From contig OZ246395.1 in NCBI GenBank assembly GCA_965230915.1, positions 728,935-792,934 on the forward strand: a DNA stretch of 64,000 nt, read 5' to 3'. The stretch comes from an uncultured Candidatus Saccharibacteria bacterium. Its GTDB lineage: Bacteria; Patescibacteriota; WWE3; 2-01-FULL-39-13. A model generated the notes under the pieces. The model had not been told where the DNA came from, made no database searches, and worked only from the letters and a program-made list of their open reading frames with translations. Positions 1 through 64,000 of the stretch are shown here, piece by piece (positions within the stretch are counted from its first letter, which is position 1; each line of letters opens with the position of its first letter). Position numbers and translations under genes: made by a program.

Positions 1-161
1 ACAGCAGATATTGTTATTTACTTCCCTGCGGTGCGCGGAGATTTTATACAACAAACTGCGCAATAAAATAGCTACTAGATTTGAAAGATAACCAGCAGGT
101 AACTTGAGACGATAGATACAAGCGTAAAGCCGAGGACTATTTTGAAAAATTAATAGATATT

Positions 162-1148
162 TTAGTGATTTTCGTACAAGAAGTATTTCACAACCTCAAC
201 AACAATAATTGCGAATGGAATCGCAAGAATCGCCCCAACCAAACCTAAGAGTTGGCCACCAATCATCAAGGCAATAATCGTAACAAGTGGATTAAATCCG
301 ACGGCTTTTTGCATAACTTTGGGTACAACATAACTGTTCTCAAGTTGTTGAATAAGAATATATAACCCTAAAACTCCAAGGCCAGTTAGGGGGGAAATCG
401 TAAAAGCGACAATAAGCGCTGGAACAGCGGCGACAACAGGCCCAATAAATGGAACGATTTCTAAAACACCAGCAATAATTGCCAAAGCCAAGGCATAATC
501 TACGCCTAACAAAATTAACCCTAAATATGTTGCTCCGCCAATTACCAACATTAAAATAATTTGCCCTCTAAGCCATCCGCCTAATTTGACTTCGATGCGC
601 TTCATGACCGTATTCACATCGGCCTGGTATTCTTTTGCGAATAATTTGATAAACATTTTACGCAAATTGTGAAAATCCATGAGCATGTACACTGTAAAAA
701 TCGCAATAGTTATGAGCGATATTAACCCCGAAAAGGCATTAACAACACCTACGATTATGTTTCCTGTGGTCTGACTTAATTGGCCATAAATAGCGTCGTT
801 AATTTGTAATTGGTATCCGGCTAAAAGTGGATTGCTTGTAAGTGACTGAATATAACCTGGCAAATTCCCAAAAAGTATTGAAACCTGTTGAAGCGGGAAA
901 ATTGCTGAACTGGCAACACCAATTAAGATAAGAATGAAAGTAATTACAGTTCCAACAACTGCAACACCTCTTGGAACTCTTTTAGAATCAAGCCACTCAA
1001 CAAATGGTTCTAACGTTAAAACAATAATTAATGAAACAAAAAGAATTAGAATAATATCGCGAATCAGCCAAAGACCTAATACTCCGAGTAAAACGGCGAC
1101 AAAGATAAGAATTGTTTCGATAGAGATGATTAGTTGTTTATCGCTCAT
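162..1148 (-). CDS. AI-2E family transporter (PerM/UPF0118-like polytopic membrane protein)
   Basis: 328 aa with about 8 predicted TM helices. The overall pattern is typical of the AI-2E/UPF0118 family. It overlaps miaA by 4 nt. Confidence 0.7.
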   Translation of the reverse strand: MSDKQLIISIETILIFVAVLLGVLGLWLIRDIILILFVSLIIVLTLEPFVEWLDSKRVPRGVAVVGTVITFILILIGVASSAIFPLQQVSILFGNLPGYIQSLTSNPLLAGYQLQINDAIYGQLSQTTGNIIVGVVNAFSGLISLITIAIFTVYMLMDFHNLRKMFIKLFAKEYQADVNTVMKRIEVKLGGWLRGQIILMLVIGGATYLGLILLGVDYALALAIIAGVLEIVPFIGPVVAAVPALIVAFTISPLTGLGVLGLYILIQQLENSYVVPKVMQKAVGFNPLVTIIALMIGGQLLGLVGAILAIPFAIIVVEVVKYFLYENH

Positions 1149-2032
1149 TGTCTGTTACTTAGATATGATTCTACAAGCGAGAATACTCTAGTGTCAAAAG
1201 ATTTTTCAGTAATATCAACTTTTATTGAATTTTTATATCGCTTAAACCAAGTTTGTTGTCTGCGAATATATTTATGAAGGTCGAATTTTATTAGTTCTAA
1301 AGCTTTTTCTTGGCTTATTTCACCTTTTATAAATTGTTTTGCGGTTTTATAGATTATTCCGTTCATTGGTGCCGCGTTTTCATAACCTTTTGCAAGTAAG
1401 TCTTTAGTTTCATTTATAAGTTCACCCCAAATACTTTCCGACCATTTATCAACTCTTTCATATAAAATTTCACGGGGAGCTGTTAACTCAATAACTAAAT
1501 TATTTTCGCTGGGGTCAATCGCCTTGCGGGATTTATCTGGCCATTTTCCAGTTTGTCTAAAAATCTGTATTGCCCTAATAATACGTGCGGGGTTAAAACG
1601 ATCGCTGTTGTTCCATGTGTAAAAATAATCTTCAGGAATCATTTCAACAAGCTCTAAAAAAGTTTTTTCGGATAACTCATCGCGAATTTTAGTATCAGAT
1701 TCAATTTTGAAATCTAAATTATCGGCGACAAGACTATCAATATAAAAACCGGTTCCGCCAACTATTATCGGAAGCTTTATGTTTTTTATAGCTTCTCTGG
1801 CATCTGTCGCATACTGAAAACTTGAATACGCCTGATCTGGCTCAACAACATCATACATATGAATATGTGGAATCACCCCGGTTGCACCTACCGGAACTTT
1901 ACCTGTTCCAATATCCATAAATTTATAAATTTGTCTGGAATCTGCAGACACTATCTCACCGCCGAACTTTTCAGCTAATTTAAGCGCAAGAGAGGTTTTT
2001 CCAGATGATGTAGGACCTGTAATGATAATCAT
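1145..2032 (-). CDS. miaA: tRNA dimethylallyltransferase
   Basis: N-terminal P-loop GPTSSGKTSLA followed by ADSRQIYK..MDIGT. Length is 295 aa, with MiaA family conservation throughout. Confidence 0.9.
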   Translation of the reverse strand: MIIITGPTSSGKTSLALKLAEKFGGEIVSADSRQIYKFMDIGTGKVPVGATGVIPHIHMYDVVEPDQAYSSFQYATDAREAIKNIKLPIIVGGTGFYIDSLVADNLDFKIESDTKIRDELSEKTFLELVEMIPEDYFYTWNNSDRFNPARIIRAIQIFRQTGKWPDKSRKAIDPSENNLVIELTAPREILYERVDKWSESIWGELINETKDLLAKGYENAAPMNGIIYKTAKQFIKGEISQEKALELIKFDLHKYIRRQQTWFKRYKNSIKVDITEKSFDTRVFSLVESYLSNRQ

Positions 2033-2058
2033 TTGGCTTATTATATATTATAAAAAGC

Positions 2059-2087
2059 CGCGCTACTTTACGCGAAGCGGAAAGTAG
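2059..2087. promoter_or_regulatory. Nested stem-loop (CTACTTT-A-CGC[GAA]GCG-G-AAAGTAG) in the divergent miaA/rsmB-family intergenic region. A second partial copy of CGCTACTT lies 30 nt downstream.
   Basis: Inverted repeat read directly from the sequence. Function unknown. Confidence 0.3.
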
Positions 2088-2149
2088 GCTTTAGCCGCTA
2101 CTTCCGAATGAAATGAGGAAGATAGCCGAATAAGCGCTATAATTATCGC

Positions 2150-3091
2150 ATGAATTCGCGTTTAGAGGCCTTTTTAGGCAGTTTAAAAGAGATATACGGC
2201 TCGATGTACCCGCAAGTAGAAAAGGGGCTTAAAATAGCTCATCCAACTACATTTAGGGTTAATTTAAGTAAGGCCGAACCCAGTAAAGTTTTAGAGGACC
2301 TAGAAAATCAGGGTTTTCGCATAATGAAAGGTCCTATCCCAAATAGCTACTTTATAACCCACAATAAAGGATTCATTTCCGATACTGAAGAATTTAAAAC
2401 CGGCCAAATTTATGTTCAGGAATTTTCGAGTATGATTCCACCACTAATTTTAAATCCACAAAAAGGTGAAAGAATTATGGATATGGCTTCAGCACCAGGA
2501 AGTAAAACCACACAAATTGCCGACCTTGTTCAAGACGAAGCAGAAATTACTGCCATGGAAAAACATCCGATTCGCATAAAAATTTTAGAGCACAACATTG
2601 AACTTCAAGGGTATAAAAATGTCCGAATTATTCAAGGCAACGGAATTAAATTCGACAAACGTAATATGCAATATACCGAATATTTCGATCGCGTTTTAGC
2701 CGATGTCCCCTGCTCAACTGAAGGAAGCATTAACATTACAAACCCAAAAAGTTATAAATTTTGGAATATTCATAAACGAAAAGATATGTCTCGAATTCAA
2801 AAAGGAATTTTAATATCTGGAATTCGAATGCTAAAACCAGGTGGGACATTGGTTTATTCGACCTGCACCTTTGGAATGGAAGAAAACGAAGTTGTCCTTG
2901 ATTGGCTACTTCAAAAGATTCCTGATTTGAAAATTGAAAAAATTGACTTGAAGTTACAAAATTTTATTCCAGGAATCGCAAAATTTGAAGGTAAACCATT
3001 AAATCCAAAAGTTAGAAATGCTATTCGTGTTTTACCAAACGAACTGTTTTCAGGATTTTTTGTTGCTAAAATAACCAAACCTACTGCTTGA
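2150..3091 (+). CDS. RsmB/RsmF (Sun/NOP2) family SAM-dependent RNA m5C methyltransferase
   Basis: Motifs DMASAPGSKT (SAM binding), DVPCSTEGS (motif IV Cys) and LVYSTCTFGMEENE (motif VI Cys). Confidence 0.85.
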   Translation: MNSRLEAFLGSLKEIYGSMYPQVEKGLKIAHPTTFRVNLSKAEPSKVLEDLENQGFRIMKGPIPNSYFITHNKGFISDTEEFKTGQIYVQEFSSMIPPLILNPQKGERIMDMASAPGSKTTQIADLVQDEAEITAMEKHPIRIKILEHNIELQGYKNVRIIQGNGIKFDKRNMQYTEYFDRVLADVPCSTEGSINITNPKSYKFWNIHKRKDMSRIQKGILISGIRMLKPGGTLVYSTCTFGMEENEVVLDWLLQKIPDLKIEKIDLKLQNFIPGIAKFEGKPLNPKVRNAIRVLPNELFSGFFVAKITKPTA

Positions 3092-3121
3092 TAAGATCTA
3101 AAAGTTGGATCACAATAGTCG

Positions 3122-3601
3122 TTGGCAATGGATTGGCTAAGCGCACCACAAATTTTAGAACAAACAAATGTAACCGCAGAAAAAATTGTCCCGACCTCTA
3201 GTGAAGCTTTCACATTTTTTCACCCTACAGCAATCTTTAAATATAAAGGAAGAGATTACCAGTTAACCTCTTCTGCCGGTAAAAGAATCACATTTTTTAC
3301 GACAGAAAATCATATTGCACCCGACACAGTTTACACAGGATTTATCGGGAATGTTTCATACGAACCAAAACAAGACGAACAATTAGAGTTAGTAATATAT
3401 CGTGGCAATGGGTTTGAATATATTGACCAAGAACATGAAGAATTTGGATTAGTAAAAACAGCTATGGAAATTTATAGAGATACTCCTGTTGAACGCAGCA
3501 ATCACGCAGGTTGGGATCAAGCTATCGAAAACTCAAAGAGAAATATTGCGGGAGTATTGGAATCTTTAGCAGATATCCAAGAGGCTATTTCACAAACTTA
3601 A
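3122..3601 (+). CDS. hypothetical protein
   Basis: 159-aa ORF with no recognisable motif. Its 3' end overlaps the convergent gene 3585..4232. Confidence 0.45.
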   Translation: MAMDWLSAPQILEQTNVTAEKIVPTSSEAFTFFHPTAIFKYKGRDYQLTSSAGKRITFFTTENHIAPDTVYTGFIGNVSYEPKQDEQLELVIYRGNGFEYIDQEHEEFGLVKTAMEIYRDTPVERSNHAGWDQAIENSKRNIAGVLESLADIQEAISQT

Positions 3602-4232
3602 AGGTTCTCAAAATCTGATCATCATAGAAAACTGTACTTTCGCGAATTACAAAATCATATTTATAACCATCTTTAATCGCACAAAGAACAACTCCATTAC
3701 TTGGTCCATCACCGCCAAATGCTGTTGGCCAATATAGTGTTCCCATAATGCCCTGGCCTAGATCTATATTTTCTGCTTTAGATGCATCTTCGGCAGTACA
3801 ATCGGCTAGAATGTTACCATCTAATGCCTGAATGTAACCTTCTAAAGAGAATTTGCCTTCAGGCAATTTATACATATCAATAATATCTTCTTCAGTATAG
3901 TTATCGACACGTAGGTAGTATGAATTATTTGTTCCACCTTCCGACTCTTCGCCAAAGCTGTCTTTTGGAAGTTTAATTTTAAATCCATATTTACTATTAG
4001 TGAATGTTCCATCTGAGGCAATCTCTATTTTGTTTGTAATAGTTTCAGGTATTTCCCGATCCCACCTCTCGGGCCTTACAAATGGTTCTTGAACTTTTCT
4101 TTCGGTAATATCTATCGCTTCAATTTTTGGAATAGTTTCGACTTGTGAAAAGTTTTTAAAAAACCAAGCGGCAAAACCAGAAAGAATTAAAATACAAACA
4201 ATTAAGAAAGTTAATGTATATTTATACTTCAT
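3585..4232 (-). CDS. hypothetical protein with N-terminal signal anchor
   Basis: 215 aa. N-terminal hydrophobic helix (LTFLIVCILILSGFAAWFF) followed by a soluble domain. Confidence 0.5.
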   Translation of the reverse strand: MKYKYTLTFLIVCILILSGFAAWFFKNFSQVETIPKIEAIDITERKVQEPFVRPERWDREIPETITNKIEIASDGTFTNSKYGFKIKLPKDSFGEESEGGTNNSYYLRVDNYTEEDIIDMYKLPEGKFSLEGYIQALDGNILADCTAEDASKAENIDLGQGIMGTLYWPTAFGGDGPSNGVVLCAIKDGYKYDFVIRESTVFYDDQILRTFKFVK

Positions 4233-4249
4233 TAGTAATTAATGGTACC

Positions 4250-5437
4250 TTATTCTAAAGTCTTCTTCCAGACATCCATCAAATATTTATGACGGCGTTT
4301 TTTTTCTTTCATTGGAACGTCATCTTTCATAAAGCGTTGCGCGGTAGTTCCTTCACGTGGCGAGTAAATTGAAATAAAAGCTACATTAAATTTCATCCAT
4401 TTAAAAAGATCTACAGTTTTCATAAATTGTTCTTCTGTTTCTCCGGGAAAACCAACAATAATATCAGTTCCAAAAGTCATCTTCGGATTCTTTTCTTTTA
4501 TTTTTATCACTAAATCTTTGAATTCTTCGATAGTGTGGCGACGATTCATTCTCTTTAGTACATCATTGTCACCGCTTTGAACTGCCATGTGTAAATAAGG
4601 TTCAATCTTCGGCATAGAAATTGTATCGATTAAATCTTGAGTAAAATCAAATGGATTCGATGAAATAAAACTAATTTTTTGAACTTCAGGAATTGCATGC
4701 GCTTCTCTTAATAATTCTGCGAATGGAATTTTGTCTTCTGAACCGGCACGAAGTTTAAATTTCGTAACACGATCTAAGCCCCATGAATTTACATTTTGTC
4801 CAACAAGCATAATACTTGTAAATCCTCGCGAGTTTAAATGTTTTATTTCTGCCAAAATATCTTCTTTAGATCTGTGCTTTTCTTCTCCACGTGCATACGG
4901 AACTACACAGAAAGTGCAAAAGTTATCGCAGCCGGTCGAAATATTTACAAATGCCCATTCGGTTTCATTTGAAAAATTCGGATTGCTTTCAGTTATTCCG
5001 TTAACTTTCTGCAAAACCCATTCGTCGACCAATCCTTCTTTAACTAAAATTGATGGAATTTGAGTTTCTTCTTCCGGAGCTAACAAATAATCAGCCCAAC
5101 CCAATTTTTCTTGAAGTTCGTGCATTTTTACACGAGTTCGATCGCCTTTTGCGCTGCCGATCATACATCCAGTTACAAAAACTACCTGATTGCCCTTTTT
5201 TTCATAAAATTCTTCTTTTCCGGATTTATTATTGGTGCCGAGTTTAATTCCCCAACCATAAACTTTGTCTTCAGATTTTTGGCGAACAGAACAAGTATTA
5301 ATAATCAAAACATCAGCTTGTTGATAGTCTTCAGTTGGCATAAAACCAATTGCATCGAGCGATCCAGCCATTACTTGGCTGTCACGAATATTCGCCTGGC
5401 AGCCAAATGTTTGAATATAATACTTCTTTTCTTGCAT
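4250..5437 (-). CDS. miaB: radical-SAM methylthiotransferase, MiaB-like (tRNA i6A37 methylthiolation)
   Basis: MTTase N-domain motif TFGCQAN and radical SAM CDNFCTFCVVP. C-terminal TRAM-like region. The start was moved to the internal Met (MQEKKYYIQTFGC), because the 5' extension of the raw ORF has no homology. The MiaB versus RimO/MtaB subfamily call is tentative. Confidence 0.8.
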   Translation of the reverse strand: MQEKKYYIQTFGCQANIRDSQVMAGSLDAIGFMPTEDYQQADVLIINTCSVRQKSEDKVYGWGIKLGTNNKSGKEEFYEKKGNQVVFVTGCMIGSAKGDRTRVKMHELQEKLGWADYLLAPEEETQIPSILVKEGLVDEWVLQKVNGITESNPNFSNETEWAFVNISTGCDNFCTFCVVPYARGEEKHRSKEDILAEIKHLNSRGFTSIMLVGQNVNSWGLDRVTKFKLRAGSEDKIPFAELLREAHAIPEVQKISFISSNPFDFTQDLIDTISMPKIEPYLHMAVQSGDNDVLKRMNRRHTIEEFKDLVIKIKEKNPKMTFGTDIIVGFPGETEEQFMKTVDLFKWMKFNVAFISIYSPREGTTAQRFMKDDVPMKEKKRRHKYLMDVWKKTLE

Positions 5438-5585
5438 GGGGATATTATAGCCTACACAAACCGCATAAAAAGCTTTAATTAAAAAGTGGAAGCGTGAACC
5501 ACGCCAATATATACCCAACAATCACCCACATTAAACATAAAAGCACGATATAAATAGTTTTCATAATTACAGTAAATAAACTAGC

Positions 5586-6632
5586 TTATTGATCATCTAC
5601 CATCCTCTCTTGCCCGGTATCAATATTGTAAATATAAGTTTCGATAATTCTTGAATCATTGTATCCATCGGCATCCTCATTTATATATCCTTTGAATAAA
5701 ACAATTTCTTTATCCATTAGCCTTGGGCTACCCTTGCCATATAAATAACCAGCATCATATTGATATGGTTTAGTAAAACTACGAATAGTATTCCTATCAC
5801 TAAGGTTAAACGGATTAAGTGCATAGATTTCAGATAAACATACGTCTCCATCAAATGGGCTAGGCTTAGTACAGTCGACTGTCTTACCTAAAATTAATTT
5901 GCCATTATCAAATTTGAAGTATCTTTCCTCATGGCTACAACCAGAGCCAATATCTTTTAACATATTGATTACTTTAGTTTCTAAATTATAAGTAAAAATA
6001 TCGCCCCATCCACCGCAACCATCCCCACCACCAGTCACTATAACAAATGAATTTTCATTTGGATTAAACCCAGCAAAACTTTTGCTTTCATATATTCCAT
6101 TTTTAAATGTTTCTACTACTGAGCTTTTAATATCGTTTAAGTCAGAGTAATCAATCAAAACTAACTCTGAGAAGTCCGGACTGTCGGAACGAAATTCCTC
6201 TGCCTTAAATCTAAGAAGATATAACTGCGAACTTTCTTTCATGAACCAGAAATCAGTAACTTCTGTATTAATATATTTTTCAACCCAACGATACTTTTGA
6301 TCCAAAGGCATATATTCACTGTTTTTTAATTCAACAATCTTTCTTTCCTCAGGAGAATTTGTTTTGTATATTTGCAATAAGATCAGCTGCTGACCATCTA
6401 CTATATGACTGCGTCTTTCGTAATATTCTGGTTCAGTATCTTGGATTGCTGTATTGCTAGGCACTACATTTTCTTGTGAAGTAACAGGTATTGGCTGTTC
6501 TACAGGCACATAATCATTTTCGCTTTGTGAATTTATAATTTCAGTGGTTTGTTTATTTAGATAAGTTGCCTGATAAGCTAAAACAACCGCAACAACCACG
6601 CTAGAAATAAGTACGAGATAAAGTTTTCTCAT
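5586..6632 (-). CDS. hypothetical secreted protein
   Basis: 348 aa, N-terminal signal/TM (LYLVLISSVVVAVVLA). Gly/Cys-containing segment GGGDGCGGWGD. No family recognised. Confidence 0.5.
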   Translation of the reverse strand: MRKLYLVLISSVVVAVVLAYQATYLNKQTTEIINSQSENDYVPVEQPIPVTSQENVVPSNTAIQDTEPEYYERRSHIVDGQQLILLQIYKTNSPEERKIVELKNSEYMPLDQKYRWVEKYINTEVTDFWFMKESSQLYLLRFKAEEFRSDSPDFSELVLIDYSDLNDIKSSVVETFKNGIYESKSFAGFNPNENSFVIVTGGGDGCGGWGDIFTYNLETKVINMLKDIGSGCSHEERYFKFDNGKLILGKTVDCTKPSPFDGDVCLSEIYALNPFNLSDRNTIRSFTKPYQYDAGYLYGKGSPRLMDKEIVLFKGYINEDADGYNDSRIIETYIYNIDTGQERMVDDQ

Positions 6633-6659
6633 TTTATTAAATTGTAATAGGAAAGTTCC

Positions 6660-7118
6660 TTAAAATAAAGAATCCAAAGCCTGCTTTGTATAATAAGAAG
6701 CTTCTTTTGGAGGATTAGTCGGGTCTACCCATATAGCTTCGGCTACTTCGATTCCATCAGATTTCAATTCATGCGGATTTATAACTTTTCCGGCTCTATA
6801 TATAAGAACACAATTGTTTTTATTTTCTAAAAAATTTCTGTAAACTGAGACAAGCTGCATTTTATCAATCACAAGACCGGTTTCTTCAAAAACCTCACGT
6901 ATGCATGCTTGCGAAAACTCTTCACCACGACGAACGCCTCCACCTGGGAAATAATAGCCTTTTCTATATGTGTGTTTTATAAGCAAGACTTTACCTTCGT
7001 TTTCGATTAACACGCGAACTCCAACTGTGGTGACCTTAAATAAAGCCCAATATATTGTTAATAAATCGAATCCTAATCTTAAAATTTCGTGATAAAACTT
7101 GGTTTTAGTTATATTCAT
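6660..7118 (-). CDS. NUDIX hydrolase
   Basis: Nudix box GGGVRRGEEFSQACIREVFEETGL (G-x5-E-x7-REVxEExG). Confidence 0.85.
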   Translation of the reverse strand: MNITKTKFYHEILRLGFDLLTIYWALFKVTTVGVRVLIENEGKVLLIKHTYRKGYYFPGGGVRRGEEFSQACIREVFEETGLVIDKMQLVSVYRNFLENKNNCVLIYRAGKVINPHELKSDGIEVAEAIWVDPTNPPKEASYYTKQALDSLF

Positions 7119-7441
7119 AATACTGGACTCCCATTAGGAATTGATGTAATCGGTTCAAGAAGAATTGCTGCGCCATCTTTGTCGGCACAAAGCATCATTC
7201 CTTGGCTTTCTACACCTTTTAACTTACGTGGCTCTAAATTTACTAAAATCGGAACTTGTCTTCCAACTAAATCTTCTGAAGAATACCATGTGGCGATTCC
7301 TGAAACGATAGTTCTAGTTTCTTCTCCAAGGTCGACTGTTAGTTTCATTAATTTATCAGAACCTTCAACTTTCTCTGCAGCTGCAATAGTTCCAACTCTT
7401 ATGTTCAATTTTGCGAAATGGTCATAGTTTATAAGTTCCAT
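7115..7441 (-). CDS. tRNA-binding domain protein (CsaA/Trbp111/MetRS C-terminal-like OB fold)
   Basis: 108 aa with LNIRVGTI....E...KL..L.VD.G......IVSG.......E.L.G. The pattern is typical of the Myf/CsaA tRNA-binding domain. Overlaps the NUDIX gene by 4 nt. Confidence 0.75.
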   Translation of the reverse strand: MELINYDHFAKLNIRVGTIAAAEKVEGSDKLMKLTVDLGEETRTIVSGIATWYSSEDLVGRQVPILVNLEPRKLKGVESQGMMLCADKDGAAILLEPITSIPNGSPVL

Positions 7442-7443
7442 GA

Positions 7444-7827
7444 TTATTTGTCTTTAGGCAGGTCCAGTTTATCGAATTTCAGAATTTTTACGAGCATATA
7501 GATAACAAAAGCTGTAACAGTGAAATCTATTATTGTAGCTAGCAAATGTCCCCATGCAAAGGTTACTGGGCCGACTGCTAAAACGCTCGTTTCAAGGTTT
7601 CCTCCCGATATTTCAACTAATAATAGCCCAATTACAGGAGCAATCAAGTCATTAACCACAGCCGATACTACTTGTTTGATCGAATCTCCTAAGATAAAAC
7701 CAACTGCTAGACCCACGACTCCTTGCTGACGGATAAATTCTACAAAGCCTTTAATAGGACTTTTCTTAAGCTCTGTTTTTAATTTTTGATCATTCTGCTT
7801 TTGTTCTTCTTGTGTGATTTCAGGCAT
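7444..7827 (-). CDS. mscL: large-conductance mechanosensitive channel
   Basis: GFVEFIRQQGVVGLAVGFILGDS...IAPVIGLL. Two TM helices, 127 aa. Confidence 0.85.
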   Translation of the reverse strand: MPEITQEEQKQNDQKLKTELKKSPIKGFVEFIRQQGVVGLAVGFILGDSIKQVVSAVVNDLIAPVIGLLLVEISGGNLETSVLAVGPVTFAWGHLLATIIDFTVTAFVIYMLVKILKFDKLDLPKDK

Positions 7828-8542
7828 TTTTATTTTCCTTTTGTTGCTCTTTAATTATACTCAACTCTTTCTCAATTTCTTCATGTAAATCGCGCTCTCC
7901 GCGCCGACATTTGTATTCAATTATACTCGATGATAGGTGTGCTGGTGGATACTTCATACCTGTCGACATTAAAGTGCGTTCATGCAGTTCATGCAATATT
8001 ACAAAAGCACGCTCCGCAGGACCTAAATCGTCGTCGATCCAAACCTCACCTTCGGGAACAAAATCGTAAACAAATTCGTGCCCGCCTTCGGTAAAGTCCA
8101 CATAATATAAATCTCGAACTAACTCCCCTGAAACTATCCAAACATCTACACCTTGAGAATAGGTTTCTAGTCTATCAACATATAATGCAGTAGGGATTTT
8201 TTTGTGATCTTTTTTTCTGACTTTTAATAAAAATTCGGACTTCGCTCTTTCTTTTTTCTCTTCGCTATCGGCCTTTTCGATTGCAGATTCATATGAAACA
8301 CCATTTGACATTAAATCCCATTCAATCAGTAAGTGATTTATAAAAAAATCATCTTCACCCGGAGCATATTCTTTATCAAGCCAAAATTCTCTTGTTGGAA
8401 TAAAAGGATATTTATAATGCTGGCCAAAGTTTGTGAATTCGCGGTTTATATGGTCACGAATATATTTTCCGTCTACAATATAAATTTCAAAACCATTAAG
8501 ATCTGAGTGTTTTTTAATATAAGGCTTTTGAAGCTCTGCCAT
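7820..8542 (-). CDS. hypothetical protein with an internally duplicated domain; the second copy carries HExxH (HELHE)
   Basis: Two roughly 75-aa repeats align (IV.G..(I/V)RD...FT..G...Y.F(I/V)P..E.W.D....E..F.I.H.L.E..LMS.G..Y). Repeat 2 has ILHELHE. Repeat 1 has the degenerate INHLLIE. Confidence 0.5.
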   Translation of the reverse strand: MAELQKPYIKKHSDLNGFEIYIVDGKYIRDHINREFTNFGQHYKYPFIPTREFWLDKEYAPGEDDFFINHLLIEWDLMSNGVSYESAIEKADSEEKKERAKSEFLLKVRKKDHKKIPTALYVDRLETYSQGVDVWIVSGELVRDLYYVDFTEGGHEFVYDFVPEGEVWIDDDLGPAERAFVILHELHERTLMSTGMKYPPAHLSSSIIEYKCRRGERDLHEEIEKELSIIKEQQKENKNA

Positions 8543-9522
8543 TATTTTGATTGTACAGCAACCAAGATATTTTCCAATTCCTGAATAACTTCTTCGCTGG
8601 TTTTGGCTTCGACTAACTTCATTCTGTGTTCTTTAAAATGGTCCATACCTTTAAAGTACCAAGATAAATGTTTTCTAAAGGTGACAACGCCGCGTTCTCC
8701 ATATTGTGCGACATGATATTGTAAATGCAGTTTGATAACTTCGAGGCGTTCTTCTAATGAAACTTTGTCGTAACGGCCTGTTTCTAAAAGTTGTTTTGTT
8801 TGCTTAAAAAACCATGGGTTGCCAAGCGCTCCGCGAGCAATTAAAACTCCATCGGCTTTTGTAACTTCTAGAGCTTCTAAAACTTTTTCAGGAGTATGAA
8901 TGTCCCCATTAGCCAAAAGTGGAATCGAAACTGCTTTTTTAACTTTGGCGATTTGTTCCCAATTAGAGACTCCAGAATAACCCTGTTCTTTTGTACGACC
9001 ATGAACAGTTATTAATTCTGCGCCGGCATCCTGCATAGCTGGGGCAAAGGTTAGGCAATCTTGGTCGTTCGACCAACCCAGTCTTATTTTTACTGAAAGT
9101 GGGACACTTAATACACTTTTCATTTGGCGGACAATTTCAGAAGCGATTTTGGGGTCTTTCATTAAAGCGCATCCGTTAAAGTTATGAGTAATTTTATAAA
9201 CCGGACAGCCCATGTTTATGTCAAAACCCTCTGGGCCGAAATCCCTTTGAATAATTTCTGCGGCGTCGCGCATAACAATAGGATCGCTCCCGAATAGCTG
9301 CTGAACCAACGGTCTTTCATCAGAATGAATTTCTGTCATTTCCAAGGTCTTATCGTTATGACGAACAACGGCTTCGGCAGACACCATTTCACGGAACATT
9401 ATCGGATAGTCTTTTTCCCCTGTTACCTTTTTTACAATCTGGCAAAAAGCCGAGTCGGTCATATCTGCCATCGGAGATAGAGCTATTATTGGTTTTGATT
9501 GGTTTGCCCATTCAAGTTTCAT
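8542..9522 (-). CDS. dusB: tRNA-dihydrouridine synthase
   Basis: TIM-barrel Dus family: LSPMADMTD, catalytic Cys in NMGCPV, C-terminal helical domain. Confidence 0.85.
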   Translation of the reverse strand: MKLEWANQSKPIIALSPMADMTDSAFCQIVKKVTGEKDYPIMFREMVSAEAVVRHNDKTLEMTEIHSDERPLVQQLFGSDPIVMRDAAEIIQRDFGPEGFDINMGCPVYKITHNFNGCALMKDPKIASEIVRQMKSVLSVPLSVKIRLGWSNDQDCLTFAPAMQDAGAELITVHGRTKEQGYSGVSNWEQIAKVKKAVSIPLLANGDIHTPEKVLEALEVTKADGVLIARGALGNPWFFKQTKQLLETGRYDKVSLEERLEVIKLHLQYHVAQYGERGVVTFRKHLSWYFKGMDHFKEHRMKLVEAKTSEEVIQELENILVAVQSK

Positions 9523-9560
9523 GTGGAAATCTTAACATTTGGGCAGTTCTGCAGCAATTT

Positions 9561-9628
9561 AAATAAAAAGGCCACTAGCTGAAGCGAGACTCTTACATAA
9601 GTGTAAGAACCTGCCTCAGCTAATGGCC
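9561..9628 (-). terminator. rho-independent terminator downstream of ORF 9640..10080
   Basis: On the minus strand: imperfect 18-20 bp GC-rich stem (GGCCAYTAGCTGARGCRAG) with a nested hairpin, followed by TTTTTATTT. Confidence 0.65.
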
Positions 9629-9639
9629 GAATACGAATT

Positions 9640-10080
9640 TTAGAAGACGCGAACACCCTGAACCGTCAAAATGTTAGTTGGCGAGCCATAGGCAGAAATT
9701 GTCAGCCAGCGATTTTCCGGAAGTACTGACAACAAAACCAGCCACGATGGCTCGGTCCAAAAAATCGAAAAGTTGCAACCAGGAATTTTTTCACCTGGCT
9801 TCCAAATTTCCGGAATCGCGGCTTCGGTCCATGCGCGATCTGTAGCCAGATCAACGCTAAAACCGATGGATCTGTCTGCTGGAAGCGGACACATTCGGTC
9901 TCTAAACCTCACGATGTACCCGTGGTATATACCACCCTCTTGAAAGGCCGAAATTTCGGGCTTTTTTGTAACCTCCCCGATCTTCCCCTTGGCGTCCCCC
10001 ATAATTCGGAGCACCCACTGTGGCACTGCCTCAAGACCTCTTATAGTTTGAGGAGCATAAACAACAGAAGAGCCGTACAT
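9640..10080 (-). CDS. hypothetical protein (orphan, elevated GC)
   Basis: 146-aa ORF. By eye roughly 50% GC, against roughly 40% in the flanks. It has its own terminator. No family recognised. Confidence 0.45.
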   Translation of the reverse strand: MYGSSVVYAPQTIRGLEAVPQWVLRIMGDAKGKIGEVTKKPEISAFQEGGIYHGYIVRFRDRMCPLPADRSIGFSVDLATDRAWTEAAIPEIWKPGEKIPGCNFSIFWTEPSWLVLLSVLPENRWLTISAYGSPTNILTVQGVRVF

Positions 10081-10225
10081 AAGGTTAATCCCTTCTATCT
10101 AAAAATCGATATTAAACGTGCTAAAAAAACGTTGTATCACGCATTATAGGGTATATGAAGCAATAAATTCAATGGGGCTAAAAAACTTGAAAAAAGCTAG
10201 TTATTAGAATACCGTGTGTTGCAAA

Positions 10226-10582
10226 CTACTTATCGTCCGGTAACAAAAGTGACAAAATTCCGCTAACAACAGACATTAAAATACTTAAACCGAGTGCCCA
10301 TAAAAAGTTATCGATGGTAAAACCGGGAACTATCAAGTCAACAAGCATAATCATTAAGGCGTTAATAACCAATGAAAAAAGGCCAAGAGTCATGATATTA
10401 ATTGGTAAAGTAAGAATCATTAAAACTGGCCTAATTATTGCGTTAATAAGTCCTAAGACAAAAGCAACTAGAAGTGCAGTTAAAAAAGTATCGATTTTAA
10501 CGCCATCTAATATTGATGTACAAAAGAAAACTACAATTGCGGTTCCGATAAGTCTTATTATAAATCCAAGCATGTTGTTCAC
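10226..10582 (-). CDS. 4-TM membrane protein, phage-holin-4-like (YvlD/PF04020-like)
   Basis: 118 aa, four hydrophobic helices. The sequence pattern (..LNA.IRPVL.ILTLP..I.TLGLF.L..N) resembles B. subtilis YvlD family proteins. Confidence 0.6.
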   Translation of the reverse strand: MNNMLGFIIRLIGTAIVVFFCTSILDGVKIDTFLTALLVAFVLGLINAIIRPVLMILTLPINIMTLGLFSLVINALMIMLVDLIVPGFTIDNFLWALGLSILMSVVSGILSLLLPDDK

Positions 10583-10660
10583 CTCCTAACAAATCACTAT
10601 AGATTTAATATGAACTATATCTGAAATTATTGCAAGATAAATTACTTTTCGAAGATTAAT

Positions 10661-11566
10661 TTATTTCGTAAAAAGTATAGAAAAATAACTTGTAGTCTGA
10701 ATTGTATTATTTTCTAAAATTTCTCCGGAGTTTGTATTAAACAAAAGCTCCTGTTTTTTTGCGTTAATTGATTCCATTAAGTGCAAAAGTAACCCAATAG
10801 AATCAGGGCTATCTACATAATCATTATTTAAATTGCTTAAACTATAATAATCGTAACTACTCATTATTTTTTGAGTAACTACATCATTTGCCTTCGCCTG
10901 ATCTGCATTTAAATAATGTGAAAAATCGACGGCAGCAATAACTACGGTATCTTCGTCAATATACTTTTGTAATTCTACAGTTAAATTCGAAATATCTTCT
11001 TGGGAAGTAAAACCGCTTAACACAACCGGGATAACCTGAGCCTCGGGCAAATAATATTTGATGTAGTGCAAAATTCCTCCAATTGAATGCTCACCTATTA
11101 CTACATCGTCATTTTCTATTAATGTGTTAGATTCAACTAACATAGAAATATCAGCATAATCAGATGCGAGTATTCCATGTTCTGTTTTCCAATTCGCCTT
11201 CGATGTTATTGGCCGAATACCTCCACGTTCATGATGATTTGGCCCAACTAAAATTATCTTTTTAGGATTTTGCGCAGATAATTTTTCAAAAAAGTCTGAA
11301 AGTATGTATCCGGGCAATAAGTGGTGCGGAATTATTCCGCCATAAATTTTGTTTCCACTGTATGAACTTTTCACCTTTTGGGCTTTTACAATTCCTTCCT
11401 GAAAATCTTTTGCGGAATAAAATCTTGCGTTTAAAACTTTGTCGCTTTGGCGTGCATTATTAACGCCTAATATTCTTAATTTGTCTAAATCTATCGGATA
11501 AATTGTGCCTAGTACAACGCCCAATATGGCAAACGCACAGATAATAAGGCTAAGTTTGAGGTTCAT
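10661..11566 (-). CDS. MEMO1-family protein (AmmeMemoRadiSam system protein B-like) with N-terminal signal anchor
   Basis: Motifs GGIIPHH, LVGPNHHERGG and AAVDFSHY (MEMO1/LigB-like fold). N-terminal hydrophobic segment LSLIICAFAILGVVLG. The start overlaps the upstream giant gene by 17 nt. Confidence 0.75.
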   Translation of the reverse strand: MNLKLSLIICAFAILGVVLGTIYPIDLDKLRILGVNNARQSDKVLNARFYSAKDFQEGIVKAQKVKSSYSGNKIYGGIIPHHLLPGYILSDFFEKLSAQNPKKIILVGPNHHERGGIRPITSKANWKTEHGILASDYADISMLVESNTLIENDDVVIGEHSIGGILHYIKYYLPEAQVIPVVLSGFTSQEDISNLTVELQKYIDEDTVVIAAVDFSHYLNADQAKANDVVTQKIMSSYDYYSLSNLNNDYVDSPDSIGLLLHLMESINAKKQELLFNTNSGEILENNTIQTTSYFSILFTK

Positions 11567-14500
11567 TTTTCTTACTTAAATCTCTTCTTGGTTTTCTGAT
11601 TACCTTTACTAAGAATACTATTATTGCGATTGTTGCAATTCCATACAATACTATTTGCCATTTTGGTGTACGTGCAACGGCAACTTTTCCGGATTCTATT
11701 AAATTAGCATCGTCTTCTATTAAGTATGGATATGCATATGTGGCGAAGTTTCGATAATCGTTACGCAAACTCTGATCGCCTAGTGCATTTGCATCAGCCA
11801 AATCTGTGCTTTCTTTTGTAATACTGATTTTTGCGGCATCTGATCTTCCGTGAATTTCAGGCGAATACATTAACGAAGCCGTAGCAGGAGGCACTTCATA
11901 TGTTCCCTCGGTTATCGCACGTGCCTTGTAATTTAGATAAGAATATCCGCTCCTATAGCTGTAGGTGTATCTGATGGCACCATTTTGCGTATATTCGTCA
12001 CCTGAATAATAGTCATAACTATCACCTGAGCTAAATTGTTCATTATTAAACGATTCATTTACAGGAACTAGTCCGGCAGGCAACTCATCTTGAATTACTC
12101 CATATCGGCTTTCTGACTCGTAATTATTCTTAACTTGAACATATACATCAACTAAATCACCAACAGCAATTGACTTACCTGCACCTTTTTCACTTACGTA
12201 CGCTCTCTTTACGTCTAAACCTGTCGACATAGCCTTTGTATTTGGATCTGTATGGAATTCCTTAACCATCATCGAAGTCAGCAATTCACCTGTGCCATCC
12301 TTGGTAATTTCTAAATTAGAACCACCAGCTTTTATAGAATAACTTGGAATTGTTATTTCTTTAGGTGCTTGCTCAAGACTTGTAAATCTTCCGGTTGATA
12401 ATATTGCCCCATCTAAAGAGACTGTATATGAATAATTTGTGTTAGCTAAATTTTGAACTTTTGCGTATTCAGAAATCGAAGCCATAACTTGAGCGGTTCC
12501 ATGTGTATTGCCCCAGAAATAATTTCCTTTTGCCTGATTTAAATATTTAATTGTTTCTTTTAGAAGTTCTTTTTCTGATCCATTAGCAATTATTGCCCGT
12601 ACAGCTAACGCAGTTGCACTTTGATTAGTACTGAATGTTTCAGAATTATTACTTTCCCAATGGGCTAAACCAGATTGTCTTTTAGCCGAAGAGACTAATT
12701 TTGTTAAGCCTGACTGGTTCGAATCTTTAATACCACGGTTTGAATTTATTATGACAGCCAAAGCGTTTGCCTCGATTGATAACCCTTCAAAATCATTTAT
12801 AGTTTCAGTGTTCTTTCCTAATACTTCGAGGCCATATATTGAATAAACTTTTGCAGATTTATTTTCAGAATTTAATTTTGATTTAAAATAATTTTCTGCG
12901 TTATCTAGTGTTGTTTGGTTTACTTCGTATCCAAGCTGTTTGGCCTTCATAAGATTTTCTACAATATAAGCAGATAAATACTCATTTGAATCTCCGACAA
13001 AAACCCAGGTCCAACCGCCATCACCTTGTTGATGGTCTTCGATGCGTTTAACTCCGTCTTTTAGAATCTCGTCCATGTTTTTATCGACCATTGCAGATGC
13101 AAACACTTTAGGATTGCTTCTTGCAACAATAGCAGGAACAAAACGGCTTGTGGTTTGTTCCATACATCCGTATGGATAATCAACCAAATAATCCATTGCC
13201 GGTCTTAGTGACCCTAATATATCCGCAGAAACACTTAATTTAGTGCTGCTTAAATCGTTAACTGCATCAGATGAATATTTTGCTTGATATGAAGCATTAT
13301 CCTGTTTGCTTTCGACGCGCTCTTCGTAAAATCCGAATTTCTTAATTGGAATAACTTGAGCTATGGTGTCAGAATTTTCTTCTGCTGATTTAGAAACAGC
13401 CGAATAAGTAAATTTAGCTTTATCATCTACTTTAATTGGCTCAACATTCCACGAAACTGTTGCTGATTTATTTGGCTCGATTCTTACTTCTTGAGTTGCA
13501 GAAGGTAATATATTTGCAGCCTCTGATCTTAGGGTCACATTAAAAGTATCAGCATTCTTGGTATAGTTTTGAACTAAAGCAGTCAAAATCGTTGTATCGC
13601 GTTCTCTTATGATATTGGGAATTGTAGGTCGAACAATCACATTTTTGCCTACAACAATTTCTTCTTTGGCAATTCCAACTTGAGTAGTTGTATTTGCTGC
13701 GATTCCAGCGATTACCCAGGTTGTTAAATTATCTGGAAGTTTAAATGATACGCTGGCTTTTCCTTCAAGGTCAGTTCTAAGTGATGGATTCCAGTATGCA
13801 GTATCTTTAAACACAGTTCTTGTGTCACCTTTTTGGTTGTGTACCCAAACTCCGCCGGCAAAATATGTGTGATATTTTTCAACTTCTAAATTGTATACAT
13901 CAACTGATCTATTTATTATCTCGATTGAATTTACATGTACGTATTTACCTTCGTCACTAAGTAATAAGTCTCCTTTTTGTACAGTTCCGGCTTCTTGCCA
14001 AGTATTGTTAATCCACATCACATGATTAGGAGTAACCTTTATGCTTCCGTTTAAAATCATGTAGCCGTTTACTGACTTTTTGAAAGTCTCTGTTACGGTT
14101 GCTTCAACTAATTTTGTGTCATCTTCGCCGGCTTTAGTTAGAACTTTATCTCCGACTTTTATGTCTTCGATCGAAACCAATCCATTCTTGGTTAATACTT
14201 TAGTGTCGCCTACAAAACATCCACCGCCGCTTTCTGCACCTGAAGAACTTATACCTTGTAATGAATTTGTAGAATTTGTGTCGTTGTATCTTTCTGACCA
14301 AAACCTATCCAGAATATCGTAGTTATTTTGATCAACCAGTTCAAAGATCGCTTTATCTACTGTCCATAAAGCCATGTCGGTTGAGACAGGTTTATTGGTG
14401 CTGTCAGTTGTAGTAACGTCGACTGTAATATCTTCACCCGGGCCATATCGCGACCCACCGCGTGGAGTAATCTGTACATTTATTTTCTTGTTTTCGGTTG

Positions 14501-16910
14501 AAATTACAATGTTTTCGGAACTGCTTATTATAGATTTTCCATCAAAAGATGTAGCCACAACAAAAACGTTTGGCGAATCAGTGTTAACAAGGGGAACGTC
14601 TATGTTTGCAGTTCCATTTTCAATTCTAGTTGTAAAGTATCTTTGTGTTCGTCCTCTTTCTAAAGTTATTAATGCATCACGGTTGGACTTATCTTCAGTT
14701 GTAATTAACACTTTTGCTGTATCTTCAGGGTTATAGAGTTTTTTATCTACGCTAACGCGCATATTTGATTGGCCATAGTCGCCAAACCCGTAATATGAGG
14801 AATATTCTTTTTCAGCAATATAGAAACTAAAATTACGACTTATTTTATTTCCTATAGAATCTGAATATTTAATGGTTATCGTATAACTTCCAGTTTCTGA
14901 TGGTGTAAATTTATAAGTTAAATTTCCTTCTCCATCTGTTTTTATATTTTTCGTATCAATTTCACCTCTAACTTCCTTATATGATGGATATTTTTGATTT
15001 TCTTCATAAACGGCTTCGTATCTCATCCATGTACCGGAAATTTCTACATTTATATTTGAAACTTTGCTGTTGTTTCGGTATGCAACAATTTGCATTGGAA
15101 TTTCAAATTGCTTATTAACAACTCCTCCATATGGAGCATCTTCTTGTAGATAAACATTCGATTCGCCTTTGTAAAAGAGGATGTTTTTCCTGGCAAAACT
15201 TGGGTTTCCGGAACCATTATCGTATTCAGCTTCGATAGTTAAAATCTGGTTTGATTTATACGTATCACCCAAATTTATATCTTCATCAAAAATTGCTTCG
15301 CCATTATCATTAAACTCTAGCTCTCCGTGTTTAAATTCGCTTCCGTACCAATATCCGTATCGATAATCGTCGCTAAGACCTTCGTTTTGGTAGTCTCGAT
15401 AGTAATAATAATCGTAATAATCAGCAGAATAGATTCTATAGCTTACCTTTCCTTCGGTAATTGGTTGACCAGAGAAATAATTTCCTAAAGCTTTAAAATA
15501 TAATCTGTCTCCGGACACATAATCTTTGTCCTCAACAGAAAGATCTATGTTGTATTCGGGTTTTCTATAATATTCGACCTGAAAGTATTCGCTTGCCGGA
15601 TAATAATAGTCATCTGGATCATGCTGAACTATTGGGTATTCGATGCTAACACTGTAATCACCGGTTTTTGCGTTTTCTGGTAATTTATAAGATCCATAAA
15701 TTGTTCCCTCTGGGGTTATATTCATTCGTGCGCTATATACAACCGATGTATCTTCCCAACCATCTTTGATTTGTACTAAAGCTTCACCGCTTGGGATAGT
15801 GTATCTGGCGTCGTCATCAGACCTTATGATCGCTTTAAAATTTACTGTGTTTCCCGGCATATAAAGCGGGCGATCAGTAAAAATGAAGAATCTTGTGTTT
15901 ATTTCTTTTTCTCTAAAGTAATCATAGTTATAGCCGTAGTCTACGTATTGTAAATTTAGAGGAATAACTGCCACTTCATTTCCGCGGTATACAACAGCTA
16001 AATCACCTCTACTTAGTATTGGAGTTGTTGCAATTCCTTCTGAATTAAACCTTCCATTTGCGACTTCAGTTACTTTGTCAGCCAAATTAAAAACTTTTAT
16101 GTTGCCGTCGTCGATGCTTTCGTTAACTTTTAAATTTTGTCCCCAATAGACAATTTCATTGTTGCCTTCTTTAGAAACAACTGCGTAAGTCGACCTTACA
16201 ATAAAGGCACCATCATTAGTTTTATTAGCCGTATCAGATGCGGTAGCTCTTACAAAATAAATTCCAGATTCATCTAGCGGAAGTACCACTTTAGTATCTG
16301 ATGAATTTTTATCTGCAATATTAACTTCTAATTCTTTTACTAATTGTGAATTGCTTTCATTAAAAGGATTTTTTGTTTTATAGTCTTCTGTTTCATACAC
16401 AAGGGAATTTAAAACGTCAGATTCGGATGCGCGATACAGTTTAACCGTAACTTTACCTGTAAATGCACGGTTTGACAGATAAATAGCCGGTTCTTCAAGA
16501 GAAGTAAGCGAAATTAATTGAGAAGGAGAATAATCGCTTCCGTTTTCTAAAATAATAAGTTCAGGATCTTGTTGGTAATAGTAATCTCCAAAATTATTCT
16601 GCTGGCTGGTGTTCTGATTACTTTGAGTGGTTTGAGTATTATTTACTGCAGGTATAGCATTTTGCCTTTGAATATCCTGATAAATTGCAGCCAAAACATA
16701 CACTGTTGAAAATATTAGAGACGAAAGAACAATAAAAACCACTCTACGAAATCTTTTTGACTCTTTGAATCTTTTAAATGGATTTTTACTTTTTTTGACT
16801 TCTTGAGGTTGGTTGTTTTTGTTTTTTTTGATCGGTTCAGCGGTCATGTTTGCGTGATCACCATTTTCTTCTGAAATAGCTTGATTTAAATCGGGTTGAG
16901 ACTTAGCCAT
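11550..16910 (-). CDS. alpha-2-macroglobulin family thioester-containing giant surface protein with an embedded Hint/BIL domain. It has both an N-terminal signal anchor and a C-terminal TM anchor.
   Basis: 1786 aa. Thioester motif YGCMEQ (CxEQ) at aa 1249-1252. Conserved pre-bait segment MALWTVDKAIFEL and post-bait segment TRTVFKDTAYWNPSL...LPDNLTTW. TED-like HQQGDGGW. N-terminal TM (RRVVFIVLSSLIFSTVYVLAAIY), C-terminal TM (IVLYGIATIAIIVFLV) plus a basic tail. Tyr-rich low-complexity runs. AGAGG RBS 6 nt upstream of the ATG. Confidence 0.85.
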   Translation of the reverse strand: MAKSQPDLNQAISEENGDHANMTAEPIKKNKNNQPQEVKKSKNPFKRFKESKRFRRVVFIVLSSLIFSTVYVLAAIYQDIQRQNAIPAVNNTQTTQSNQNTSQQNNFGDYYYQQDPELIILENGSDYSPSQLISLTSLEEPAIYLSNRAFTGKVTVKLYRASESDVLNSLVYETEDYKTKNPFNESNSQLVKELEVNIADKNSSDTKVVLPLDESGIYFVRATASDTANKTNDGAFIVRSTYAVVSKEGNNEIVYWGQNLKVNESIDDGNIKVFNLADKVTEVANGRFNSEGIATTPILSRGDLAVVYRGNEVAVIPLNLQYVDYGYNYDYFREKEINTRFFIFTDRPLYMPGNTVNFKAIIRSDDDARYTIPSGEALVQIKDGWEDTSVVYSARMNITPEGTIYGSYKLPENAKTGDYSVSIEYPIVQHDPDDYYYPASEYFQVEYYRKPEYNIDLSVEDKDYVSGDRLYFKALGNYFSGQPITEGKVSYRIYSADYYDYYYYRDYQNEGLSDDYRYGYWYGSEFKHGELEFNDNGEAIFDEDINLGDTYKSNQILTIEAEYDNGSGNPSFARKNILFYKGESNVYLQEDAPYGGVVNKQFEIPMQIVAYRNNSKVSNINVEISGTWMRYEAVYEENQKYPSYKEVRGEIDTKNIKTDGEGNLTYKFTPSETGSYTITIKYSDSIGNKISRNFSFYIAEKEYSSYYGFGDYGQSNMRVSVDKKLYNPEDTAKVLITTEDKSNRDALITLERGRTQRYFTTRIENGTANIDVPLVNTDSPNVFVVATSFDGKSIISSSENIVISTENKKINVQITPRGGSRYGPGEDITVDVTTTDSTNKPVSTDMALWTVDKAIFELVDQNNYDILDRFWSERYNDTNSTNSLQGISSSGAESGGGCFVGDTKVLTKNGLVSIEDIKVGDKVLTKAGEDDTKLVEATVTETFKKSVNGYMILNGSIKVTPNHVMWINNTWQEAGTVQKGDLLLSDEGKYVHVNSIEIINRSVDVYNLEVEKYHTYFAGGVWVHNQKGDTRTVFKDTAYWNPSLRTDLEGKASVSFKLPDNLTTWVIAGIAANTTTQVGIAKEEIVVGKNVIVRPTIPNIIRERDTTILTALVQNYTKNADTFNVTLRSEAANILPSATQEVRIEPNKSATVSWNVEPIKVDDKAKFTYSAVSKSAEENSDTIAQVIPIKKFGFYEERVESKQDNASYQAKYSSDAVNDLSSTKLSVSADILGSLRPAMDYLVDYPYGCMEQTTSRFVPAIVARSNPKVFASAMVDKNMDEILKDGVKRIEDHQQGDGGWTWVFVGDSNEYLSAYIVENLMKAKQLGYEVNQTTLDNAENYFKSKLNSENKSAKVYSIYGLEVLGKNTETINDFEGLSIEANALAVIINSNRGIKDSNQSGLTKLVSSAKRQSGLAHWESNNSETFSTNQSATALAVRAIIANGSEKELLKETIKYLNQAKGNYFWGNTHGTAQVMASISEYAKVQNLANTNYSYTVSLDGAILSTGRFTSLEQAPKEITIPSYSIKAGGSNLEITKDGTGELLTSMMVKEFHTDPNTKAMSTGLDVKRAYVSEKGAGKSIAVGDLVDVYVQVKNNYESESRYGVIQDELPAGLVPVNESFNNEQFSSGDSYDYYSGDEYTQNGAIRYTYSYRSGYSYLNYKARAITEGTYEVPPATASLMYSPEIHGRSDAAKISITKESTDLADANALGDQSLRNDYRNFATYAYPYLIEDDANLIESGKVAVARTPKWQIVLYGIATIAIIVFLVKVIRKPRRDLSKKNEPQT
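13155..13166 (-). other. thioester site CMEQ (CxEQ) of the alpha-2-macroglobulin homolog
   Basis: tgt atg gaa caa on the minus strand, in the context DYPYGCMEQTTSRF. Confidence 0.8.
13836..14219 (-). other. Hint (intein-like / BIL-type) domain, aa 898-1025 of the alpha-2-macroglobulin homolog
   Basis: Block A CFVGDTKVL (Cys1), block B KVTPNHVMW, block F VYNLEVEKYHTYFA, block G GGVWVHN. Codons cac-aac-caa show that the +1 residue is Gln, not Cys/Ser/Thr. Confidence 0.8.
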
Positions 16911-17006
16911 TTGACCTCTTGTCTATATTATTTCTGAAAAGCTTCTGAATGTATAGTGCCTATTCAGTTAGCATTACCCTAACCAATTCCCTATAATGAA
17001 TTTAAT

Positions 17007-17462
17007 TTAGCGTTCACACATTTCTTTTAGCTTTTGTAAGCTATTAGCCCAGCTAGTTTCAAATTCAGATTTCATTTCCGCATTAACATCCACCTCGACT
17101 GTAAGTTCTGTTACTCCATCTTCTTCTTTAAAAGTGTAATTCTCAAAAGCTGGAGTCCATTGTTTGGCTAAATCACTTGTCGTATCTTCAACTCCGTTGC
17201 CATAAATTGCGATATGTTCTAAAGATACAAATTCGTGAGGTCGGTTTTCTCTAACCATCGCTACCATTCCGCCTTCGCCGGGTGTACCATCGGGATTCGG
17301 ACCAAGAAACAAAATCTTTGAACCTTTGTCCCAGCTGCCTTTAAAATAGGAACCTGGGTTAAAAGTTGCAGTCCATTCCTTATAAGATTCTGCGTTTAAC
17401 ATTGTGTCCCACACTTTTTCGACCGGAGCATTAATTTTTATTGATGAACGTATTTTTTCCAT
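17007..17462 (-). CDS. SRPBCC superfamily protein (AHSA1/START-like)
   Basis: 151 aa. N-terminal I.INAPVEKVWD...W pattern typical of SRPBCC/Aha1-like proteins. Confidence 0.7.
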   Translation of the reverse strand: MEKIRSSIKINAPVEKVWDTMLNAESYKEWTATFNPGSYFKGSWDKGSKILFLGPNPDGTPGEGGMVAMVRENRPHEFVSLEHIAIYGNGVEDTTSDLAKQWTPAFENYTFKEEDGVTELTVEVDVNAEMKSEFETSWANSLQKLKEMCER

Positions 17463-17468
17463 ATTTAA

Positions 17469-18296
17469 TTATTCTGGATACCAATTAAGTAAAACTACTT
17501 CTATATTTTCGCTTCCAAAATCAACCAATTCTTTAAATTTATTAACATCTGCTAGTCCTTCTTGCTGGCGATAATGATATGGATAAACAACCTGTGGCTT
17601 AAAAGCCAATACCGCACTTGCTGCGTCTTCGACCGACATTGTATAAGGAAGATTCATCGGCACAAAAGCCATATTTATATTTTTTAGAGATTTCATTTCG
17701 TCGGTCGGACCGGTGTCGCCCGCAACATAAACACGATAATTATCTTTTTCGATAATGTAGCCATTTCCACGACCTTTTATATGCGAAGCATCGGCGGCTT
17801 CAGGAACGTTATACATTGGAACACCCGTTATATTAAACCCTTCAAAATTCTTAGTTTCTCCATTTGCTAAAACTTCGGTTGCATCTTTTAAATTTTGAGG
17901 CATCATGTCATAAACAGCTTGTGGAGCAACAATTTTGGCGTCGCTCAAAATATTTGTGAGCGTTTCCGGGCTGTAGTGATCACCGTGTATATCGGTTAAC
18001 AAAATAAGGTCGGGAGATGTTTGACCTTCAAAAGCTTCGGCACCACTCGTTGGGTCGGTATAAATCACTTTATCTTGCCATTTTAAAAGAACTGTTGCAT
18101 GCATAATTGGAGTCACCGTAACCGGAGATTCGGTTGGCATTGAAGTATTTGGTGTGTCTGATGAACCGCCAGGGTTGTAAGTTGAAGTTTGGCTGTATCT
18201 ATTTGATACCAATGAAGGATCTTTGGTCGCAGAGTATATGTAATATATGACTGCGACTACGAATACGATAAGGAGTGTCCATGCGAATCGGCTCAT
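17469..18296 (-). CDS. MBL-fold metallo-hydrolase with N-terminal TM anchor
   Basis: LLTDIHGDHYSP (D/HxHxDH variant) and downstream VAGDTGP. N-terminal TM LLIVFVVAVIYYIY. Confidence 0.75.
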   Translation of the reverse strand: MSRFAWTLLIVFVVAVIYYIYSATKDPSLVSNRYSQTSTYNPGGSSDTPNTSMPTESPVTVTPIMHATVLLKWQDKVIYTDPTSGAEAFEGQTSPDLILLTDIHGDHYSPETLTNILSDAKIVAPQAVYDMMPQNLKDATEVLANGETKNFEGFNITGVPMYNVPEAADASHIKGRGNGYIIEKDNYRVYVAGDTGPTDEMKSLKNINMAFVPMNLPYTMSVEDAASAVLAFKPQVVYPYHYRQQEGLADVNKFKELVDFGSENIEVVLLNWYPE

Positions 18297-18316
18297 AAAA
18301 GCATGATAGCATAAGA

Positions 18317-19084
18317 CTAAAAAGTAGATATAAATCCCCTTAATTTTTGAGGAAAAATATCGTCTAAAGCTAGAATATCAGAACTATATATTTCAATAAG
18401 ACCTAAATTATAATTTTTATATAACTCTTGTTTCCGTTTTTTCCTCTCTAAATATTCCTTATCTTTAAGACCCCAGTATTCAATATATATAACATCATGA
18501 CTAGTAGAGCTTGGTATAAAAAAATCGCAATACATTTCTTCTTTAATCGGAACTTTCTTCTCATACCCGTGTAAAATTTTACTGTTAAATAACCAATTAT
18601 CTATAATTAGCTCATCCATACTTCTAACTCTATGGCCATCGTCTGCAATATATTTGGCCGGAAATTTATTTCTAAAAACATTACCTAGATGATCTTCTCG
18701 TTGAGTGGACCTATACATATTGTCCAACGCCTGTGTAATATCAGGTTTTAACAATACAGGCATAAAATCTCGAAATTTAATTAAGTTTTCTATATCCGAT
18801 TTTGAAATAGGATTGTAATTCTCAACTCTTTCTACTTTAATTTGCCATGGAAATTTCCCTCCCCAAGCTTCTTTGACAATATTGACGCTACATTTAGATA
18901 TTGCCCTGAATTTTCCATGCAATAAACCAGATGTGTAGTTATAAAGGAAAAGAGTATCTCCAACATTAATATCTTCAGTGTACGGTTTGTACTTTAGAGT
19001 TCCTCCAAATAGCATTCGGTTGAAGCACTCTTTTTCCGTCGCATTTGAACATAAAAATATATAGCTTTTCTTTGCATCATTCAT
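18317..19084 (-). CDS. DCD-domain (PUA-like, EVE-related) protein with C-terminal Vsr/DUF559-like endonuclease-like domain
   Basis: N-terminal YIFLCSN..EKECF..MLFGG.....I.VGDTLFLYNYTSGLLHGKFRA...FPWQIKV matches the DCD signature (FGLP / LFLFNY / PAQV blocks). C-terminal CDFFIP..(11)..VIYIEYWG.....R......L...LGLIEIYSSDI resembles the YxvDF...IEvDG...R...L..GW.VlR core of Vsr-like PD-(D/E)xK domains; this is tentative. The start was set at Met16 to clear tRNA-Ser. Confidence 0.6.
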   Translation of the reverse strand: MNDAKKSYIFLCSNATEKECFNRMLFGGTLKYKPYTEDINVGDTLFLYNYTSGLLHGKFRAISKCSVNIVKEAWGGKFPWQIKVERVENYNPISKSDIENLIKFRDFMPVLLKPDITQALDNMYRSTQREDHLGNVFRNKFPAKYIADDGHRVRSMDELIIDNWLFNSKILHGYEKKVPIKEEMYCDFFIPSSTSHDVIYIEYWGLKDKEYLERKKRKQELYKNYNLGLIEIYSSDILALDDIFPQKLRGFISTF

Positions 19085-19089
19085 ATTTC

Positions 19090-19177
19090 TGGCGGAGGGG
19101 ACAGGATTCGAACCTGCGGTGTTATTCACACACTACCTTTCCAAGATAGCGCACTAGACCAACTATGCGACCCCTCC
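19090..19177 (-). tRNA. tRNA-Ser (anticodon GGA), type II with long variable arm, CCA encoded
   Basis: GGAGGGG acceptor, anticodon loop UUGGAAA, variable arm GTGTGTGAATAACAC, T-loop TTCGAAT, 3' CCCCTCCGCCA. Confidence 0.9.
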
Positions 19178-19206
19178 AAAGGCTTCGCAAACACCGATAT
19201 TATAGC

Positions 19207-19965
19207 TTACCCAAGCGCTTCTATTAAGGCTCTGGCCACATCGTCTATTCCACTTGCTTCTATTGTATCTTCGTGAGAAGTACCTGCGGCATGCAATGCC
19301 CAAGGGCTCGGCAATGCAACCTGGTAGGCATAGCCTGCTTCGCGTGAAGCTTTAACGTCTCCCGTTCGGTTATCACCTACTGAAATTGCTTGGAATCCCT
19401 GTAAACCCAAGTTATCTAGGCTTTGTTTCCAATGTTCAGGCCCTTTTTGTGAATTTTCGTGTGCAATTGTTATTGAATCTAAATGTCGGTCTAATTCCGT
19501 TGTTTGAAGCTTAAAGTAACTCCAAGGTTCGTTTGCGTGGGTTACTAAACCGCGCTTAATTCCTCCATCGCCTAATGTTTGAAGAAGCTCAGTTGCACCC
19601 TCGCGCAGTTCAGGAACAATTCGATATATATCATGCAAAATTGAAATGTTTTCGATAAGAAAGTCATGATGCCCGTAAATATCGGCAACTTCTTTTATAA
19701 TATTGTGCCAAATCCCAGGGCCAACTCCATGTGAAGTGACAATTTTATTTGTGGCTTTGACCCAATCGGCCGAATAGGCTTCCATATTAAATCCGAAGGT
19801 TGAATATACTCTCTGGTGTAATTCACGAATCTGCCTTTGGAATATTATGTTTGTATGAATTAGCGTATCGTCGAGGTCGAAAACAACTGCTTTGATTCCA
19901 CGATTTCTAAGTACTTCGACTAATTTAGATGGCTGCTCCTGCGGCTCGGGGTTTAAAAAATTCAT
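19207..19965 (-). CDS. HAD-superfamily hydrolase
   Basis: Motif I VVFDLDDTL and motif IV VGDNRTGD. Confidence 0.8.
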   Translation of the reverse strand: MNFLNPEPQEQPSKLVEVLRNRGIKAVVFDLDDTLIHTNIIFQRQIRELHQRVYSTFGFNMEAYSADWVKATNKIVTSHGVGPGIWHNIIKEVADIYGHHDFLIENISILHDIYRIVPELREGATELLQTLGDGGIKRGLVTHANEPWSYFKLQTTELDRHLDSITIAHENSQKGPEHWKQSLDNLGLQGFQAISVGDNRTGDVKASREAGYAYQVALPSPWALHAAGTSHEDTIEASGIDDVARALIEALG

Positions 19966-20030
19966 AAAATTTTGGCAGGAAATTGTTTATGAAGTTATTT
20001 ATATAATTTTTTATGAAAGAAAGCTATTAG

Positions 20031-20084
20031 AAATAAAAAAAGACACTAGGCTTCAATCGTTAGATTGTGACACAGCCTAGTGTC
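20031..20084 (-). terminator. rho-independent terminator for the minus-strand operon 22062..20110
   Basis: Perfect 11-bp stem GACACTAGGCT / AGCCTAGTGTC with a 21-nt loop, then TTTTTTTATTT on the minus strand. Confidence 0.75.
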
Positions 20085-20109
20085 GAGGTGTAAGGTTTTG
20101 ACCTTACGC

Positions 20110-20310
20110 TTACGCAACGTCGATTGGGGCGATGCCAATTGCCATGCCTACGCATAGCCATGGTCTGCCACCATACCTAACGATACGTGTTGGAAAGATC
20201 ACCGTCGGGAAGAATTTTTTTAAAGATTGCTCTTCGGCGATGTGAACAGTAACTTCAGCCTGACTTTGATCCAAACTGGGATCATTCCGACCAGGCACCA
20301 AATCACACAT
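20110..20310 (-). CDS. small hypothetical protein (66 aa, GC-rich)
   Basis: Internal ATG preceded by a strong SD (AAAGAAAGGAG-7nt-ATG), 16 nt after the stop of the upstream mini-ORF. The raw ORF 20110..20382 overlaps that ORF out of frame. It is uncertain whether this is a real gene. Confidence 0.35.
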   Translation of the reverse strand: MCDLVPGRNDPSLDQSQAEVTVHIAEEQSLKKFFPTVIFPTRIVRYGGRPWLCVGMAIGIAPIDVA

Positions 20311-20326
20311 TTGACTGCTCCTTTCT

Positions 20327-20530
20327 TTACCCCATATAACCGTTTTGACGCCTCTTTTCGGCGCGGATTTCGGCCAGTACAACCGGCATGTTCACATTCG
20401 TAACAGGAGCTACTGGCACCTCTGAGGTGGCCGCTTCGTCAGCCTCAGCCTGTCGGGTCTCTAAAGAAGCTGTTACGGCTGCAATATCTGCCGCAACGTC
20501 TTCCGGAGTTGGGTAAGTTTGATTTCCCAT
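20327..20530 (-). CDS. small acidic Ala-rich hypothetical protein (67 aa, GC-rich)
   Basis: SD AAAGGGTGA 8 nt upstream of the ATG. No recognisable family. Confidence 0.45.
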   Translation of the reverse strand: MGNQTYPTPEDVAADIAAVTASLETRQAEADEAATSEVPVAPVTNVNMPVVLAEIRAEKRRQNGYMG

Positions 20531-20624
20531 GCTATATCACCCTTTCTGGTGAAAAAACAAAACAATATCGTTTAAACGGTTTATATAGTACCAATTCCCA
20601 TGTGAATGTCAAGACTATAGGCCT

Positions 20625-20924
20625 TTAATGCGCAAATTTGAATTCGCGAGGATTTGTTTTATCCTGGGCATGGTCAATGCACGTTCCAACAACTAAACCG
20701 TAACATTGCCCCGAACAACTTTGAATACATGACCTTTCGCCAAAATACTCACATTTTAGATTTGCATAACCTACACATGACTGAAAGCATCCGCCCATAG
20801 GCGGCATTACGTCTCTACATCTACTAGATACACCGGAATCTATACTAACCGGCCATAGGAAATAAACAAGAAAGGGCAACAAAAGTAAAAAAATGGAAAT
20901 TAGGAATATTCTTACTTTATTCAT
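20625..20924 (-). CDS. small membrane-anchored Cys-rich protein (99 aa; 8 Cys, three C-x3-C motifs)
   Basis: N-terminal hydrophobic helix LISIFLLLLPFLVYFLW, then C-x9-C-x3-C-x7-C-x7-C-x3-C-x3-C-x7-C. Starts 10 nt after the GT4 stop. Confidence 0.5.
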   Translation of the reverse strand: MNKVRIFLISIFLLLLPFLVYFLWPVSIDSGVSSRCRDVMPPMGGCFQSCVGYANLKCEYFGERSCIQSCSGQCYGLVVGTCIDHAQDKTNPREFKFAH

Positions 20925-20934
20925 TTATAGCAGT

Positions 20935-22062
20935 TTAAATTTTTTCTCTTACAAAATCCATAAATTTCTTTTTAAAATTCTCTTTGCTAAAAGTTAAAGC
21001 ATGGGCACGAATTTTATCGGCGTCAAAATGCTTATCATTTAATTGGTGAATTCCGGCGAGTAAAGATTCCTCGGTTAACTGATTAAAAAATACTCCAACG
21101 TCCGGGTTAACAGTTTCTAAATATCCCCCTTCGCGTAAAGCTACTACAGGTTTGCCGTACATCATTGGCTCAAGTGGAGCCATTCCAAAGTCTTCATCTT
21201 TAACCGCGCAAATCACTGCTTTGCAGTTTTCGTATAATTTCCTCTTTTCGTCATCCGAAACAAATCCGACCATTTCGACCGAAGAATAATTTTTAGCTAA
21301 ATCTTTAAGACGATTTTCAGCAGGACCAGTACCGGCAACTTTTAACGGTAAGTCATTTTTGCCACATGTATCTATTATTAAATCGATATTTTTATAAGCC
21401 GCTAAACGTGAAATTACCAAAAAATAATCACCTTTAATTTTTTTTGCTGTTTCAAAATCGGCTTCATCAACTGCTACAGCCGGAAACGGATTTATGACGG
21501 TCGCATCTCGACCATAAATTTTTTTTATACGCTCACGAACTGTTTCAGAATTGCAAATTAAATAGTCAGGCCGCTGTGCGAACTTTTTATCCATATATCG
21601 CAAATATGAATCAAGCGGATTCAAAATTAACTTCCACCAAAACGAATCTCGCTTGCGAATTTCGCCTTGTAGTCCATATAAAAATCGTGGTGGAGTATGA
21701 ATGTATGAAATATGAATCTGATTTTTATTTGTTTTAGCTCCCTTTGCAAAGTGGGCTGTTGAAGAAATCACCAAATCATAATTTCGCAAGTCTAAATGCT
21801 CGAAATAAATCGGAAGATTCGCAATTAAAACTTTATGCATAAATCTTCGGAGATTTCCTGGAATATTGTTTCGCCACTGCGGATAATGAATTTTTGCGTT
21901 CATAAAAGCCTTAGCTTTATCCATAACTTCTTTGTTATATGTTGCTGTATAAATATCGGCCTGAGGAAAAAGTTCCCAGATCGCATTGACTACTCCTTCG
22001 GCTCCTCCATATTCGTGCATGTAATCGTGAACAATTGCGACCTTTAAATCTGGTTTAACCAT
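20935..22062 (-). CDS. glycosyltransferase family 4 (GT-B, group 1)
   Basis: N-terminal KVAIVHDYMHEYGGAEGVV and C-terminal E..G.A.LE.M..G.PV motif typical of GT4. Confidence 0.85.
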   Translation of the reverse strand: MVKPDLKVAIVHDYMHEYGGAEGVVNAIWELFPQADIYTATYNKEVMDKAKAFMNAKIHYPQWRNNIPGNLRRFMHKVLIANLPIYFEHLDLRNYDLVISSTAHFAKGAKTNKNQIHISYIHTPPRFLYGLQGEIRKRDSFWWKLILNPLDSYLRYMDKKFAQRPDYLICNSETVRERIKKIYGRDATVINPFPAVAVDEADFETAKKIKGDYFLVISRLAAYKNIDLIIDTCGKNDLPLKVAGTGPAENRLKDLAKNYSSVEMVGFVSDDEKRKLYENCKAVICAVKDEDFGMAPLEPMMYGKPVVALREGGYLETVNPDVGVFFNQLTEESLLAGIHQLNDKHFDADKIRAHALTFSKENFKKKFMDFVREKI

Positions 22063-22180
22063 AGTGCTATTTTAGCAGAAAAGACGGCCTAATCTGAGGC
22101 CTATAGTATCTCAAGCCGCGATGTGGTAGTATATAGCCCGATTCAGCAGTCTCATCAATAAACTATAAAGGAGAGAGCAA

Positions 22181-22555
22181 ATGTTAGAGGTAACTGTGGG
22201 TTTGAGCATAAATGTCCCCTTACGAGGGGAAGATCTTGCTACAATCTCTAGGAAGCTGACAAATCTTATTGAAGATGTCTTCAGGGGTATGGGCGATCGG
22301 TTGAAGTGCACTATTGCATATCACTACAGTGGCACATCCGAAAACCCTGACGAACCCCCAAAGGTTAACGTGAATCTTATCGCCATTAGGACGGCGTCGT
22401 GGGTAACCCCTGACGAAATGAACCGGGAGCTTTCGCTTGGTGTGTTATACACCACGCAGCTTAAGGAGTCGGTAATTCCCGACTTCTTCCAGCTAATCTT
22501 CGACCTGCCTCCTGAATCAATTGAGGTGAGCGCTATTCTTTACCGCAAGATCTAG
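22181..22555 (+). CDS. hypothetical protein (orphan, elevated GC)
   Basis: 124-aa ORF. GC is visibly higher than the flanks. Followed by a GGAACGAC..GTCGTTCC hairpin. Confidence 0.4.
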   Translation: MLEVTVGLSINVPLRGEDLATISRKLTNLIEDVFRGMGDRLKCTIAYHYSGTSENPDEPPKVNVNLIAIRTASWVTPDEMNRELSLGVLYTTQLKESVIPDFFQLIFDLPPESIEVSAILYRKI

Positions 22556-22619
22556 CGACCACAGGAACGACCTCTATCGCCCGGCCGAAAAGCCAAAGCG
22601 ATATGTCGTTCCAAAAATT

Positions 22620-23582
22620 TTAAAAAAGGCTTACCTGTTTTCCAGCCCTTTCACTTTTCGCCAAGTCATCTTTTACCTTTTTAATATCAGCGAGTTTATC
22701 TAATTTTTTCATTAGACTAAAAAATTCCAACTCATTAAAAAGTGCACGAACGCGTTCAACATCAAAGTCGTGAACGACACAGTCATTTAAATCAAAATCA
22801 ATCGGAACATTAGTAATAATTGTTGCAAGCTGCTTACTCATAAATGCGGCATCTTTGTCGGCCTCTAATTTATTGCGAACTCCTTCCGGGGTAATCTTAT
22901 CTATATTTTCATAAATTTCTTCGATCGAGCCATATTGCTGTAGTAAAGTTTTTGCTGTTTTATCCCCGATACCTTTAACACCCGGAATACTGTCGCTTGG
23001 ATCTCCGCGTAAGGCTTTATAATCGATCATTTGGATTGGTTCAAATCCATAATGTTCAATGAATGTCGGCTCGTCAAAGATTACACTTTTTACAAATGGA
23101 GGACGCGCAGGGCGATAAACATGAATTCGATCGGTAATTAATTGAAGCAAATCTTGGTCGGCTGTCGCAATAGTCACCTGCGCGTCCTGCGAAGCAAGAT
23201 TGGCAACAGTTCCAACTACATCGTCTCCTTCAAATCCATTTTGAGTAATGCGAGGAATATTAAACGCTTCCAGCAACTCAATTACCCGGGGCAATTGACC
23301 TTTAAAAATCATTTCATTTTCGAAGTCCATTCGAACACGTGTAATTTGATAATTTCCATATAATTCTTTTCGAAAAGATGGCTGCTCTTCGCTTTCCCAA
23401 CCACATGCAATATGTGTCGGATTAAATTTTGCAATCGAATCAAGTAGCGACTGAGCCAATCCAAAAGTAATATTTGTATATTCTTCCTTTGAATTCTGCA
23501 TATCTTTCGGATACGCATGAAATGATCTATGCAAAAAATAAAATGTATCTATTAATAAAAGTTTTTTTAAGTCTTCGGCCAT
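22620..23582 (-). CDS. standalone 5'-3' exonuclease / flap endonuclease (Pol I N-terminal domain homolog)
   Basis: N-terminal LLLIDTFYFLHRSFHA, acidic-residue clusters, H3TH motif GIPGVKGIGDKTA. Confidence 0.85.
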   Translation of the reverse strand: MAEDLKKLLLIDTFYFLHRSFHAYPKDMQNSKEEYTNITFGLAQSLLDSIAKFNPTHIACGWESEEQPSFRKELYGNYQITRVRMDFENEMIFKGQLPRVIELLEAFNIPRITQNGFEGDDVVGTVANLASQDAQVTIATADQDLLQLITDRIHVYRPARPPFVKSVIFDEPTFIEHYGFEPIQMIDYKALRGDPSDSIPGVKGIGDKTAKTLLQQYGSIEEIYENIDKITPEGVRNKLEADKDAAFMSKQLATIITNVPIDFDLNDCVVHDFDVERVRALFNELEFFSLMKKLDKLADIKKVKDDLAKSERAGKQVSLF

Positions 23583-23594
23583 TATTGTAATAAT

Positions 23595-24149
23595 TTACTT
23601 ACCTTTCCAAATTGTTTCTTTATAGCCTAATTTTATATTAACGTAACGGGCTATCATAAAAAGTAAATCGGACAACCTATTAAGATAAGGTAAAAATATT
23701 TGCATCGAAGGGCTATTTATTGCGACAGCAGCGCGCTCAACATTTCGAACGTTTGTTCTTGCAAAATGAATCATCGCCCCAGTTTTTGACCCGCCCGGCA
23801 AGATAAAGTTGGTTAGTTTTGGCAAAATTTTTTCGAAATCGTCGATTGTTTTTTCTATATTTTTGATTTCTTCTTCTGAAGTAAATTCAAGTTTTGCACC
23901 GGTAGCAATTGCCCCGACAATAAATAAATCTTTTTGAATGCTTTCAAGAATTTCGATTTCAATTTTAAATTTGGAACCTTCTATTGCATCGAGATTAGCA
24001 ACACACAATCCTAAAATCGCATTTAGTTCATCGAGTTGTCCTACGAAATCTATTATCGGAGAGTCCTTTCTAACTCTCTGACCTGTAGCTAAACTTGTTT
24101 CGCCTTTGTCACCTGTACGTGTATATAGTGCCATAATTTTATATTTCAA
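23595..24149 (-). CDS. ATP:cob(I)alamin adenosyltransferase, PduO type
   Basis: LYTRTGDKGETSL....V.KD...IDFVGQLDELN and FILPGGS..GA..H.ARTNVR..ER. Confidence 0.8.
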   Translation of the reverse strand: MKYKIMALYTRTGDKGETSLATGQRVRKDSPIIDFVGQLDELNAILGLCVANLDAIEGSKFKIEIEILESIQKDLFIVGAIATGAKLEFTSEEEIKNIEKTIDDFEKILPKLTNFILPGGSKTGAMIHFARTNVRNVERAAVAINSPSMQIFLPYLNRLSDLLFMIARYVNIKLGYKETIWKGK

Positions 24150-24188
24150 ATTAAAAGCGCACTTATGCGCCTAGGTAAATAATATCAT

Positions 24189-24824
24189 TTAAGCAGATAA
24201 CTGACCGTATAATCCTTCTTTTATTGATTGAGGTATATAAGTTTCACTTAATGAAGCAATTCTATTAATAACTTTTCTATTTAGAATGACATCCCATCCT
24301 TCATCTGTGTCGTCGAGCTGTAAATCACCTTCGATATATGAAACGCTGTTCCGTTGCCTCTTTTCAAATCCAGTTACATCGTCAGTAAGAGAGAGCAACT
24401 CAGATAGCCATTCGATAACTAAATCGGCTTCTTCTTCGGAATCACCAGCCATAACCGTTAAAGCTTCTGGCAGATCTTCATTGTGTCCTTCTGGTATTTC
24501 TAGCAAATCGTTTCTTACTCTAAAGGCCAAATCAGTATTTAATAGAAATAATTGGCTTTCGATATAACCAAATTCTAATGATTCATGGATATACATACCT
24601 ACGTCTATTGCTACATCTACCTGATCTGAATAAAAGTATGCCGCAGCCACAGGCAAATTTATTGGCGATCTTTTGTCAAAAACAAGAACTTGGTATGCAT
24701 CGAAATTTGAATCATCTCTTTGGCAGTTTATAGAATAATTTGAATTGAACTCAAATAAATTCGCGATTCTTCCATCTCCACCAGATAGCTCCCCACTAAT
24801 TAAGTGATCGTTTAAATTAAGCAT
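24189..24824 (-). CDS. hypothetical acidic protein
   Basis: 211-aa ORF rich in Asp/Glu. No motif recognised. Confidence 0.45.
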   Translation of the reverse strand: MLNLNDHLISGELSGGDGRIANLFEFNSNYSINCQRDDSNFDAYQVLVFDKRSPINLPVAAAYFYSDQVDVAIDVGMYIHESLEFGYIESQLFLLNTDLAFRVRNDLLEIPEGHNEDLPEALTVMAGDSEEEADLVIEWLSELLSLTDDVTGFEKRQRNSVSYIEGDLQLDDTDEGWDVILNRKVINRIASLSETYIPQSIKEGLYGQLSA

Positions 24825-24844
24825 TATTTAGGTTTTGGGCGGTT

Positions 24845-26134
24845 TTATTTTGGCGAAACTTTATAAATTACACCAGCTTTATCATCTGAAATATAAACAT
24901 TATCGCCATTTGATTCAATATCAACCGGCCTTCCCAAAACTTCGTTATTTTCATCTAGCCATCCGGTTATAAAATCTTCGGTGCTTTGATAATTCCCATC
25001 TTCGTCTAAAACAATTCTGACTATTTTATAACCAGTCGGCTCAGTGCGATTCCACGAACCATGAAATGCAACCAATAAATCATTTTTATAATCGTTTGAC
25101 CAACTATCTGGTATAAAATCTAAACCTAAAGCAGCGGAATGTGCCTGCAATTTAATCTTTGGAATAATCGAATTCGAACATTTTACCCCAGCCTGTTCTG
25201 AATCATCAAAACTTTTATCCTGAACTTTATCGTCATAACAAATTGGCCAACCATAAAATCCGTTTTCTTGTAAAACGTTAATTTCATCTGGCGGAACATT
25301 ATCACCTAACCCATCACGCCCATTGTCCGTTGCCCAAATTTCTTCGGTTCCTGGTCTTTGTTCCAAAAAGACCGAATTTCGAAGCCCGTTCGAAAAAACA
25401 TCAAGGTTAGTTCCATCTAAATTAGATATTAAAACTGCGGCACGTTTTGAATCTTTTTCGTTGCAAACATTGCACGACGATCCTACCGAAGTAAACAATT
25501 TTGGCCCACCTTTATAATTAAAGATCTCAATAGTTCTACTAAAGTGGTTGTTGTAACCGTCGGCTGGTAAGGTAAATAATCTCTTAACGAAAATTGCGTT
25601 TACACCCTCTGGGTCATATGAATACAAACTAACCTTATCTGTTTCAGCTATATATAGATCACATGGTCCTTTTGAAATCAGCTTTCCATCGCAGTTCAGC
25701 GCTAACCCATGCGGCAATCTTAAATCTATCACGAGTGTCTTCATTTCGCCTTTTCCATCACCATTTACATCATTAAAAGCCACAACTCGGCCTGAATCAA
25801 TTAGGCTTGCCAAAATATTACCTTTCGGATCAAATCGTAATACCCGAACTTTGCCTAAGTCTTGAGCAAAAATGCTTATATTAAAGCTATTTGGAATGTT
25901 AAGTGGTCCGATTCCAATGACTTCTGTGTTTTTTAGAGACATGTCCGTAGAAACTTCATCTGGCTGAGATTCAACAGCATTTTCTTCATTTATTTCTGCA
26001 ACAATATCCCGTGAAGGTTGCTCATTAGGCTTATTAATAGGTTTAAATACATTAAAGTAAAAATATATACCTGCACCTACAATCCCAATAACAAATAGAA
26101 TTAATACTGTTACGAGTACCTTTTGAACTGACAT
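24845..26134 (-). CDS. membrane-anchored glucose/sorbosone dehydrogenase family beta-propeller (PQQ-dependent sugar dehydrogenase-like)
   Basis: N-terminal TM. Signature RNSVFLEQRPGTEEIWATDNGRDGLGDNVPPDEINVLQENGFYGWP matches the SGDH family core (RN..G..........DE.N.....NYGWP). Confidence 0.7.
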   Translation of the reverse strand: MSVQKVLVTVLILFVIGIVGAGIYFYFNVFKPINKPNEQPSRDIVAEINEENAVESQPDEVSTDMSLKNTEVIGIGPLNIPNSFNISIFAQDLGKVRVLRFDPKGNILASLIDSGRVVAFNDVNGDGKGEMKTLVIDLRLPHGLALNCDGKLISKGPCDLYIAETDKVSLYSYDPEGVNAIFVKRLFTLPADGYNNHFSRTIEIFNYKGGPKLFTSVGSSCNVCNEKDSKRAAVLISNLDGTNLDVFSNGLRNSVFLEQRPGTEEIWATDNGRDGLGDNVPPDEINVLQENGFYGWPICYDDKVQDKSFDDSEQAGVKCSNSIIPKIKLQAHSAALGLDFIPDSWSNDYKNDLLVAFHGSWNRTEPTGYKIVRIVLDEDGNYQSTEDFITGWLDENNEVLGRPVDIESNGDNVYISDDKAGVIYKVSPK

Positions 26135-26195
26135 GTTTTTACAATACCCTAAAACACACTATTAAACAAACAAGATTAAATATAAAATTAGCATA

Positions 26196-27575
26196 ATGCG
26201 ATTTCTAGAAAATATAAATAAAAGCCTGTTGATTATTGTTATTTTTCTAGCTTCAGTACTGCTTTCTTACAAATACATAGACTTCGGGTCAAACATGTCA
26301 GTTGCAACCGGCCACGTATATCTTGCCAAAAGCCTAGCACTAGATCACACCTTTAAATTAAATAATTATTGGCAAAATGCAGGTGTAGATGTGATTACTG
26401 TTAATGGTGATTACTATTTGCCGTATGCTCCGCTAAATGCCATTTTGATGGCGATTCCGTATATTGCGTTACAAATTATTTATTATTTTTATACAAATTC
26501 TCTTGGAGAAATAAACGGCGATATCTCGATAATTTTTGAAAGTTTTGCCTTTTCTTTGCCATCTTCACTGGCACTTTTAGGAATTTTACTTTTACTAAAA
26601 AAATACTGCGATAAATTCTTAAAGCTATCTAAATCTCAATTAGGTCTATTATTAATCGCTACATCTTTTGGAACATTACTTTTCATTTATAGTCTCTCGT
26701 TTTTTCATCATCTAATATCTGCTTTTTTAATTTTTGCCGCATTCTATTTATTAAATTCACAGGCAAAAAATAAATATATTTTTGCTGGAATACTAACTGG
26801 CGCTGCATTTCTAACAGAATTTTTAACAGCATTTTTCTCGATTGCACTTTTAATCGCCGAATTCACAAATTTAGTCCGCCGCAAGAAAACATTTAAACAG
26901 GTGTTTTCTGAACTTATTCAGTTTGCGATTCCGGTTGCTGTAGCAATTGGTTTAATACTCACTTATAACCACTTTATATTTGGAGGTCCTCTCATTTTCG
27001 GCGAATCAATCTTTATCGCACAACGAACTGCAAGCGGTGTCGACTGGGACGGTTTTCGGGAAAATCCATTATATGGCCTTTACGGTTCAATGTTCTCTCC
27101 ATTAAAAGGTTTATTTGTTTACAGCCCATTTTTACTTTTCGCTATATTGGGATTGCGAAGTTTTTTTAAGTCACACAAATATCAGGCAACACTAGCAATA
27201 TCTTATATAATAATATTGACCGTACTTTATTCAATGTGGAGCGACTGCTTTGGGGCAACGGTTTATGGTACAAGATATTTAATCGGCGTTATTCCATTTT
27301 GGTGTCTGATAGCGGCTTACTCTTTCGAAACAATTTATAAAAGCTCAATACTAAAAAATATTTTTTATATAGCAGTTGCACTTAGCATTTTTGTAAATAC
27401 AACAAATTCAATATTTGGAATCGCCCAAAGTAAAATGGAACAATGCGATGTGTATTTGAATACATATACTCCATATCACAGAATAGTTGAGGCTACTACG
27501 TACAAAGGTCAACCAATCAAGTTGTCGCCAGCAATAATAGATTTTTATAGGGATAAATACTTTCCAGATAATTGA
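26196..27575 (+). CDS. polytopic membrane protein, possible GT-C-type glycosyltransferase
   Basis: 459 aa, more than 10 predicted TM helices. Only topology and general resemblance to PMT/ArnT-like proteins support the call. No diagnostic DE motif was seen. Confidence 0.45.
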   Translation: MRFLENINKSLLIIVIFLASVLLSYKYIDFGSNMSVATGHVYLAKSLALDHTFKLNNYWQNAGVDVITVNGDYYLPYAPLNAILMAIPYIALQIIYYFYTNSLGEINGDISIIFESFAFSLPSSLALLGILLLLKKYCDKFLKLSKSQLGLLLIATSFGTLLFIYSLSFFHHLISAFLIFAAFYLLNSQAKNKYIFAGILTGAAFLTEFLTAFFSIALLIAEFTNLVRRKKTFKQVFSELIQFAIPVAVAIGLILTYNHFIFGGPLIFGESIFIAQRTASGVDWDGFRENPLYGLYGSMFSPLKGLFVYSPFLLFAILGLRSFFKSHKYQATLAISYIIILTVLYSMWSDCFGATVYGTRYLIGVIPFWCLIAAYSFETIYKSSILKNIFYIAVALSIFVNTTNSIFGIAQSKMEQCDVYLNTYTPYHRIVEATTYKGQPIKLSPAIIDFYRDKYFPDN

Positions 27576-27579
27576 TAAG

Positions 27580-29016
27580 TTACATAGGACCTTCGTCGGC
27601 CTTAATTTCTTCTGTAACTTTTTCTTCCATCTTAAATTCATGTGTTAATTGCTTATCTTTCCAAGTACCCATTCTGTATATTATTACAACAATAATGGAA
27701 CCAATAATGCTTGAAATCGGCCATGACGCCCATAAGCCCTGGACACCCATTATGCTATCCCTGGATAGAATATACGCAGATGGAAAAGCCACGAGCCATA
27801 AAACAGCAATTGAAATTATCATAGACATAGTCGTGTTACCAGCCCCTCTAAAGCTTCCGCTTAATACTTGTTGAACACCCATAAATCCAAAGCCTATACT
27901 CATCCATCTTATTGCGTTTGCGCTTTCCTTTAGTGCAAGCCCGGCATTCGGAAGGAAAAATGCAGCGATTTGATATGCAAAAATATAGCTTAGAATTCCA
28001 ACAATGGCTAAAGAAATGAAACCAACAATCGACGAAGTTTTTGCAATATCTTCTGCGTGCTTTTTATCTCCGGCGCCTATACTTTGACCGACAAGAGCTG
28101 CAGTCGCAATTGATAATCCAAAGGCAGGAATAATAACAAATGAATAAACACGACCGCCAATTCCATATGCGGCCAAAATATCGGTTCCAAATCCAGCTAT
28201 CAAAAAAGACATCGCCATAAGCGCTAATGCAACAGCTGACTGCTCAATTGAGGAAGGCAAACCCAGCATAAACATTTTCCTAATTAATGGGAAATCAAAA
28301 GATGGAATTTTCTTTTCTATATGTATTCCATATTTGCCGGTAAACATTACATACAAACCAATCAAAGAAGCAATTGTCTGAGTCAAAATTGTTGCAATCG
28401 CTGCTCCGGTAACCCCATAAGCCGGAACAAACCAATAACCATTTATAAAAAGCGGATCTAAAATAAAATTCAATAAAACCGTGCTCAAAACTATATATGT
28501 TGGAATCTTTCCCTCACCAACACCTCTCATTAATGATTCAAACACAAAATAAGTAAAAATAGCGATTATTCCAATAAAGGAAACCTGCAAATAGCTAACG
28601 GCCAATGGAAAAACTTCATCAGAAACTTCGCTAGCTCTAATAATAGCTGGAGTTATTAAGTAACCTACAATTGAAATAACAATAGAAATAATAAAAAGCA
28701 TCAAAAAGGTCTGCGTTACTATATGATTTACAGCTTTTTGATCCCCTTTGCCTTTAAACTGGGATACCAATATAGACCCTGCAATTGGAAGACCTCCACC
28801 TAATGAAATTAACAAAAATAGAGGTGGAAAGCTTAGCGACACGGCAGCCGTAGCAGCATTCCCAAGTCTACCGACCCAAAAAGTATCGGTTAGCTGGTAC
28901 ATAGTCTGCAACAAATTCCCGATAACAATTGGCACAGCCAATTTTAATAGGGCATCTATAGTTTTACGTTCTATGTTTATACCTAGAAAATTCATACAAA
29001 TAGCAGCTGAGGACAA
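27580..29016 (-). CDS. MATE family efflux transporter
   Basis: 12-TM protein with N-terminal LAVPIVIGNLLQTMYQLTDTFWVGRLG, typical of NorM-like MATE. Confidence 0.85.
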   Translation of the reverse strand: MSSAAICMNFLGINIERKTIDALLKLAVPIVIGNLLQTMYQLTDTFWVGRLGNAATAAVSLSFPPLFLLISLGGGLPIAGSILVSQFKGKGDQKAVNHIVTQTFLMLFIISIVISIVGYLITPAIIRASEVSDEVFPLAVSYLQVSFIGIIAIFTYFVFESLMRGVGEGKIPTYIVLSTVLLNFILDPLFINGYWFVPAYGVTGAAIATILTQTIASLIGLYVMFTGKYGIHIEKKIPSFDFPLIRKMFMLGLPSSIEQSAVALALMAMSFLIAGFGTDILAAYGIGGRVYSFVIIPAFGLSIATAALVGQSIGAGDKKHAEDIAKTSSIVGFISLAIVGILSYIFAYQIAAFFLPNAGLALKESANAIRWMSIGFGFMGVQQVLSGSFRGAGNTTMSMIISIAVLWLVAFPSAYILSRDSIMGVQGLWASWPISSIIGSIIVVIIYRMGTWKDKQLTHEFKMEEKVTEEIKADEGPM

Positions 29017-29073
29017 ACGTTAAGTGTCTTAAGCCTATTTATTATACACCCACATGCTAAAATTTAAGTACTC

Positions 29074-29640
29074 ATGAATAAGATCCCTTATGTAGTTGAA
29101 TACGTGGTTTTTGACCCAGCTAGTATTCCCTCAGACATCAAAAAATCCGAAGATTTAAAGAGACATATTCTGTCTAAAGTACAGGGATCACCGGTTGAAC
29201 TCGCAGCAACCAACAGAATTGCTCTTTCTATGTTCATATTTAACGTAATGCATCAGGTGTGTCCCGAAGTCGTCTTAGCAACAAGCGAAGGAACAAAATA
29301 CCTGATCTATAGCCATATTGGCTATCCAATTTTTCATCCAGATGATGTAAACGAAGGTATATCAGTCAAAAATGACTTTAATATGACTAATGTTTATACA
29401 GAACATGAAATTATCGATCTAGAACGTATTTGGAAATCTTCTTACAACCAAGACTTTGAAGGCAAACTAAAAGAATCATTAGCCGTTGTAAGATCTAAAA
29501 TAAAACGTACTTATAAAGCAACATTAATGGGAGATGCCCCACTTTTATTCATACTGGCGGCACAACATTTATTCGGAAACAATACAAAACAACTTTTTTA
29601 TCAACGAAACGAAAGTTCCGAACCAAAAAGGATCAAATAA
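29074..29640 (+). CDS. hypothetical protein (translationally coupled to the downstream helicase)
   Basis: 188-aa ORF. Its stop overlaps the helicase ATG (TAATG). Confidence 0.5.
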   Translation: MNKIPYVVEYVVFDPASIPSDIKKSEDLKRHILSKVQGSPVELAATNRIALSMFIFNVMHQVCPEVVLATSEGTKYLIYSHIGYPIFHPDDVNEGISVKNDFNMTNVYTEHEIIDLERIWKSSYNQDFEGKLKESLAVVRSKIKRTYKATLMGDAPLLFILAAQHLFGNNTKQLFYQRNESSEPKRIK

Positions 29641-32381
29641 TGGCAGAACCAGGGGTACCAACTATAAATCCAGAGCCAAGTACAGAATTTCCACAGGAAT
29701 TAAGAGAACGGCTTTATGAAGTAATTCCATGTTTAGACAACGAAATATCCCAAGCACAACCTATCGCACAAAAGCAAAGAGAAATAATGAATTGCTTTGC
29801 CGATAGCCAAAACTCAGTTATTGTCGGTGACACTGGTTCAGGAAAAACAGTCACTACACCGATTTATCTCGAAAAATTCCAAGAAGTTGCCCTTGAAGCT
29901 GGGCTTGTTAGCGACGGACGAATCGTAGTTACATCCCCTACAAGAATTGCCACCACAGAAAACGCAAATGATATTTCAGCTGTATACGGAACCGCAGTAG
30001 GGGGCAAAGTTGGTTACCAAGTTGGAAAAACCAATAATCCCGCAGAAGCGAGTAAAGTATCAAGAGACACAAAAATTGTTGTCATGACCGAAAAAATTCT
30101 GTTGCTTATGATGGAAAGAGATCCTTTGTTAAGAGAGGTTTCAATATGGATGGCCGACGAAGCTCACAAAAGAACTTTAGACCTAGAAGCAATGATGGGT
30201 CACATACAAACTATAAATGAAAATAGAAAAAGGCAGGGTATACCTCCAATTAAAGTAGTAGCAACATCAGCAACAATTAAGGAAGATGACTTCACTAAAC
30301 ACTTGGCAGTAGATGGCAAACCGGCAGCTTTTGAAAAAGTCGAAGGAAGAGTTTATAAGGTTCATGAGTATTATGAATCTGAAACCCCAGACGAAACAAA
30401 TGGGGATTATATAGAAGCAGCTGCTCAAAAATTCACTGATATTTTAAACGGAGTCAATTGTCATATAAATGAAAAAACCCTTGACCCTAATGGAGACACC
30501 TTAATCTTTATGCCAGGAAAAGGCGAAATAGAAAAAACACATAAACTCCTTAAACAAAAACTTGGACCAAGATATAACGATTACGAGATTGTCGAATTAT
30601 ATGGAAGACGTCCTTTAACTAATGCGGAAAAACGAAGATTCGCAGCACATGCTGAAAAAGGACAGAAACCAAGAATATTTATAGCCACAGATATGGTAGA
30701 AACATCTGTTACTCTAAAAGGTGTCGTAAGAGTTATCGATACAGGATTAATCAAACAGAGTGAATATAATCCCGATACCGGAATATCCAAATTAGAAACA
30801 ATTAGACATTCAATAGCTGGTTTAAATCAGAGAAAAGGTCGCGCTGGTAGAGTCCAGGAAGGTATATGTTATCGCTTATTTACAGAAGAAGATCTTACTA
30901 ATGGCCGCCTTGAATTTACGAAACCAGAAATAGAGCGTTCAGACCTAGGATTAGTTGTTCTTAAATTACTAAAACTTGGGGTCAAAAATCCTGCGCAATT
31001 CGATTTTATTGAAAAGAATCCGGAAAAACGACTCCCACTGTTAGAATCTGTGCGAAGATCCCTCAGAAACTTAAGGGTTATAAACGCAGTCGATAGAAAC
31101 GGCATAACCGCAGAAGGTCGAATAATCGATGAAATCGGAGCAAGACCAGAATACGGGAAAATGTTAATAGAAGCCGCCAAACGAGGTGTTGCCGCAGCAA
31201 TGATAGATACTCTAAGAATTCCTATTTCAAAAGCGTTTATGTTCTTGAAACCTCCAGAAGAGGAAGCTAAAGCTGACAAAGAAAAGAGAGAAGCACGCCA
31301 AAAGTCTTTAGGCTCACAAACAGGTTCTGATTTCTTAAAAGCTAGAAATACTTGGTGGAAATATATCGAAAACAACCGCAATGCAACCCTAGACGACTGG
31401 ATCTCTTTCAACTTTTTAAACCGTGGAATTTTTACCGAAGCTGAAAAGAATGGAAACGATTTAATGGAGACTTTGCGAGAATTAGTTCCTCCTATACTTG
31501 CCGAAAATACATGCCCACCTGAACAGCTGGACGAAAACTTACAAAAAGCTATAGCCGCAGGCTTAATAGGAACTTTAATGTTCAGATCTGATCCGAAACA
31601 GTTAGGAGAAAATGACAGAAACGTTTACTACGAAGAAGTTCTTCCTTACACTCAAGAGAAATCCAACATAACTTTATCGAATAGATCAATTGTTAGCGAT
31701 GCTCCATATAAAGGTTTCGTTGTAGCAGGCAAATTTGGCTCCGCAAAAGTAACCGTTGGACCCAAAATTAAAGTTGGCGAAGAGGTCGATGAAAAAGGAA
31801 AAAAGAAAGATAAAATGGATTTTGACCCAAGAAGAAAGAAAGAAATTCCAATTACTAGGGCTGAAATGCTTCAAGCAGTTCCTGCCGAGTGGCTGGAAGA
31901 AATTGCGCCTCACTTATTTGAACAACGGGTCGAAGATGTTCCATTTAATGATGGAGTTAAACGAACGATCCGAATATTTTTTAGAGGTACCGACAGACTT
32001 GTAATCGATCCTATCACAAAATTAGTCCCCAATATCGAATTAATAAGACAAAGAAGAGCTGCAGAATTTGCAGCAAGCCAAAGACAAGTACCAATAATTC
32101 CTGAACAGCCACAGCCTAGACCTAGACCATCCGTACCTGAACAAACACCGCCAGACGAACCCTATAATGATGATATGTTTAGAAGACCTGAAGACCGACG
32201 AACCAGGCCTACACCGCCAAATACAACAACGCCCCCACCAGCAAGACCGACTCCAACACCTGACAATGATAGTATGTTTAGAAGGCCTACAAATCCTCCA
32301 CCACAGAACCCTCCACAAAGTGGTCAGAAACCTAAAGGTATACGTGGATTTTTAATGGGAAATCGTGGAAAGAAAAGCTAA
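29640..32381 (+). CDS. DEAH/RHA-family ATP-dependent helicase (HrpA/HrpB-like) with proline-rich C-terminal repeat tail
   Basis: Motif I GDTGSGKT, motif II DEAH, motif III SAT, motif VI QRKGRAGR. Tail has two DD(M/S)MFRRP repeats in a Pro/Thr-rich segment. Confidence 0.85.
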   Translation: MAEPGVPTINPEPSTEFPQELRERLYEVIPCLDNEISQAQPIAQKQREIMNCFADSQNSVIVGDTGSGKTVTTPIYLEKFQEVALEAGLVSDGRIVVTSPTRIATTENANDISAVYGTAVGGKVGYQVGKTNNPAEASKVSRDTKIVVMTEKILLLMMERDPLLREVSIWMADEAHKRTLDLEAMMGHIQTINENRKRQGIPPIKVVATSATIKEDDFTKHLAVDGKPAAFEKVEGRVYKVHEYYESETPDETNGDYIEAAAQKFTDILNGVNCHINEKTLDPNGDTLIFMPGKGEIEKTHKLLKQKLGPRYNDYEIVELYGRRPLTNAEKRRFAAHAEKGQKPRIFIATDMVETSVTLKGVVRVIDTGLIKQSEYNPDTGISKLETIRHSIAGLNQRKGRAGRVQEGICYRLFTEEDLTNGRLEFTKPEIERSDLGLVVLKLLKLGVKNPAQFDFIEKNPEKRLPLLESVRRSLRNLRVINAVDRNGITAEGRIIDEIGARPEYGKMLIEAAKRGVAAAMIDTLRIPISKAFMFLKPPEEEAKADKEKREARQKSLGSQTGSDFLKARNTWWKYIENNRNATLDDWISFNFLNRGIFTEAEKNGNDLMETLRELVPPILAENTCPPEQLDENLQKAIAAGLIGTLMFRSDPKQLGENDRNVYYEEVLPYTQEKSNITLSNRSIVSDAPYKGFVVAGKFGSAKVTVGPKIKVGEEVDEKGKKKDKMDFDPRRKKEIPITRAEMLQAVPAEWLEEIAPHLFEQRVEDVPFNDGVKRTIRIFFRGTDRLVIDPITKLVPNIELIRQRRAAEFAASQRQVPIIPEQPQPRPRPSVPEQTPPDEPYNDDMFRRPEDRRTRPTPPNTTTPPPARPTPTPDNDSMFRRPTNPPPQNPPQSGQKPKGIRGFLMGNRGKKS

Positions 32382-32382
32382 A

Positions 32383-32459
32383 TGGTCGGGGTGGCAGGAC
32401 TTGAACCTGCGACCTCACGCACCCCATGCGTACGCGCTAGCCAACTGCGCTACACCCCG
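32383..32459 (-). tRNA. tRNA-Pro (anticodon GGG), CCA encoded
   Basis: CGGGGTG acceptor, D-arm GCGC-AGTTGGCTA-GCGC, anticodon loop AUGGGGU (G37), T-loop TTCAAGT, 3' CACCCCGACCA. Confidence 0.9.
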
Positions 32460-32581
32460 GAATAGTATTCAAATTTATTCATCGAAATTTCGCACCCTGG
32501 CGAATTTCCCAAAATAAATTTAAATCCAATCTGCATATTATACCCTAACAAAACATTTCAATATCAGTTAGTATTGCGATT

Positions 32582-33190
32582 ATGACCGAAAAAATCATGG
32601 GCCACTACAGAGCCATAGATCCAAAAATTTATAGTGTAATGAAAGATCTAAACTACAAAGACTGGCTGCAAGAATCTGATACAAGATCAGAAAACTATTT
32701 TCTTTCTTTATGCTCATCAATAGTTGGACAACAATTATCGACTAAGGCCGCACGGGCAATTCGCGAAAAATTCTTGAATTTATTTTCGGATAAAAATCCC
32801 ACACCTGATGCAATTCTTGCAATAGACGATCAAATAATTCGTGACGCAGGTCTATCTTGGGCCAAAATAAAATATATTAAAGACCTTTCACAAAAAGTGA
32901 AAAATAAAGAAATTCACTTGGAGAAACTGTCTGAACTTTCAGATGAAGAAGTTATTTCCGAACTAATTAAGGTTAAGGGAATAGGTCGATGGACCGCGGA
33001 AATGTTTCTGATGTTTACCCTACGCCGTGAAGACATTTTTTCGTTCGGTGATCTCGGACTAAATAAGGGATTTCAAAAGGTTTATGGAATCGAAAATCCA
33101 ACGATCGATCAAATTAATGAAGTAATATTAAAATGGGCCCCATATAAATCTTACGGATCTATCGCACTCTGGCATAGCCTCGAAATTTGA
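32582..33190 (+). CDS. HhH-GPD base-excision DNA glycosylase (AlkA-like 3-methyladenine glycosylase II)
   Basis: Helix-hairpin-helix KGIGRWTAEMFLMF followed by the catalytic-Asp motif FSFGDLG. Confidence 0.8.
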   Translation: MTEKIMGHYRAIDPKIYSVMKDLNYKDWLQESDTRSENYFLSLCSSIVGQQLSTKAARAIREKFLNLFSDKNPTPDAILAIDDQIIRDAGLSWAKIKYIKDLSQKVKNKEIHLEKLSELSDEEVISELIKVKGIGRWTAEMFLMFTLRREDIFSFGDLGLNKGFQKVYGIENPTIDQINEVILKWAPYKSYGSIALWHSLEI

Positions 33191-33284
33191 AAAAGCTCAA
33201 TTCGCTACTATTTTAAATGCCAAAAATAATCAAAAAAGGGAAGCCAAAGCTTCCCTTTTAAAAATCCTAATGTAATTAGACCCT

Positions 33285-33713
33285 TTAACGTTTTGAGTAT
33301 TGAGGTCTCTTTCTTGCTTTTGTTAAGAAAGGTTTCTTTCTTTCGACTTCTCTTGAATCGCGAGTAACAAGATCATTTGATCTTAGAACTGCTTTAAAAG
33401 TTGGATCTTGAGCGATTAATGCGCGAGCGATTCCAAGTCTAACGGCTTCTAATTGTCCTTTTGGACCTCCACCGTGAACTTTAATAGTTGCGCTATATTT
33501 AGCTTGTGGATGTGAAACTCCTACTGCATGAAATGGTTTTACCCATTCTAATGTGTCATCAGCATCTGTAAAGTAATCTTTGGCTGGTTTACCGTTTATT
33601 GTGAAATCACCTTTTTCTGCGTATAACCAGACTCTGGCAACCGATCTTTTTCTGCGACCTGTACCTGAGAAAAAATTAGCTTTTTTAGATTTTTTTTCTG
33701 CTTTTTCTGCCAT
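33285..33713 (-). CDS. rpsI: 30S ribosomal protein S9
   Basis: C-terminal ...TRDSREVERKKPFLTKARKRPQYSKR. Position after rplM. Confidence 0.9.
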   Translation of the reverse strand: MAEKAEKKSKKANFFSGTGRRKRSVARVWLYAEKGDFTINGKPAKDYFTDADDTLEWVKPFHAVGVSHPQAKYSATIKVHGGGPKGQLEAVRLGIARALIAQDPTFKAVLRSNDLVTRDSREVERKKPFLTKARKRPQYSKR

Positions 33714-33721
33714 ATTATTTA

Positions 33722-34171
33722 TTAATTATTTTCGCTTGTAGCAACTGATTCACTATTTCCAGCTACTTGTCCTTGATGTGGATGCTCTGCCCCAACATAC
33801 AAATATAAGTTAGCCAATCTGTCATTTCTTAATTTATTCTTTGGAAGCATTCCTTTTACGGCTTCATGAATAATTTTCTTTGGAGTATCTTTTCTTGTTT
33901 GAGCAACACTCTTCATCTTAAAGTTTCCGACTTGTCCAGAGTGGATAGGATACATTTTATCAAGTTCTTTGTTTCCGGTTAAAGCAACTTTTTCTACGTT
34001 TGTTACAACGATTTTATCTCCAGATACTAAATATGGAGCATAATTTGGTTTGTGCTTACCAATAAGTAATACTGCGATATCAGCAGCTAATCTACCAAGA
34101 ACTTTTCCTTCTGCATCAATATGATGCCATTCTGGTTTTAATTCAATTTTTGTTGACGAATGTGTTTTCAT
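33722..34171 (-). CDS. rplM: 50S ribosomal protein L13
   Basis: Conserved L13 sequence (WHHIDAEGKVLGRLA..). Adjacent to rpsI. Confidence 0.9.
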   Translation of the reverse strand: MKTHSSTKIELKPEWHHIDAEGKVLGRLAADIAVLLIGKHKPNYAPYLVSGDKIVVTNVEKVALTGNKELDKMYPIHSGQVGNFKMKSVAQTRKDTPKKIIHEAVKGMLPKNKLRNDRLANLYLYVGAEHPHQGQVAGNSESVATSENN

Positions 34172-34173
34172 TT

Positions 34174-34671
34174 TTATTTAGATTCACTTGCACTAGCAAC
34201 TTCTTTAGCTTTTTTAGGAGCTTTTGCTGGTTTAGCAGCTTTAGTCTCGCTTGCACTCGCTTGGCGGGTGTTTTTAGCTTCTTCTTTTTTTGCTGGCTTT
34301 TCTAGCTTAGCTGGTTTTTCAACTAAAGATAATACAGCCATTTGAGTCATATCTCCTTTTCTTACGAAAGATCTTTGGATTCTTGTGTATCCACCTGATC
34401 TTGCACCAAGTCTAGGACCGATATCGCTCAAAAGTTTTTCTACAAGCTCTGTATCTTGTAATTTAGAGATTAATCTTCTTCTATTAGCTAATGTGTTTGT
34501 TTTAGCTATAGTTAACATCTTTTCTGCCTCAGGTCTTACAGCTTTAGCTTTTGCTAAAGTGGTTTCGATCTTTTCATGCATGAATAAACTTCTAGCTAAA
34601 CCTAATACTAAGGCTTTGCGCGCTGCAGGAGTTCTATTAAATTTTGAAACTTTTGTTTGTCTATGTTTCAT
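34174..34671 (-). CDS. rplQ: 50S ribosomal protein L17 with Lys/Ala-rich C-terminal extension
   Basis: MKHRQTKVSKFNRTPAARKAL core. About 45-aa KPAK/KAKE-rich tail. Confidence 0.9.
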   Translation of the reverse strand: MKHRQTKVSKFNRTPAARKALVLGLARSLFMHEKIETTLAKAKAVRPEAEKMLTIAKTNTLANRRRLISKLQDTELVEKLLSDIGPRLGARSGGYTRIQRSFVRKGDMTQMAVLSLVEKPAKLEKPAKKEEAKNTRQASASETKAAKPAKAPKKAKEVASASESK

Positions 34672-34708
34672 AATTGTTTCCTTTAGCAGGACAACTCAGG
34701 CAGAACTA

Positions 34709-35647
34709 TTATTTAAGTCCTTCTCTTTCCAATAGAGATAAAATTTCTCTAATAGATTTTTCACCTAAATTTCTTACTCTTAATAAATCATCTTCTGATC
34801 TATCTGCTAAATCTCCAAGTGTTTTAATACCTGATTTTCTTAAAGCATTGATAGTTCTTGTTGGCAAGTGAAGTTCTTCTAAAGCAACTTCATCAGCTTG
34901 CATTTTTGGTTGACCAGCTGATGCCTGATCTGCAACTACTTCCATTTCAGTATCCTGTTCTGGAGTGTAATCCTGACCAGTTTGAACTTTATAGAAGAAT
35001 TCTTTTAATACTTTTGATGCATTTCTTACAGCTTCTTCTGGATCTGCCGTTCCGTCTGTTAAAACTTCTAAAGTTAATTTATCGAAGTTTGTATCTCTTC
35101 CTACGCGAGTATCTTCTACAGATACGGTGACATTAACAATTGGTGAATAGTTAGCATCTAGTGCTATAACTCCAATTGGAGTAGTCTCGCCTTCTTCTAC
35201 CGGGATATATCCATATCCGCTAGAAATAGTGATTTTAGCTTTTAGCTTATCTTTTTTAGTAGCTAAAGTTGTTATAAGCAAATCTTTGTTGATAATTTCT
35301 ACGCCTGATTCAGTTTCAATATCTCCAGCTTTTACATCTCCCGGGCCTGTAACATCTAAGTCTAAAACAACATCACCTTCGATTTGTTTTTTGATTCTGA
35401 TTTTCTTCATGTTTAACAACATGTGTAAAACATCGTCGTTTGCCCCGCTTATAGTGGAGAACTGATGTGAAACACCATCAAAAGATACTCTTGTTATTGC
35501 AGCACCTGGCGTTGCAGAGTATAAAGTGCGTCTTATGGCACTTCCAATTGTATGGCCAAACCCCTTGATAAGTGGAGTTATTTCAAAAACACCTTTTCGG
35601 CCATCATTTTCGATGACTTTAAAATTTACTTGGTGAATATTAAACAT
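34709..35647 (-). CDS. rpoA: DNA-directed RNA polymerase subunit alpha
   Basis: N-terminal dimerisation domain and C-terminal domain with conserved sequence. Position between rpsD and rplQ. Confidence 0.9.
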   Translation of the reverse strand: MFNIHQVNFKVIENDGRKGVFEITPLIKGFGHTIGSAIRRTLYSATPGAAITRVSFDGVSHQFSTISGANDDVLHMLLNMKKIRIKKQIEGDVVLDLDVTGPGDVKAGDIETESGVEIINKDLLITTLATKKDKLKAKITISSGYGYIPVEEGETTPIGVIALDANYSPIVNVTVSVEDTRVGRDTNFDKLTLEVLTDGTADPEEAVRNASKVLKEFFYKVQTGQDYTPEQDTEMEVVADQASAGQPKMQADEVALEELHLPTRTINALRKSGIKTLGDLADRSEDDLLRVRNLGEKSIREILSLLEREGLK

Positions 35648-35699
35648 TTGTTTTAATCCTTTTTGCCCAGGCGAAAGTAAGAACTACTTATTCTTATCT

Positions 35700-36299
35700 T
35701 TAGCGTGAGTAATATTCAACTATTAGTTGCTCATTAATTTCTATATTAATGTCTTCACGAACAGGCAGTCTAGTGATAACAATACTTTTATTCGATGCAT
35801 CCCAGTTTAGCCATTCTGGCATATCGTTATCTTCTTTAGGTTTTGTTTCAATTCCATCAATAGTTATCACATCATTTGGTCTAACTTGATATGAAGGAAT
35901 ATCAATAACGTTTCCGTTAACTTTAACTTTTTTACTTCCGACTAGCTTTCTAGCTGCAGCATTTGACGGAGCTAATCCACCTTTTGCAACAACATTATCT
36001 AATCTGGTTTCTAAAATCTGTAAAAGTACTAAACCTGTAACTCCCTGAACTTTTGCTGCATTTTCATAATATCTTCTAAATTGAGTCTCTAATACTCCAT
36101 AAATTCTTTTTACTTTCTGTTTCTCTCTTAATTGTCTTCCATAGTCAGATAATCTTCTAGCTGATTTGAAGTTTTCTCCAGGAACCTGGTTTCTTCTAGA
36201 AACAGAACATTTTTCTGACATACAACGGCTTCCTTTTAAGAAAAGCTTCATGCCTTCGCGTCTACATAATTTACATTTTGGTCCTGCGTAGCGTGCCAT
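35700..36299 (-). CDS. rpsD: 30S ribosomal protein S4
   Basis: MARYAGPKCKLCRREG start (zinc-ribbon S4). The start was moved to the conserved MARY, which abuts the rpsK stop. Confidence 0.9.
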   Translation of the reverse strand: MARYAGPKCKLCRREGMKLFLKGSRCMSEKCSVSRRNQVPGENFKSARRLSDYGRQLREKQKVKRIYGVLETQFRRYYENAAKVQGVTGLVLLQILETRLDNVVAKGGLAPSNAAARKLVGSKKVKVNGNVIDIPSYQVRPNDVITIDGIETKPKEDNDMPEWLNWDASNKSIVITRLPVREDINIEINEQLIVEYYSR

Positions 36300-36715
36300 T
36301 ATACTCTTCTCCTCTTTCTTGGACGACAACCATTATGAGCAATTGGGGTTACGTCAACTATTTTATTAATTATTAGTCCGCCTGTTCTTAATGCTTTTAC
36401 ACATTGTGATTTTCCAGAACCAACACCTTTTATATAAGCTGTTACTTCTTTGATTCCTAATGCAACTGCTTTCTTGGCTGTGTTTTCACCAACAACAGAA
36501 GATGCATAAGGAGTAGATTTCTTTGAACCTTTAAAGTTGTTTCCACCTGCGGTTCCCCAGACTACTGTGTTACCTTCTAAATCGGTAATTGTTACAACTG
36601 TATTGTTGTATCCTGAAAATACATAAACTTTACCCATTGGCTGTACTTGCTTTACAGCTTTTGATGTTTTTGGTGTGTTTTTTTGTTTTGTTGCTACTGC
36701 TTTTTTAGTTGCCAT
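36299..36715 (-). CDS. rpsK: 30S ribosomal protein S11
   Basis: Conserved S11 C-terminus ..DVTPIAHNGCRPRKRRRV. Confidence 0.92.
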   Translation of the reverse strand: MATKKAVATKQKNTPKTSKAVKQVQPMGKVYVFSGYNNTVVTITDLEGNTVVWGTAGGNNFKGSKKSTPYASSVVGENTAKKAVALGIKEVTAYIKGVGSGKSQCVKALRTGGLIINKIVDVTPIAHNGCRPRKRRRV

Positions 36716-36739
36716 TTATATTAAATATTATTAAAACTT

Positions 36740-37129
36740 TTAGGTCTTAGTTGCTGCTTTTGGATTTGCTCCACCAACTGCTTTTCTCTTACCTCTACGT
36801 GTTCTTGCATTCTTTTGAGTCTTCTGCCCACGTGATGGCAAATTCTTAGCATGTCTTGAACCTCTATAACTTTGAATATCTCTTAATCTTTTTATATTTT
36901 GGCTGATTACTCTTCGAAGCTCTCCTTCTGCCATTATTTGTGATTTTTCAATTGCGTTTCTTATTGCAGCTAATTGAGTTTCGTCTAAATCTTTTGCTCT
37001 GATATCCTCTGAAACGTTAGCTTTCTTTAATAAATCTTTTGCGATTGCTGGTCCGATACCATAAATGTAAGTAAGTGAAATTACGATTCTTTTATTTTCT
37101 GGTATGTCGATTCCTAATAATCTTGGCAT
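36740..37129 (-). CDS. rpsM: 30S ribosomal protein S13
   Basis: MPRLLGIDIPENKRIVISLTYIYGIG. Confidence 0.92.
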   Translation of the reverse strand: MPRLLGIDIPENKRIVISLTYIYGIGPAIAKDLLKKANVSEDIRAKDLDETQLAAIRNAIEKSQIMAEGELRRVISQNIKRLRDIQSYRGSRHAKNLPSRGQKTQKNARTRRGKRKAVGGANPKAATKT

Positions 37130-37135
37130 TTTGAT

Positions 37136-37252
37136 TTATCCTTGTCTTTGTTTATGCTTTGGGTTAGCACTACAAATAATATAAACTCTACCTTTTCTAC
37201 GAGCTATCTTACAGTGTCTACAAATTTTAGTTACGCTTGCACGTACTTTCAT
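37136..37252 (-). CDS. rpmJ: 50S ribosomal protein L36
   Basis: 38-aa [41 protein letters not shown] (C-x2-C...C-x...H zinc ribbon). Not in the ORF track because it is under 60 aa. Confidence 0.9.
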
Positions 37253-37300
37253 ATCAATAATTAATAAATTAAAAACTCATTCTAAGCTTAAAGCCTAAAA

Positions 37301-37519
37301 TTATTTATAACGATAGGTGATGCGGCAGTTATTTGGATCGTACTCACTAAATTCGAGTTTGACCTTATCACCAGGCAAAATCCATATTCTATGCTTACGC
37401 ATTTTGCCGGATAGATACCCCGTTACTTCTGTGCCATCTTCTAACTTCACGATAAATTTTCCACCTGGCAGAGCTTCTAATACAACTCCATCCTTTTCTA
37501 TAAATTCCTTATTTGCCAT
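37301..37519 (-). CDS. infA: translation initiation factor IF-1
   Basis: S1-like OB fold ..DGVVLEALPGGKFIVKLEDGTEVTGYLSGKMRKHRIWILPGDKV. Confidence 0.92.
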   Translation of the reverse strand: MANKEFIEKDGVVLEALPGGKFIVKLEDGTEVTGYLSGKMRKHRIWILPGDKVKLEFSEYDPNNCRITYRYK

Positions 37520-37609
37520 TAAATTTGTTTACCAAGTTAGCGTTTGTGCCAAAGGCAATAAGCCACTATTGGCATGCTCCTTTGCACTGCACAATTTTAG
37601 CATAAATGC

Positions 37610-38395
37610 TTAATTGGTCAATATTTTTGGACCATTTTGGGTCACAACAACTGTATGTTCAAACATGCCAGAAATTGCCCCATCCGCGGTCACGATACCC
37701 CAGCCGTCTTCGGCTGTTTCAATCTTAGGATTCCCCATAGTATACATGATTTCGATAGCTAGAACCATTGATTCTCTTAATATTGGGCCCGCACCTGGAG
37801 TCCCATAACAAAGAATCTGGGGATCTTCGTGGGCGGTATGACCAACTCCGTGACCTGCAAAATCTCGTATTACAGAATATCCATTGGATTCAGCGTTTAC
37901 CTGCATGGCAGCTGAAATATCTCCCGTTCTCTTACCGATCTGAGCCTGTTCGATAGCCTTAAATACAGCATTTTCGCCGGCTTTTAAAAAGTCTTCTACT
38001 TCTTTGCCCGCACCTTGGTATGCACCCCGAATGTCTTCGCGTGTAGCGTTTTCTGGCATTGCCACAACAGACCAACAGTTATCAAGGTATAAACCTCTAT
38101 ACTTGACTCCAATATCAACTGAAACAACATCGCCCTGTTTTAATACCTGATCACCAGGAATACCGTGTAGCCAAACATCATTTACAGAAATACATGAGTT
38201 AGCCGGATAACTATCAACTTCAGGAAACCAAGGTTCAACGCCATTTTCAACCATCATTTTTCCGATTTCTTTGTCTATATCAGCTAAAATCGCACCGGGG
38301 ACACATCTTCTAAGTGCTTCATCTAGAATTTTCTTTGAAATTTTACCTCCTTCGGTAAGGATATCTAAATCCTCTTTTGATTTAATGCTTATCAT
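37610..38395 (-). CDS. map: type I methionine aminopeptidase
   Basis: Metal-ligand context (D..GV.Y.GLYLD, FAGHGVGHTAHE, E...VLAIE, GMFEHTV). Confidence 0.9.
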   Translation of the reverse strand: MISIKSKEDLDILTEGGKISKKILDEALRRCVPGAILADIDKEIGKMMVENGVEPWFPEVDSYPANSCISVNDVWLHGIPGDQVLKQGDVVSVDIGVKYRGLYLDNCWSVVAMPENATREDIRGAYQGAGKEVEDFLKAGENAVFKAIEQAQIGKRTGDISAAMQVNAESNGYSVIRDFAGHGVGHTAHEDPQILCYGTPGAGPILRESMVLAIEIMYTMGNPKIETAEDGWGIVTADGAISGMFEHTVVVTQNGPKILTN

Positions 38396-38430
38396 TTGGT
38401 TTGATGCAGGATTCTTCTAATTTCGATGGC

Positions 38431-39021
38431 TTACTTAGAGCCCCTATCTTTTGAAGCAAAATAAGTTTGTAGGTCAGATTGTATATCTTCTATCGATCTT
38501 TCGCCATCAATTCTCCGTAGAACCCCCATTTTCTCATATTCTTCTAAAAGTGGCTCTGTCTCTTTATGGTAAATACTGAGGCGAGTTTTTATAGCTTCTT
38601 CTGTTTCATCTAATCGTTTTTCGGTTTCGGCTCTAATTTTTATACGACGCATGCATTCTTCTTCAGAAACATCAAAATAAAGGACATGAATTATCAGCCA
38701 GTCTTTCATATCTAAAAATCCTAAAAAGTCTTTTAGCTGTTCAACATTCCTTGGGTAACCATCCAGGACAAATCCTTTTGTGTCTTCGCGCTCAAGAATA
38801 GGATACAAAATCTCTTCCATCAATTCATCAGGAACTAGCTCACCTTTTATCCAATAAGCACTTAGCTTCTTGCCAATTGGGTTATCAGCTTCGCTTAATC
38901 TTCTTAATAATTTTCCAGAGGAAATAAATTTGTAATCAATATGTTCGGCAAGAAGCTTTGCCTGTGTAGATTTGCCTGAACTCTGAGGTCCAAGTATTAG
39001 TACAAAGTTTTTATGTTGCAT
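38431..39021 (-). CDS. adk: adenylate kinase
   Basis: P-loop ILGPQSSGKSTQA, NMP-binding SSGKLLR, and the ..LDGYPR.. motif. Confidence 0.9.
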   Translation of the reverse strand: MQHKNFVLILGPQSSGKSTQAKLLAEHIDYKFISSGKLLRRLSEADNPIGKKLSAYWIKGELVPDELMEEILYPILEREDTKGFVLDGYPRNVEQLKDFLGFLDMKDWLIIHVLYFDVSEEECMRRIKIRAETEKRLDETEEAIKTRLSIYHKETEPLLEEYEKMGVLRRIDGERSIEDIQSDLQTYFASKDRGSK

Positions 39022-39078
39022 CAGTAGAATCAGTATAACAGCTTTGCCCTCATGGCATCAAAATTAAAATTTTGATGA

Positions 39079-39354
39079 TTACATTCCTGGGAATCCCATA
39101 TCTCCTAGCTGGTTTCTCATTTTCTTCGAAACCTCTTTTTGTGATTCTTTCAAAGCTTTATTAATTGCCTTCTTTATATCGTTTCTTTCTTCACCATTTT
39201 CTAAGACTGTTTCGATATTCTGGTCTCCTCGAATAACAATTTCGAATGGACCTTCTTCTACTGTCACCATTATTTTCTCCATTCTCTTTTTCATTTCGTC
39301 AGTTTGCTTTTTTAACGCGTAAAGCTCTTTCATTTGATTAAACTTTTCCATCAT
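39079..39354 (-). CDS. YbaB/EbfC family nucleoid-associated protein
   Basis: About 90 aa. N-terminal Q/M/K-rich helix, central VTVEEGPFEIVIRGDQNIETV, C-terminal ..LGDMGFPGM, typical of YbaB. Confidence 0.7.
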   Translation of the reverse strand: MMEKFNQMKELYALKKQTDEMKKRMEKIMVTVEEGPFEIVIRGDQNIETVLENGEERNDIKKAINKALKESQKEVSKKMRNQLGDMGFPGM

Positions 39355-39379
39355 ATATAGATCTCCTTTAAATTAAGAC

Positions 39380-40678
39380 TTATCGTCTAAAACTATCGTA
39401 CTCTTTAGTAACTACCTGAGATTCAACTTGCTTTATAGTTTGCAATATAACTGAAACTACAATCAAAAGTCCAGTTCCTCCAACCGCTAGTGTCGAAATG
39501 TTTGTAATATTTTGCACAACTGAAGGTAAAATTGCAATTAATCCTAAGAAAACTCCCCCAGCTAGTGTTAGCCTTGAAATTATAAATTTCAAATATTCTA
39601 CTGTTGAACGGCCAGGTCTAATACCGGGAATAAATCCTCCACCTCGTCTAATTTCGTCCGCAATTCTTTCAGGGTTAAAAGTAATTGAGGTATATAGATA
39701 TGTAAAAGCAAAAACCAATAAGAAATAGGTTAAGCTATACAAAATACTTGTAGGACTAAAGTTTATAGCCATCCATGTTCCAATATTCACGAAAGTCGGA
39801 TTGCTCAAGGTTTGTAGGTATGTAGCAATTCCTGATGGCAATAAGATTAATGAGACAGCGAAAATTATTGGAATAACCCCGGCCTGATTTATGCGAACAG
39901 GGATAAAACTTGTTCCTCCCCCGACTGATTTTCCGCCACGCGTCTGTGAAGAATACTGGACTTCAATCTTTCTGTAAGCTTCGTTTGTGTATACAACACC
40001 AGCGATAACCAATGCTGCAACTGCGACAAAAACTAATATGTTGAATATTTGTGTTGAATCAATAACTGAGAAAAATGCTGCAGCACTTGATGGTATTCCA
40101 GCCATAATGCCCGCAAAAACAATTATCGATAGACCATTCCCAATTCCATATTCAGTAATAGTTTCACCAAGCCAAATTAGGAAGAATGAACCTGCACTCA
40201 TAACTAAAACTATTGTTAATAGTTGGAATGGATTCAGATCTGGCAAAACATTAAGGCCTGTTAAGTTTTGCTGTTTTAGTAAAAAGTAAAACCCATATGC
40301 CTGAATTAAAGTTAGTGGAAGAGCCAAAGCCTGGGTATATTGGTTAATTTTTTGGCGTCCATATGATCCTTCTTTCATTAACTCTTCGAGTTGTGGAATA
40401 ACCATTGATAATAACTGAATAATGATTGAAGCGTTAATATAAGGACCTACCCCAAGCGCAATAATTGAAAAGTTTTTTAGACCTCCTCCGGCAAAAATAT
40501 TTAGTGCGCTTAATAAGCCACTAGAATCAAACATCAACCTAAGTGCGGTTGGATCTACGCCTGGTACAGGAATATGCGCTAGAAATCTGTATAAAGCTAA
40601 AATTGCTGCTGTGAATAAAATTTTATTTCTTAAATCGGGGATCCGAAGTGCTTTTGTTAAATAATCTGCCGTAGCCAT
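39380..40678 (-). CDS. secY: preprotein translocase subunit SecY
   Basis: 10-TM protein with conserved SecY segments (..NIFAGGGLKNFSIIALGVGPYINASIIIQLL..). Confidence 0.92.
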   Translation of the reverse strand: MATADYLTKALRIPDLRNKILFTAAILALYRFLAHIPVPGVDPTALRLMFDSSGLLSALNIFAGGGLKNFSIIALGVGPYINASIIIQLLSMVIPQLEELMKEGSYGRQKINQYTQALALPLTLIQAYGFYFLLKQQNLTGLNVLPDLNPFQLLTIVLVMSAGSFFLIWLGETITEYGIGNGLSIIVFAGIMAGIPSSAAAFFSVIDSTQIFNILVFVAVAALVIAGVVYTNEAYRKIEVQYSSQTRGGKSVGGGTSFIPVRINQAGVIPIIFAVSLILLPSGIATYLQTLSNPTFVNIGTWMAINFSPTSILYSLTYFLLVFAFTYLYTSITFNPERIADEIRRGGGFIPGIRPGRSTVEYLKFIISRLTLAGGVFLGLIAILPSVVQNITNISTLAVGGTGLLIVVSVILQTIKQVESQVVTKEYDSFRR

Positions 40679-40694
40679 TTATTGAGATTATACC

Positions 40695-41141
40695 TTATTC
40701 GGCTTTTCCGCCAGCGGATTCTATTTTTGATTTAGCTCGTTCTGAGTATGCAAATCCTTTGAGTTCTAAAGCTTTCTCAATTTTTCCTTGTGATAATACT
40801 TTTACGAAATCAAATTTTCCTTTTGCAAAGCTTCTTTCTAAAACCATTTCAGGAGTAACAGTCTTTCCATCAAAATCCATTGCTGACAATTCATCTAAAT
40901 TTACTTCATAAACAACGTTAGCATTATGATTTGTGAATCCGCCAATATATGGCATTCTCTTTGTAAGAGGTGTTTGGCCTCCTTCAAACCATGGAGCTGG
41001 CTGTCCACCTGTTCTGGCTTTTTGACCTTTTCCACCTTTTCCAGATGTATGGCCACCTTTGCCTGATCCGTGTCCTCTTCCAACTCTCTTTGCTTGTCTT
41101 TTTGCTTCTTTAGTTTTTGGTAAATTTGATAAATACTTCAT
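40695..41141 (-). CDS. rplO: 50S ribosomal protein L15
   Basis: Gly/Lys-rich N-terminus KRVGRGHGSGKGGHTSGKGGKGQKAR. Confidence 0.9.
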   Translation of the reverse strand: MKYLSNLPKTKEAKRQAKRVGRGHGSGKGGHTSGKGGKGQKARTGGQPAPWFEGGQTPLTKRMPYIGGFTNHNANVVYEVNLDELSAMDFDGKTVTPEMVLERSFAKGKFDFVKVLSQGKIEKALELKGFAYSERAKSKIESAGGKAE

Positions 41142-41155
41142 TTTTGTTCTCCAAA

Positions 41156-41671
41156 CTATTTAGCAGGTCTTTCTACTGATCTTAGTGATTCGAGGGCTTT
41201 CATAATTGTATATGCATTTGAAATAGCATTATTTGTTCCAATAATTTTTACTGAAATATTTTTTACTCCAGCTAAATCTAAAATCTGGCGCATACTTCCA
41301 CCGGCCATAATACCTGCACCCAGTGGAGCTGGTTTTAAGAACAAGATAGAAGCACCATTTTTGATATAAACTTCGTGTGGAATGCTTCCTTCTTCTGTTA
41401 AAGGAATTTTTACCATTGTTCTTCTAGCTTTATCTTTTGATTTTTGAATAGCGGCTGACATTTCTTTTGATTTTGCCAAACCTATTCCAATCATTCCGTT
41501 TCTGTCACCAGCGCATGAAAGAACAGAATAATGCATATTTGCACCTCCAATTCTTTTTGTGGCAACTCTTCGTGGTTTTAAAACTGCTTCTTCAATAGGT
41601 GATCCGCCATCTTCTCGAGGTTTATTTTGGTCACGTCTTTCAAATTTTGGTTTTGATTCTCTTCTTAACAT
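41156..41671 (-). CDS. rpsE: 30S ribosomal protein S5
   Basis: Conserved S5 dsRBD and C-terminal domain (..KPAPLGAGIMAGGSMRQILDLAGVKNI..). Only a 14-nt gap to rplO, with no rpmD between them. Confidence 0.92.
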   Translation of the reverse strand: MLRRESKPKFERRDQNKPREDGGSPIEEAVLKPRRVATKRIGGANMHYSVLSCAGDRNGMIGIGLAKSKEMSAAIQKSKDKARRTMVKIPLTEEGSIPHEVYIKNGASILFLKPAPLGAGIMAGGSMRQILDLAGVKNISVKIIGTNNAISNAYTIMKALESLRSVERPAK

Positions 41672-41682
41672 AATTTTGTAAT

Positions 41683-41715
41683 CAAAATTAGTAGCGAATT
41701 ATTTAATTCGCGTCT
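41683..41715 (-). promoter_or_regulatory. conserved intercistronic hairpin motif, copy upstream of rpsE
   Basis: Plus-strand CAAAATTAGTAGCGAATTATTTAATTCGCGTCT. In mRNA sense this is AGACGCGAAUUAAAUAAUUCGCUACUAAUUUUG, about 12 nt 5' of the AUG. Confidence 0.5.
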
Positions 41716-41722
41716 AATTTTT

Positions 41723-42064
41723 TTAGATTATAATTCCAGCTTCTCTGATTCCATCAGCTAAACTTTTAACTCTACCATGATATCTATATGAACCTCTGTC
41801 GTAAATGCATTTCTCTACTTTCAATTCTTTTAGCTTTTTACCAATTTCTAATCCGATATTCTTTGCCTGATCAACTTTTGGCCCCTTAGCGTCTTTTGTA
41901 TTTGCGCTAACTAGGGTTTTTCCAGCCATGTCATCAATAGCTTGAACATAAATAAATCTGTTTGATCTATATACACTCAATCTTGGTCTATCAGCAGTTC
42001 CGCTTAATTTGGAACTTACTCTTAGTTTTCTTCGGTTTTTAGATGTTTTATGTACCTTTATCAT
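41723..42064 (-). CDS. rplR: 50S ribosomal protein L18
   Basis: Conserved L18 sequence and operon position. Confidence 0.9.
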   Translation of the reverse strand: MIKVHKTSKNRRKLRVSSKLSGTADRPRLSVYRSNRFIYVQAIDDMAGKTLVSANTKDAKGPKVDQAKNIGLEIGKKLKELKVEKCIYDRGSYRYHGRVKSLADGIREAGIII

Positions 42065-42077
42065 AATTTTTTATATT

Positions 42078-42620
42078 TTATGCTTTAGCAGCTTTACCTT
42101 GTTTTCTTCTAACGATTTCACCTTTGTATCTAATTCCTTTACCTTTGTATGGTTCTGGTCTTCTGATATCTCTTATGTTTGAAGCAACTTGTCCTACTAA
42201 TTGGCGGTCGACTCCTGTAACTTTAATTTCAGTATTTGTTGGAACTTCAAAAGTTATTCCTTCTGGAGCTTTAACAATAACTGGGTGTGAATATCCAATA
42301 GCAATTTTTAAATCGTTTCCTTGTTTTTCTACACGATATCCAACTCCAATTAGTTCTAATTCTTTTGTAAAACCTTGGTTTACTCCATTTACTGCATTAT
42401 TGATCATCGCGCGAGCTAGACCCCAATATGCTCTACCGTTTTCAAAAAGTTCGTCTTTTAATGTTAAAAGCAATTTCCCATCTTCTACTTTTGCATCAAC
42501 GACTTTATGCACTTCGATGTTCAAGTTTCCTTTTGGTCCTTTAACACCAACTCTTTTATCATTAATGTTTATTTCGACGCCTTGTGGAATTGTGATTGGT
42601 GCTTTTCCTATTTTACTCAT
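42078..42620 (-). CDS. rplF: 50S ribosomal protein L6
   Basis: MSKIGKAPITIPQGV... duplicated L6 domains. Confidence 0.92.
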   Translation of the reverse strand: MSKIGKAPITIPQGVEININDKRVGVKGPKGNLNIEVHKVVDAKVEDGKLLLTLKDELFENGRAYWGLARAMINNAVNGVNQGFTKELELIGVGYRVEKQGNDLKIAIGYSHPVIVKAPEGITFEVPTNTEIKVTGVDRQLVGQVASNIRDIRRPEPYKGKGIRYKGEIVRRKQGKAAKA

Positions 42621-42625
42621 AGTAT

Positions 42626-43027
42626 TTAATAAACCTCGCAGAGAACTTCTCCGCCTAATTTTTGTCTTCTTGCATCGTCGCTAGACATAATTCCGCGAGA
42701 TGTAGAAATCACTGTGATTCCTAATCCACCTAATACTTTCTTAATATCTTTTGATTTTGAATAGTTTCTTAAACCTGGTTTTGAAACTCTAGTTATTGAT
42801 TGGATAGCAGGAGTTCCGCTTTCAGTATATTTAAGATCTATATGCAAACCCTTATATGCCTTTCCTTCATATTTGAATGACTTTACGCCACCTAAGAAAC
42901 CTTTTGCTTCTAATACTTTAGCAATTTGTTCATTTTGCTTTGTATATGGAAGTTCAAGGCTATCCTTATTTCGCATTTGTGCGTTTCGGATTCTTGTTAA
43001 CATGTCGGATATTGTGTCATTCATCAT
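42626..43027 (-). CDS. rpsH: 30S ribosomal protein S8
   Basis: DTISDMLTRIRNA start. Confidence 0.92.
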   Translation of the reverse strand: MMNDTISDMLTRIRNAQMRNKDSLELPYTKQNEQIAKVLEAKGFLGGVKSFKYEGKAYKGLHIDLKYTESGTPAIQSITRVSKPGLRNYSKSKDIKKVLGGLGITVISTSRGIMSSDDARRQKLGGEVLCEVY

Positions 43028-43043
43028 AATTTATATTTTTAGA

Positions 43044-43229
43044 TTACCAGCTAGCCTTTGTAACCCCTGGCAAAACTCCTTGGTGAGCAAGTTCTCTTAA
43101 ACAAACACGACAGAGCTTGAATTGGCGGATATATCCTCTTGGACGCCCGCATTTCTCACATCTGTGATACTCTCTTACTTTAAATCTCTTTGGTTTTTTC
43201 CATCTTTCGACTAATCCTACTCTAGACAT
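43044..43229 (-). CDS. rpsZ: 30S ribosomal protein S14 type Z (Zn-ribbon)
   Basis: 61 aa with C-x2-C...C-x2-C (CEKCGRP..CRVCLRE). Confidence 0.92.
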
Positions 43230-43230
43230 T

Positions 43231-43773
43231 TTATTTACCCTCTCTAAATGGCATTCCTAATGCCTTTAACAATTTATGACCATCAGCGTCTTGATTAGCT
43301 GAGGTGCTTACTGTGACCTGCAACGATTTAGCAAAACCCATTTTATTAGGATCGATTTCTGGGAACACGATGTGTTCTCTTAATCCTAAGTTATAGTTTC
43401 CTGTACCATCAAATGATCTTGGGCTGACTCCTCTGAAGTCTTTCACACGAGGTAGCACTATTTTAACCAATTTTTCATAAAAATCCCACATCTTTTTGCC
43501 TCGTAAGGTTACGGTTAATCCAACCATTTGACCTTTTCTAAGCTTAAAGTTTGAGATAGAAGTATTCGCATTTCTACCGCTTGGTTTTTGACCTGAAATA
43601 ACAGTCATATCATTGATAGCTTCCTGAACAAAAGATTTGTTATCTCTATTTTTACCAATACCCATATTAATTGTGATTTTCTTCATTGCAGGAACAGCTG
43701 CAGAAGAGGTTAATCCCAATTCTTTTTGTAATTCTGCTTTTATGTTTTTTTCGTATTGCTCTTTAAGTGTCAT
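43231..43773 (-). CDS. rplE: 50S ribosomal protein L5
   Basis: Conserved L5 sequence and position. Confidence 0.92.
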
Positions 43774-43778
43774 AATTT

Positions 43779-44096
43779 TTACTTAGTTTTACCTTTAGCC
43801 TTAACTACTTCGCCTGATTTCTTAGCTACTCTATGTTTTTTACCGTCTACTAATTTGAATCCAACTCTAGTTGCTTTGTCTCCATCGATTAACATAACAT
43901 TTGAAACGTTGATTGGCTTTTCCAACTTAACAATTCCGCCTTCTCTTTCTCTAGTTGCTTTAATATGACGAGTGGTCATATTTACGCCTTCTACAGTTAC
44001 AGTTCCATATTTAATATTAACTCTAGCAACAACGCCTTCTTTTCCTTTGTCTTTTCCTGCTATTACTTTTACTTTATCCCCTGTTCGAATTTTCAT
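43779..44096 (-). CDS. rplX: 50S ribosomal protein L24
   Basis: KOW motif KIRTGDKVKVIAGKDKGKEG. Confidence 0.92.
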   Translation of the reverse strand: MKIRTGDKVKVIAGKDKGKEGVVARVNIKYGTVTVEGVNMTTRHIKATREREGGIVKLEKPINVSNVMLIDGDKATRVGFKLVDGKKHRVAKKSGEVVKAKGKTK

Positions 44097-44098
44097 GA

Positions 44099-44470
44099 TT
44101 ACCAGACCTCCGCTGCTAACGAAACTATTTTTGTGAAACCAGCATCTCTTAATTCACGTGCTACTGGTCCGAAAATACGGGTTGCACGTGGAGCTTTAGC
44201 TTTATCAATTATTACTCCTGCGTTGTCATCAAATCTAATATAGCTGCCATCTTTTCTTCTGGACTCTTTCTTAGTTCTAACGATAACGACTTTTACTACT
44301 TCATGATCATTTACATTTGTTCCGATTCCAGTTGTCCCTCTTACTGAGCAAGTAATAACATCACCAACCGTTGCAAAACGAACTTTTGAGTATCCAGGAA
44401 TCCCAATAACGTTTAATTCTTTAGCTCCTGAGTTATCTGCACTTTTAATGATTGATCCTGCTTGTATCAT
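44099..44470 (-). CDS. rplN: 50S ribosomal protein L14
   Basis: [19 protein letters not shown] start. Confidence 0.93.
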
Positions 44471-44724
44471 TACTTATTCTCCTTAGGCTTCTTATCACCA
44501 TTAACAATTTTCCAGGATTTAGTTTTACTAACCTTTGCAATTTCCTGAATGGTTACAAAATCTCCTTCCTTAATATCTTTGCCTTCATACTGAGCTTTTA
44601 GCTTCTTGTGAAGTTTGAATCTACGTCCATATACTGGGTGAACTTTTGAATATTCGACCTGTACTACGACTGTTTTATCCATTTTTGTAGACACGACTGT
44701 GCCTTTCATTATTCGACTAGCCAT
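44470..44724 (-). CDS. rpsQ: 30S ribosomal protein S17
   Basis: [17 protein letters not shown]...HPVYGR. Confidence 0.92.
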
Positions 44725-44917
44725 TGAGTATCTCCTTTTCTTTTAAAACTGTTTTGATTCTAGCAATATCTTTTTTGATTTTGTTGAATACGCTAGTATC
44801 TTTTGATTTGCCGACAGTATACATTATTTTCTTCTCCATTAACTCATTATTCTTAGTTTTTAGATTTTCGGTTAGCTTTGTTGTATCTAATTTTCTTAAA
44901 TCAGCAATTTTTTCCAT
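44717..44917 (-). CDS. rpmC: 50S ribosomal protein L29
   Basis: 66 aa helical, ..LRKLDTTKLTENLKTKNNELMEKK.. Position between rplP and rpsQ. Confidence 0.85.
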   Translation of the reverse strand: MEKIADLRKLDTTKLTENLKTKNNELMEKKIMYTVGKSKDTSVFNKIKKDIARIKTVLKEKEILNG

Positions 44918-44921
44918 ATAA

Positions 44922-45329
44922 TTATTCCTCAGAAATAAACTTAGTCTTAAATGGCAACTTTGTAGCCGCTAATCTGAAAGCTTCGCGAGCTGTTGCTTCA
45001 TCTAATCCTGACAATTCAAATAACATTTTTCCTGGTTTAATAACTGCAACATAGTGATCTACAGCTCCCTTTCCTTTACCCATACGAACAGCAAGTGGCT
45101 TTTGAGTTACTGGCTTAGATGGGAAAATTCTAATCCACATCTTTCCGCCTCTTTTTGTTGCACCTGTGATAGCTTTTCTAGCTGATTCGATCTGTCTTGA
45201 AGAAACAAATCCTCTATCTAGAGCTTTTAATCCAAATTCTCCGAAGGATAATTCAGCTCCTCGCTGGCTTATTCCACGGTTTTTGCCTTTCATCATTTTT
45301 CTAAATTTGGTTCGTTTTGGTAGCATCAT
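44922..45329 (-). CDS. rplP: 50S ribosomal protein L16
   Basis: [18 protein letters not shown] start. Confidence 0.93.
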
Positions 45330-45346
45330 AATTTGTTTCTCCCTTA

Positions 45347-45982
45347 TTACTTGGTTTCAACTTCACCTTTATATACCCATACTTTGATTCCAATAGTTCC
45401 GCCTCTTGTGTAAGAGACAGCTTTTGCGAAATCGATATTAGCTCTTAAAGTTTGAGTTGGAACTGCGCCTTTAGTAACCATATCAGTCATAGCAATGCTA
45501 TTTGGACCATTAACTGTACCGTTTATTTCTATTTTGATTCCTTTTGCACCAGCATTCATAGCTTTTTCTGCAGCCATGTTAATTGCGCGCTTTGCACTAA
45601 TACGTCTTTCAATTTGCATAGCAATTGCTTCTGCGACAATAGGTGCGCTAGCTTCTGCATTTTTTACTTCTTCGATCTGTAGATCGATATCATTCTTTGT
45701 TAATTTTGATATCTTTGATCTGATTTCTGCTAAACCAGCACCTTTTCGTCCGATAACAACTCCTGGTCTTGAAACTCTTATAACGATTTTCACAGCTTTA
45801 ATTGATCTTTCGATTAAAATTGCTTCAACTCCGGCACTTCTTAATGACTTTGTTAAATATTTTCTTATGTTGTAATCCTCTAACAAGAAATTAGCGTATC
45901 TGTCGCCTTCGGCATACCAAGTTGATTTCCAATCTTGTGTTATACCTACTCTTAATCCTGTTGGGTTAATTTTTCGACTCAT
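45347..45982 (-). CDS. rpsC: 30S ribosomal protein S3
   Basis: [15 protein letters not shown] and KH domain. Confidence 0.93.
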
Positions 45983-46431
45983 TATTTAGTCTCCTTTTTT
46001 GCTTGTTCTCGCTTGGCGAGTGACTTTTCCTGTTTTGCAGGTACTTCTACTGTCTTGGCCACTTTTTGTTCGCCCTTTGACCCCAAAATAACTGTAATAT
46101 GTGTTGTTCTTTTCCAAATTGGCTTAAATCTGCCTTGCGCGGCAAATCTTCCACCTTTTCTAACTGGTCCTGGACCAATTTTTACATCTGCTACGTATAA
46201 AGAATCTTTTTCATATCCAAAATTGTGTGTTCCATTTGCAATTGCTGTATCAACGACGCCTCTGATAATACCAGAAGCTTTTTTATCATTAAAATCTAAG
46301 AATCTGATAGCATCAGCAATTTTCATTCCGCGAATAGCGTTAGCAACAAGCACTACTTTTCTAGGGGCAACTCTTGCCATTACATATTTGCTCTTTATTA
46401 ATTTGTTGGTTTCAGTCTTATTTTCAGCCAT
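45982..46431 (-). CDS. rplV: 50S ribosomal protein L22
   Basis: Conserved L22 core (..ARVAPRKVVLVANAIRGMKIADAIRFL..). Confidence 0.9.
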   Translation of the reverse strand: MAENKTETNKLIKSKYVMARVAPRKVVLVANAIRGMKIADAIRFLDFNDKKASGIIRGVVDTAIANGTHNFGYEKDSLYVADVKIGPGPVRKGGRFAAQGRFKPIWKRTTHITVILGSKGEQKVAKTVEVPAKQEKSLAKREQAKKETK

Positions 46432-46436
46432 TTTAA

Positions 46437-46739
46437 TTATTTAGGTGGCATCTTACCGCCTGATGGAGCAGCTGCAACTTTCTTCTTTGCATGTGCTCTA
46501 AATGTTCTAGTTGGAGCAAATTCCCCTAATTTGTGACCTACCATTGATTCGGTAACAAATACTGGAACATGCTTTTTACCATTGTGTACATCAAAATTTA
46601 TTCCAACCATGTCTGGAGTTATAGTTGAGGTTCTCGACCATGTCTTGATCGAGGCTCTACCCCCAGAAGCTTTCGCTTTAGCTATTTTTTCTAATAATTT
46701 TTCATCTACGTATGGTCCTTTCTTTAGTGATCTAGACAT
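46437..46739 (-). CDS. rpsS: 30S ribosomal protein S19
   Basis: [16 protein letters not shown]... [29 protein letters not shown]. Confidence 0.93.
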
Positions 46740-46746
46740 ATTTTAA

Positions 46747-47589
46747 TTATTGCGCTTTTTTGGATCTTCTATCTTGAACTATATACTTATTAGTGTGTTT
46801 TCTACTTCTAGTCTTCTTTCCTTTTGATAAATTACCCCATTTGTCGACCGGTTGTCTTCCAAGACGTCTCTTATATGATCCTGCTAATGGATGTCCGTAT
46901 GAACGGGTTTTAGCTCTAACTTTTGGTCTTCTTCCCTTATGATATGATCTTCCAGCCTTTCCTAATTTTATAAGCTTCCATTCTTCGTTACTGAGCTGTC
47001 CTATTGTAGCAAAACATTGGGCTAAAAATCTTCTTACTTCTCCGCTAGACATCTTTACATTTACATAATCGCCTTCTTTAGCAGTTATAAAAGCTGCTCC
47101 TCCTGCAGTTCTAACAAATTTAGCTCCTGCACCTGGGTATAACTCTATGTTATGGATAGCAACTCCTAATGGGATATTTGCGAGCCTCATAGTGTTAGCT
47201 GGACGGATATCTGTTTTTTCACTGGAAACGACCTTATCGCCTATTTTAAGGCCTTGTGGGGCTAAAATATAACGATATTCTCCATCTGCATAAAGTACTA
47301 ATGCAATGCTTGTAGTTCTGTTAGGATCGTATTCAATAGCAACAACGGTTGCTGGAACATCTAGTTTTTCTCTCTTAAAGTCGATTTCTCTGTATAATTT
47401 TTTAGCTCCAACTCTACGATTGTAGATAGTTGTTCTTCCAGCTGAACGTCCCACTGCACCTCTTTCTTTTCGGTTTTTTAGTGCTTTTCTAGCTGATTTC
47501 GAAACACCTTTCTTTTCACCAAGATTTTCGTTTTTTAAGTATGTTTGTCCTCTTCTTGCTGGACTTGTTGGTTTTACTCTTTTTATCAT
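46747..47589 (-). CDS. rplB: 50S ribosomal protein L2
   Basis: Conserved L2 sequence (..GRNN.GRIT.RH.GGGHKR.YR..) and C-terminal basic tail. Confidence 0.93.
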   Translation of the reverse strand: MIKRVKPTSPARRGQTYLKNENLGEKKGVSKSARKALKNRKERGAVGRSAGRTTIYNRRVGAKKLYREIDFKREKLDVPATVVAIEYDPNRTTSIALVLYADGEYRYILAPQGLKIGDKVVSSEKTDIRPANTMRLANIPLGVAIHNIELYPGAGAKFVRTAGGAAFITAKEGDYVNVKMSSGEVRRFLAQCFATIGQLSNEEWKLIKLGKAGRSYHKGRRPKVRAKTRSYGHPLAGSYKRRLGRQPVDKWGNLSKGKKTRSRKHTNKYIVQDRRSKKAQ

Positions 47590-47605
47590 AATTCTAATTT
47601 TTGCT

Positions 47606-47642
47606 AAAAATTACTAGCGAAATTTTAATAAATTTCGCGTCT
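47606..47642 (-). promoter_or_regulatory. conserved intercistronic hairpin motif, copy upstream of rplB
   Basis: Plus-strand AAAAATTACTAGCGAAATTTTAATAAATTTCGCGTCT. In mRNA sense this is AGACGCGAAAUUUAUUAAAAUUUCGCUAGUAAUUUUU. Confidence 0.5.
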
Positions 47643-47944
47643 TATTTATCGCCTCCGTCGTAAAGATTTAATTTATCTCCCTTTTTAAGTTCAACGATAG
47701 CTTTTTTAACAGATGGACGGCTATATTTTCTTCTTGCGCCGGTCCAACTTCTCTTTGTCTTTTCGCGACTTCTTAAAACATTAACTTCGATTACAGTAAC
47801 TCCATATAGTTTTTCGACAGCTTCTTTAATTTGTCCTTTTGAGGCATCTTTTCCGACTATAAAGCTGTATTTGTTTTCAGCTTCATGAATTCTTGATGCT
47901 TTTTCGGTTAATATACTTGATTTTAATATTCCTCTTGAGTCCAT
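47642..47944 (-). CDS. rplW: 50S ribosomal protein L23
   Basis: Conserved L23 fold sequence, between rplD and rplB. Confidence 0.9.
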   Translation of the reverse strand: MDSRGILKSSILTEKASRIHEAENKYSFIVGKDASKGQIKEAVEKLYGVTVIEVNVLRSREKTKRSWTGARRKYSRPSVKKAIVELKKGDKLNLYDGGDK

Positions 47945-47946
47945 GA

Positions 47947-48573
47947 TTATTCTCCTTTAAAGAACTTACCAGTAAACAATTCAAATGATTTTTTATCCAT
48001 GACAATGCTGTCTGCCTCTAAAATTTCAAAGGCACTTACTTCATCTATGCTTGTAACTCTTACTGTAGGTATATTTCTGAATGATTTGTAAACTTCAGGG
48101 GTATTTGATTGTAAAACCAATACTTTTCCTTCTGTCTTTAATGAATTCAATAGTGATGAAGCTTTCTTTGTTGAATGTTTTAATTCATCTGAAACATTAA
48201 AAACTTTAGCTTTATCATTATTCAATTTTTCTACAAATGCTAGTTGAATAGCCTGTCTCTTTAATCTTTTAAGAGCTTTGATTGACCAACTCTTTGGGTT
48301 TGGTCCATGAGTGACTCCGCCGCCAACCCATAATGGTGATCTTGAAGATCCAGCTCTTGCACGACCTGTACCTTTTTGTTTCCAAGGTTTTTTACCTCCA
48401 CCACTTACTTCTGATTTGTCTTTTGTTTTTACAGTTCCTTGTCTTTGATTTGTCTGGAAAATTCTTACATATTGAACTAATACATTTTTGTCTAGTTCAG
48501 TAACAGCTTTATCAAAGCTAAAATCAATGTTTTCTGAAGTTTTTCCTGATATATCAAATACGTCTAATTTCAT
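47947..48573 (-). CDS. rplD: 50S ribosomal protein L4
   Basis: ..GGGKKPWKQKGTGRARAGSSRSPLWVGGGVTHGP. Confidence 0.92.
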   Translation of the reverse strand: MKLDVFDISGKTSENIDFSFDKAVTELDKNVLVQYVRIFQTNQRQGTVKTKDKSEVSGGGKKPWKQKGTGRARAGSSRSPLWVGGGVTHGPNPKSWSIKALKRLKRQAIQLAFVEKLNNDKAKVFNVSDELKHSTKKASSLLNSLKTEGKVLVLQSNTPEVYKSFRNIPTVRVTSIDEVSAFEILEADSIVMDKKSFELFTGKFFKGE

Positions 48574-48575
48574 GA

Positions 48576-49052
48576 TTATTTAACAGGCAAATAAACAGTT
48601 ACTTTTGAATTCAAACTTCCCGGAACTCCACCTTTTACCATAACTACATTTGAATTTGTATCTACACCTAAAAATTTTGTAACAACAGCAATTTTGTCAT
48701 TTCCCATTCTTCCTGGCATTTTTCTTCCTGGCATAACACGACCGTCTCCCTGAGCTCCAACTGATCCTGTTGATCTATGTTTATCTTTTGTACCATGAGT
48801 AGCTGGTCCGCCTGAAAAGTTATATCTCTTCATTACACCTTGAAATCCTTTACCCTTTGAGCTTCCTTCTACTTTAATAACAGTTTTTGAATCAAATCCT
48901 TCAAACAATTTAAGATCTTCTGCATTTTCTAATTTAAGGCTAGTAAATGGAACCAAATACGAGTTCTCGTCGAACAATTGGGACATTGAACCCTTTATGG
49001 TCTTAACTCTTGTGTATTTATTTGTATCTTTTGTATTTAATGGTTTTCTCAT
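48576..49052 (-). CDS. rplC: 50S ribosomal protein L3 (short form)
   Basis: KGSMSQLFDENSYLVPFT N-terminus and ..GFQGVMKRYNFSGGPATHG.. core. 158 aa, shorter than the typical roughly 210 aa. Confidence 0.85.
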   Translation of the reverse strand: MRKPLNTKDTNKYTRVKTIKGSMSQLFDENSYLVPFTSLKLENAEDLKLFEGFDSKTVIKVEGSSKGKGFQGVMKRYNFSGGPATHGTKDKHRSTGSVGAQGDGRVMPGRKMPGRMGNDKIAVVTKFLGVDTNSNVVMVKGGVPGSLNSKVTVYLPVK

Positions 49053-49065
49053 AATTTTGATCTTT

Positions 49066-49092
49066 CAAAATTAGTAGCGACTTCTCGCGTCT
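49066..49092 (-). promoter_or_regulatory. conserved intercistronic hairpin motif, copy upstream of rplC
   Basis: Plus-strand CAAAATTAGTAGCGACTTCTCGCGTCT. In mRNA sense this is AGACGCGAGAAGUCGCUACUAAUUUUG, about 14 nt 5' of the rplC AUG. Confidence 0.5.
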
Positions 49093-49180
49093 TTTGGTAC
49101 ACGAACACTAGTCAATAAAATAGAGCTTTCGCCCTTACCTTTTATGGCCATTTATTCTTAGTTAACTTTGAGCACTGGTT

Positions 49181-49510
49181 TTAGCTTTTTATAGTTATTC
49201 CAGCACTTGTAGGCAGTTTTAAATTTGAGAGCTCAGCTATTGTGTTAGCCGTCGGCTCCAATATATCGATTATTCTCTGGTGCGTTCTTCTTTCAAACTG
49301 TTCAAAGGATCTCTTGTCATTGTTAGCAGCACGCTGAAAGCTGAAAATTTCTACCTTTGTTGGTAATGGAACTGGTCCAGAAATTTTAGCTCCGGTTCTG
49401 ATAGCAACATCAACAATCCTCTGAGCACTTTGATCAATAGTTCCAATATCATATGATTTTATTTTTACCCTTATTCTGTTTGTTGCGTTTGATTTGGTTT
49501 TCTTTTCCAT
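49181..49510 (-). CDS. rpsJ: 30S ribosomal protein S10
   Basis: ..IRVKIKSYDIGTIDQSAQRIVDVAIRTGAKISGPVPLPTK...RTHQRIIDI. Confidence 0.92.
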   Translation of the reverse strand: MEKKTKSNATNRIRVKIKSYDIGTIDQSAQRIVDVAIRTGAKISGPVPLPTKVEIFSFQRAANNDKRSFEQFERRTHQRIIDILEPTANTIAELSNLKLPTSAGITIKS

Positions 49511-49530
49511 AATGTACTCTTACAAAAGAT

Positions 49531-49558
49531 AAGGGGAGGCCTATTACGGTCTCCCCTT
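49531..49558 (-). terminator. GC-rich hairpin between tuf and rpsJ (possible tuf terminator/attenuator)
   Basis: AAGGGGAG-12nt-CTCCCCTT. On the minus strand it is followed by AUCUUUUGU. Confidence 0.4.
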
Positions 49559-49575
49559 GATCTTACTTAAGTTAA

Positions 49576-50757
49576 TTACTTAACAATTTTAGTAACAACT
49601 CCGGCTCCTACAGTCTTGCTTCCTTCACGGATAGCAAACTTAAGACCTTCCTCAACAGCGACTGGAGTTATAAGTTCAACAGTCATTGTTGTGTTATCAC
49701 CTGGCATAATCATTTCTACACCTTCTGGAAGTGTAACATCTCCGGTAACGTCTGTAGTTCTAATATAGAACTGTGGTCTGTAACCGCTAAAGAATGGTGT
49801 GTGTCTTCCACCTTCTTCTTTAGATAAAACGTAAACTTCAGCTTCAAATTTAGTATGAGGAGTGATGCTACCTGTAGCAGCAATAACTTGTCCTCTTTCG
49901 ATGTCAGTTCTTTCAACACCTCTTAAAAGGATACCAACGTTGTCGCCAGCTAAACCTTCGCTTAGTTGTTTATTGAACATTTCGACTCCGGTAACGACTG
50001 ATTTCTTTGTGTCACGAAGACCAACGATTTCAATTTCTTCGTTAACGTTTACTCTTCCTCTTTCGATACGACCTGTTGCAACAGTTCCTCTACCTTTGAT
50101 AGAGAAAACGTCTTCAACTGGCATCAAGAATGGTTTGTCTAATTCACGGACTGGTGTAGGAATCCAGTTATCAACTGCATCCATAAGTTCATCGATTTTT
50201 TGACCCCATTTTTCATCACCTTCGAGTGATTTGAGCGCTGAACCAACAATCATTGGTGTATCAGCTTCGTAGTCATTTTTGACAAGAAGATCTTTTAATT
50301 CTTCTTTAACAAGTTCGATAAGGTCTCCACCGTCTTCACCAACCATGTCAGCTTTATTTAAGAAAATAACAAGTTTTGGAACTCCAACCTGCCTAGCCAA
50401 AAGAATATGTTCTCTGGTTTGTGGCATTGGTCCATCTGCTGCAGAAACAACAAGAATAGCGCCATCCATTTGAGCTGCACCAGTGATCATGTTTTTGATG
50501 TAGTCAGCATGTCCAGGAGCGTCGATATGAGCATAGTGTCTCTTTTCTGTTGAATATTCAACGTGAGAAACATTAATAGTGATACCTCTTGCTCTTTCTT
50601 CTGGAGCTTTATCGATTTGATCGAAAGCTTTGAAATCAGCTAAACCTTTGTCAGCAAGTCTCTTTGTGATAGCTGCTGTAAGGGTGGTTTTTCCATGGTC
50701 AACGTGGCCAATAGTTCCGACGTTTACATGTGGTTTACTTCTATCTAAAGTAGCCAT
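49576..50757 (-). CDS. tuf: elongation factor Tu
   Basis: [29 protein letters not shown]. 393 aa. Confidence 0.97.
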
Positions 50758-50951
50758 TTTTATTTAAATAAGGGAGGGACTACAAAAATCACCTATACTA
50801 AGTAATTTTTATACACCCATAAAACTAAATAAGCTTTATATAACACCTAAAGTTAGAGCTGCACTGAGTCTAGGGGGACTAACAGCACAGTTAACAGACA
50901 CAATTCTAGCATATAAGGCTAAATATTCAATATATTTGGCCCTTTTTACTT

Positions 50952-53057
50952 TTATCTACCTCTTTTGCTCTTAACCTTCTCTGCAATATTCGAAGGGACT
51001 TCTTCGTAGTGGCTTGGAACAAGGCTTGGAGGAGCAGCTCTTCCCTGCGTCAAACTTCGTAAAACAGTTACATATCCGAACATTTCTGATAGAGGAACAA
51101 GTGCTTTTATGACTTGAGCCCCGATTTTCTGCTCTGTACCTTGAATAATAGCTCTTCTTGATGATAAATCTCCGATAACATCCCCAATAAATTCATCAGG
51201 AACCACAACTTCAGCTGCCATAATTGGCTCTAATAGAACTGGCCCAGCTTTTTTGGCACCTTCTTGCAATGCGGTTGAAGCAGCAATATGGAATGCTAAT
51301 TCTGAAGAGTCGACGTCATGATAAGAACCGTCAAATAGAGCAACTTTAAGGTCGACCATTGGGTATCCCCATTCGACACCTTTTCCGATAGCTTCTTTTA
51401 GTCCTTTTTCAACTGGAGCAATAAATTCTTTTGGAATAGCACCCCCGATAATCTCGTTTACGAATTCGTAACCTGTACCTCTTGGCTGTGGTTCTAGTCT
51501 TAACCAAACATGACCATACTGACCTTTACCTCCGGACTGTCTAATGTATTTGCCTTCGACTTCTGTAGCTTTTCTAATGGTTTCTCTAAAAGCAACTTGA
51601 GGAGCTCCAACGTTAACATCAACTCCCATGTCGCGCTTTAAAATGTCGACTTTAATTTCTAATTGGAATTCTCCAACCCCAGAGATCAAAGTTTGACCAG
51701 ATTCTGGATCTGACCCAATATGGAAGGTTGGATCTTCATCGGCAAGTTTCTTTAGTGCCATACCCATTTTTTCCTGGTCAGATTTTGTCTTTGGTTCAAC
51801 CGCCATAGAAATAACTGGCTCAGCAAATGTAATTGTTTCTAATTGAATCGGATCATCCTGATTTGATAAGGTGTCTCCGGTTGTGGTTTCTTTCAGACCA
51901 ACAGCGGCCGCAATTTCTCCTGCCTTTACTGTTTTGACTTCTTCGCGATCATTAGCATGCATCAAAACTATACGTCCTAATCTTTCTTTTGTATCTTTAG
52001 TTGAGTTATAGATATATGAACCTGATTCGATTGTTCCAGAGTAAACTCTGAAGTAAACTAAACGGCCAACATATGGGTCAGTAACAACTTTGAAGGCTAA
52101 AGCAGCGAAAGGTTCTTTTTCATCTGGTTTACAGGTAACTGTTTCTCCAGTTTTAACTTTAACTCCTTCTGCTGGAACAACCTCTAATGGTGAAGGTAAA
52201 TACTGAACAGCTGAATCTAAAATTAACTGAACCGCAATACCTCTAAAATCTCCTCCAACTACTGGATAGAAATCGTATTCTAAGTGAATGGTGCTTTTTC
52301 TGACGACTGATTTGATTTCGTCTACTGTAAGTTCTTCTCCATTTAGATATTTTTCCAGTAAAGATTCGTCTGATTCGACAGCTTTTTCGATCATTTCTGT
52401 TCTATATTTTTTGACCTGCTCCATCATGTCTGCTGGAACTTCGCCGACCTTCATTTCTTTATCGGTATAGTCATTGTATTGGTATGCCTTCATTTCGATA
52501 AGATCGACCCATCCGTTAATTTCTTTTTCGAAACCAATTGGAAGAACGATTGGATATGCATTCTTGGTCAATCTATTTTTGATAGAAGCTAGAGTTTTAT
52601 AGAAATCTCCACCCGTTTGATTAATTTTGTTAATCGCAAACATACGAGGAACATGATATTTGTCGGCTTGTCTCCAAACAGTTTCTGTTTGAGCTTCAAC
52701 TCCCATTTTTCCGTCTAAAACAACACAAGCTCCATCAAGAACTCTTAGTGAACGCTCAACTTCAACAGTGAAATCTACGTGTCCAGGTGTGTCGATAATG
52801 TTAATACGGTGGTCTTTCCAGAATGATGTGACAGCGGCAGAAACAATGGTAACTCCGCGTTCTCTTTCTTGAACCATCCAGTCCGTAACAGTATCGCCGT
52901 CGTGAACAACTCCGATTTTATGTTTTAAACCTGTTTGGTAAAGAATAGCTTCTGTTGTAGTGGTTTTACCGGCATCGATATGCGCGATAATTCCTATATT
53001 TCTAATTTTATCTATTGGGATATTTTGTGCTTTATTTGCAACGTGAATGTCTGCCAT
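50952..53057 (-). CDS. fusA: elongation factor G
   Basis: IRNIGIIAHIDAGKTTTTE, DTPGHVDF. 701 aa, five-domain EF-G. Confidence 0.97.
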   Translation of the reverse strand: MADIHVANKAQNIPIDKIRNIGIIAHIDAGKTTTTEAILYQTGLKHKIGVVHDGDTVTDWMVQERERGVTIVSAAVTSFWKDHRINIIDTPGHVDFTVEVERSLRVLDGACVVLDGKMGVEAQTETVWRQADKYHVPRMFAINKINQTGGDFYKTLASIKNRLTKNAYPIVLPIGFEKEINGWVDLIEMKAYQYNDYTDKEMKVGEVPADMMEQVKKYRTEMIEKAVESDESLLEKYLNGEELTVDEIKSVVRKSTIHLEYDFYPVVGGDFRGIAVQLILDSAVQYLPSPLEVVPAEGVKVKTGETVTCKPDEKEPFAALAFKVVTDPYVGRLVYFRVYSGTIESGSYIYNSTKDTKERLGRIVLMHANDREEVKTVKAGEIAAAVGLKETTTGDTLSNQDDPIQLETITFAEPVISMAVEPKTKSDQEKMGMALKKLADEDPTFHIGSDPESGQTLISGVGEFQLEIKVDILKRDMGVDVNVGAPQVAFRETIRKATEVEGKYIRQSGGKGQYGHVWLRLEPQPRGTGYEFVNEIIGGAIPKEFIAPVEKGLKEAIGKGVEWGYPMVDLKVALFDGSYHDVDSSELAFHIAASTALQEGAKKAGPVLLEPIMAAEVVVPDEFIGDVIGDLSSRRAIIQGTEQKIGAQVIKALVPLSEMFGYVTVLRSLTQGRAAPPSLVPSHYEEVPSNIAEKVKSKRGR

Positions 53058-53097
53058 AACTGCAATATTTAAACATATTTAAACTTTTGGCGCAATG

Positions 53098-53147
53098 AGA
53101 ACAATAAAACAATTCCCCTTAATGGCTAGATTTCTGCCACTAAGGGG
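53098..53147 (-). terminator. terminator-like hairpin between orphan ORF 53156..53548 and fusA
   Basis: CCCCTTARTGGC 12-bp stem with a 9-nt loop, followed on the minus strand by an AUUGUUUUAUUGUU U-rich tract. Confidence 0.5.
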
Positions 53148-53155
53148 AGCACACA

Positions 53156-53548
53156 TTAGCCACCTGGGCTAGCTTGGGCTGCAAAAACGCGATCCCTATA
53201 ATTCGCTAACGCCTTTCCGAATTGAACAAGTAGCTCCAGGCCTTCGTCATTTAGAATGCCTGCGACACCGATGTGACGCTCGCATTCCTGGCCGTCATGA
53301 CTTACCCTTGGCAAAAGTATCGCCATATTCTGACCGTGGCCGTAGAAGTAAATAAATAACCATTCATAGGCATCGGACGTTATCTTCCTGGCTTTACGCA
53401 CTGTGGCGTCCACATTTCCTGCCAGTTGGTATAACAAGTCTTCAGTCCAACCTACACCTTGGTAGGCGAGTTGGATTCCGTCAACTTCAGGGGGATACAT
53501 TACATCCCAGTTCCCATAGCGCAACCCTTCTATTTTAGGACTTGCCAC
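53156..53548 (-). CDS. hypothetical protein (orphan, elevated GC)
   Basis: 130-aa ORF, by eye roughly 50% GC. Contains FYGHGQN...DGQECERH. No family assigned. Confidence 0.45.
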   Translation of the reverse strand: MASPKIEGLRYGNWDVMYPPEVDGIQLAYQGVGWTEDLLYQLAGNVDATVRKARKITSDAYEWLFIYFYGHGQNMAILLPRVSHDGQECERHIGVAGILNDEGLELLVQFGKALANYRDRVFAAQASPGG

Positions 53549-53611
53549 TTTATCTTTCCTTTCTGAATCGAATATAGAGATAGATCTTTGGCGGGCTAAT
53601 TATAATATAAA

Positions 53612-54577
53612 TTAAGTATTATTCGAATTATCTAGATAATCTTTCTGATAAAATCCCCGACCTAACCATTTATGGCGCTCGGTAAATTCTTCTCCCGTAA
53701 AAAGGTTTCTTTCTATATGTTTAGTAGCTTGATTCATTTCGGCACTATTAGCATCAACAAAGCTCAAAATTAGCGCTTCCAGTGTTTGTGGCTGAATCGG
53801 GCTTCCATATTCTAGCTTGCCCTGATGGCTTAGAATTAAATGGTATAACTTATTCCTTAATTCTGTTGGGAAATCAGGCATTTTTTCGATTATTCGATCA
53901 ATCATCAAAAGCCCTTGTCCAATGTGAGCAACTAACTTGCCCGAAGTACTTCTTGCTAAAGTAGCACCAACTATTTCGAGCTCTTCGATTTTACCTATAT
54001 CGTGAAAAATTGTTCCGGTAAAAAGAAGATCCCAGTCCAGCTGAGGATATAGCTTCACATACGCTTTGCCTAAAATATACATTTCCCATGTATGTTCTAG
54101 TAAGCCTCCGATATATGCATGATGGACCATTTCTGCCGCAGGGTAGTTATAAAATAAATCTTTATTGGTTTGATTATTCCAAAAAGTCTCGAGCAGTGAT
54201 TTAAGGTGTGGATTTTTAATGCTTTTTATTTCGTCCATTAAATCTTGCATCATTTCTGATCTATCGCGGCTTGTTACTGGTAAAAATTCTTCCGGAGCAA
54301 TATCGTTACAAATTTGCATCTCATTAATAATTAATTGGAATTTTCCCATATATTCTTTTACAGTTCCTGATACATATACTATTTGGCCAACTTTAGAATT
54401 CTGGTCACAAAGTGCAAAATCTTCTGGAAAAATTCTTGCACGGATTTCACCTGTTTTATCACTAAGCAGTACATTGTAATAAGGTTTGTTTTGTTGGCTA
54501 TTTTTTAATTCGAATTCTCTAAGCGCGAATGGGTTTTTTGAAAGTTTTTGTTCAAGTTTTAAATCTGAAATTTGCAT
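53612..54577 (-). CDS. YhaM/Cbf1-like 3'-5' exo(ribo)nuclease (OB-fold + HD domain)
   Basis: N-terminal OB-fold region, HD motif IFHDIGK, and downstream LILSHQGKLEYGSPIQPQTLEALIL. Confidence 0.7.
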   Translation of the reverse strand: MQISDLKLEQKLSKNPFALREFELKNSQQNKPYYNVLLSDKTGEIRARIFPEDFALCDQNSKVGQIVYVSGTVKEYMGKFQLIINEMQICNDIAPEEFLPVTSRDRSEMMQDLMDEIKSIKNPHLKSLLETFWNNQTNKDLFYNYPAAEMVHHAYIGGLLEHTWEMYILGKAYVKLYPQLDWDLLFTGTIFHDIGKIEELEIVGATLARSTSGKLVAHIGQGLLMIDRIIEKMPDFPTELRNKLYHLILSHQGKLEYGSPIQPQTLEALILSFVDANSAEMNQATKHIERNLFTGEEFTERHKWLGRGFYQKDYLDNSNNT

Positions 54578-54617
54578 ATTGATATCTTAACACTAAAAAA
54601 TATGTAGAAATAGAATA

Positions 54618-54671
54618 ATCAGCGCATATGGTGAAACTGCAAGCTTTTTTGAGCTTACACACCATATGCGC
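54618..54671 (-). terminator. long inverted repeat downstream of small ORF 54696..54944
   Basis: 14-bp perfect stem CAGCGCATATGGTG / CACCATATGCGCTG with an internal AAGCTTTTTTGAGCTT sub-hairpin. Confidence 0.45.
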
Positions 54672-54695
54672 TGCCTGGGGACAAACACAAAGGAT

Positions 54696-54944
54696 CTACG
54701 TTGCCAGAGCAAGCAGCTTGTCTAGATGCGGCTGTGATCCATTGGTAACTGTTGCAGGCTGACTGCTTTCAGCCGAAGGCTGCGGTACAAAATATACAGG
54801 GCTATGCCTGAATGTGCCATTGCCGATACCAAGCTGTAATTGCACAGCACTGGGTGGTGTTGTTTGAGCCGACGGTGCGGCTTCAATAAACAAACCTGAC
54901 ATGATAATACCTCTTTCTTTGTGAAATTCTATTCGATCCAGCAA
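54696..54944 (-). CDS. small hypothetical protein (82 aa, elevated GC, Pro/Ser/Gln-rich)
   Basis: ORF only. Composition is atypical. Could alternatively be non-coding. Confidence 0.3.
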   Translation of the reverse strand: MLDRIEFHKERGIIMSGLFIEAAPSAQTTPPSAVQLQLGIGNGTFRHSPVYFVPQPSAESSQPATVTNGSQPHLDKLLALAT

Positions 54945-54984
54945 TCTTCTCTTTGAGTATATGAAACGAATCGATATCTGACAA

Positions 54985-55686
54985 TCAACAAATAGTGTCT
55001 AAATACTCCTCATCTTTAAGCGACATAAAATTTGCGTCGCCAACGATTACATGGTCAATAATTGGAATTCCAATTACCTTTGAAATGCTTATTAATTTTT
55101 CTGTAACTATTAAATCTTCTTTACTCGGATTTGAATCTCCGGATGGATGGTTATGCGCCAAAATAATAAACGAAGCTCGACGATTTATTGCCGCTTTAAA
55201 AACTTCTCGCGGATGAACTAAAGATTGGTTTACTGTGCCAATCGAAATGTTGTCCATGGCAATTAAGTGATACCTAGCATCGAGTGTAATAATTAAAAAA
55301 TGTTCGGTCTGCTTATCTTCGAGATATGGGCGAATTAAATCGTAAATTTTTTTAGAACTGGTATATTCTTCTGATCTTAAAATCGGCGCTCCAGATAATC
55401 GACGGGCTAACTCTACACAGGCCATAAGTTCACAAGCTTTTGCCATACCAATACCTTTTAGCGATAAAATTTCACCAATGGATAGCCGCTTTAGAGCGAA
55501 AATATCTCCAATATTTGAAAGAATATTTTGAGACATCATGTTAACTGGCGCACCTTTATAACCTTTATTTAGAATAAGTGAAAGTAACTCGGAATTGGTT
55601 AATGCAGCCGAGCCCAAAGAAAGCATTCTTTCTCTGGGTCGCTCGTCTTTAGGTAGGTTTTTTAATTTAACCTTTTTTTGCTGCAT
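54985..55686 (-). CDS. radC: RadC-family JAB/MPN domain protein (UPF0758)
   Basis: N-terminal HhH (..ELLSLIL..G.....V..MSQNIL...G....L...SIGEILSLKGIG.AKA) and JAMM motif HNHPSGDSNPSKED. Confidence 0.85.
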   Translation of the reverse strand: MQQKKVKLKNLPKDERPRERMLSLGSAALTNSELLSLILNKGYKGAPVNMMSQNILSNIGDIFALKRLSIGEILSLKGIGMAKACELMACVELARRLSGAPILRSEEYTSSKKIYDLIRPYLEDKQTEHFLIITLDARYHLIAMDNISIGTVNQSLVHPREVFKAAINRRASFIILAHNHPSGDSNPSKEDLIVTEKLISISKVIGIPIIDHVIVGDANFMSLKDEEYLDTIC

Positions 55687-55793
55687 AAGAAAAGACTACA
55701 CAGCTAGAATTAAAAAAAATTTAATACGGAATTAAAAAAAGGTTAATAAAAACTAAAAAACCCGGGGCTGTGCCCGGGTTTATAGCGAAGTGA

Positions 55794-56264
55794 TTACCAC
55801 TTAAAGTGAGAGAAAGCCTTATTGGCCTCTGCCATTCTAATGGTATCTAGTTTCTTTTTGATTGCAGAGCCTTCGTTATTGTAAGCATTTTTAATTTCAG
55901 TTACTAAACGATCTGCAAATGGTCTTCCTTTCGATGCTCTTGCAGCGTCGATTAACCATCTCATTGCTAAAGTTTCAGCTCTATCATGTCTGACTGGAAC
56001 TGGAATCTGGTAGTTTGCTCCACCGACTCTACGACTTCTAACTTCCAGTTCTGGCATCAAGTTCTTGATAGCTTCTTCGAAAAATCTTCGAGATTCTTTA
56101 GGATCATCGTTTCCAACTTTATCTAATGATTCGTAAACGATTTTGCGAGCAATAGATTTCTTTCCATCGTACATAACCATGCTAATAAGCTTGCTTACTA
56201 CTCTAGACTTAAATTTTGCGTCAGGTTCTTTTGGTTGTTTATTAATTGGTTTACCTCTTGCCAT
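55794..56264 (-). CDS. rpsG: 30S ribosomal protein S7
   Basis: Conserved S7 sequence and position after rpsL. Confidence 0.93.
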   Translation of the reverse strand: MARGKPINKQPKEPDAKFKSRVVSKLISMVMYDGKKSIARKIVYESLDKVGNDDPKESRRFFEEAIKNLMPELEVRSRRVGGANYQIPVPVRHDRAETLAMRWLIDAARASKGRPFADRLVTEIKNAYNNEGSAIKKKLDTIRMAEANKAFSHFKW

Positions 56265-56270
56265 TTTTTA

Positions 56271-56693
56271 TTATGCTTTTGGAGCAGATGGTTTCTTTGT
56301 TCCATACAATGAGCGGCCATTTGATCTGCCGTTGACTCCTTGTAGGTCGAAAGTTCCACGAACTATTGTATAACGTACTCCAGGAAGATCTTTAACTCTT
56401 CCTCCTCTTACTAAAACAACAGAGTGTTCTTGTAAGTTATGGCCTTCGCCAGGAATATAAGCAGTTACTTCTCTGTTATTTGAAAGTCTGACTCTAGCGA
56501 TCTTTCGAAGTGCTGAGTTAGGCTTCTTTGGAGAAGTGGTTCTAACGCTCAAGCAAACTCCTCTTTTGAAAGGAGAATTTGTCTCGACGTATCTTCTCTT
56601 TTTAGAGTTATACATCACGGACAATGCTGGGGTCGAAGCCTTGCTTTTTAATCTTTTTCTTCCTTTTCTTACTAATTGGTTTACTGTTGGCAT
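56271..56693 (-). CDS. rpsL: 30S ribosomal protein S12
   Basis: [12 protein letters not shown] start, conserved [10 protein letters not shown]. The start was trimmed to the conserved MPT, which resolves the overlap with rpoC. Confidence 0.95.
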
Positions 56694-56694
56694 C

Positions 56695-59600
56695 TTATTC
56701 TTCTCCCTCACTAATTCTTGCGTCTTCTCCTACTGGGATTCGACGACCAATTATGACATTTTCTTTCAAACCAATCAACTCGTCTACACTTCCAGATATT
56801 GCACTGTCAGTAAGAACGCTAGCTGTTTCTTCGAATGAAGCAGCATCTAACCAGCTTTCAGACATTCTTGAAACCTTAGAAATACCAAGAAGTACTGGTT
56901 TTGCTTCGGCTTTTTGGCCTCCAAGCTCAGTAGCATGCATGTTTTCTTTCTCAATCTTATAGGTTGTTACGATATCTCCTGGTAGTAAGTTAGTGTCTCC
57001 AGCTGTCTTAACTTTGACTCTGTTAAACATTTGGCGGACGATAACTTCGATGTGTTTGTCATCGATAGATACTCCTTGTGATCCATAAACTGCCTGAACT
57101 TCATCTACGATGTAAAGCTGTGTTTCACGAGCTCCACGTGTCTTGTAGATATCTTGTAAGTTTAACGAACCTTCTGTTAATCTGGTTCCTTCAGATACTA
57201 GATCCCCTGATTGAACTACTAATTCTACGGTTGGATCCAATTTAATGATTTGATCTTCGATATCTTTATCATCTGACTCGATTACAAGTTTGATATGATC
57301 TTCCTCTTCGTCGATAATAACTTTTCCGGTTACCATTGCGATCACACCTTCGCTCTTAGGCTTACGTACTTCGAATAATTCTTCGATACGAGGCAAACCT
57401 TGAGTAATGTTTTGAGCAGCAATACCTCCAGAGTGGAAGGTCTTCATTGTAAGCTGTGTTCCAGGTTCTCCAATTGATTGAGCTGCAACAATACCTACTG
57501 CTGATCCAACTTTTACTGACTGGTCAGTAGAAAGATCGGTTCCATAACATTTTGCACAAGTTCCATATTTAGTCTTGCAAGCAAGTACCGATCTAATTTT
57601 GACGTGATCTAAAGTAGATTCGTTTACAGCTTTTGCAACTTCTGCGCTAATTATTTCCCCTTTCTTTGTTAAAGTTTCACCGTTTACCACAACGTCTTCC
57701 ATTGCGTATCTTCCGGTTAATCTCTTGTACCATGGATTCAATAAAGTATCCTGACCTCTTGAGATTATTCTTCCTTCTTTAGTTCCACAGTCTTCCTGAC
57801 GAACCATTACATCTTGAGAAACGTTTACAAGACGGCGGGTTAGATAACCTGCATCAGCAGTTCCAAGACCTTTGTCCATGTATGTTCTACGAACGGCTCT
57901 TCCAGTTAAGAAGTAGTCGAAGCTAGACATACCGTTTGCATAGTTTCCAAGAATCGGAAGGTCTAAGATTTTTCCGAATGGGTCAGCAACTAATCCTTTA
58001 ACCGCTGAAATCTGTCTCATTGATGTTGCAGAAGCTTTACCAGCTCCGGCGGTGATAATGATATTTGCTGGGTTTTCAGCAGTCATATATCCCAAAATAT
58101 TTGAGTCAAATTTTTCGATCGCAGATTCCCATGTTCTTCTTGTAAGCTTGCTCATTTCTGATTTAGTTATAAGACCCATGTTGTAGTTCTGCTCAATTTG
58201 ATTCATTTCGTCAAATCCTGCCTGTAGCACAGCTTCCAAATCAACTGGTTTTACACAGTCGAAAATAGAGATCGAGATACCTGATGTTGTTGAATACTTG
58301 AATCCCAAGTATTTCAAACTGTCGATAAGTTCTACAGTTCTAGCAACTCCGGCCAAATCTAGTGAATCTCTTATCAAATTCTTAACAACTCCTTTTGATA
58401 AAGGTTTATTTATAAATCCTAATTCTTCAGGAATAAAGTTATTTAAAATAACTTGACCTGCAGTTGTTTCGATAATTTTTCCATTTATTTCAGCTCTTAA
58501 GGACTGTCTTAAATGAATAGCATTATTTCCATGAGCTTTTAATACTTCATCTGCATCAGAAAATACTGATTTAGAAGGAGCTATTTCGGTATTAATACTT
58601 GTTAAATAGTAAAGCCCAAGCACCATTTCGTGTGATGGAATAGTCATAACTGATCCATCTGCTGGCTTCAACATATTCTTTGTTGAAATCATTAAATCAT
58701 AAGCTTCTTGAACAGCTTTTTCTGATAAAGGTAAGTGAACAGCCATCTGGTCACCATCGAAGTCAGCGTTAAATCCGGCAACAACAACTGGGTGCAACTC
58801 TATAGCTTTACCATTTGTTAATTTAGGCTTGAAAGCCTGAATGCTCAATCTATGCAATGTAGGAGCACGATTTAGAAGTACTGGTCTTTTTGCGACTAAT
58901 TCTTCTAATATTGTGTAAACTTCTCCTGGTTTTTGATCAAGAACAGTTTTTGCTGTCTTCATATTTGGAGCATAACCACGCGCCATAATTTCACGGATCA
59001 AGAATGGTCTGAATAACTCAAGAGCCATTTCAGTTGGAAGTCCGCATTCGTCCATCTTTAATGAAGGACCAGAAACGATAACGGCACGACCTGAGTAGTC
59101 GACACGTTTTCCAAGCAAGTTTGCTCTAAAGTATCCTTGTTTACCTTTGATTGAATCAGCAAGTGATCTATAAGTCTTTCGATCTCTTGTTCGACTTCTT
59201 CTAACTTTTGAAGAGTCGATAAGAGCATCAACAGCTTCTTGAAGCATACGTTTTTCGTTTCTAACGATAATATCTGGAGCTCCAAGATCTAAAAGTCTTT
59301 TTAGACGATTATTTCTGTTAATAATTCTTCTGTATAAATCATTAAGATCTGATGTTGCAAATCTTCCACCTTCAAGCATAACCATAGGTCTAAGATCTGG
59401 TGGTATAACTGGAAGTTGGGTTACGACCATTGATTTTGGATCGATTCCACCTTTAATAATGTTATCTACAACTTTTAATCTCTTTCTTACTTTATCTGCC
59501 TTTGTTGATTTAGCTGTTACAAGTTCTTCTCGAAGTTCTGTTGCCAATTTGTTGACATCTAATTGCTCAAGAATTGTTTTTACAGCTTCAGCTCCAATTT

Positions 59601-60399
59601 TAGCTTCGCAAAATTCATCTAGGAATTCTTCTAACTCTAGATATTCACGGTCATTCATAACTGTATGAAGTTCGACTTCTTGAAGTTTCTTGAAGATCTT
59701 TCTTACTTCAAATTCAGCTTTTTCTAATCTAGAAGCTTCTTTTGCTCTGATTTCTTCAATCTTATCGTTAGCTTTTGATCTTATAGATTTAGCTTTTGTT
59801 GTTAATTCAGAATCCCATTTATCTTCTGCATCTGGTGAAAGTGACTTAACTTTCTTTTCAGCGTCTTCTGATAAAGTGGCAATTTCATATTCGATATTTT
59901 CCTTTTCTCTGTCTCTTCCTTTTATTATTTGGTCGTCAACAGTTTCTAAAAGATTTTTCTTTGCATCGTAGTCGATATCAGTAATTACGAATGATGAGAA
60001 GTAAATTACTAATTCTAAACTTCTTGGAGCAATTCCTAATAGGGTTGCCAATACTGATGGAATATTCTTGAAAAACCATACGTGAGCAACTGGTGATGCA
60101 AGTTCAATGTGTCCCATTCTTTCTCTTCTAACTTTAGAAGTAGTAACTTGGACTCCACAGCGATCGCAAACAACGCCCTTGTATCTGATTCTCTTATATT
60201 TTCCACAGTAACATTCGTAATCTTTTACAGGTCCGAATATTTTTTCACAGAACAAACCATCCTTTTCTGGTTTGAAAGTTCTGTAGTTAATTGTTTCTGG
60301 TTTTGTAACTTCACCATATGACCAGCTCAATACTTCTTCAGGTGAGGCTAAAGAAATCTTTAAAGCATCTATGTCTCTTAGTTGATTAAGATCTACCAT
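56695..60399 (-). CDS. rpoC: DNA-directed RNA polymerase subunit beta'
   Basis: Zn-finger CDRCGV, catalytic NADFDGD, 1234 aa. Confidence 0.97.
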
Positions 60400-60400
60400 T

Positions 60401-63400
60401 TTATTGATCCTCCATAGGACCTTCGTCCGAACTATCTACTAAATTTGCGTCTTCGTCTGTTTTACCAAATTCATCGTCTAAATCTTCTGCGTCATCCTTT
60501 TCTTCTTCTACATCTTCATCATCGACTGGATCTTCAGGCATATCTTCTGGATCGATAACAACTGCTTCTTCATCTAATAACGCATCGATATCACCCGAAT
60601 CTCTTCTATCGCCACCACCTGTTCCGATTGGTGTAATAGCAAGAATCAATCCATTTAATTGACGTACTAAAAGTTTGAATGACTCTGGAACATGTGATTC
60701 CGGAATCGGCAATCCTTTAATAATTGACTGGAATGCAACATATCTTCCTTTAATATCGTCTGATTTAATTGTTAGCATTTCGTGTAACAATTCTGCAGCT
60801 CCATATGCTTCAAGAGCCCAAACTTCCATTTCTCCAAATCTCTGCCCTCCTTGCTGAGCTTTACCTCCGAGAGGCTGCTGAGTGATAAGTGAGTATGGAC
60901 CTGTTGAACGGGCATGGATCTTTTCTTCGGCCATATGGTGCAATTTATAGATATAAATTGTTCCGACAGCGACTTCTTGATCAAATGGCTCGCCATTTGT
61001 TCCGTCATAAAGAATAGTTTTTCCGTGCTCTGGAAGTCCAGCAGCTTTAAGTTCACTTGCGATTATTTCGCGAGAAACTTTAGTAAATGGATTAATTGCA
61101 TATTTTGTTCCTGATTTGTAACCGGCCCATCCTAAGTGAGATTCAAGAATGTTACCGATGTTCATACGACCAAGAATTGAAGCTGGCGAAATGATAACGT
61201 CAACAGTTGTTCCATCTGCCAAATGTGGCATATCTTCTTCCGCAACGATTTTCGCGATAACTCCTTTCTGACCATGTCTATTTGAAAGTTTGTCTCCGGT
61301 TGTGATTCTTCTGTATTCAGCAACTTTTACATTAACTTCCTGTAGGACACCTTTGGCCATTTGTTCTTTGTCTTTTGGTGTTAAAACACTTACTCCGATA
61401 ACAACTCCTGATCTACCGTGCTGTAATCTTAATGAGTTATCTCTAACTTCTTGAATCTTTTCTCCAAATACAGCTCTTAAAAGTCTTTCTTCTGCTGACA
61501 ATTCTGATTGTCCTTTAGGCGCAATCTTACCGACAAGAATGTCTCCAGCTTTTACCTGTGAACCGATCGCAACGATACCATCAGTTCCAAGATTTCTTAA
61601 TGAATCTTCTGAAACGTTAGGAATATCATTTGTCAAAAGTTCTGGTCCAAGCTTGGTTTCCATAACTTGTAATGTGTAATCTGAAATGTTGATTGAAGAT
61701 AAAAGATCTTCTTTAACAACACGGTCTGACAAAATGAAAGCGTCTTCAAAGTTAAACCCTTTGTAGCTCATATAGGCGACACGAAGGTTTGTTCCAAGTG
61801 CCAGCTCTCCATTTCTTGATGAAGGACCTTCAGCTAATAGATCACCTTTTTTGACTTTATCGCCAGTTTTTACAGTTGGAACCTGTGTGTAACAAGAATC
61901 CATGTTTGACTGCACAAAGTTGATAAGGTTGTATTCGTATTTGCCTTTTTTACCTACTAATACGATCCTAGTAGCATCTGCAAAATCGATTGTTCCAGCT
62001 TCTTCTGCACGAATTGTTAATCCTGCGCTGTCAGACATGTATTCTTCTAAACCTGTACCGATAATTGGCTCTTCTGGTTTAACAAGTGGAACTGCCTGTG
62101 ATGATTGTTGTGCAGTAATAAGAGCACGAGCAACGTCATCATTAGCAATAAATGGAATTAATGCTGTTGAAGCTCCAAGAATTTGCTGTGGAGCAATTTC
62201 GATGTAGTCAGCCATTTCTGTAGCTGCCATAAAGAATTCTCCAGCTTTTCTCATTGGGATTCTTTCTGATTTTATAAATCCTTTGTCGTCGATTTCGATA
62301 TCTCCACCAGCTACTGCAACATTGTCTTCATCGTAAGCAGCTAAGTAGTCGATTTTGTCTGTTACTCTGACTTTTCCGTCTTTTTTCTCGAGCTTTGCAT
62401 ATGGAGTTTCGATGAATCCAAATTTATTTACACGAGCGTAAAGCGCTAAGTAAGTAACAAGACCGATGTTTCCTCCTTCTGGAGATCTAATAACGTCGAT
62501 TTTTCCGTAGTGGCTTGGGTGAGCATCACGAACAAAGTAGCTTGCGCGTTCTCTGGTTAATCCACCTTTACCCATAACTGATAAACGTCTTTTGTGGTCT
62601 AAAGCATCTAGTGGATTAAATTCACCCAATAATTGAGCCAATTGTCCTGATGACAAGAAAGAAATAATTCTTGCAGATACTGGTCTTGGTGAAATCAAAG
62701 CTGTTGGAGCTGGCAATTTTTCTCTTGGTTGAAGCGCCATCTTTTCACGAGCTAATCTTTCTAATTGATAGAAGCCGTATCTCATTTCTGACTGTAGAAG
62801 TTCTCCTACTGATCTTATTCTTCTATTTGCTAAGTTATCAATATCATCTCTATGGTAACCCTCATCTCTTTGACCAAGATGAACTATATATTTTATAATT
62901 TCGACCAAATCTTGCTTCTGTAATCCCCAGTATTTTTCTTCGTTTGGAAGATCGATTCCAAGTTTTTTGTTAACTTTGAATCTTCCGACATCTCCGAGAG
63001 AATATCTCTTTGAATTGAAGAACATGTTGTCGATAAGAGCCTGAGCTCCATCTAAAACAGCTGGTTCTCCAGGTCTCATATTCTTGTAAATTTGAAGTAC
63101 AGCTTCGTTGTAGTTGGTTGAAGGGTCTTTATCCAATGTTCTTGTGATCATTGAATTTGTGACATCTTTAACGTCTTTTTCGAAAGCTTTTAAAATTTCT
63201 TCGTTGGTTTCTAAACCGAAGACTCTTAATAGGGTTGTTATTGGGAATTTTCTTTTTCTATCAATTCTTACGCTAATAACACCATGTTTATTAGTTTCAA
63301 TATCAATCCAGGCTCCGGTCTTTGGCAAAATTTTCGCACTTGGAAGAGCAGCTCCTGACGGATCTTCTTCAACATCAAAAAACACGCCTTGTGCGCGTGC

Positions 63401-63781
63401 TAATTGGTTAATAACAACTTTTGGAACTCCGTTAACGATGAAAACTCCGTCGTCGGTCATTATAGGGAAATCTCCCATATAAATCTCTTCGCGCTTTTCT
63501 TGCTTGGTTCCAACTTTAGTTAAAGTTGCGGTTATATACCAAGGAGCATCGTAAGACAAACCTTTTTCGTTAGCGTCTGCTACGGTTCGATTTGGTTTAT
63601 CGACTCTTGGATTACTAAATGATAACGCCCAGCCTCTGCCGGTTGTATCGTGGATTTCGCCAACTTCTCGAAGGGTTTCATTTATGCCCTCTTTTATGAG
63701 CCAGTTGAAGGAATCTAATTGTATTGTTATTGGGTTTGGCAGTGGGAATTCGACGTTTGGTTTAGAGAAGGATTTTCTCAT
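60401..63781 (-). CDS. rpoB: DNA-directed RNA polymerase subunit beta
   Basis: Conserved rpoB blocks throughout. 1126 aa with an acidic C-terminal tail. Confidence 0.97.
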   Translation of the reverse strand: MRKSFSKPNVEFPLPNPITIQLDSFNWLIKEGINETLREVGEIHDTTGRGWALSFSNPRVDKPNRTVADANEKGLSYDAPWYITATLTKVGTKQEKREEIYMGDFPIMTDDGVFIVNGVPKVVINQLARAQGVFFDVEEDPSGAALPSAKILPKTGAWIDIETNKHGVISVRIDRKRKFPITTLLRVFGLETNEEILKAFEKDVKDVTNSMITRTLDKDPSTNYNEAVLQIYKNMRPGEPAVLDGAQALIDNMFFNSKRYSLGDVGRFKVNKKLGIDLPNEEKYWGLQKQDLVEIIKYIVHLGQRDEGYHRDDIDNLANRRIRSVGELLQSEMRYGFYQLERLAREKMALQPREKLPAPTALISPRPVSARIISFLSSGQLAQLLGEFNPLDALDHKRRLSVMGKGGLTRERASYFVRDAHPSHYGKIDVIRSPEGGNIGLVTYLALYARVNKFGFIETPYAKLEKKDGKVRVTDKIDYLAAYDEDNVAVAGGDIEIDDKGFIKSERIPMRKAGEFFMAATEMADYIEIAPQQILGASTALIPFIANDDVARALITAQQSSQAVPLVKPEEPIIGTGLEEYMSDSAGLTIRAEEAGTIDFADATRIVLVGKKGKYEYNLINFVQSNMDSCYTQVPTVKTGDKVKKGDLLAEGPSSRNGELALGTNLRVAYMSYKGFNFEDAFILSDRVVKEDLLSSINISDYTLQVMETKLGPELLTNDIPNVSEDSLRNLGTDGIVAIGSQVKAGDILVGKIAPKGQSELSAEERLLRAVFGEKIQEVRDNSLRLQHGRSGVVIGVSVLTPKDKEQMAKGVLQEVNVKVAEYRRITTGDKLSNRHGQKGVIAKIVAEEDMPHLADGTTVDVIISPASILGRMNIGNILESHLGWAGYKSGTKYAINPFTKVSREIIASELKAAGLPEHGKTILYDGTNGEPFDQEVAVGTIYIYKLHHMAEEKIHARSTGPYSLITQQPLGGKAQQGGQRFGEMEVWALEAYGAAELLHEMLTIKSDDIKGRYVAFQSIIKGLPIPESHVPESFKLLVRQLNGLILAITPIGTGGGDRRDSGDIDALLDEEAVVIDPEDMPEDPVDDEDVEEEKDDAEDLDDEFGKTDEDANLVDSSDEGPMEDQ

Positions 63782-64000
63782 TTATATTTATTGGTAGCAC
63801 CTAAATACTGAATAAAATGCCTAAAAATAGCTACTTTTTGGGCACTTTGTCCGCACGGAAAATTGCGTGGATACGCACTAACACACATAAAAGACAACAA
63901 CGAGCATATATCAGCCCGCTATTTTATTTAGCTTTTTTGATGAATCTTTTATCTACGTCAGTGCTACCTTACGCGTACGCAAATATAACAACACATACCT

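Follow-up and report, generated by a model that had tools for sequence, protein, structure and literature searches.

How would an alpha-2-macroglobulin (A2M) operate when it is anchored in the membrane at both ends, carries a Hint domain in its bait loop, and is encoded beside a MEMO-family protein? The usual genetic partner of a bacterial A2M is the cell-wall enzyme PBP1C (pbpC), and the initial annotation of this locus had noted its absence; no class-A PBP or pbpC gene lies within the 64-kb window, the whole stretch of DNA that was analyzed. The A2M gene (11550..16910; this and all features below are on the minus strand) is one unbroken open reading frame of 1786 aa, preceded by an AAGAGG ribosome-binding site at a distance of 5 nt from its ATG, and its product is a 100% match to database protein P0001. 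The ATG of the MEMO-family (AmmeMemoRadiSam-B-like) gene (10661..11566; 301 aa) lies 17 nt inside the 3' end of the A2M gene, and the open reading frame coordinates thus agree with the 17-nt overlap described earlier. The next gene encodes a YvlD/Phage_holin_4_2-type 4-TM protein (10226..10582; Pfam PF04020, E 8.6e-32). We consider it reasonably probable that the locus encodes a TM-tethered A2M with a self-cleaving BIL domain in its bait loop, accompanied by a MEMO partner.

The first gene product is predicted to be a monomeric bacterial-type thioester A2M; an N-terminal signal-anchor and a C-terminal TM helix would keep its body outside the cell membrane and its two tails in the cytoplasm. 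In keeping with the initial annotation, Pfam recognizes MG2 (15579..15893; residues 340-444; PF01835, E 5.5e-16), the bait-region domain A2M_BRD (14337..14759; residues 718-858; PF07703, E 1.7e-12), the A2M domain, an MG domain after the bait (13530..13802; residues 1037-1127; PF00207, E 4.8e-19), a TED (Pfam match at residues 1226-1343), and the C-terminal bacterial MG10 domain, bMG10 (11856..12221; residues 1564-1685; PF17973, E 2e-17). The TED contains the thioester motif C1249-M-E-Q1252 (13155..13166), whose C, E, and Q are invariant in the family alignment, and DGGW at 1297-1300. Membrane anchors had been proposed at both ends, and hydropathy, the only basis for our TM and topology calls on this protein (Kyte-Doolittle windows), places them at residues ~58-79 (16674..16739; 19-aa window peak of 2.45 at 58-76) and ~1750-1771 (11598..11663; peak of 2.71 at 1753-1771). 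The first is preceded by a 57-aa basic tail, presumably cytoplasmic, and the second is followed by the basic tail KVIRKPRRDLSKKNEPQT (KVIRKPRRD); almost every one of ~72 family members has both hydrophobic segments, whether or not it carries the Hint domain. The protein has just two cysteines, C898 (the Hint nucleophile) and C1249 (the thioester), both catalytic, and therefore cannot have a lipobox.

This architecture resembles that of ECAM (E. coli YfhM) and Salmonella SaA2M, with an MG-domain ring, a bait-region domain, a CxEQ motif in the TED, and a C-terminal MG10, in a monomer-type protein that faces outward from the cytoplasmic membrane to which it is tethered. Alignment of the family HMM with ECAM spans three blocks, and 4ZIQ, 5A42, 4RTD, and 4U48 are among the PDB matches. 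In contrast to the ECAM type, which has an N-terminal lipid, there is a TM helix at each end; linkage to pbpC is absent, there is a conserved Tyr-rich loop, and a 128-aa Hint domain sits in the bait loop. The Tyr/aromatic-rich loop (15342..15419; residues 498-523, YYDYYYYRDYQ...YRYGYWYG) is one of two such segments pointed out previously. This aromatic loop (Y..Y.Y.Y...YRYGYW) is a family feature: 80% or more of the core family keep the pattern Y..Y.Y.Y...YG, which ECAM lacks in the alignment comparison. The other segment (residues 1632-1658) is also present, but it lies on ordinary MG10 strands and is mostly particular to this protein rather than a family feature.

The region that had been described as ordinary pre- and post-bait blocks proved to contain a catalytically intact domain that was overlooked, and its presence alters the likely mechanism of the A2M. 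Residues 898-1025 (13836..14219; 128 aa) form a Hint domain of the A-type BIL (PT-HINT) class (Pfam PT-HINT, E 4.8e-19), with Cys1-Phe2, block B residues T960..H963, block F VYNLEVEKYHTYFA, and the terminal pair H1024-N1025; it contains no homing endonuclease. Its best PDB profile match is the Clostridium thermocellum BIL 2LWY (E 4.6e-17, 36% identity; Foldseek TM 0.85, rmsd 1.8 A), followed among solved relatives by Tetrahymena BUBL BIL2 (6Y75/6TMM; E 1e-15, TM ~0.8), and AlphaFold2 predicts the fold confidently (pLDDT 73-94). Like these domains, it combines the Hint fold with Cys1, block-B Thr/His, a C-terminal His-Asn, and no nucleophile at +1, and it resides in an exported protein.

The position of the domain relative to the bait is equally specific. 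Upstream lies an N-side bait loop (14220..14336; residues 859-897) ending ...AE-x-GGG, and downstream a C-side loop (13803..13835; residues 1026-1036, QKGDTRTVFKD) in which +1 is Gln and +2 is Lys; AlphaFold2 predicts both to be disordered (pLDDT <50 at model residues 160-196 and 329-340). The N-side loop aligns with ECAM bait residues 923-949 and the insertion site with ECAM G949/D950, between the bait segment removed by elastase (R923-L942) and R956. In ECAM, R956 binds the C-terminal MG domain once the bait has been cleaved, and we propose that R1031 of the C-side loop, which is invariant, is its equivalent. Known BIL domains reside in hypervariable parts of proteins that are not conserved, or else upstream of toxin modules (PMC7765530), whereas this one occupies a single fixed position in a conserved family, a position that is itself the host protein's functional cleavage switch. 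Our literature search found no description of a Hint domain in an A2M bait loop or of an A2M-MEMO pairing.

The Hint domain is found at this one site in 61 of 78 aligned A2M homologues and is missing from the other 17. Across 116 distinct A2M-embedded copies, no variation occurs at Gly-1, Cys1, Phe2, the block-B Thr and His, or the terminal His-Asn, even though the A2M proteins concerned are only 33-60% identical; Gly-2 is present in 111 of the 116. The +1 residue is Q in 64 copies, D in 26, E in 18, G in 3, N in 2, K in 2, and L in 1. As it is never Cys, Ser, or Thr (0/116), the domain is expected to self-cleave or to splice noncanonically. Identities of Hint and host co-vary (r = 0.76), with the Hint slightly more conserved (52% versus 45%). 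It has the same GC content as the whole gene, and the Hint and host trees broadly agree; the congruence and identical composition together point to long vertical inheritance. Hint-less members are nevertheless scattered among Hint-bearing relatives (P0068, which has none, is 74% identical to Hint-bearing P0046), with the module (C...HN plus QK) cleanly missing and the flanks (AE-x-GGG / G-GD-x-R), TM anchors, thioester, and MEMO partner retained. The domain is therefore dispensable for the protein's role, which suits either a passenger or a functional element.

The pairing of the two genes is the more constant feature. A MEMO gene lies beside the A2M gene in ~27 of 30 Patescibacteria loci having downstream DNA, reverse look-up from MEMO homologues found an adjacent A2M in 3/3 cases, and the two reading frames often share 4-17 nt. 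This conservation upholds the proposed partnership, but the YvlD-like gene, previously counted as a module member, had a homologue in 0 of 84 related loci and has to be dropped. A2M and MEMO make up a surface cassette of two genes that is typical of the Patescibacteria (CPR); in this clade MEMO takes the place of PBP1C as the A2M's conserved partner, and a putative envelope-defense module remains a plausible functional label. Because the pairing and the TM anchors are found equally with and without the Hint domain, neither evolved for a two-chain product.

The mechanism that we favor begins with folding of the Hint domain following export. An N-to-S acyl shift would convert the Gly897-Cys898 peptide bond to a thioester, and the Hint would cyclize Asn1025. 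Since +1 is occupied by Gln, Glu, or Asp and in no copy by a nucleophile, the Hint would as a rule be cleaved at one or both of its sides rather than spliced out canonically; reviews describe mainly cleaved products for BIL domains that lack a +1 nucleophile (PMC7664689; PMC7765530). The bait loop would thus be cut autocatalytically into two chains, each kept by its own TM helix: an N-chain that comprises MG1-BRD, with ...GGG at its end, and a C-chain that begins with QKGDTR... and bears the TED and MG10. In ECAM, protease cleavage untethers the same stretch and frees the thioester domain, and Hint cleavage could therefore mature or pre-trigger the trap. Maturation would yield a two-chain form comparable to that of complement C3, C4, and C5, where an anaphylatoxin domain and a furin site in the bait-homologous loop give rise to a two-chain thioester protein. 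The structural matches include C5, C3, and C4, but these complement proteins are processed by external proteases and their insert is unrelated, whereas here the insert would itself cut. Alternatively, cleavage could pre-trigger or sensitize the trap without an attacking protease. With its Hint domain and its MEMO partner, the system looks like a previously undescribed, and possibly self-triggering, variant of the classic protease trap. We infer both the occurrence of cleavage in this A2M and its effect on the trap; a self-firing A2M would seem wasteful, which counts against cleavage.

The product could instead be a spliced, ordinary A2M, a possible outcome that we nonetheless judge unlikely. 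The Hint would excise itself and the bait loop be rejoined by A-type-BIL ligation, in which the freed +1 amino group attacks the Gly-Cys thioester, giving the same single-chain A2M as in Hint-less relatives; the domain would contribute nothing, or just a delay in maturation. Some A-type BIL domains are reportedly able to join the sequences on either side of them even when no nucleophilic side chain is available (work attributed to Dassa 2004 and Aranko 2013). The patchy distribution and clean absences among close relatives fit such a passenger, as do the unchanged Hint-less proteins, and its catalytic residues would also have to be invariant to spare the host protein. Close relatives of the Hint are spread across numerous further surface proteins, frequently as tandem copies, which suggests a proliferating module. 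However, the absence of a homing endonuclease, the vertical inheritance, the lack of any +1 nucleophile, and the predominance of cleaved BIL products all argue against it. The A2M copies, moreover, prefer Q/E/D then K at +1/+2, unlike non-A2M copies (K at +1), suggesting adaptation to the site.

A more improbable reading treats the Gly-Cys thioester as a second warhead: an external amine would resolve it, leaving the GG-ended N-fragment isopeptide-linked to lysine, cell-wall, or host-surface amines while C-cleavage frees the TED thioester, and an episymbiotic cell would thereby display a membrane-anchored covalent adhesin or trap that fires on its own. The near-universal Gly-Gly end resembles ubiquitin-like BIL2 substrates, and BIL2, the second-best solved relative, makes isopeptides between Lys-epsilon and a C-terminus without ATP and is zinc-activated (PMC8616854). 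Release of the TED on untethering of the R956-equivalent segment is implied by the ECAM mechanism, and Patescibacteria A2Ms have been discussed as membrane-localized giant surface proteins of episymbionts (PMC9793634). This reading would rest on analogy, though, and orthologues without the Hint exist; the intact A2M architecture, along with a serpin that adjoins the cassette in one locus, favors protease inhibition over adhesion. We give very little credence to an unreactive Hint that serves as a folded plug or enlarged target, with proteases cutting both linkers of a plain envelope-defense A2M with accessory proteins, as the initial annotation had it. The classical machinery is intact and the predicted disorder of the linkers would make them accessible to proteases, but invariant catalytic residues in such divergent proteins are hard to explain without activity, and the YvlD-like gene that had been counted in the module is not conserved.

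The MEMO-like gene is translationally coupled to the A2M gene and independent of the Hint, and its product would be exported or membrane-anchored. The identity of this protein, as first annotated, was borne out by Pfam Memo (E 1e-20) and NCBIfam TIGR04336 (92.8 bits), and its GIIPHH, GPNHH, and DFSHY motifs are conserved across homologues. The suggested N-terminal anchor likewise stands: the hydrophobic segment is conserved in homologues, and the AlphaFold2 model has a helix over residues 2-22, ahead of a MEMO fold that begins at ~residue 44. This anchor or signal, which together with the adjoining A2M gene sets the protein apart from MEMO1, suggests an extracytoplasmic location. The gene has neither an AMMECR1 nor a radical-SAM partner next to it. 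The model has the MEMO/LigB fold of MEMO1/AmmeMemoRadiSam B (PF01875, TIGR04336; Foldseek TM 0.72-0.74 to 7KQ8 and 3BCZ), and the equivalents of MEMO1 H49, H81, H131, D189, and H192 are conserved. Our best guess is a metal-dependent activity on or beside the A2M at the cell surface, with a predicted metal site of His81-His111-Asp252. Asp252, which we take to be the third ligand partly from the MEMO1 sequence, checked against the PDB alignment and published residue numbers, replaces MEMO1 Cys244; the predicted set resembles the 2-His-1-carboxylate set of extradiol dioxygenases, in which the carboxylate is a Glu.

The alpha-2-macroglobulin (A2M), the MEMO-family gene overlapping its end and the neighbouring YvlD-like gene are, like everything else described in the initial annotation, present in the window. 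The A2M gene (11550..16910, minus strand) is an uninterrupted ORF of 1786 aa, with an AAGAGG ribosome-binding site 5 nt ahead of its ATG. Pfam places MG2 (residues 340-444), bait-region (A2M_BRD, 718-858), A2M (1037-1127), TED (1226-1343) and MG10 (bMG10, 1564-1685) domains in the protein, all above the curated cut-offs and in the same order as in SaA2M and the E. coli A2M YfhM (ECAM). The window A2M resembles these bacterial A2Ms in domain content and thioester, whereas it departs from the ECAM/SaA2M type in its anchoring, its partner gene and the content of its bait. The thioester motif is CMEQ (residues 1249-1252), and a DGGW motif lies at residues 1297-1300. The Cys, Glu and Gln of the thioester are invariant in 29 aligned sequences and the motif is present in 77 of 78, bearing out the thioester call made earlier.

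Membrane segments had also been proposed at both termini, and hydropathy peaks agree: one spans residues 58-76, behind a very basic 57-aa tail, and the other residues 1753-1771, followed by KVIRKPRRD. With these two segments, both tails would be cytoplasmic and a body of ~1670 aa would lie outside, a topology based on hydropathy, the positive-inside pattern and one AlphaFold2 helix. The A2M has no N-terminal lipoprotein anchor, its only cysteines being C898 and C1249 (the latter in the thioester), and carries the TM-like segments at both ends instead. Two cysteines are the mode in the family. Scans of the window for promoters and terminators gave no excess over the shuffled expectation, and PADLOC has no model matching the A2M, the MEMO protein or the holin-like (YvlD-like) protein.

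Between the bait-region domain and the next MG domain we found a feature that the initial annotation had missed, a PT-HINT domain (Pfam, residues 905-1026, E = 4.8e-19). Weaker Pfam matches to Hint, Vint, Hint_2 and intein-splicing models cover the same stretch, in which NCBIfam also matches intein N- and C-terminal splicing regions. The domain, hereafter Hint, runs from C898 (GGG/CFVGDTKVLT), its nucleophile, to N1025 (GVWVHN/QKGD), with block A at Cys1-Phe2, block B at VT960-P-N-H963, block F at VYNLEVEKYHTYFA and block G at His1024-Asn1025; most family members that lack it have one cysteine. A sequence word search with the Hint segment alone gave no matches. With a family profile of residues 700-1130, the best PDB match was 2LWY, the solution structure of a Clostridium thermocellum bacterial intein-like (BIL) domain (E = 4.6e-17), followed by Tetrahymena BUBL BIL2 (6TMM/6Y75, E = 1e-15) and then mini-inteins; the flanks separately matched A2M, C5 and ECAM. 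In an AlphaFold2 model of the same residues, pLDDT is 73-94 across the Hint and below 50 in its flanks (37 residues on the N-terminal side, 12 on the C-terminal), indicating a folded module in a disordered loop. Foldseek superposes the modelled Hint on 2LWY with a TM score of 0.85 (rmsd 1.8 A, 36% identity) and on BIL2 with a TM score of ~0.8. The bait is thus not a short disordered stretch with nothing folded inside, as a 128-aa Hint sits in the loop between disordered flanks.

The Hint fold, Cys1, the block-B Thr-x-x-His and the C-terminal His-Asn are all those of A-type BIL/PT-HINT domains, and judged by motifs and fold the insert is of this kind, though not by context. Known BIL/PT-HINT domains occupy hypervariable regions of non-conserved secreted proteins or lie upstream of a toxin module, whereas the A2M Hint occupies a fixed site between conserved blocks of a conserved family and has no toxin module. 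Among 116 distinct A2M-embedded Hints, pooled from all sequences retrieved, Cys1, His-Asn and Gly-1 are present in every copy, and GG precedes Cys1 in 111. The +1 residue is Gln in 64, Asp in 26, Glu in 18, Gly in 3, Asn and Lys in 2 each and Leu in 1, so the Cys, Ser or Thr nucleophile of canonical inteins occurs in 0 of 116; on this residue, the insert fails the defining +1 test of a canonical (class 1) intein. No homing endonuclease was found, all copies being ~128-aa mini-domains. One intein-like trait is present, namely sporadic occurrence among orthologues with exact absence in Hint-less alleles.

The position of the Hint can be placed on ECAM. The family HMM aligns to ECAM residues 191-922, 975-1322 and 1461-1650, leaving between K922 and V975 a gap that corresponds to the ECAM bait. 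In ECAM, the bait loses R923-L942 upon elastase cleavage, after which its R956 takes the place of the thioester domain on the C-terminal MG domain (PMC4498604). In the multiple alignment, the family motif AE-x-GGG falls under ECAM AALRFGG (943-949), and the invariant R1031 (QKGDTR) is plausibly the equivalent, by a short and gapped alignment, of R956 (DGDELKR). Together, these correspondences put the Hint at about ECAM G949/D950, within the disordered bait; the peptide that activates ECAM once untethered lies a few residues further downstream.

A database search returned ~72 close relatives at 33-61% identity; every one belongs to a metagenome or MAG with a Patescibacteria/CPR label, including Blackburnbacteria, Moranbacteria, Woesebacteria, Daviesbacteria, WWE3 and Microgenomates. 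The Hint occupies the same column in 61 of 78 aligned proteins and is cleanly missing from the other 17; all 61 keep the block-B Thr and His, and 59 have Lys at +2. The more than 100 distinct Hint copies fall in dozens of 50%-identity clusters. Pairwise identities of Hint and host covary (r = 0.76), the Hint is the more conserved (52% identity vs 45% for the host) and its GC content equals that of the gene (0.359 vs 0.358), all of which points to long vertical inheritance under constraint; by the same GC and covariation, recent horizontal acquisition is unsupported. Members without a Hint are spread over the family: P0068 shares 74% identity with the Hint-bearing P0046 and just 63% with the nearest Hint-less protein, and P0047, P0048, P0063 and P0072 are each nearest a Hint-bearing protein. 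The indel comprises exactly C...HN and the following QK. With at least 4-5 independent presence/absence changes, this pattern suggests several independent losses (or gains), and the A2M evidently works without the Hint. We also considered whether the two TM anchors evolved to hold Hint-made chains, and rejected this because Hint-less members have both anchors.

A distant clade of larger A2Ms (2147-2270 aa, 25-28% identity) also carries a Hint at the same bait position. Its members (L004, 3755..12813; L030, 1737..10827) have Big_5/bMG3 domains, lack a C-terminal TM segment and adjoin a PBP1C-like gene (Transgly, Transpeptidase, BiPBP_C). The pbpC-linked A2Ms, some of them with a Hint, form clades separate from the core family of double-anchored Patescibacteria A2Ms. 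The Hints of P0073, from this clade, and of the likewise distant P0078 are 44-49% identical to core Hints, with hosts just 20-26% identical, and they nest within the core in a weak tree (trees were neighbour-joining), which hints at exchange of the domain between A2M paralogues.

The MEMO ORF (10661..11566, minus strand, 301 aa) begins with an ATG 17 nt inside the end of the A2M gene. This arrangement, which the initial annotation had read as a partnership in place of pbpC, recurs in relatives, where MEMO lies immediately downstream of the A2M, often with a 4-17 nt overlap. In an ORF scan of neighbours at 80 species-representative loci, MEMO was beside the A2M in ~27 of the 30 Patescibacteria-type loci whose flanking DNA sufficed (upstream in one), and at 0 of ~45 A2M loci of Acidobacteriota, Ignavibacteria, Chloroflexota and similar. 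Three loci without a downstream MEMO have an opposite-strand gene at that place. The two genes were also adjacent in 3/3 annotated contigs examined, one with a Hint-less A2M, and a reverse look-up from three MEMO homologues on long contigs found a Hint-bearing A2M directly upstream in 3/3. The ECAM/SaA2M type is in an operon with pbpC, whereas the conserved neighbour of the window clade is MEMO; as had been noted, the window has no class-A PBP, and it also has no second A2M and no second MEMO. MEMO correlates with the double-anchored A2M clade, irrespective of the Hint. A role for MEMO in serving the Hint was rejected, as MEMO accompanies Hint-less A2Ms and Hint-bearing pbpC-linked A2Ms occur without it.

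Neither AMMECR1 nor the radical-SAM activase (AmrS) was found among annotated neighbours in six loci or among the scanned window genes. The YvlD/Phage_holin_4_2-type 4-TM gene (10226..10582) comes next after MEMO; its proposed membership of the module did not hold, since such a gene adjoins the A2M-MEMO pair in 0 of 84 loci. On one metagenomic contig (L086), a serpin gene (Pfam PF00079, 7996..9237, plus strand) directly follows the pair of Hint-bearing A2M and MEMO, putatively giving three protease-related genes in a row.

HMM annotation agrees with the earlier assignment of the partner to the MEMO family, with matches to Pfam Memo (PF01875, cut-off 27 bits) at E = 1e-20 and 74.4 bits, and to NCBIfam TIGR04336 (AmmeMemoRadiSam protein B, cut-off 26 bits) at 92.8 bits; the score is below the equivalog model NF001987 (82 bits vs 295). 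PDB matches came with a family profile, a single-sequence search having given none. Across the MEMO family (249 hits, 37-64% identity) the N-terminal hydrophobic segment is retained, with H81, H111, D214 and H217 invariant and H160 and D252 near-invariant. The AlphaFold2 model (pLDDT 94.3) has a helix at residues 2-22, a low-confidence linker and then the MEMO fold, for which the top Foldseek matches are MEMO1 (7KQ8, 7M8H and 3BCZ; TM 0.72-0.74) and then LigB-type extradiol dioxygenases. MEMO1 binds Fe or Cu via H49, H81 and C244, and the dioxygenases have Glu at the third position (PMC11081632). By the family profile, H81 and H111 of the partner correspond to the two histidines of MEMO1. The His-His-Cys metal site of MEMO1 is not kept: at least 90% of the family have Asp252 in the C244 column, which was placed with what we take to be the MEMO1 sequence. 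At residues 49, 81, 131, 189, 192 and 244 that sequence agrees with PMC11081632. The partner is thus predicted to be an extracytoplasmic MEMO with a 2-His-1-carboxylate site. An aromatic loop in the A2M (residues 498-523; 15342..15419, minus strand), Y..Y.Y.Y...YRYGYW, ~20% Tyr, is kept across the Patescibacteria A2M family and absent from ECAM; that it might serve the dioxygenase-like MEMO as a substrate or docking site is pure speculation.

A Hint with Cys1, the block-B His and a terminal His-Asn can form an N-terminal thioester and cleave its C-terminus by Asn cyclisation; splicing also requires trans-esterification, which cannot proceed when +1 is not a nucleophile. BIL domains have reportedly been seen to ligate even where nucleophilic side chains are lacking. 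Their products are predominantly N- and C-cleaved, which reviews attribute to the absent +1 nucleophile (PMC7664689; PMC7765530). We therefore lean, with moderate confidence, toward a Hint that would autocatalytically cut the bait loop after export; beyond the presence of the catalytic residues, each step of this mechanism is one that we infer. The cut would leave two chains, each retained by its own TM helix. Such cleavage may be a maturation step, like that by furin in the homologous C3/C4/C5 loop, or alternatively a protease-independent trigger or sensitiser of the trap. The scattered and clean Hint absences would suit a splicing passenger, in which the Hint leaves an ordinary A2M behind, a reading that we consider unlikely given the +1 residues. 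That the Hint is an inert structured bait is very improbable, every catalytic residue being invariant. Tetrahymena BIL2 moves a GG-terminated N-extein onto lysines as an isopeptide (PMC8616854), and a Hint acting as a conjugating "second warhead", or harpoon, is a distinctly doubtful candidate here.

A broader proposal, to which we give rather little credence, makes the bait loop a self-firing switch with a second, backbone thioester and MEMO its dedicated partner. After export, the BIL domain would excise itself, perhaps under the control of metal, pH or redox, and so untether the peptide by which the thioester domain is displaced. Amines or hydroxyls close by, perhaps those of an attacking protease or of the host cell carrying the episymbiont on its surface, would then be covalently coupled to the GG-terminated N-chain, to the TED thioester or to both. 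If true, a bacterium would here tag or adhere covalently in a complement-like manner that needs no protease, and the exported His-His-Asp MEMO, as a dedicated partner, would give prokaryotic MEMO its first defined context.

A2M and complement proteins are activated when an outside protease cuts one loop. As the bait loop here holds a domain known just for cutting, or re-joining, its own flanks, autonomous processing or triggering may extend to a whole clade of thioester proteins. A full-text search of the open-access literature found no paper on a Hint, intein or BIL domain in an A2M, nor any on an A2M-MEMO pairing. Patescibacteria A2Ms have been noted as giant, probably membrane-localised surface proteins that may guard against host proteases (PMC9793634). 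The results also bear on how wall-poor episymbiotic Patescibacteria protect or use an exposed membrane, and A2M-Hint proteins could serve as naturally self-cleaving A2M scaffolds and place BIL chemistry in a new context. The primary molecular function of the MEMO family is still called unknown (PMC11081632), and the strict A2M-MEMO pairing provides a concrete handle on this family through an exported, dioxygenase-like member with a predicted His-His-Asp site.

Searched against 1.84 billion representatives, the Hint profile matched 46,221 proteins (797 at E <= 1e-30). Among the best 150 of these, ~31 have the size of an A2M and a single Hint, located at ~800-980. Most of the others (P0222-P0300, e.g. 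P0228 and P0230) are surface-type proteins with 2-14 tandem Hints, up to the 14 Hint stretches in the 1285 aa of P0222, and carry Laminin_G_3, PKD, Y_Y_Y, TSP_3 or pilin-like N_methyl domains; their Hints retain Cys1 and His-Asn, and +1 is mostly Lys. Exported proteins with several Hints, such as these, may form a class that fragments or conjugates itself. Matches across both A2M-sized and tandem-Hint surface proteins indicate a widespread BIL lineage of exported proteins, of which the A2M Hint is a branch fixed in the A2M bait.

Two other ORFs of the window, both on the minus strand, deserve mention. The 146-aa ORF at 9640..10080, in a stretch of higher GC (0.41 vs ~0.36) with no Rfam family at threshold, matches nothing in Pfam or NCBIfam and may be a spurious or orphan gene. 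The 270-aa ORF at 18317..19129 has an N-terminal DCD domain (Dev_Cell_Death, PUA/EVE-like; Pfam E = 1.8e-23) and a C-terminal half matching the PADLOC candidate defence family PDC-S69 (E = 4e-39) and HEAT_CxxC_PD-DEXK, and may be a defence gene joining a modified-base reader to a nuclease. Because the GTG listed as its start overlaps tRNA-Ser(gga) (19090..19177), translation probably begins further inside the ORF.

Follow-up and report, generated by a model that had tools for sequence, protein, structure and literature searches.

Activation by proteolytic cleavage within a single loop is the defining property of alpha-2-macroglobulins (A2Ms) and of complement proteins. Among the bacterial A2Ms, E. 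coli YfhM (ECAM) and Salmonella SaA2M combine a ring of MG domains, a bait-region domain, a thioester domain with a CxEQ motif and a C-terminal MG domain; ECAM is a lipoprotein whose gene adjoins pbpC, and foreign proteases cleave its disordered bait. The bacterial intein-like (BIL) domains are known from other proteins. Those of type A, set apart from type B by a C-terminal His-Asn, can ligate their flanks without a nucleophile at position +1, the freed amine attacking the thioester (PMC4031507), and BIL2 of Tetrahymena joins a C-terminal Gly to a Lys through an isopeptide bond (PMC8616854). A literature search on BIL-domain aminolysis in the intein context returned nothing. No description of a Hint domain in an A2M bait was found in the literature on macroglobulins with BIL, Hint, intein or Patescibacteria, and the statement in an earlier, sequence-only reading of this locus that no A2M with a self-processing bait module was known to have been described agrees with this result. 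One patescibacterial paper among the literature matches cites the SaA2M structure and goes no further.

The window (the whole stretch of DNA analysed, 64,000 nucleotides long) encodes an A2M of 1786 residues (ORF translation; Table 1). Its Pfam domains follow each other in the order MG2 (residues 340–444), A2M_BRD (718–858), PT-HINT (905–1026), A2M (1037–1127), TED (1226–1343) and bMG10 (1564–1685). All parts of a type I bacterial A2M are present (MG array, bait-region domain, thioester domain and C-terminal MG domain), as is the CxEQ motif of that type, here CMEQ at residues 1249–1252, and Foldseek matches the AlphaFold2 model to native A2ML1, ECAM and SaA2M (E of about 1e-43 to 5A42 and 4U48). 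The thioester Cys1249 lies 224 residues after Asn1025, the distance given in the sequence-only reading. Cys898 and Cys1249, the two (predicted) thioester cysteines, are the only cysteines in the protein, which therefore has no lipobox Cys. A Lys/Arg-rich cytoplasmic tail precedes the N-terminal transmembrane segment and, with a second such segment near the C-terminus, the protein is predicted to be anchored in the membrane at both ends.

The Memo-like gene next to the A2M gene is a conserved operon partner. One genome of each species was searched with a pattern scan, which yielded at least 576 relatives of the Hint-plus-flank query; among the best 80 of these loci, nearly all of which match through the Hint, a Memo-like gene lies directly downstream of the A2M gene in 43 and upstream in two. 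It is also present beside one Hint-less and one Hint-bearing orthologue. A Pfam scan of the six nearest flanking genes detected no penicillin-binding protein, and no second copy of the Hint was found in the window.

Table 1. Features of the A2M gene and its neighbour in the window (aa, residues of the A2M protein).
Feature	Position	Strand	Evidence and remarks
A2M gene with Hint	11550..16910	(-)	ORF; Pfam MG2, A2M_BRD, PT-HINT, A2M, TED, bMG10
N-terminal transmembrane segment, aa 54–78	16677..16751	(-)	Hydropathy scan; feature common to most relatives
A2M bait-region domain (PF07703), aa 718–858	14337..14759	(-)	Pfam; ECAM alignment up to residue 883
Pre-Hint disordered linker, aa 883–897, ending ...AESGGG	14220..14264	(-)	pLDDT < 50 for aa 883–896
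Hint / A-type BIL domain, aa 898–1025	13836..14219	(-)	128 aa, without endonuclease
Cys898 codon (tgt), Hint Cys1, predicted nucleophile for the N-S acyl shift	14217..14219	(-)	Direct reading
Block B, Thr960-Pro-Asn-His963 (TxxH)	14022..14033	(-)	Thr 99%, His 100% conserved
His1024-Asn1025 (cac aac), block G, predicted Asn-cyclisation site	13836..13841	(-)	Direct reading; 100% conserved
+1 Gln1026 (caa, 13833–13835), +2 Lys1027, +3 Gly1028	13827..13835	(-)	Direct reading
Post-Hint linker, aa 1026–1038	13797..13835	(-)	pLDDT < 50 for aa 1027–1038
A2M domain (PF00207), aa 1037–1127	13530..13802	(-)	Pfam
Thioester motif Cys1249-Met-Glu-Gln1252 (CMEQ)	13155..13166	(-)	Sequence
Helical thioester domain, ~aa 1233–1486	12453..13214	(-)	Pfam TED; residues 634–887 of the AlphaFold2 model form a helical block
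Bacterial MG10 / C-terminal MG domain, aa 1564–1685	11856..12221	(-)	Pfam
C-terminal transmembrane segment, aa 1749–1773, then basic tail	11592..11666	(-)	Hydropathy scan
Memo-like gene	10661..11566	(-)	Pfam Memo, 74 bits; 17-base overlap with the A2M stop

By sequence and by model, the insert is an A-type BIL/HINT domain. Among the Pfam models, PT-HINT (PF07591) scores highest, with 69.4 bits (cut-off 27.7); the NCBIfam models of the N- and C-terminal intein splicing regions both match, the C-terminal one alone reaching its curated cut-off. The best solved relative is the BIL domain of C. thermocellum (2LWY; E = 5e-18 over the full length, 35% identity). AlphaFold2 models the Hint with a pLDDT of about 90, and Foldseek places BIL2 (6Y75, E = 3e-11) and 2LWY (TMt 0.84) at the top of its matches, followed by mini-inteins and Hedgehog (1AT0). 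The coordinates proposed earlier fit residues 898–1025 exactly, and the four Hint blocks quoted with them are all there. The domain displays the structural and sequence features of an A-type BIL, namely the HINT fold, Cys1, TxxH, a C-terminal His-Asn and a +1 residue other than Cys, Ser or Thr.

Conservation was assessed in 161 full-length Hint-bearing relatives. Cys1, His66 and His127-Asn128 (Hint numbering) are conserved in 100% and Thr63 in 99%, and every Hint has exactly one Cys, which is Cys1. The position before it, Gly897 in the window protein, is Gly in 161/161, and position −2 is Gly in 97%. Such complete conservation at both junctions implies that the catalytic residues are under selection, and the insert is predicted from it to be catalytically competent. 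At +1 the relatives have Gln (76), Asp (35), Glu (27), Gly (11), Lys (4), Asn (3), Ser (3) or Leu (1), with Cys or Thr in none of the 161, while +2 is Lys in 96% and +3 is Gly in 91%. With a Ser, Thr or Cys at +1, splicing would be much more efficient, and a single mutation would turn several of the +1 codons found here into a codon for such a residue. Since +1 is never Cys or Thr, the chemistry would be of the BIL type and not of class 1. The earlier reading, which took Gln1026 to rule out canonical class-1 splicing, stands on this point as it does on the Hint, its site and the thioester, but it overlooked the ligation of flanks by A-type BILs, which means that the lack of canonical splicing is not the same as cleavage only.

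The Hint is confirmed to sit in the bait loop of the A2M, between the pre- and post-bait segments, as first read from the sequence. ECAM aligns with the window A2M on either side of the insert, the structure prediction places the confidently modelled Hint between two disordered linkers (Table 1), and in Hint-less orthologues this site holds nothing but a poly-Gly linker. The post-Hint linker runs into a conserved R-x-x-F-K-D-T-A-Y-W-N motif. Its Arg1031, invariant in the relatives and five residues after the C-terminal scissile bond, is aligned by the profile of the post-Hint segment to residue ~704–707 of human A2M, at the end of the bait, and to residues 87–88 of the C5 alpha-chain, in the N-terminal region of alpha′ and about 13 residues past the convertase site. 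In these alignments the Hint site corresponds to the end of the human A2M bait and to the C5a/alpha′ junction of C5. The G+C content is flat across the insert and equal to that of the flanks, which rules out a compositional island.

This architecture is no one-off. It was found in at least 177 related proteins among the fetched homologues, mostly from Patescibacteria, and of the 150 nearest cluster representatives, 130 carry the Hint. Most members of a large A2M clade, which occurs mainly in Patescibacteria, have the Hint; across this clade it is fixed at one site, and it has long been resident in the bait loop. (Many TPA_asm MAG contigs bear the NCBI label ‘uncultured Gammaproteobacteria/Pseudomonadales’; these labels are doubtful and were left out.) At short range the distance between Hints grows about 1:1 with that between exteins, after which it saturates, and no short-range pair combines close Hints with far more distant host proteins. 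The Hints of distant A2M subfamilies (P0125, P0126, P0130) show no greater divergence than is seen inside the main clade, which raised the question of a recent lateral transfer of Hints from one A2M gene to another. This was rejected, as the binned curve rises monotonically to saturation and lacks such pairs; constraint is the simpler reading, and ancient transfer between A2M genes may have occurred. Upstream of the closest Hints outside A2Ms there is poly-Gly, and their +1 residue is Lys, which is in line with re-ligation. In other Patescibacteria-like surface proteins, sister Hints are found at the extreme C-terminus, with 1–14 residues after His-Asn, where only N-terminal cleavage or transfer can matter.

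Hint-less relatives belong to about ten lineages nested among the Hint-bearing ones in a crude neighbour-joining tree with short internal branches, so that the number of losses is approximate except in the clade of P0098 and P0120. These two orthologues, the first with and the second without the Hint, are 72% identical and lie in syntenic loci; where P0098 has the Hint followed by QKGYA, P0120 has GGDGG, and the proteins are of equal length once the Hint is subtracted. The pair is a natural control. The C..EQ thioester is present in 154 of the 161 Hint-bearing relatives and in all close Hint-less ones, and the remaining seven have lost it with the Hint intact. A single column among ~1,650 extein columns clearly discriminates between the two groups: +2 is Lys in none of the Hint-less relatives (0%, against the 96% given above). 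Outside the junction there are only weak frequency differences, the largest being 0.43, and the two-anchor topology is found in Hint-less relatives as well.

Judging from the conservation of its catalytic residues, the Hint very probably does process itself out of the protein. Given such processing, the chance that the ends are re-ligated and not left open is about even. The mechanism that we propose would begin after export and folding, when Cys898 would attack the Gly897 carbonyl (N-S acyl shift) to give a Gly897 thioester. Cyclisation of Asn1025 would break the Asn1025–Gln1026 bond, and the bait loop would lose the 14-kDa Hint. The Gly897 thioester would then be recaptured by an amine of the C-flank, either the epsilon-amine of Lys1027 or the freed alpha-amine of Gln1026, and the halves would be re-joined by nucleophile-free splicing of the BIL type, perhaps through a Gly897–Lys1027 isopeptide. 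The mature bait would be short (...AESGGG-QKGDTR...), resembling that of the Hint-less orthologues, and the mature A2M would be an ordinary protease-triggered thioester trap. Lys1027 is a candidate nucleophile on the strength of the covariation and of one eukaryotic precedent.

This reading as a whole, in which a resident BIL is excised, its flanks are re-joined and the mature protein awaits a protease, is held tentatively and at somewhat less than even confidence; we lean slightly towards amine-mediated re-ligation over protease-independent self-activation. The precise and repeated loss of the Hint at syntenic loci, the lack of strong covariation elsewhere in the A2M and the Hint-linked Lys at +2 each fit a re-joined element at least as well as a self-activating bait. 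The nested losses, the matching lengths of P0098 and P0120 and the weakness of the differences outside the junction suggest that the mature protein is equivalent to its Hint-less counterparts. The occurrence of a +1 nucleophile in only three of the 161 relatives, in each case Ser, is odd if selection wants efficient re-joining.

A bait that fires by itself, also put forward in the sequence-only reading, is possible, though we consider it rather unlikely. Here the Hint would cut both junctions, or only the Asn1025–Gln1026 bond, and the ends would stay open. The post-bait segment (Arg1031...Trp-Asn) would be untethered with no attacking protease, an effect produced in ECAM by elastase cleavage and in C3 and C5 by loss of the anaphylatoxin domain, and the protein would convert itself and expose the CMEQ thioester; this might happen after a set time or on a cue (thiols, pH, metal, contact), and both chains would be held on the cell by their own transmembrane anchors. 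The behaviour of A-type BILs, which in vitro mainly cleave, their cleavage products outweighing the spliced ones (PMC4031507, PMC7664689), favours this outcome, and the near-absence of +1 nucleophiles across 161 lineages argues against selection for efficient splicing. The position of the C-terminal scissile bond just ahead of the aligned Arg1031 motif also speaks for it, as does ECAM, in which the untethered cleaved bait is the activation trigger and the post-bait Arg956 binds the C-terminal MG domain (PMC4498604). The membrane anchor kept by each fragment would suit cleavage, but the same two anchors in Hint-less relatives mean that they are no adaptation to it. A trigger switch should leave traces elsewhere in the protein, yet the approximately ten Hint-less origins at the same loci show no strong covariation; moreover, the seven relatives without a thioester keep an intact Hint, Lys at +2 has no obvious part in pure cleavage, and unconditional firing would waste the thioester by hydrolysis.

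The two chemistries may also act together. Excision of the Hint would then be the physiological switch that opens the bait, and the acceptor of the Gly897 thioester would be a lysine: in cis Lys1027, with formation of a Gly-Lys isopeptide, or in trans one of a target protein. By analogy, such a self-triggering protein with two warheads would be a convertase-free counterpart of the conversion of C3 to C3b. If real, it would equip Patescibacteria with a covalent trap or adhesin on their surface that acts on a timer or on a cue; we regard it as conceivable but doubtful.

The sequence-only reading also suggested that the Hint could serve to ligate in trans, which in our estimate is improbable. A nucleophile from outside, such as a Lys of a trapped protease, an amine of the cell wall or of a lipid, or a surface molecule of a partner cell, would then resolve the Gly897 thioester, and the N-terminal MG1–MG8 fragment would become covalently attached to it. 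Parallels are offered by Hedgehog, which is joined to cholesterol, and by Tetrahymena BIL2, the joint top structural match, which conjugates the C-terminal Gly of ubiquitin-like domains to lysines of other proteins; the sister Hints with their short C-terminal tails point the same way. The conserved Gly-Gly at −2/−1 (97%/100%) resembles the C-terminus of ubiquitin, but poly-Gly is also present in Hint-less relatives and is hence a feature of the host. Against transfer, the complete conservation of His-Asn in the A2M family indicates that the reaction at the C-junction matters too, the conserved Lys in cis, two residues from the junction, favours an intramolecular acceptor, and there is no known acceptor in trans.

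An inert Hint, acting as a structured plug or recognition module while proteases cut the flanking linkers, is very improbable: the two low-confidence linkers would still be available as bait, but complete catalytic conservation at both junctions of 161 diverged sequences is unexpected for a non-catalytic domain, and no degenerate Hint was seen. An ordinary mobile intein, or an artefact of assembly or annotation, can be dismissed almost entirely, for although NCBIfam intein models match the Hint and one relative is entered in UniRef as ‘Intein C-terminal splicing domain-containing protein’, the +1 residue, the small size without an endonuclease, the G+C content equal to that of the flanks and the distance comparison, which gives no sign of recent lateral transfer, speak against mobility, a canonical class-1 intein is ruled out by the +1 residue, the absence of an endonuclease and vertical inheritance, and the same architecture recurs in hundreds of independent assemblies.

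In all processing readings a domain that makes and breaks peptide bonds occupies the very loop where proteolytic activation of A2Ms happens, and one chain combines two thioester chemistries, the Cys-Gln side-chain thioester and the predicted backbone thioester of the Hint. If the Hint opens the loop, it would be a natural, protease-independent trigger of a thioester protein, in a position comparable to that of the anaphylatoxin domain in C3 and C5. If the flanks are re-joined via Lys1027, BIL splicing with formation of an isopeptide would occur in a bacterium; the literature found reports this chemistry only from a ciliate. Either outcome would give an intein-like domain a conserved role at the cell surface of Patescibacteria, a little-studied group for which the record is sparse. 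The compact 128-residue Hint with its Gly-rich flanks might also be of use in protein engineering.

The closest bacterial counterpart of the Hint, C. thermocellum BIL4 (2LWY), likewise has a HINT fold of ~130 residues with Cys1, TxxH and a C-terminal His-Asn, lacks a +1 nucleophile and an endonuclease, and resides in a non-housekeeping extracytoplasmic host. Compared with other A-type BILs, which are scattered among hypervariable proteins, the Hint described here has a new host and a new site, the bait loop of a thioester A2M; it is fixed at that site across a clade and its family has conserved Lys-Gly at +2/+3 and Gly-Gly at −2/−1. The top Foldseek match, BIL2 from the polyubiquitin-like BUBL locus of Tetrahymena thermophila (6Y75, 6TMM), forms a Gly-Lys isopeptide, and the window protein has the corresponding Gly-Gly before Cys1 and a conserved Lys just past the Asn. 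Unlike the window Hint, BIL2 is eukaryotic and flanked by ubiquitin-like domains; the two are ~26% identical, and attack by a lysine in the A2M is a prediction. In pretoxin HINT (PF07591) and Hedgehog domains, the Cys1 thioester is used to release or transfer an upstream or downstream module. No toxin domain or immunity gene follows the window Hint, whose C-flank is the rest of the A2M, and the A2M family has Lys in the stretch from +1 to +3, in which Cys is common among toxin-type relatives; Hedgehog domains lack the C-terminal His-Asn reaction.

Like C3, C4 and C5, the window protein has a folded, removable domain that splits one MG domain and precedes the conserved N-terminal motif of alpha′. 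Conversion of C3 and C5 consists in the removal of the anaphylatoxin domain, a helical bundle cut away by a convertase, whereas the Hint, with its beta-fold, would excise itself; the likeness is one of position and not of homology between the inserts. From ECAM, with which it shares its overall architecture, the window A2M differs in that it has no lipobox Cys, is spanned by transmembrane segments at both ends, has a Memo-like neighbour and carries in its bait a folded domain predicted to process itself.

The alpha-2-macroglobulin (A2M) gene of the window is one uninterrupted open reading frame for 1786 aa, and its product carries an intein-like Hint domain between A2M_BRD and A2M, as the Pfam domain order in the table below shows. 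Direct reading of the codons placed Cys898, His1024-Asn1025 and Gln1026 exactly where the sequence-only reading had put the two junctions. The entire protein contains two cysteines only, Cys898 of the Hint and Cys1249 of the thioester motif. A basic tail lies beside each of its two terminal hydrophobic segments, and most relatives, Hint-bearing or Hint-less, have such segments at both termini. The window is chromosomal, since ribosomal-protein and rpoBC operons lie within it; its RpoB is nearest, among named matches, to that of a WWE3 bacterium (77%).

Features of the A2M protein and of neighbouring genes (nt, window positions; aa, residues of the A2M protein)
Feature	Position	Strand	Source
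A2M gene	nt 11550..16910	-
Hydrophobic segment	aa 54-78
MG2	aa 340-444		Pfam
A2M_BRD	aa 718-858		Pfam
PT-HINT	aa 905-1026		Pfam, 69.4 bits (cut-off 27.7)
A2M	aa 1037-1127		Pfam
TED	aa 1226-1343		Pfam
Thioester motif CMEQ	aa 1249-1252
bMG10	aa 1564-1685		Pfam
Hydrophobic segment	aa 1749-1773
Cys898 codon tgt	nt 14217-14219	-	read from sequence
His1024-Asn1025 codons cac aac	nt 13836-13841	-	read from sequence
Gln1026 codon caa	nt 13833-13835	-	read from sequence
Memo-like gene	nt 10661-11566	-	PF01875
Phage_holin_4_2 family gene, 118 aa	nt 10226-10582	-	110 bits
DCD domain gene, 270 aa	nt 18317-19129	-	PF10539, 83 bits

The Hint occupies the A2M bait position, and four independent lines agree on this. 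A profile built from the post-Hint segment aligns the invariant Arg1031, five residues past Asn1025, with human A2M residue ~704-707, where the human bait region has its C-terminal end, and with C5 alpha-chain residue 87-88, just past the C5a/alpha' boundary. In an AlphaFold2 model of aa 600-1745 (mean pLDDT 85), residues 898-1025 form a confident all-beta Hint, and the linker on either side of it (aa 883-896 and 1027-1038) has a pLDDT below 50; the best structural matches of the whole model are native A2ML1, E. coli ECAM (YfhM) and Salmonella SaA2M. Close Hint-less relatives have a poly-Gly linker at the same site (...AEKGG-GGG-D.R(S/T)xFKDTAYWNP). Lastly, the alignment of ECAM with the window protein runs up to ECAM residue ~883 before the insert and resumes at ECAM residue ~962 after it; elastase cleavage leaves Arg923-Leu942 of the ECAM bait disordered (PMC4498604). 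In this A2M clade the bait regions, including those of Hint-less relatives and of the more distant A2Ms P0127, P0129 and P0131, have 5-8 consecutive glycines at their centre. Such a composition is unusual in a protease bait; the glycines may make a bait suited to glycyl-glycine endopeptidases, or may just form a flexible hinge.

On all the sequence and fold criteria tested, the insert belongs to the A-type bacterial intein-like (BIL)/HINT family, with predicted activity. It has Cys1, TxxH and a C-terminal His-Asn and lacks a +1 nucleophile and an endonuclease, the features by which type A BIL domains are defined (PMC4031507). NCBIfam models for the N- and C-terminal splicing regions of inteins both match, the C-terminal one alone reaching its curated cut-off. 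The closest solved sequence is the Clostridium thermocellum A-type BIL 2LWY (E = 5e-18, full length); when the Hint and its flanks were modelled separately, Foldseek returned Tetrahymena BIL2 (6Y75, 6TMM) and 2LWY (TMt 0.84) as top matches, followed by mini-inteins and a Hedgehog domain. Two other assignments were rejected: a class-1 intein, because the +1 residue is Gln, and a pretoxin setting, since the Hint has no toxin after it.

Among 161 full-length Hint-bearing relatives, Cys1, His127-Asn128 and the -1 Gly are present in 100%, as is His66 of block B, and Phe2 and Thr63 in 99%; -2 is Gly in 97%, +2 Lys in 96% and +3 Gly in 91%. The +1 residue varies (Q 76, D 35, E 27, G 11, K 4, N 3, S 3, L 1), so that Ser occurs in three of the 161, and Cys and Thr in none. 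Every Hint has exactly one cysteine, and a total of two cysteines per protein is seen in 97 of the 161. The thioester C..EQ is kept in 154 relatives and lost in seven (P0253, P0256, P0258, P0262, P0263, P0270 and P0130), in which Cys1, His-Asn and +2 Lys are all intact; retention of the Hint is therefore independent of the thioester.

The architecture is widespread. A full-length search, in which the window protein is P0053, found ~60 full-length A2M-plus-Hint relatives with 33-61% identity and ~15 Hint-less ones. Exhaustive HMMER comparison of aa 700-1350 with 1.84 billion cluster representatives showed the Hint to be present in 130 of the 150 best matches and missing from the other 20. When a single genome of each species was scanned with two sequence patterns, at least 576 relatives matched; one of the patterns also picks up Hint-less A2Ms, so the number of genes with a Hint cannot be read from this total. 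Nearly all of the best 80 loci matched via the Hint. Within these 80, nearly all credibly labelled loci are from Patescibacteria, including Daviesbacteria, WWE3, Woesebacteria, Moranbacteria, Pacebacteria, Peregrinibacteria, Peribacteria, Magasanikbacteria and others. Among loci L002-L081, many TPA_asm MAG contigs bear the label 'uncultured Gammaproteobacteria', 'Pseudomonadales' or 'Bdellovibrionales', and a few that of Methanoperedens or Bathyarchaeia; mislabelling or contamination of the bins is the probable cause. On a 311-kb Amesbacteria contig (contig_55612; L001, 10001-12717) the A2M-plus-Hint gene is split into several short ORFs (P0002, 481 aa), either by assembly frameshift errors or as a pseudogene.

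Distances between Hints follow those between host proteins at about 1:1 at short range (0.28, 0.46, 0.58) and saturate near 1.0, and no pair of relatives was found in which the Hint is much closer than the host protein, a pattern that fits old, vertical co-inheritance under constraint. The G+C of the insert is flat relative to its flanks. Hint-less proteins are nested among Hint-bearing ones at ~10 or more separate places. The clearest case of loss is P0120, whose exteins are 72% identical to those of the Hint-bearing P0098: gene order is alike (methyltransferase, radical-SAM gene, A2M, Memo-like gene), the insertion site has the sequence QQAEGGG-GGDGG-RSIFKD in P0120 versus QQSEGGG-[Hint]-QKGYA-RSTFKD in P0098, and the two are equal in length there once the Hint is subtracted. 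A scan of all extein columns found one strong discriminator, +2 Lys (0% in Hint-less proteins), followed by +1; no other column differed in frequency by more than 0.43.

The closest Hints outside A2Ms belong to other Patescibacteria-like surface proteins, with poly-Gly before Cys1 and Lys directly past Asn; in toxin-type relatives Cys at +1 to +3 is common instead. These non-A2M Hints are often tandem or at the extreme C-terminus. Surface proteins P0006-P0031 share the Hint subtype, with two or three tandem copies in P0006 and P0021 and only 1-14 residues after the Hint in P0007, P0009, P0012, P0013 and P0022; they may point to a module of general use in surface proteins, in which a Hint serves maturation or anchoring.

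That the Hint has catalytic competence at each of its junctions, and is under selection to keep it, is a well-supported prediction from these sequences, and processing very probably occurs. By analogy with family chemistry (PMC4031507), it would begin with an N-S acyl shift at Gly897-Cys898, followed by cyclisation of Asn1025. Cuts at both junctions would split the full-length chain into an N-terminal piece of ~101 kDa, the Hint (14.3 kDa) and a C-terminal piece of ~84 kDa. An amine might then re-join the two ends into a product, lighter than the precursor by 14.3 kDa, that matches the Hint-less protein; the new junction would be linear (...SGGG-QKGDTR) if the alpha-amine attacks and a branched isopeptide if Lys1027 does. 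We tentatively favour such re-ligation, at somewhat under an even chance, because clean, repeated loss at orthologous loci fits a Hint-less-like product better, because no strongly co-varying change is seen elsewhere in A2M, and because the Lys is linked to the Hint. BIL2, a joint top structural match, makes a Gly-to-Lys isopeptide and is a precedent (PMC8616854); Zn2+ activates BIL2. The same three observations count against a bait that opens itself, the ends staying apart after the Hint has cut the loop, as the sequence-only reading first proposed. We rate this outcome as rather unlikely, below re-ligation, while the Hint/BIL identity, the bait position and the exclusion of class-1 splicing in that reading all stand. 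In favour of a self-cleaving bait, cleavage is dominant and splicing minor in published BIL domains (PMC4031507, PMC7664689), and the position matches both the ECAM activation segment (PMC4498604) and the C5 alpha' N-terminus. The scarcity of Ser, Thr or Cys at +1 also speaks against simple selection for efficient splicing and so keeps self-activation alive. Trans-ligation of the Gly897 end to another nucleophile, the second earlier proposal, is improbable. An inert folded domain is more improbable still, given catalytic residues kept under apparent selection at both junctions, and an ordinary mobile intein or artefact can practically be dismissed in view of Gln at +1, the lack of an endonuclease, the likely vertical co-inheritance and the flat G+C.

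The Memo-like gene and the A2M gene overlap by 17 bases at the A2M stop codon, and the Memo-like product has an N-terminal hydrophobic segment. A Memo-like gene lies directly downstream of A2M in 43 of the best 80 of at least 576 loci and upstream in two more, beside Hint-bearing and Hint-less orthologues alike; the copy at L083 is a fusion with a PGA_cap (CapA) domain. A2M-Memo is a conserved operon in Patescibacteria, where E. coli has the yfhM-pbpC pairing. Genes for a radical-SAM protein (ELP3-like, with an acetyltransferase region) and a methyltransferase lie directly upstream of A2M in L082 (994-2265) and L083 (2527-3993), a context common to Hint-less and Hint-bearing orthologous loci. 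It is absent from the window, which has AHSA1/SRPBCC-like and MBL-fold genes upstream of A2M instead. Close behind the A2M-Memo pair, on the downstream side, lies the gene for a four-transmembrane protein of the Phage_holin_4_2 family. The window also encodes a DCD (development and cell death) domain; this domain is known mostly from plants, and its presence in a bacterium with a small genome was not to be expected.

UniRef gives one relative the automatic name 'Intein C-terminal splicing domain-containing protein'. The literature on macroglobulins and Hint or intein-like domains yielded no description of the A2M-plus-Hint architecture, in line with the earlier impression that no A2M with a self-processing bait had been described; within the searched literature it is thus undescribed while widespread in sequence databases. 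What is new is the combination: a protein with a thioester has, at its activation loop, a domain predicted to process itself, which is surprising for the intein and the macroglobulin/complement fields alike. The Hint-bearing/Hint-less orthologue pair offers a natural comparison. In one plausible outcome the Hint would be a largely neutral resident. The domains of the host and its thioester make it a type I bacterial A2M. Its anchoring, with two transmembrane segments and no lipobox, and its neighbour, which is Memo-like rather than pbpC, set it apart from ECAM. Relative to C3 and C5, the Hint sits in the A2M host at the position of the anaphylatoxin domain.

What the first reader, a model, noticed from the sequence alone, without database searches (positions are those of the whole stretch)
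18317..19084. DCD (PUA-like modified-base reader) domain fused to a Vsr/DUF559-like nuclease-like domain, 5 nt from tRNA-Ser: candidate modification-dependent restriction enzyme
- The N-terminal roughly 110 aa match the DCD signature closely: YIFLCSN..EKECF..MLFGG, LFLYNYTSGLLHGKF and FPWQIKV, against plant DCD FGLP / LFLFNY..LHGIF / PAQV.
- DCD belongs with EVE/YTH/ASCH in the PUA-like class of modified-nucleic-acid readers. In prokaryotes these are typically fused to nucleases and predicted to act as modification-dependent (type IV-like) restriction or RNA-targeting enzymes.
- The C-terminal part (YCDFFIP-x11-VIYIEYWG-x..R-x..L-x..LGLIEIYSSDI) resembles the core of Vsr-like/DUF559 PD-(D/E)xK-fold endonuclease domains (D-F...IEvDG...R...L..GW.VlR).
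- The gene abuts the 3' end of tRNA-Ser(GGA), a classic insertion hotspot. No integrase is seen.
Basis: partly seen in the sequence, partly recalled or inferred. Interest (0 to 1): 0.55.

Follow-up and report, generated by a model that had tools for sequence, protein, structure and literature searches.

The report
DCD reader fused to a nuclease
This small gene joins a domain predicted to recognise chemically modified bases to a DNA-cutting domain, so it is most likely a stand-alone enzyme that destroys modified foreign DNA; the design has already been predicted in the literature but never tested.

Summary
Window 18317..19084 (-) encodes a 255-aa protein.

- **Reader domain.** Residues 7-103 match Pfam DCD (PF10539, E=1.6e-23). 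The AlphaFold model of this part matches YTH and EVE-like PUA folds.
- **Nuclease domain.** Residues ~144-251 fold as a PD-(D/E)xK nuclease; the nearest solved structure is the Bax1 nuclease domain. E158, D187, E202 and K218 are invariant. D187 and E202 align to Bax1 active-site residues D305 and E318.
- **Family placement.** The nuclease is not in Pfam and is not a Vsr or DUF559 member by sequence. It is the module of the untested PADLOC defence candidates PDC-S69 and PDC-S68.
- **Distribution.** About 85 clusters at 50% identity carry the same fusion, some with tandem DCD. They are scattered over Patescibacteria and archaea, with no conserved neighbour and no partner methyltransferase.
- **tRNA link.** The 5-nt spacing to tRNA-Ser is real but specific to this genome. 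There is no integrase and no att repeat, and only 2 of 62 homologous loci have a tRNA within 1 kb.
- **Prior work.** Bell, Wolf and Koonin (2020) already described prokaryotic DCD-PD(D/E)xK fusions as predicted restriction enzymes for modified DNA.

Best reading: a stand-alone type IV-like modification-dependent endonuclease, a new member of a computationally known, untested kind. The ligand and the substrate (DNA or RNA) are unknown.

The parts
18317..19084 (-). Complete CDS of the 255-aa DCD-nuclease fusion protein (ATG 19082-19084, TAG 18317-18319)
   Evidence: ORF list, translation and codon check. An identical protein, P0001, is on record from a 945,287-bp contig. The homologue alignment supports this start.
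18776..19066 (-). DCD (Development and Cell Death) domain, residues 7-103: the PUA-like putative modified-base reader
   Evidence: Pfam PF10539, E=1.6e-23. The AF2 model has pLDDT 93. Foldseek matches MJECL36, PH1033 and YTH-m6A complexes at E 5e-7 to 1e-4. C12, T16, N49, G57, A61 and Q81 are invariant, and W74 is nearly invariant, in 54 relatives.
18656..18775 (-). Helical linker, residues 104-143 (helices 114-125 and 132-140). From residue ~119 it is already part of the module shared with PDC-S69.
   Evidence: Secondary structure of the models. The PDC-S69 match starts at residue 119.
18332..18655 (-). PD-(D/E)xK-fold nuclease core, residues 144-251 (motifs DGHxVRSxxExxIDNWL, CDF, YIEYWG and YxxRKxxK)
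   Evidence: PADLOC PDC-S69 at 3.6e-39, PDC-S68 at 4.6e-11 and HEAT_CxxC_PD-DEXK at 2.4e-8. Foldseek hits are Bax1, TnsA, the R2 RLE, I-Bth0305I, Hjc and a DUF559 structure. Viral hits are DUF2726, TnsA_N, DUF559 and 'restriction enzyme' models. A profile hit to Bax1 scores E=0.013.
18611..18613 (-). E158, predicted metal-binding residue on helix alpha1
   Evidence: Invariant in both alignments. It lies 29 residues before D187, as AfBax1 E275 lies 30 residues before D305. The equivalence rests on this spacing, not on an alignment.
18524..18526 (-). D187 (CDF motif), predicted catalytic Asp
   Evidence: Invariant. It aligns with AfBax1 D305, whose Ala mutant strongly reduces the nuclease-domain activity; the equivalent SsBax1 D301A abolishes activity of the XPB-Bax1 complex.
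18479..18481 (-). E202 (YIEYWG motif), predicted catalytic Glu. The classical Lys two residues later is replaced by W204.
   Evidence: Invariant. It aligns with AfBax1 E318.
18431..18433 (-). K218, an invariant Lys on the following helix and candidate for the relocated catalytic Lys
   Evidence: Invariant. The catalytic role is an inference.
19090..19177 (-). tRNA-Ser(GGA) with encoded CCA, co-directional with the CDS. Its 3' end lies 5 nt upstream of the ATG.
   Evidence: ARAGORN, Rfam RF00005 at 53 bits and direct reading of the sequence.
19199..19227 (-). Promoter-like site (TTAATA-17-TATAAT) upstream of the tRNA. It may drive tRNA-Ser together with the DCD-nuclease gene and the genes downstream.
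   Evidence: Consensus scan scoring 10 of 12; no terminator-like site lies between the tRNA and the CDS. This is a consensus match only. The count of such sites in the region is no higher than in shuffled sequence.

Best explanation
The gene encodes a stand-alone, single-polypeptide, type IV-like modification-dependent endonuclease.

**Proposed mechanism.**
- The N-terminal DCD domain is a PUA-like beta-barrel related to EVE and YTH. It binds a modified base that is flipped out of incoming nucleic acid, most probably DNA.
- That binding positions the C-terminal PD-(D/E)xK nuclease, whose predicted metal site is E158/D187/E202 with K218, to cut nearby.
- The enzyme probably acts as a dimer or higher oligomer, as MspJI- and PvuRts1I-type enzymes do.
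- The host escapes because its own DNA lacks the mark, so no partner methyltransferase is needed.

**What is shown:** the two domains, their folds, the conserved acidic residues, the conserved fusion, the patchy distribution and the lack of any obligatory partner gene.

**What is inferred:** binding of a modified base, the identity of the mark, DNA rather than RNA as substrate, the oligomeric state and the defence role.
For: - **Reader.** The DCD domain passes Pfam's threshold by a wide margin. Its model matches YTH domains solved with m6A and archaeal EVE-like proteins. Three relatives also hit the Pfam EVE model.
- **Nuclease.** The fold is PD-(D/E)xK. D187 and E202 align to the experimentally supported Bax1 active-site residues D305 and E318. 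E158, D187, E202 and K218 are invariant in 54 fusion proteins and in 43 proteins that include versions without DCD.
- **Conserved fusion.** The fusion is kept as a unit in about 85 clusters at 50% identity, some with tandem DCD.
- **Swappable front end.** The same nuclease module follows other N-terminal domains: a Zn-ribbon, and the ANT/wHTH-like N-terminus of PADLOC PDC-S69. It also ends the ~1200-aa PDC-S68. The PDC candidates were picked because they sit embedded inside BREX, DISARM, type I RM or Hma systems.
- **Distribution.** Patchy across Patescibacteria, one Gammaproteobacteria-labelled MAG, Thermoplasmata, Thaumarchaeota and Bathyarchaeota.
- **No obligatory partner.** Among 113 neighbours of 38 dereplicated loci, no family recurs more than twice. 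About 7% hit defence models, including an MmeI-type IIG enzyme, GmrSD, HEC-06 and Zeta toxin.
- **Evolutionary rate.** In two related genomes that keep the gene in the same neighbourhood, it is 47% identical, against 59-64% for three of four flanking genes compared.
- **Literature.** Prokaryotic DCD-PD(D/E)xK fusions were already predicted to restrict modified DNA (PMC7641849).
Against: - No DCD domain has a demonstrated ligand in the papers I could search.
- Most loci are not in recognisable defence islands.
- In this window the gene sits among ordinary genes (HAD hydrolase, MBL-fold hydrolase, SRPBCC) and is probably co-transcribed with a tRNA.
- The DCD pocket residues are well conserved across the family. 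That fits one fixed ligand better than an arms-race reader.
- The nearest solved nuclease relative, Bax1, is a repair enzyme and not a restriction enzyme.
- The classical Lys of the ExK motif is absent. The role of K218 is inferred without a geometric check.
- The compositional sign of foreign origin is weak. GC is 31.0% against 36.9% for the window, but GC3 of 25% equals that of the neighbouring A2M-like gene.
Confidence: 0.55

Rival explanations
1. It is a DNA-repair or genome-maintenance nuclease. The DCD domain recognises a damaged or aberrantly modified base (alkylated, oxidised or deaminated), and the Bax1/Vsr-like nuclease nicks next to it to start repair.
For: - The nearest solved relatives of the nuclease are repair or structure-specific nucleases: the Bax1 NER nuclease, Hjc and the Vsr-like fold.
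- The DCD pocket is conserved across the family.
- Most loci are not defence islands.
- Two related loci keep the gene in a neighbourhood that also holds LexA, a Y-family polymerase and PIF1.
- The gene persists in a genome whose only known contig is 945 kb, so probably a small genome.
Against: - The distribution is extremely patchy. Only 6 full-length hits were found among 185,579 species representatives, admittedly through a search limited to one peptide pattern.
- The gene is absent next to the MBL orthologue in the nearest available relatives.
- It diverges faster than three of four flanking genes compared.
- The same nuclease module is swapped among sensor domains in defence candidates.
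- LexA and the polymerase are near the gene but not adjacent to it.
Confidence: 0.14
2. It is an RNA-targeting enzyme. The DCD domain reads a modified RNA base (m6A or m5C, or a tRNA or rRNA modification), and the PD-(D/E)xK domain acts as a ribonuclease, either for defence or for RNA quality control.
For:
- Bell et al. infer RNA binding for eukaryotic DCD domains.
- PD-(D/E)xK ribonucleases exist; cap-snatching and splicing endonucleases and Can2 appear among the weaker fold hits.
- In this window the gene starts 5 nt after a tRNA and is probably co-transcribed with it.
Against: - tRNA adjacency is not a family trait: 2 of 62 loci have a tRNA within 1 kb, about what chance predicts.
- The strongest nuclease fold hits are DNA enzymes (Bax1, TnsA, the R2 RLE, I-Bth0305I).
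- An archaeal YTH fused to McrB binds m6A in DNA, as cited, so a YTH-like fold does not imply RNA.
Confidence: 0.12
3. It is a ligand-gated abortive-infection nuclease. The DCD domain binds a free modified nucleotide or a breakdown product released during infection, and this switches on non-specific DNA degradation.
For: - A PUA-domain defence module was recently reported to be triggered by free m6-dAMP (PMC12871103, seen).
- The conserved pocket fits a small-molecule ligand.
- The gene acts alone, without a partner.
Against: - Nothing in the sequence points to allosteric control or filament formation.
- No experiment on DCD domains supports nucleotide binding.
Confidence: 0.07
4. It is a selfish or decaying element with no cellular role: a homing-type endonuclease or a catalytically dead remnant.
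For: - Fold hits include homing-type and mobile-element nucleases (I-Bth0305I, TnsA, the R2 RLE, a group I intron endonuclease).
- The GC content is low.
Against: - The ORF is intact and keeps every residue that is invariant in the family.
- There is no intron, intein or transposon context and there are no terminal repeats.
- The fusion is conserved across about 85 diverged clusters.
Confidence: 0.04

Closest known systems
Prokaryotic DCD-PD(D/E)xK fusion proteins described computationally by Bell, Wolf and Koonin 2020 (BMC Biol 18:159, PMC7641849)
   Same: The architecture is the same: an N-terminal DCD domain of the PUA-like superfamily fused to a PD-(D/E)xK nuclease. The prediction is the same: restriction of modified DNA. 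The pattern is the same: rare and patchy, largely in archaea (compare).
   Different: That paper reports the domain as rare and mostly in archaea and hyperthermophilic bacteria. Here many members come from Patescibacteria and from soil or groundwater metagenomes. The paper does not place the nuclease family; here it is tied to the PDC-S69/PDC-S68 module and to Bax1-like active-site residues. I could not confirm from the text held that their example belongs to this exact family.
PADLOC phage defence candidates PDC-S69 and PDC-S68 (Payne et al. 2024 preprint, 10.1101/2024.01.29.577857)
   Same: The C-terminal nuclease module is shared. Residues 119-251 match PDC-S69 profile positions 156-284 of 289 at E=3.6e-39, and the end of the ~1200-aa PDC-S68 at 4.6e-11.
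   Different: True PDC-S69 proteins (P0092, P0097) match the model end to end and have an ANT/wHTH-like N-terminus instead of DCD. So the window protein is a sensor-swapped relative and not a member. The PDC systems are themselves untested.
Characterised PUA-superfamily modification-dependent restriction enzymes: MspJI (SRA-like + PD-(D/E)xK), PvuRts1I/AbaSI (Vsr-like nuclease + SRA), VcaM4I/TspA15I (EVE-HNH), TagI (SRA-HNH)
   Same: A single polypeptide joins a PUA-like modified-base reader to a nuclease, with no methyltransferase partner (the MspJI and PvuRts1I details are from general knowledge).
   Different: The nuclease belongs to a different PD-(D/E)xK family. No biochemical data exist.
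Bax1 (DUF790) nuclease domain of the archaeal XPB-Bax1 repair complex (PDB 6P66, 6P4O)
   Same: It is the best solved structural and profile match. The PDF...YIE(x)xG...YLxxK motif region is shared, and D187 and E202 align with D305 and E318.
   Different: The match covers only 72-94 aligned columns at 18-22% identity and E~1e-2 to 1e-4. Bax1 is a 370-480-aa multi-domain partner of the XPB helicase. No XPB-like helicase is encoded next to this gene.
Vsr / DUF559 (PF03852 / PF04480) endonucleases
   Same: They share the PD-(D/E)xK superfamily. At the fold level the model resembles the DUF559 structure 3HRL (TM 0.66 on the target) and the Vsr-like I-Bth0305I (TM 0.73), and a viral DUF559 model.
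   Different: Neither Pfam model hits this protein at E<=10, nor any of 43 relatives at E<=1.

Membership tests
Pfam DCD / Dev_Cell_Death (PF10539) | Score above the curated gathering threshold of the family profile | tested here: met
   83.3 bits against a cut-off of 27.8, E=1.6e-23. Residues 7-103 cover profile positions 2-101 of 126. The same domain is called in all full-length relatives.
PUA-like superfamily (EVE/YTH/ASCH/SRA readers) | PUA-like beta-barrel fold of the reader domain | tested here: met
   The AF2 model has pLDDT 93. Foldseek probability is 1.00 to MJECL36, PH1033 and many YTH domains, with TM 0.6-0.7 on the target.
PUA-like superfamily (EVE/YTH/ASCH/SRA readers) | Binding of a modified base in a dedicated pocket | not testable with these tools
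   Only conservation of candidate pocket residues (N49, W74, Q81 and others) is seen. No experimental DCD ligand was found in the literature searched.
PD-(D/E)xK nuclease superfamily | Restriction-endonuclease-like alpha-beta-beta-beta-alpha-beta core | tested here: met
   The model of residues 110-255 has pLDDT 87. It hits Bax1, TnsA, the R2 RLE, I-Bth0305I, Hjc, Can2 and a DUF559 structure, and viral DUF2726, TnsA_N and DUF559 models.
PD-(D/E)xK nuclease superfamily | Conserved acidic metal-binding residues and a Lys at the active site | tested here: inconclusive
   E158, D187 and E202 are invariant. D187 and E202 align to Bax1 D305 and E318. The canonical Lys of ExK is replaced by W204.
Vsr (PF03852) / DUF559 (PF04480) | Match to the family profile | tested here: not met
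   Neither model hits at E<=10 for this protein. No Pfam nuclease family appears among the families listed for the 43 relatives at E<=1. The similarity is at the fold level only.
PADLOC PDC-S69 (single-gene phage defence candidate) | Full-length match to the 289-position model | tested here: not met
   Only profile positions 156-284 are matched. Genuine members P0092 and P0097 match positions 1-289. The nuclease module is shared and the sensor domain differs.
Type IV (modification-dependent) restriction enzymes | Cleavage that requires a modified base in the substrate | not testable with these tools
   This needs biochemistry or genetics; see the next steps.
Type IV (modification-dependent) restriction enzymes | Reader-nuclease fusion that works without a cognate methyltransferase | tested here: met
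   The fusion is conserved. No methyltransferase recurs among 113 neighbours of 38 loci. The one MmeI-type hit is a self-contained type IIG enzyme. None lies next to the gene in the window.
Type IV (modification-dependent) restriction enzymes | Accessory, patchy distribution and association with defence genes | tested here: inconclusive
   The patchy distribution is clear. Only about 7% of neighbours hit defence models, and most loci look ordinary.
tRNA-linked genomic island / integrative element | Integrase, and a direct repeat of the tRNA 3' end marking the far boundary | tested here: not met
   There is no integrase-like gene between 11.5 and 24.1 kb. No repeat of the tRNA end occurs in 16900-20200. 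The gene is flanked by spacers of 5 nt and 20 nt.

The most novel reading that the evidence does not exclude
The DCD domain may not read DNA of invaders. It may instead read a modified RNA base or a free modified nucleotide, which would make this 255-aa protein a minimal RNA-modification-guided or ligand-gated nuclease. Because the DCD signature is so well conserved between this family and plant DCD proteins, finding its ligand would give the first biochemical function for DCD domains, including those of plant NRP/B2-type cell-death proteins.
Probability: 0.15. Interest if true: 0.7.

Novelty: new member of a known kind. Interest (0 to 1): 0.38.

Why it matters
No DCD domain has an experimentally defined ligand in the literature I could search. 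Yet DCD proteins are long-known players in plant development, stress and cell-death responses. They have also been proposed as evolutionary links between prokaryotic restriction of modified DNA and eukaryotic reading of RNA modifications.

A compact bacterial DCD-nuclease offers a simple read-out: which modified DNA or RNA does it cut? That could settle what DCD domains bind. It could also yield a new modification-dependent restriction enzyme for epigenetic mapping.

For this genome the finding itself is modest. It is one more stand-alone candidate defence gene, in a lineage that is probably Patescibacteria, and it belongs to an architecture already predicted in 2020.

Tried and rejected
**Readings rejected.**
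- Alternative start at GTG 19129: it overlaps the tRNA, and homologues start at the ATG.
- Integrative island at tRNA-Ser: no integrase, no att repeat, tight spacers, and no tRNA association in 62 homologous loci.
- Composition as strong proof of foreign origin: GC is in the lowest 1% of windows, but GC3 equals that of a neighbouring gene, so I treat it as weak.
- Phage origin: one weak tblastn hit in 50,697 phage records and one weak PHROG hit.

**Searches that gave little or failed.**
- Sequence search of the PDB with the single protein gave nothing useful. Only the profile search found Bax1.
- The empty-site test in close relatives could not be done. The best orthologues of the neighbouring MBL gene are only 59-63% identical and not syntenic. 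A metagenome scan with that neighbour found nothing.
- The genome scan with the 54-sequence alignment failed for lack of a conserved stretch. It was repeated with 14 sequences.
- The cluster-member look-up returned no organism names.
- A literature search for 'PDC-S69' found nothing. The origin of the PDC models came from the Payne et al. preprint.
- Plasmid hits cover the nuclease module only.
- I could not check the spatial clustering of E158, D187, E202 and K218, because model coordinates are not exposed.
Full report
**1. What is in the sequence**

The minus strand of window 18317..19084 carries an intact 255-codon ORF, with ATG at 19082-19084 and TAG at 18317-18319. The ORF finder's longer version starts at a GTG at 19129. 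That start lies inside tRNA-Ser, so I rejected it. An alignment of 54 relatives starts a few residues before the conserved GYIFLCS motif, which supports the ATG.

ARAGORN places tRNA-Ser(GGA) at 19090..19177 on the same strand. Rfam confirms it, ending at 19093, so the CCA is encoded. The minus strand reads ...CCCCTCCGCCA-GAAAT-ATG, so the 5-nt spacing is real. The only error is the spacer between YCDFFIP and VIYIEYWG, which is 6 residues and not 11.

**2. The N-terminal domain**

Residues 7-103 match Pfam Dev_Cell_Death (PF10539) at E=1.6e-23, with 83.3 bits against a cut-off of 27.8. An AlphaFold2 model built on the 54-sequence alignment is confident (mean pLDDT 93). A Foldseek search of the PDB with the whole model returns only reader domains:
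- the archaeal EVE-like proteins MJECL36 and PH1033;
- many YTH domains, several solved with m6A (probability 1.00, TM 0.6-0.7 on the target).

Three relatives also touch the Pfam EVE model.

**3. The C-terminal domain**

No Pfam model hits this half. That holds for the window protein at E<=10 and for 43 relatives at E<=1. NCBIfam has nothing useful either.

PADLOC does match it. Residues 119-251 match the C-terminal part of PDC-S69 (E=3.6e-39), the end of the ~1200-aa PDC-S68 (4.6e-11) and HEAT_CxxC_PD-DEXK (2.4e-8).

A separate model of residues 110-255 (pLDDT 87) hits PD-(D/E)xK nucleases in the PDB:
- the Bax1 nuclease domain (best hit, E=4.5e-4);
- TnsA, the restriction-like endonuclease of R2 retrotransposons and Hjc;
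- the Vsr-like homing enzyme I-Bth0305I (TM 0.73 on the target);
- the DUF559 structure 3HRL (TM 0.66).

Against predicted viral structures it hits DUF2726, TnsA_N, DUF559, DUF1064 and 'restriction enzyme' proteins.

A profile of the family also finds Bax1 by sequence alone (E=0.013). That alignment places D187 (CDF) on AfBax1 D305 and E202 (YIEYWG) on E318. The Bax1 structure paper names E275, D305 and E318 as the likely metal-binding site of the nuclease domain. It reports that D305A strongly reduces that domain's activity, and that the equivalent SsBax1 D301A abolishes activity of the XPB-Bax1 complex (PMC7293015). E158 lies 29 residues before D187, as E275 lies 30 before D305.

E158, D187, E202 and K218 are invariant in 54 fusion proteins, and also in a 43-sequence set that includes versions without DCD. 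D149, H151, H172, W204 and G205 are invariant too. The classical Lys of the ExK motif is replaced by W204. The invariant K218 on the next helix may substitute for it, but I could not check the geometry.

In short, the C-terminus is a PD-(D/E)xK-fold nuclease that looks catalytically competent. It is related to Vsr and DUF559 only at the superfamily level.

**4. The family and its distribution**

The word-indexed search found about 70 clusters (90% identity) with the same two-domain layout at 34-54% identity to the window protein. Some 383-409-aa versions carry two DCD domains. The exhaustive profile search of 1.84 billion representatives lists about 85 clusters (50% identity) that cover both domains.

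Among 185,579 species-representative genomes, a search limited to one peptide pattern found six full-length hits. They are in Gottesmanbacteria, Parcubacteria, another Patescibacteria MAG, a MAG labelled Gammaproteobacteria, Thermoplasmata and Thaumarchaeota. More than 270 further hits cover the nuclease module only, in cyanobacteria, Planctomycetota, Chloroflexota, Vibrio and others.

That module also follows a Zn-ribbon (proteins of ~193 aa) and an ANT/wHTH-like N-terminus. The latter proteins match PDC-S69 end to end. Copies on plasmids lie in accessory regions, one of them next to a UvrD-like helicase. Phages hardly carry it.

The PDC models are 145 untested candidates. They were chosen because the genes are embedded inside BREX, DISARM, type I RM or Hma systems (bioRxiv 10.1101/2024.01.29.577857).

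**5. Genomic context**

*In the window.* The neighbours are a HAD hydrolase (19207..19965), an MBL-fold hydrolase (17469..18296, 20 nt downstream), an SRPBCC/AHSA1 protein, a giant alpha-2-macroglobulin-like protein, a glycosyltransferase and a 5'-3' exonuclease. None is an integrase, a methyltransferase or a known defence gene. No direct repeat of the tRNA end exists nearby. A promoter-like site lies just upstream of the tRNA, and no terminator-like site separates the tRNA from the gene. Co-transcription is therefore plausible, though it rests on consensus matches only.

The gene's GC content is 31.0%, against 36.9 +/- 2.7% for windows of the same size, which puts it in the lowest 1%. Its GC3 (25%) equals that of the A2M-like gene, so the compositional signal is weak.

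*In other genomes.* Seven annotated contexts show no shared neighbour. I then took up to two ORFs on each side in 38 dereplicated loci, 113 proteins in all. No Pfam or PADLOC family recurs more than twice. About 7% of these neighbours hit defence models: an MmeI-type IIG enzyme, GmrSD, HEC-06, mad2, PRTase and Zeta toxin. Only 2 of 62 loci have a tRNA within 1 kb, about what chance predicts, and none has one immediately upstream.

Two related contigs keep the gene in a similar neighbourhood. There the protein is 47% identical, while LexA, a PPIase and YgjP are 59-64% identical and LapA is 41%. So there is some vertical inheritance, with faster divergence than most neighbours.

The window genome has no close relatives on record. 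The best orthologues of its MBL neighbour are 59-63% identical and are not syntenic. An empty-site comparison was therefore impossible. From those hits, the organism is probably a member of Patescibacteria; this is an inference.

**6. Interpretation**

The simplest reading joins the parts. A PUA-like reader is fused to a competent-looking nuclease, conserved as a unit, needs no partner gene and is patchily distributed. Its nuclease module is re-used behind other sensor domains in defence candidates.

This is the design of characterised single-chain modification-dependent restriction enzymes, such as the EVE-HNH enzyme VcaM4I and SRA-HNH enzymes. Bell, Wolf and Koonin (2020) made the same prediction for prokaryotic DCD domains, explicitly noting fusion to PD(D/E)xK phosphodiesterases (PMC7641849). 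The 2019 architecture-guided screen of PUA-nuclease fusions did not include DCD. I found no experimental work on any DCD-nuclease or any DCD ligand.

I give the stand-alone type IV-like reading 0.55. The rivals are:
- a lesion-directed repair nuclease (0.14), suggested by the Bax1/Vsr-like relatives, the conserved pocket and the mostly ordinary contexts;
- an RNA-targeting enzyme (0.12), suggested by the YTH-like fold and the local tRNA linkage, although that linkage is not a family trait;
- a nucleotide-gated abortive-infection nuclease (0.07), by analogy with a recently reported PUA module that senses m6-dAMP (PMC12871103);
- a selfish or dead element (0.04).

**7. Verdict**

The two-domain call and the candidate restriction function stand as predictions. 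The Vsr/DUF559 assignment holds only at the superfamily level, and the tRNA hotspot idea is not supported.

The gene is a new member of a kind that is already known computationally and is experimentally untouched. Its main value is as a compact test case for finding out what DCD domains bind.

Noticed in passing
window 11550..16910 (-): A 1786-aa alpha-2-macroglobulin-like protein (MG2, bait region, A2M, TED and MG10 domains) carries a Hint/PT-HINT domain at residues ~890-1026, just before the A2M domain. The insert begins GGG|CFVGDTKV and ends VWVHN|Q, so no Cys, Ser or Thr follows it. It looks more like a bacterial intein-like (BIL) domain than a canonical splicing intein.
   Followed up: no
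window 19084..19227 (-): tRNA-Ser(GGA) encodes its own CCA. A promoter-like site lies upstream of it, inside the 3' end of the HAD gene. No terminator-like site precedes the DCD-nuclease ATG 5 nt downstream. If the two are co-transcribed, tRNA 3' processing would leave an almost leaderless mRNA. The MBL gene 20 nt further on also lacks an obvious Shine-Dalgarno sequence.
   Followed up: partly
P0004, P0044, P0058, P0072 and about 20 representatives: Versions of the same family of 383-435 aa carry two tandem DCD domains in front of one nuclease domain. They could act as a built-in 'dimer' of readers.
   Followed up: partly
P0071-P0120; L008-L081; L091, L092: The nuclease module is absent from Pfam but is widespread behind other N-terminal domains: a Zn-ribbon (~193 aa), an ANT/wHTH-like domain (= PADLOC PDC-S69) and a ~1200-aa PDC-S68 protein. 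It is common in cyanobacteria, Planctomycetota, Chloroflexota and Vibrio. On a Methylotuvimicrobium plasmid it sits next to a UvrD-like helicase.
   Followed up: partly
P0097, P0103 (Aliarcobacter skirrowii): Full-length PDC-S69-type proteins of Aliarcobacter are named 'glycerol kinase' in NCBI and UniRef. They have no such domain, so this is probably an annotation error that has spread.
   Followed up: no
L085 and L089 (metagenome contigs, ~51% GC): Two related contigs keep the DCD-nuclease gene in a neighbourhood that also holds LexA, a Y-family polymerase or PIF1 helicase, a PPIase, YgjP-like, LapA-domain and MliC genes. The DCD-nuclease is 47% identical between them, against 59-64% for three of those neighbours and 41% for LapA.
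   Followed up: partly
L087 (JGI contig Ga0207952_1000008), 1..7000: In one locus the gene lies just downstream of a run of nucleotide-metabolism genes (dCMP deaminase, thymidylate synthase, dUTPase/dCTP deaminase, SHMT, HIT) and a Zeta-toxin-like kinase. Whether this is chance or a link to base-modification chemistry was not examined.
   Followed up: no
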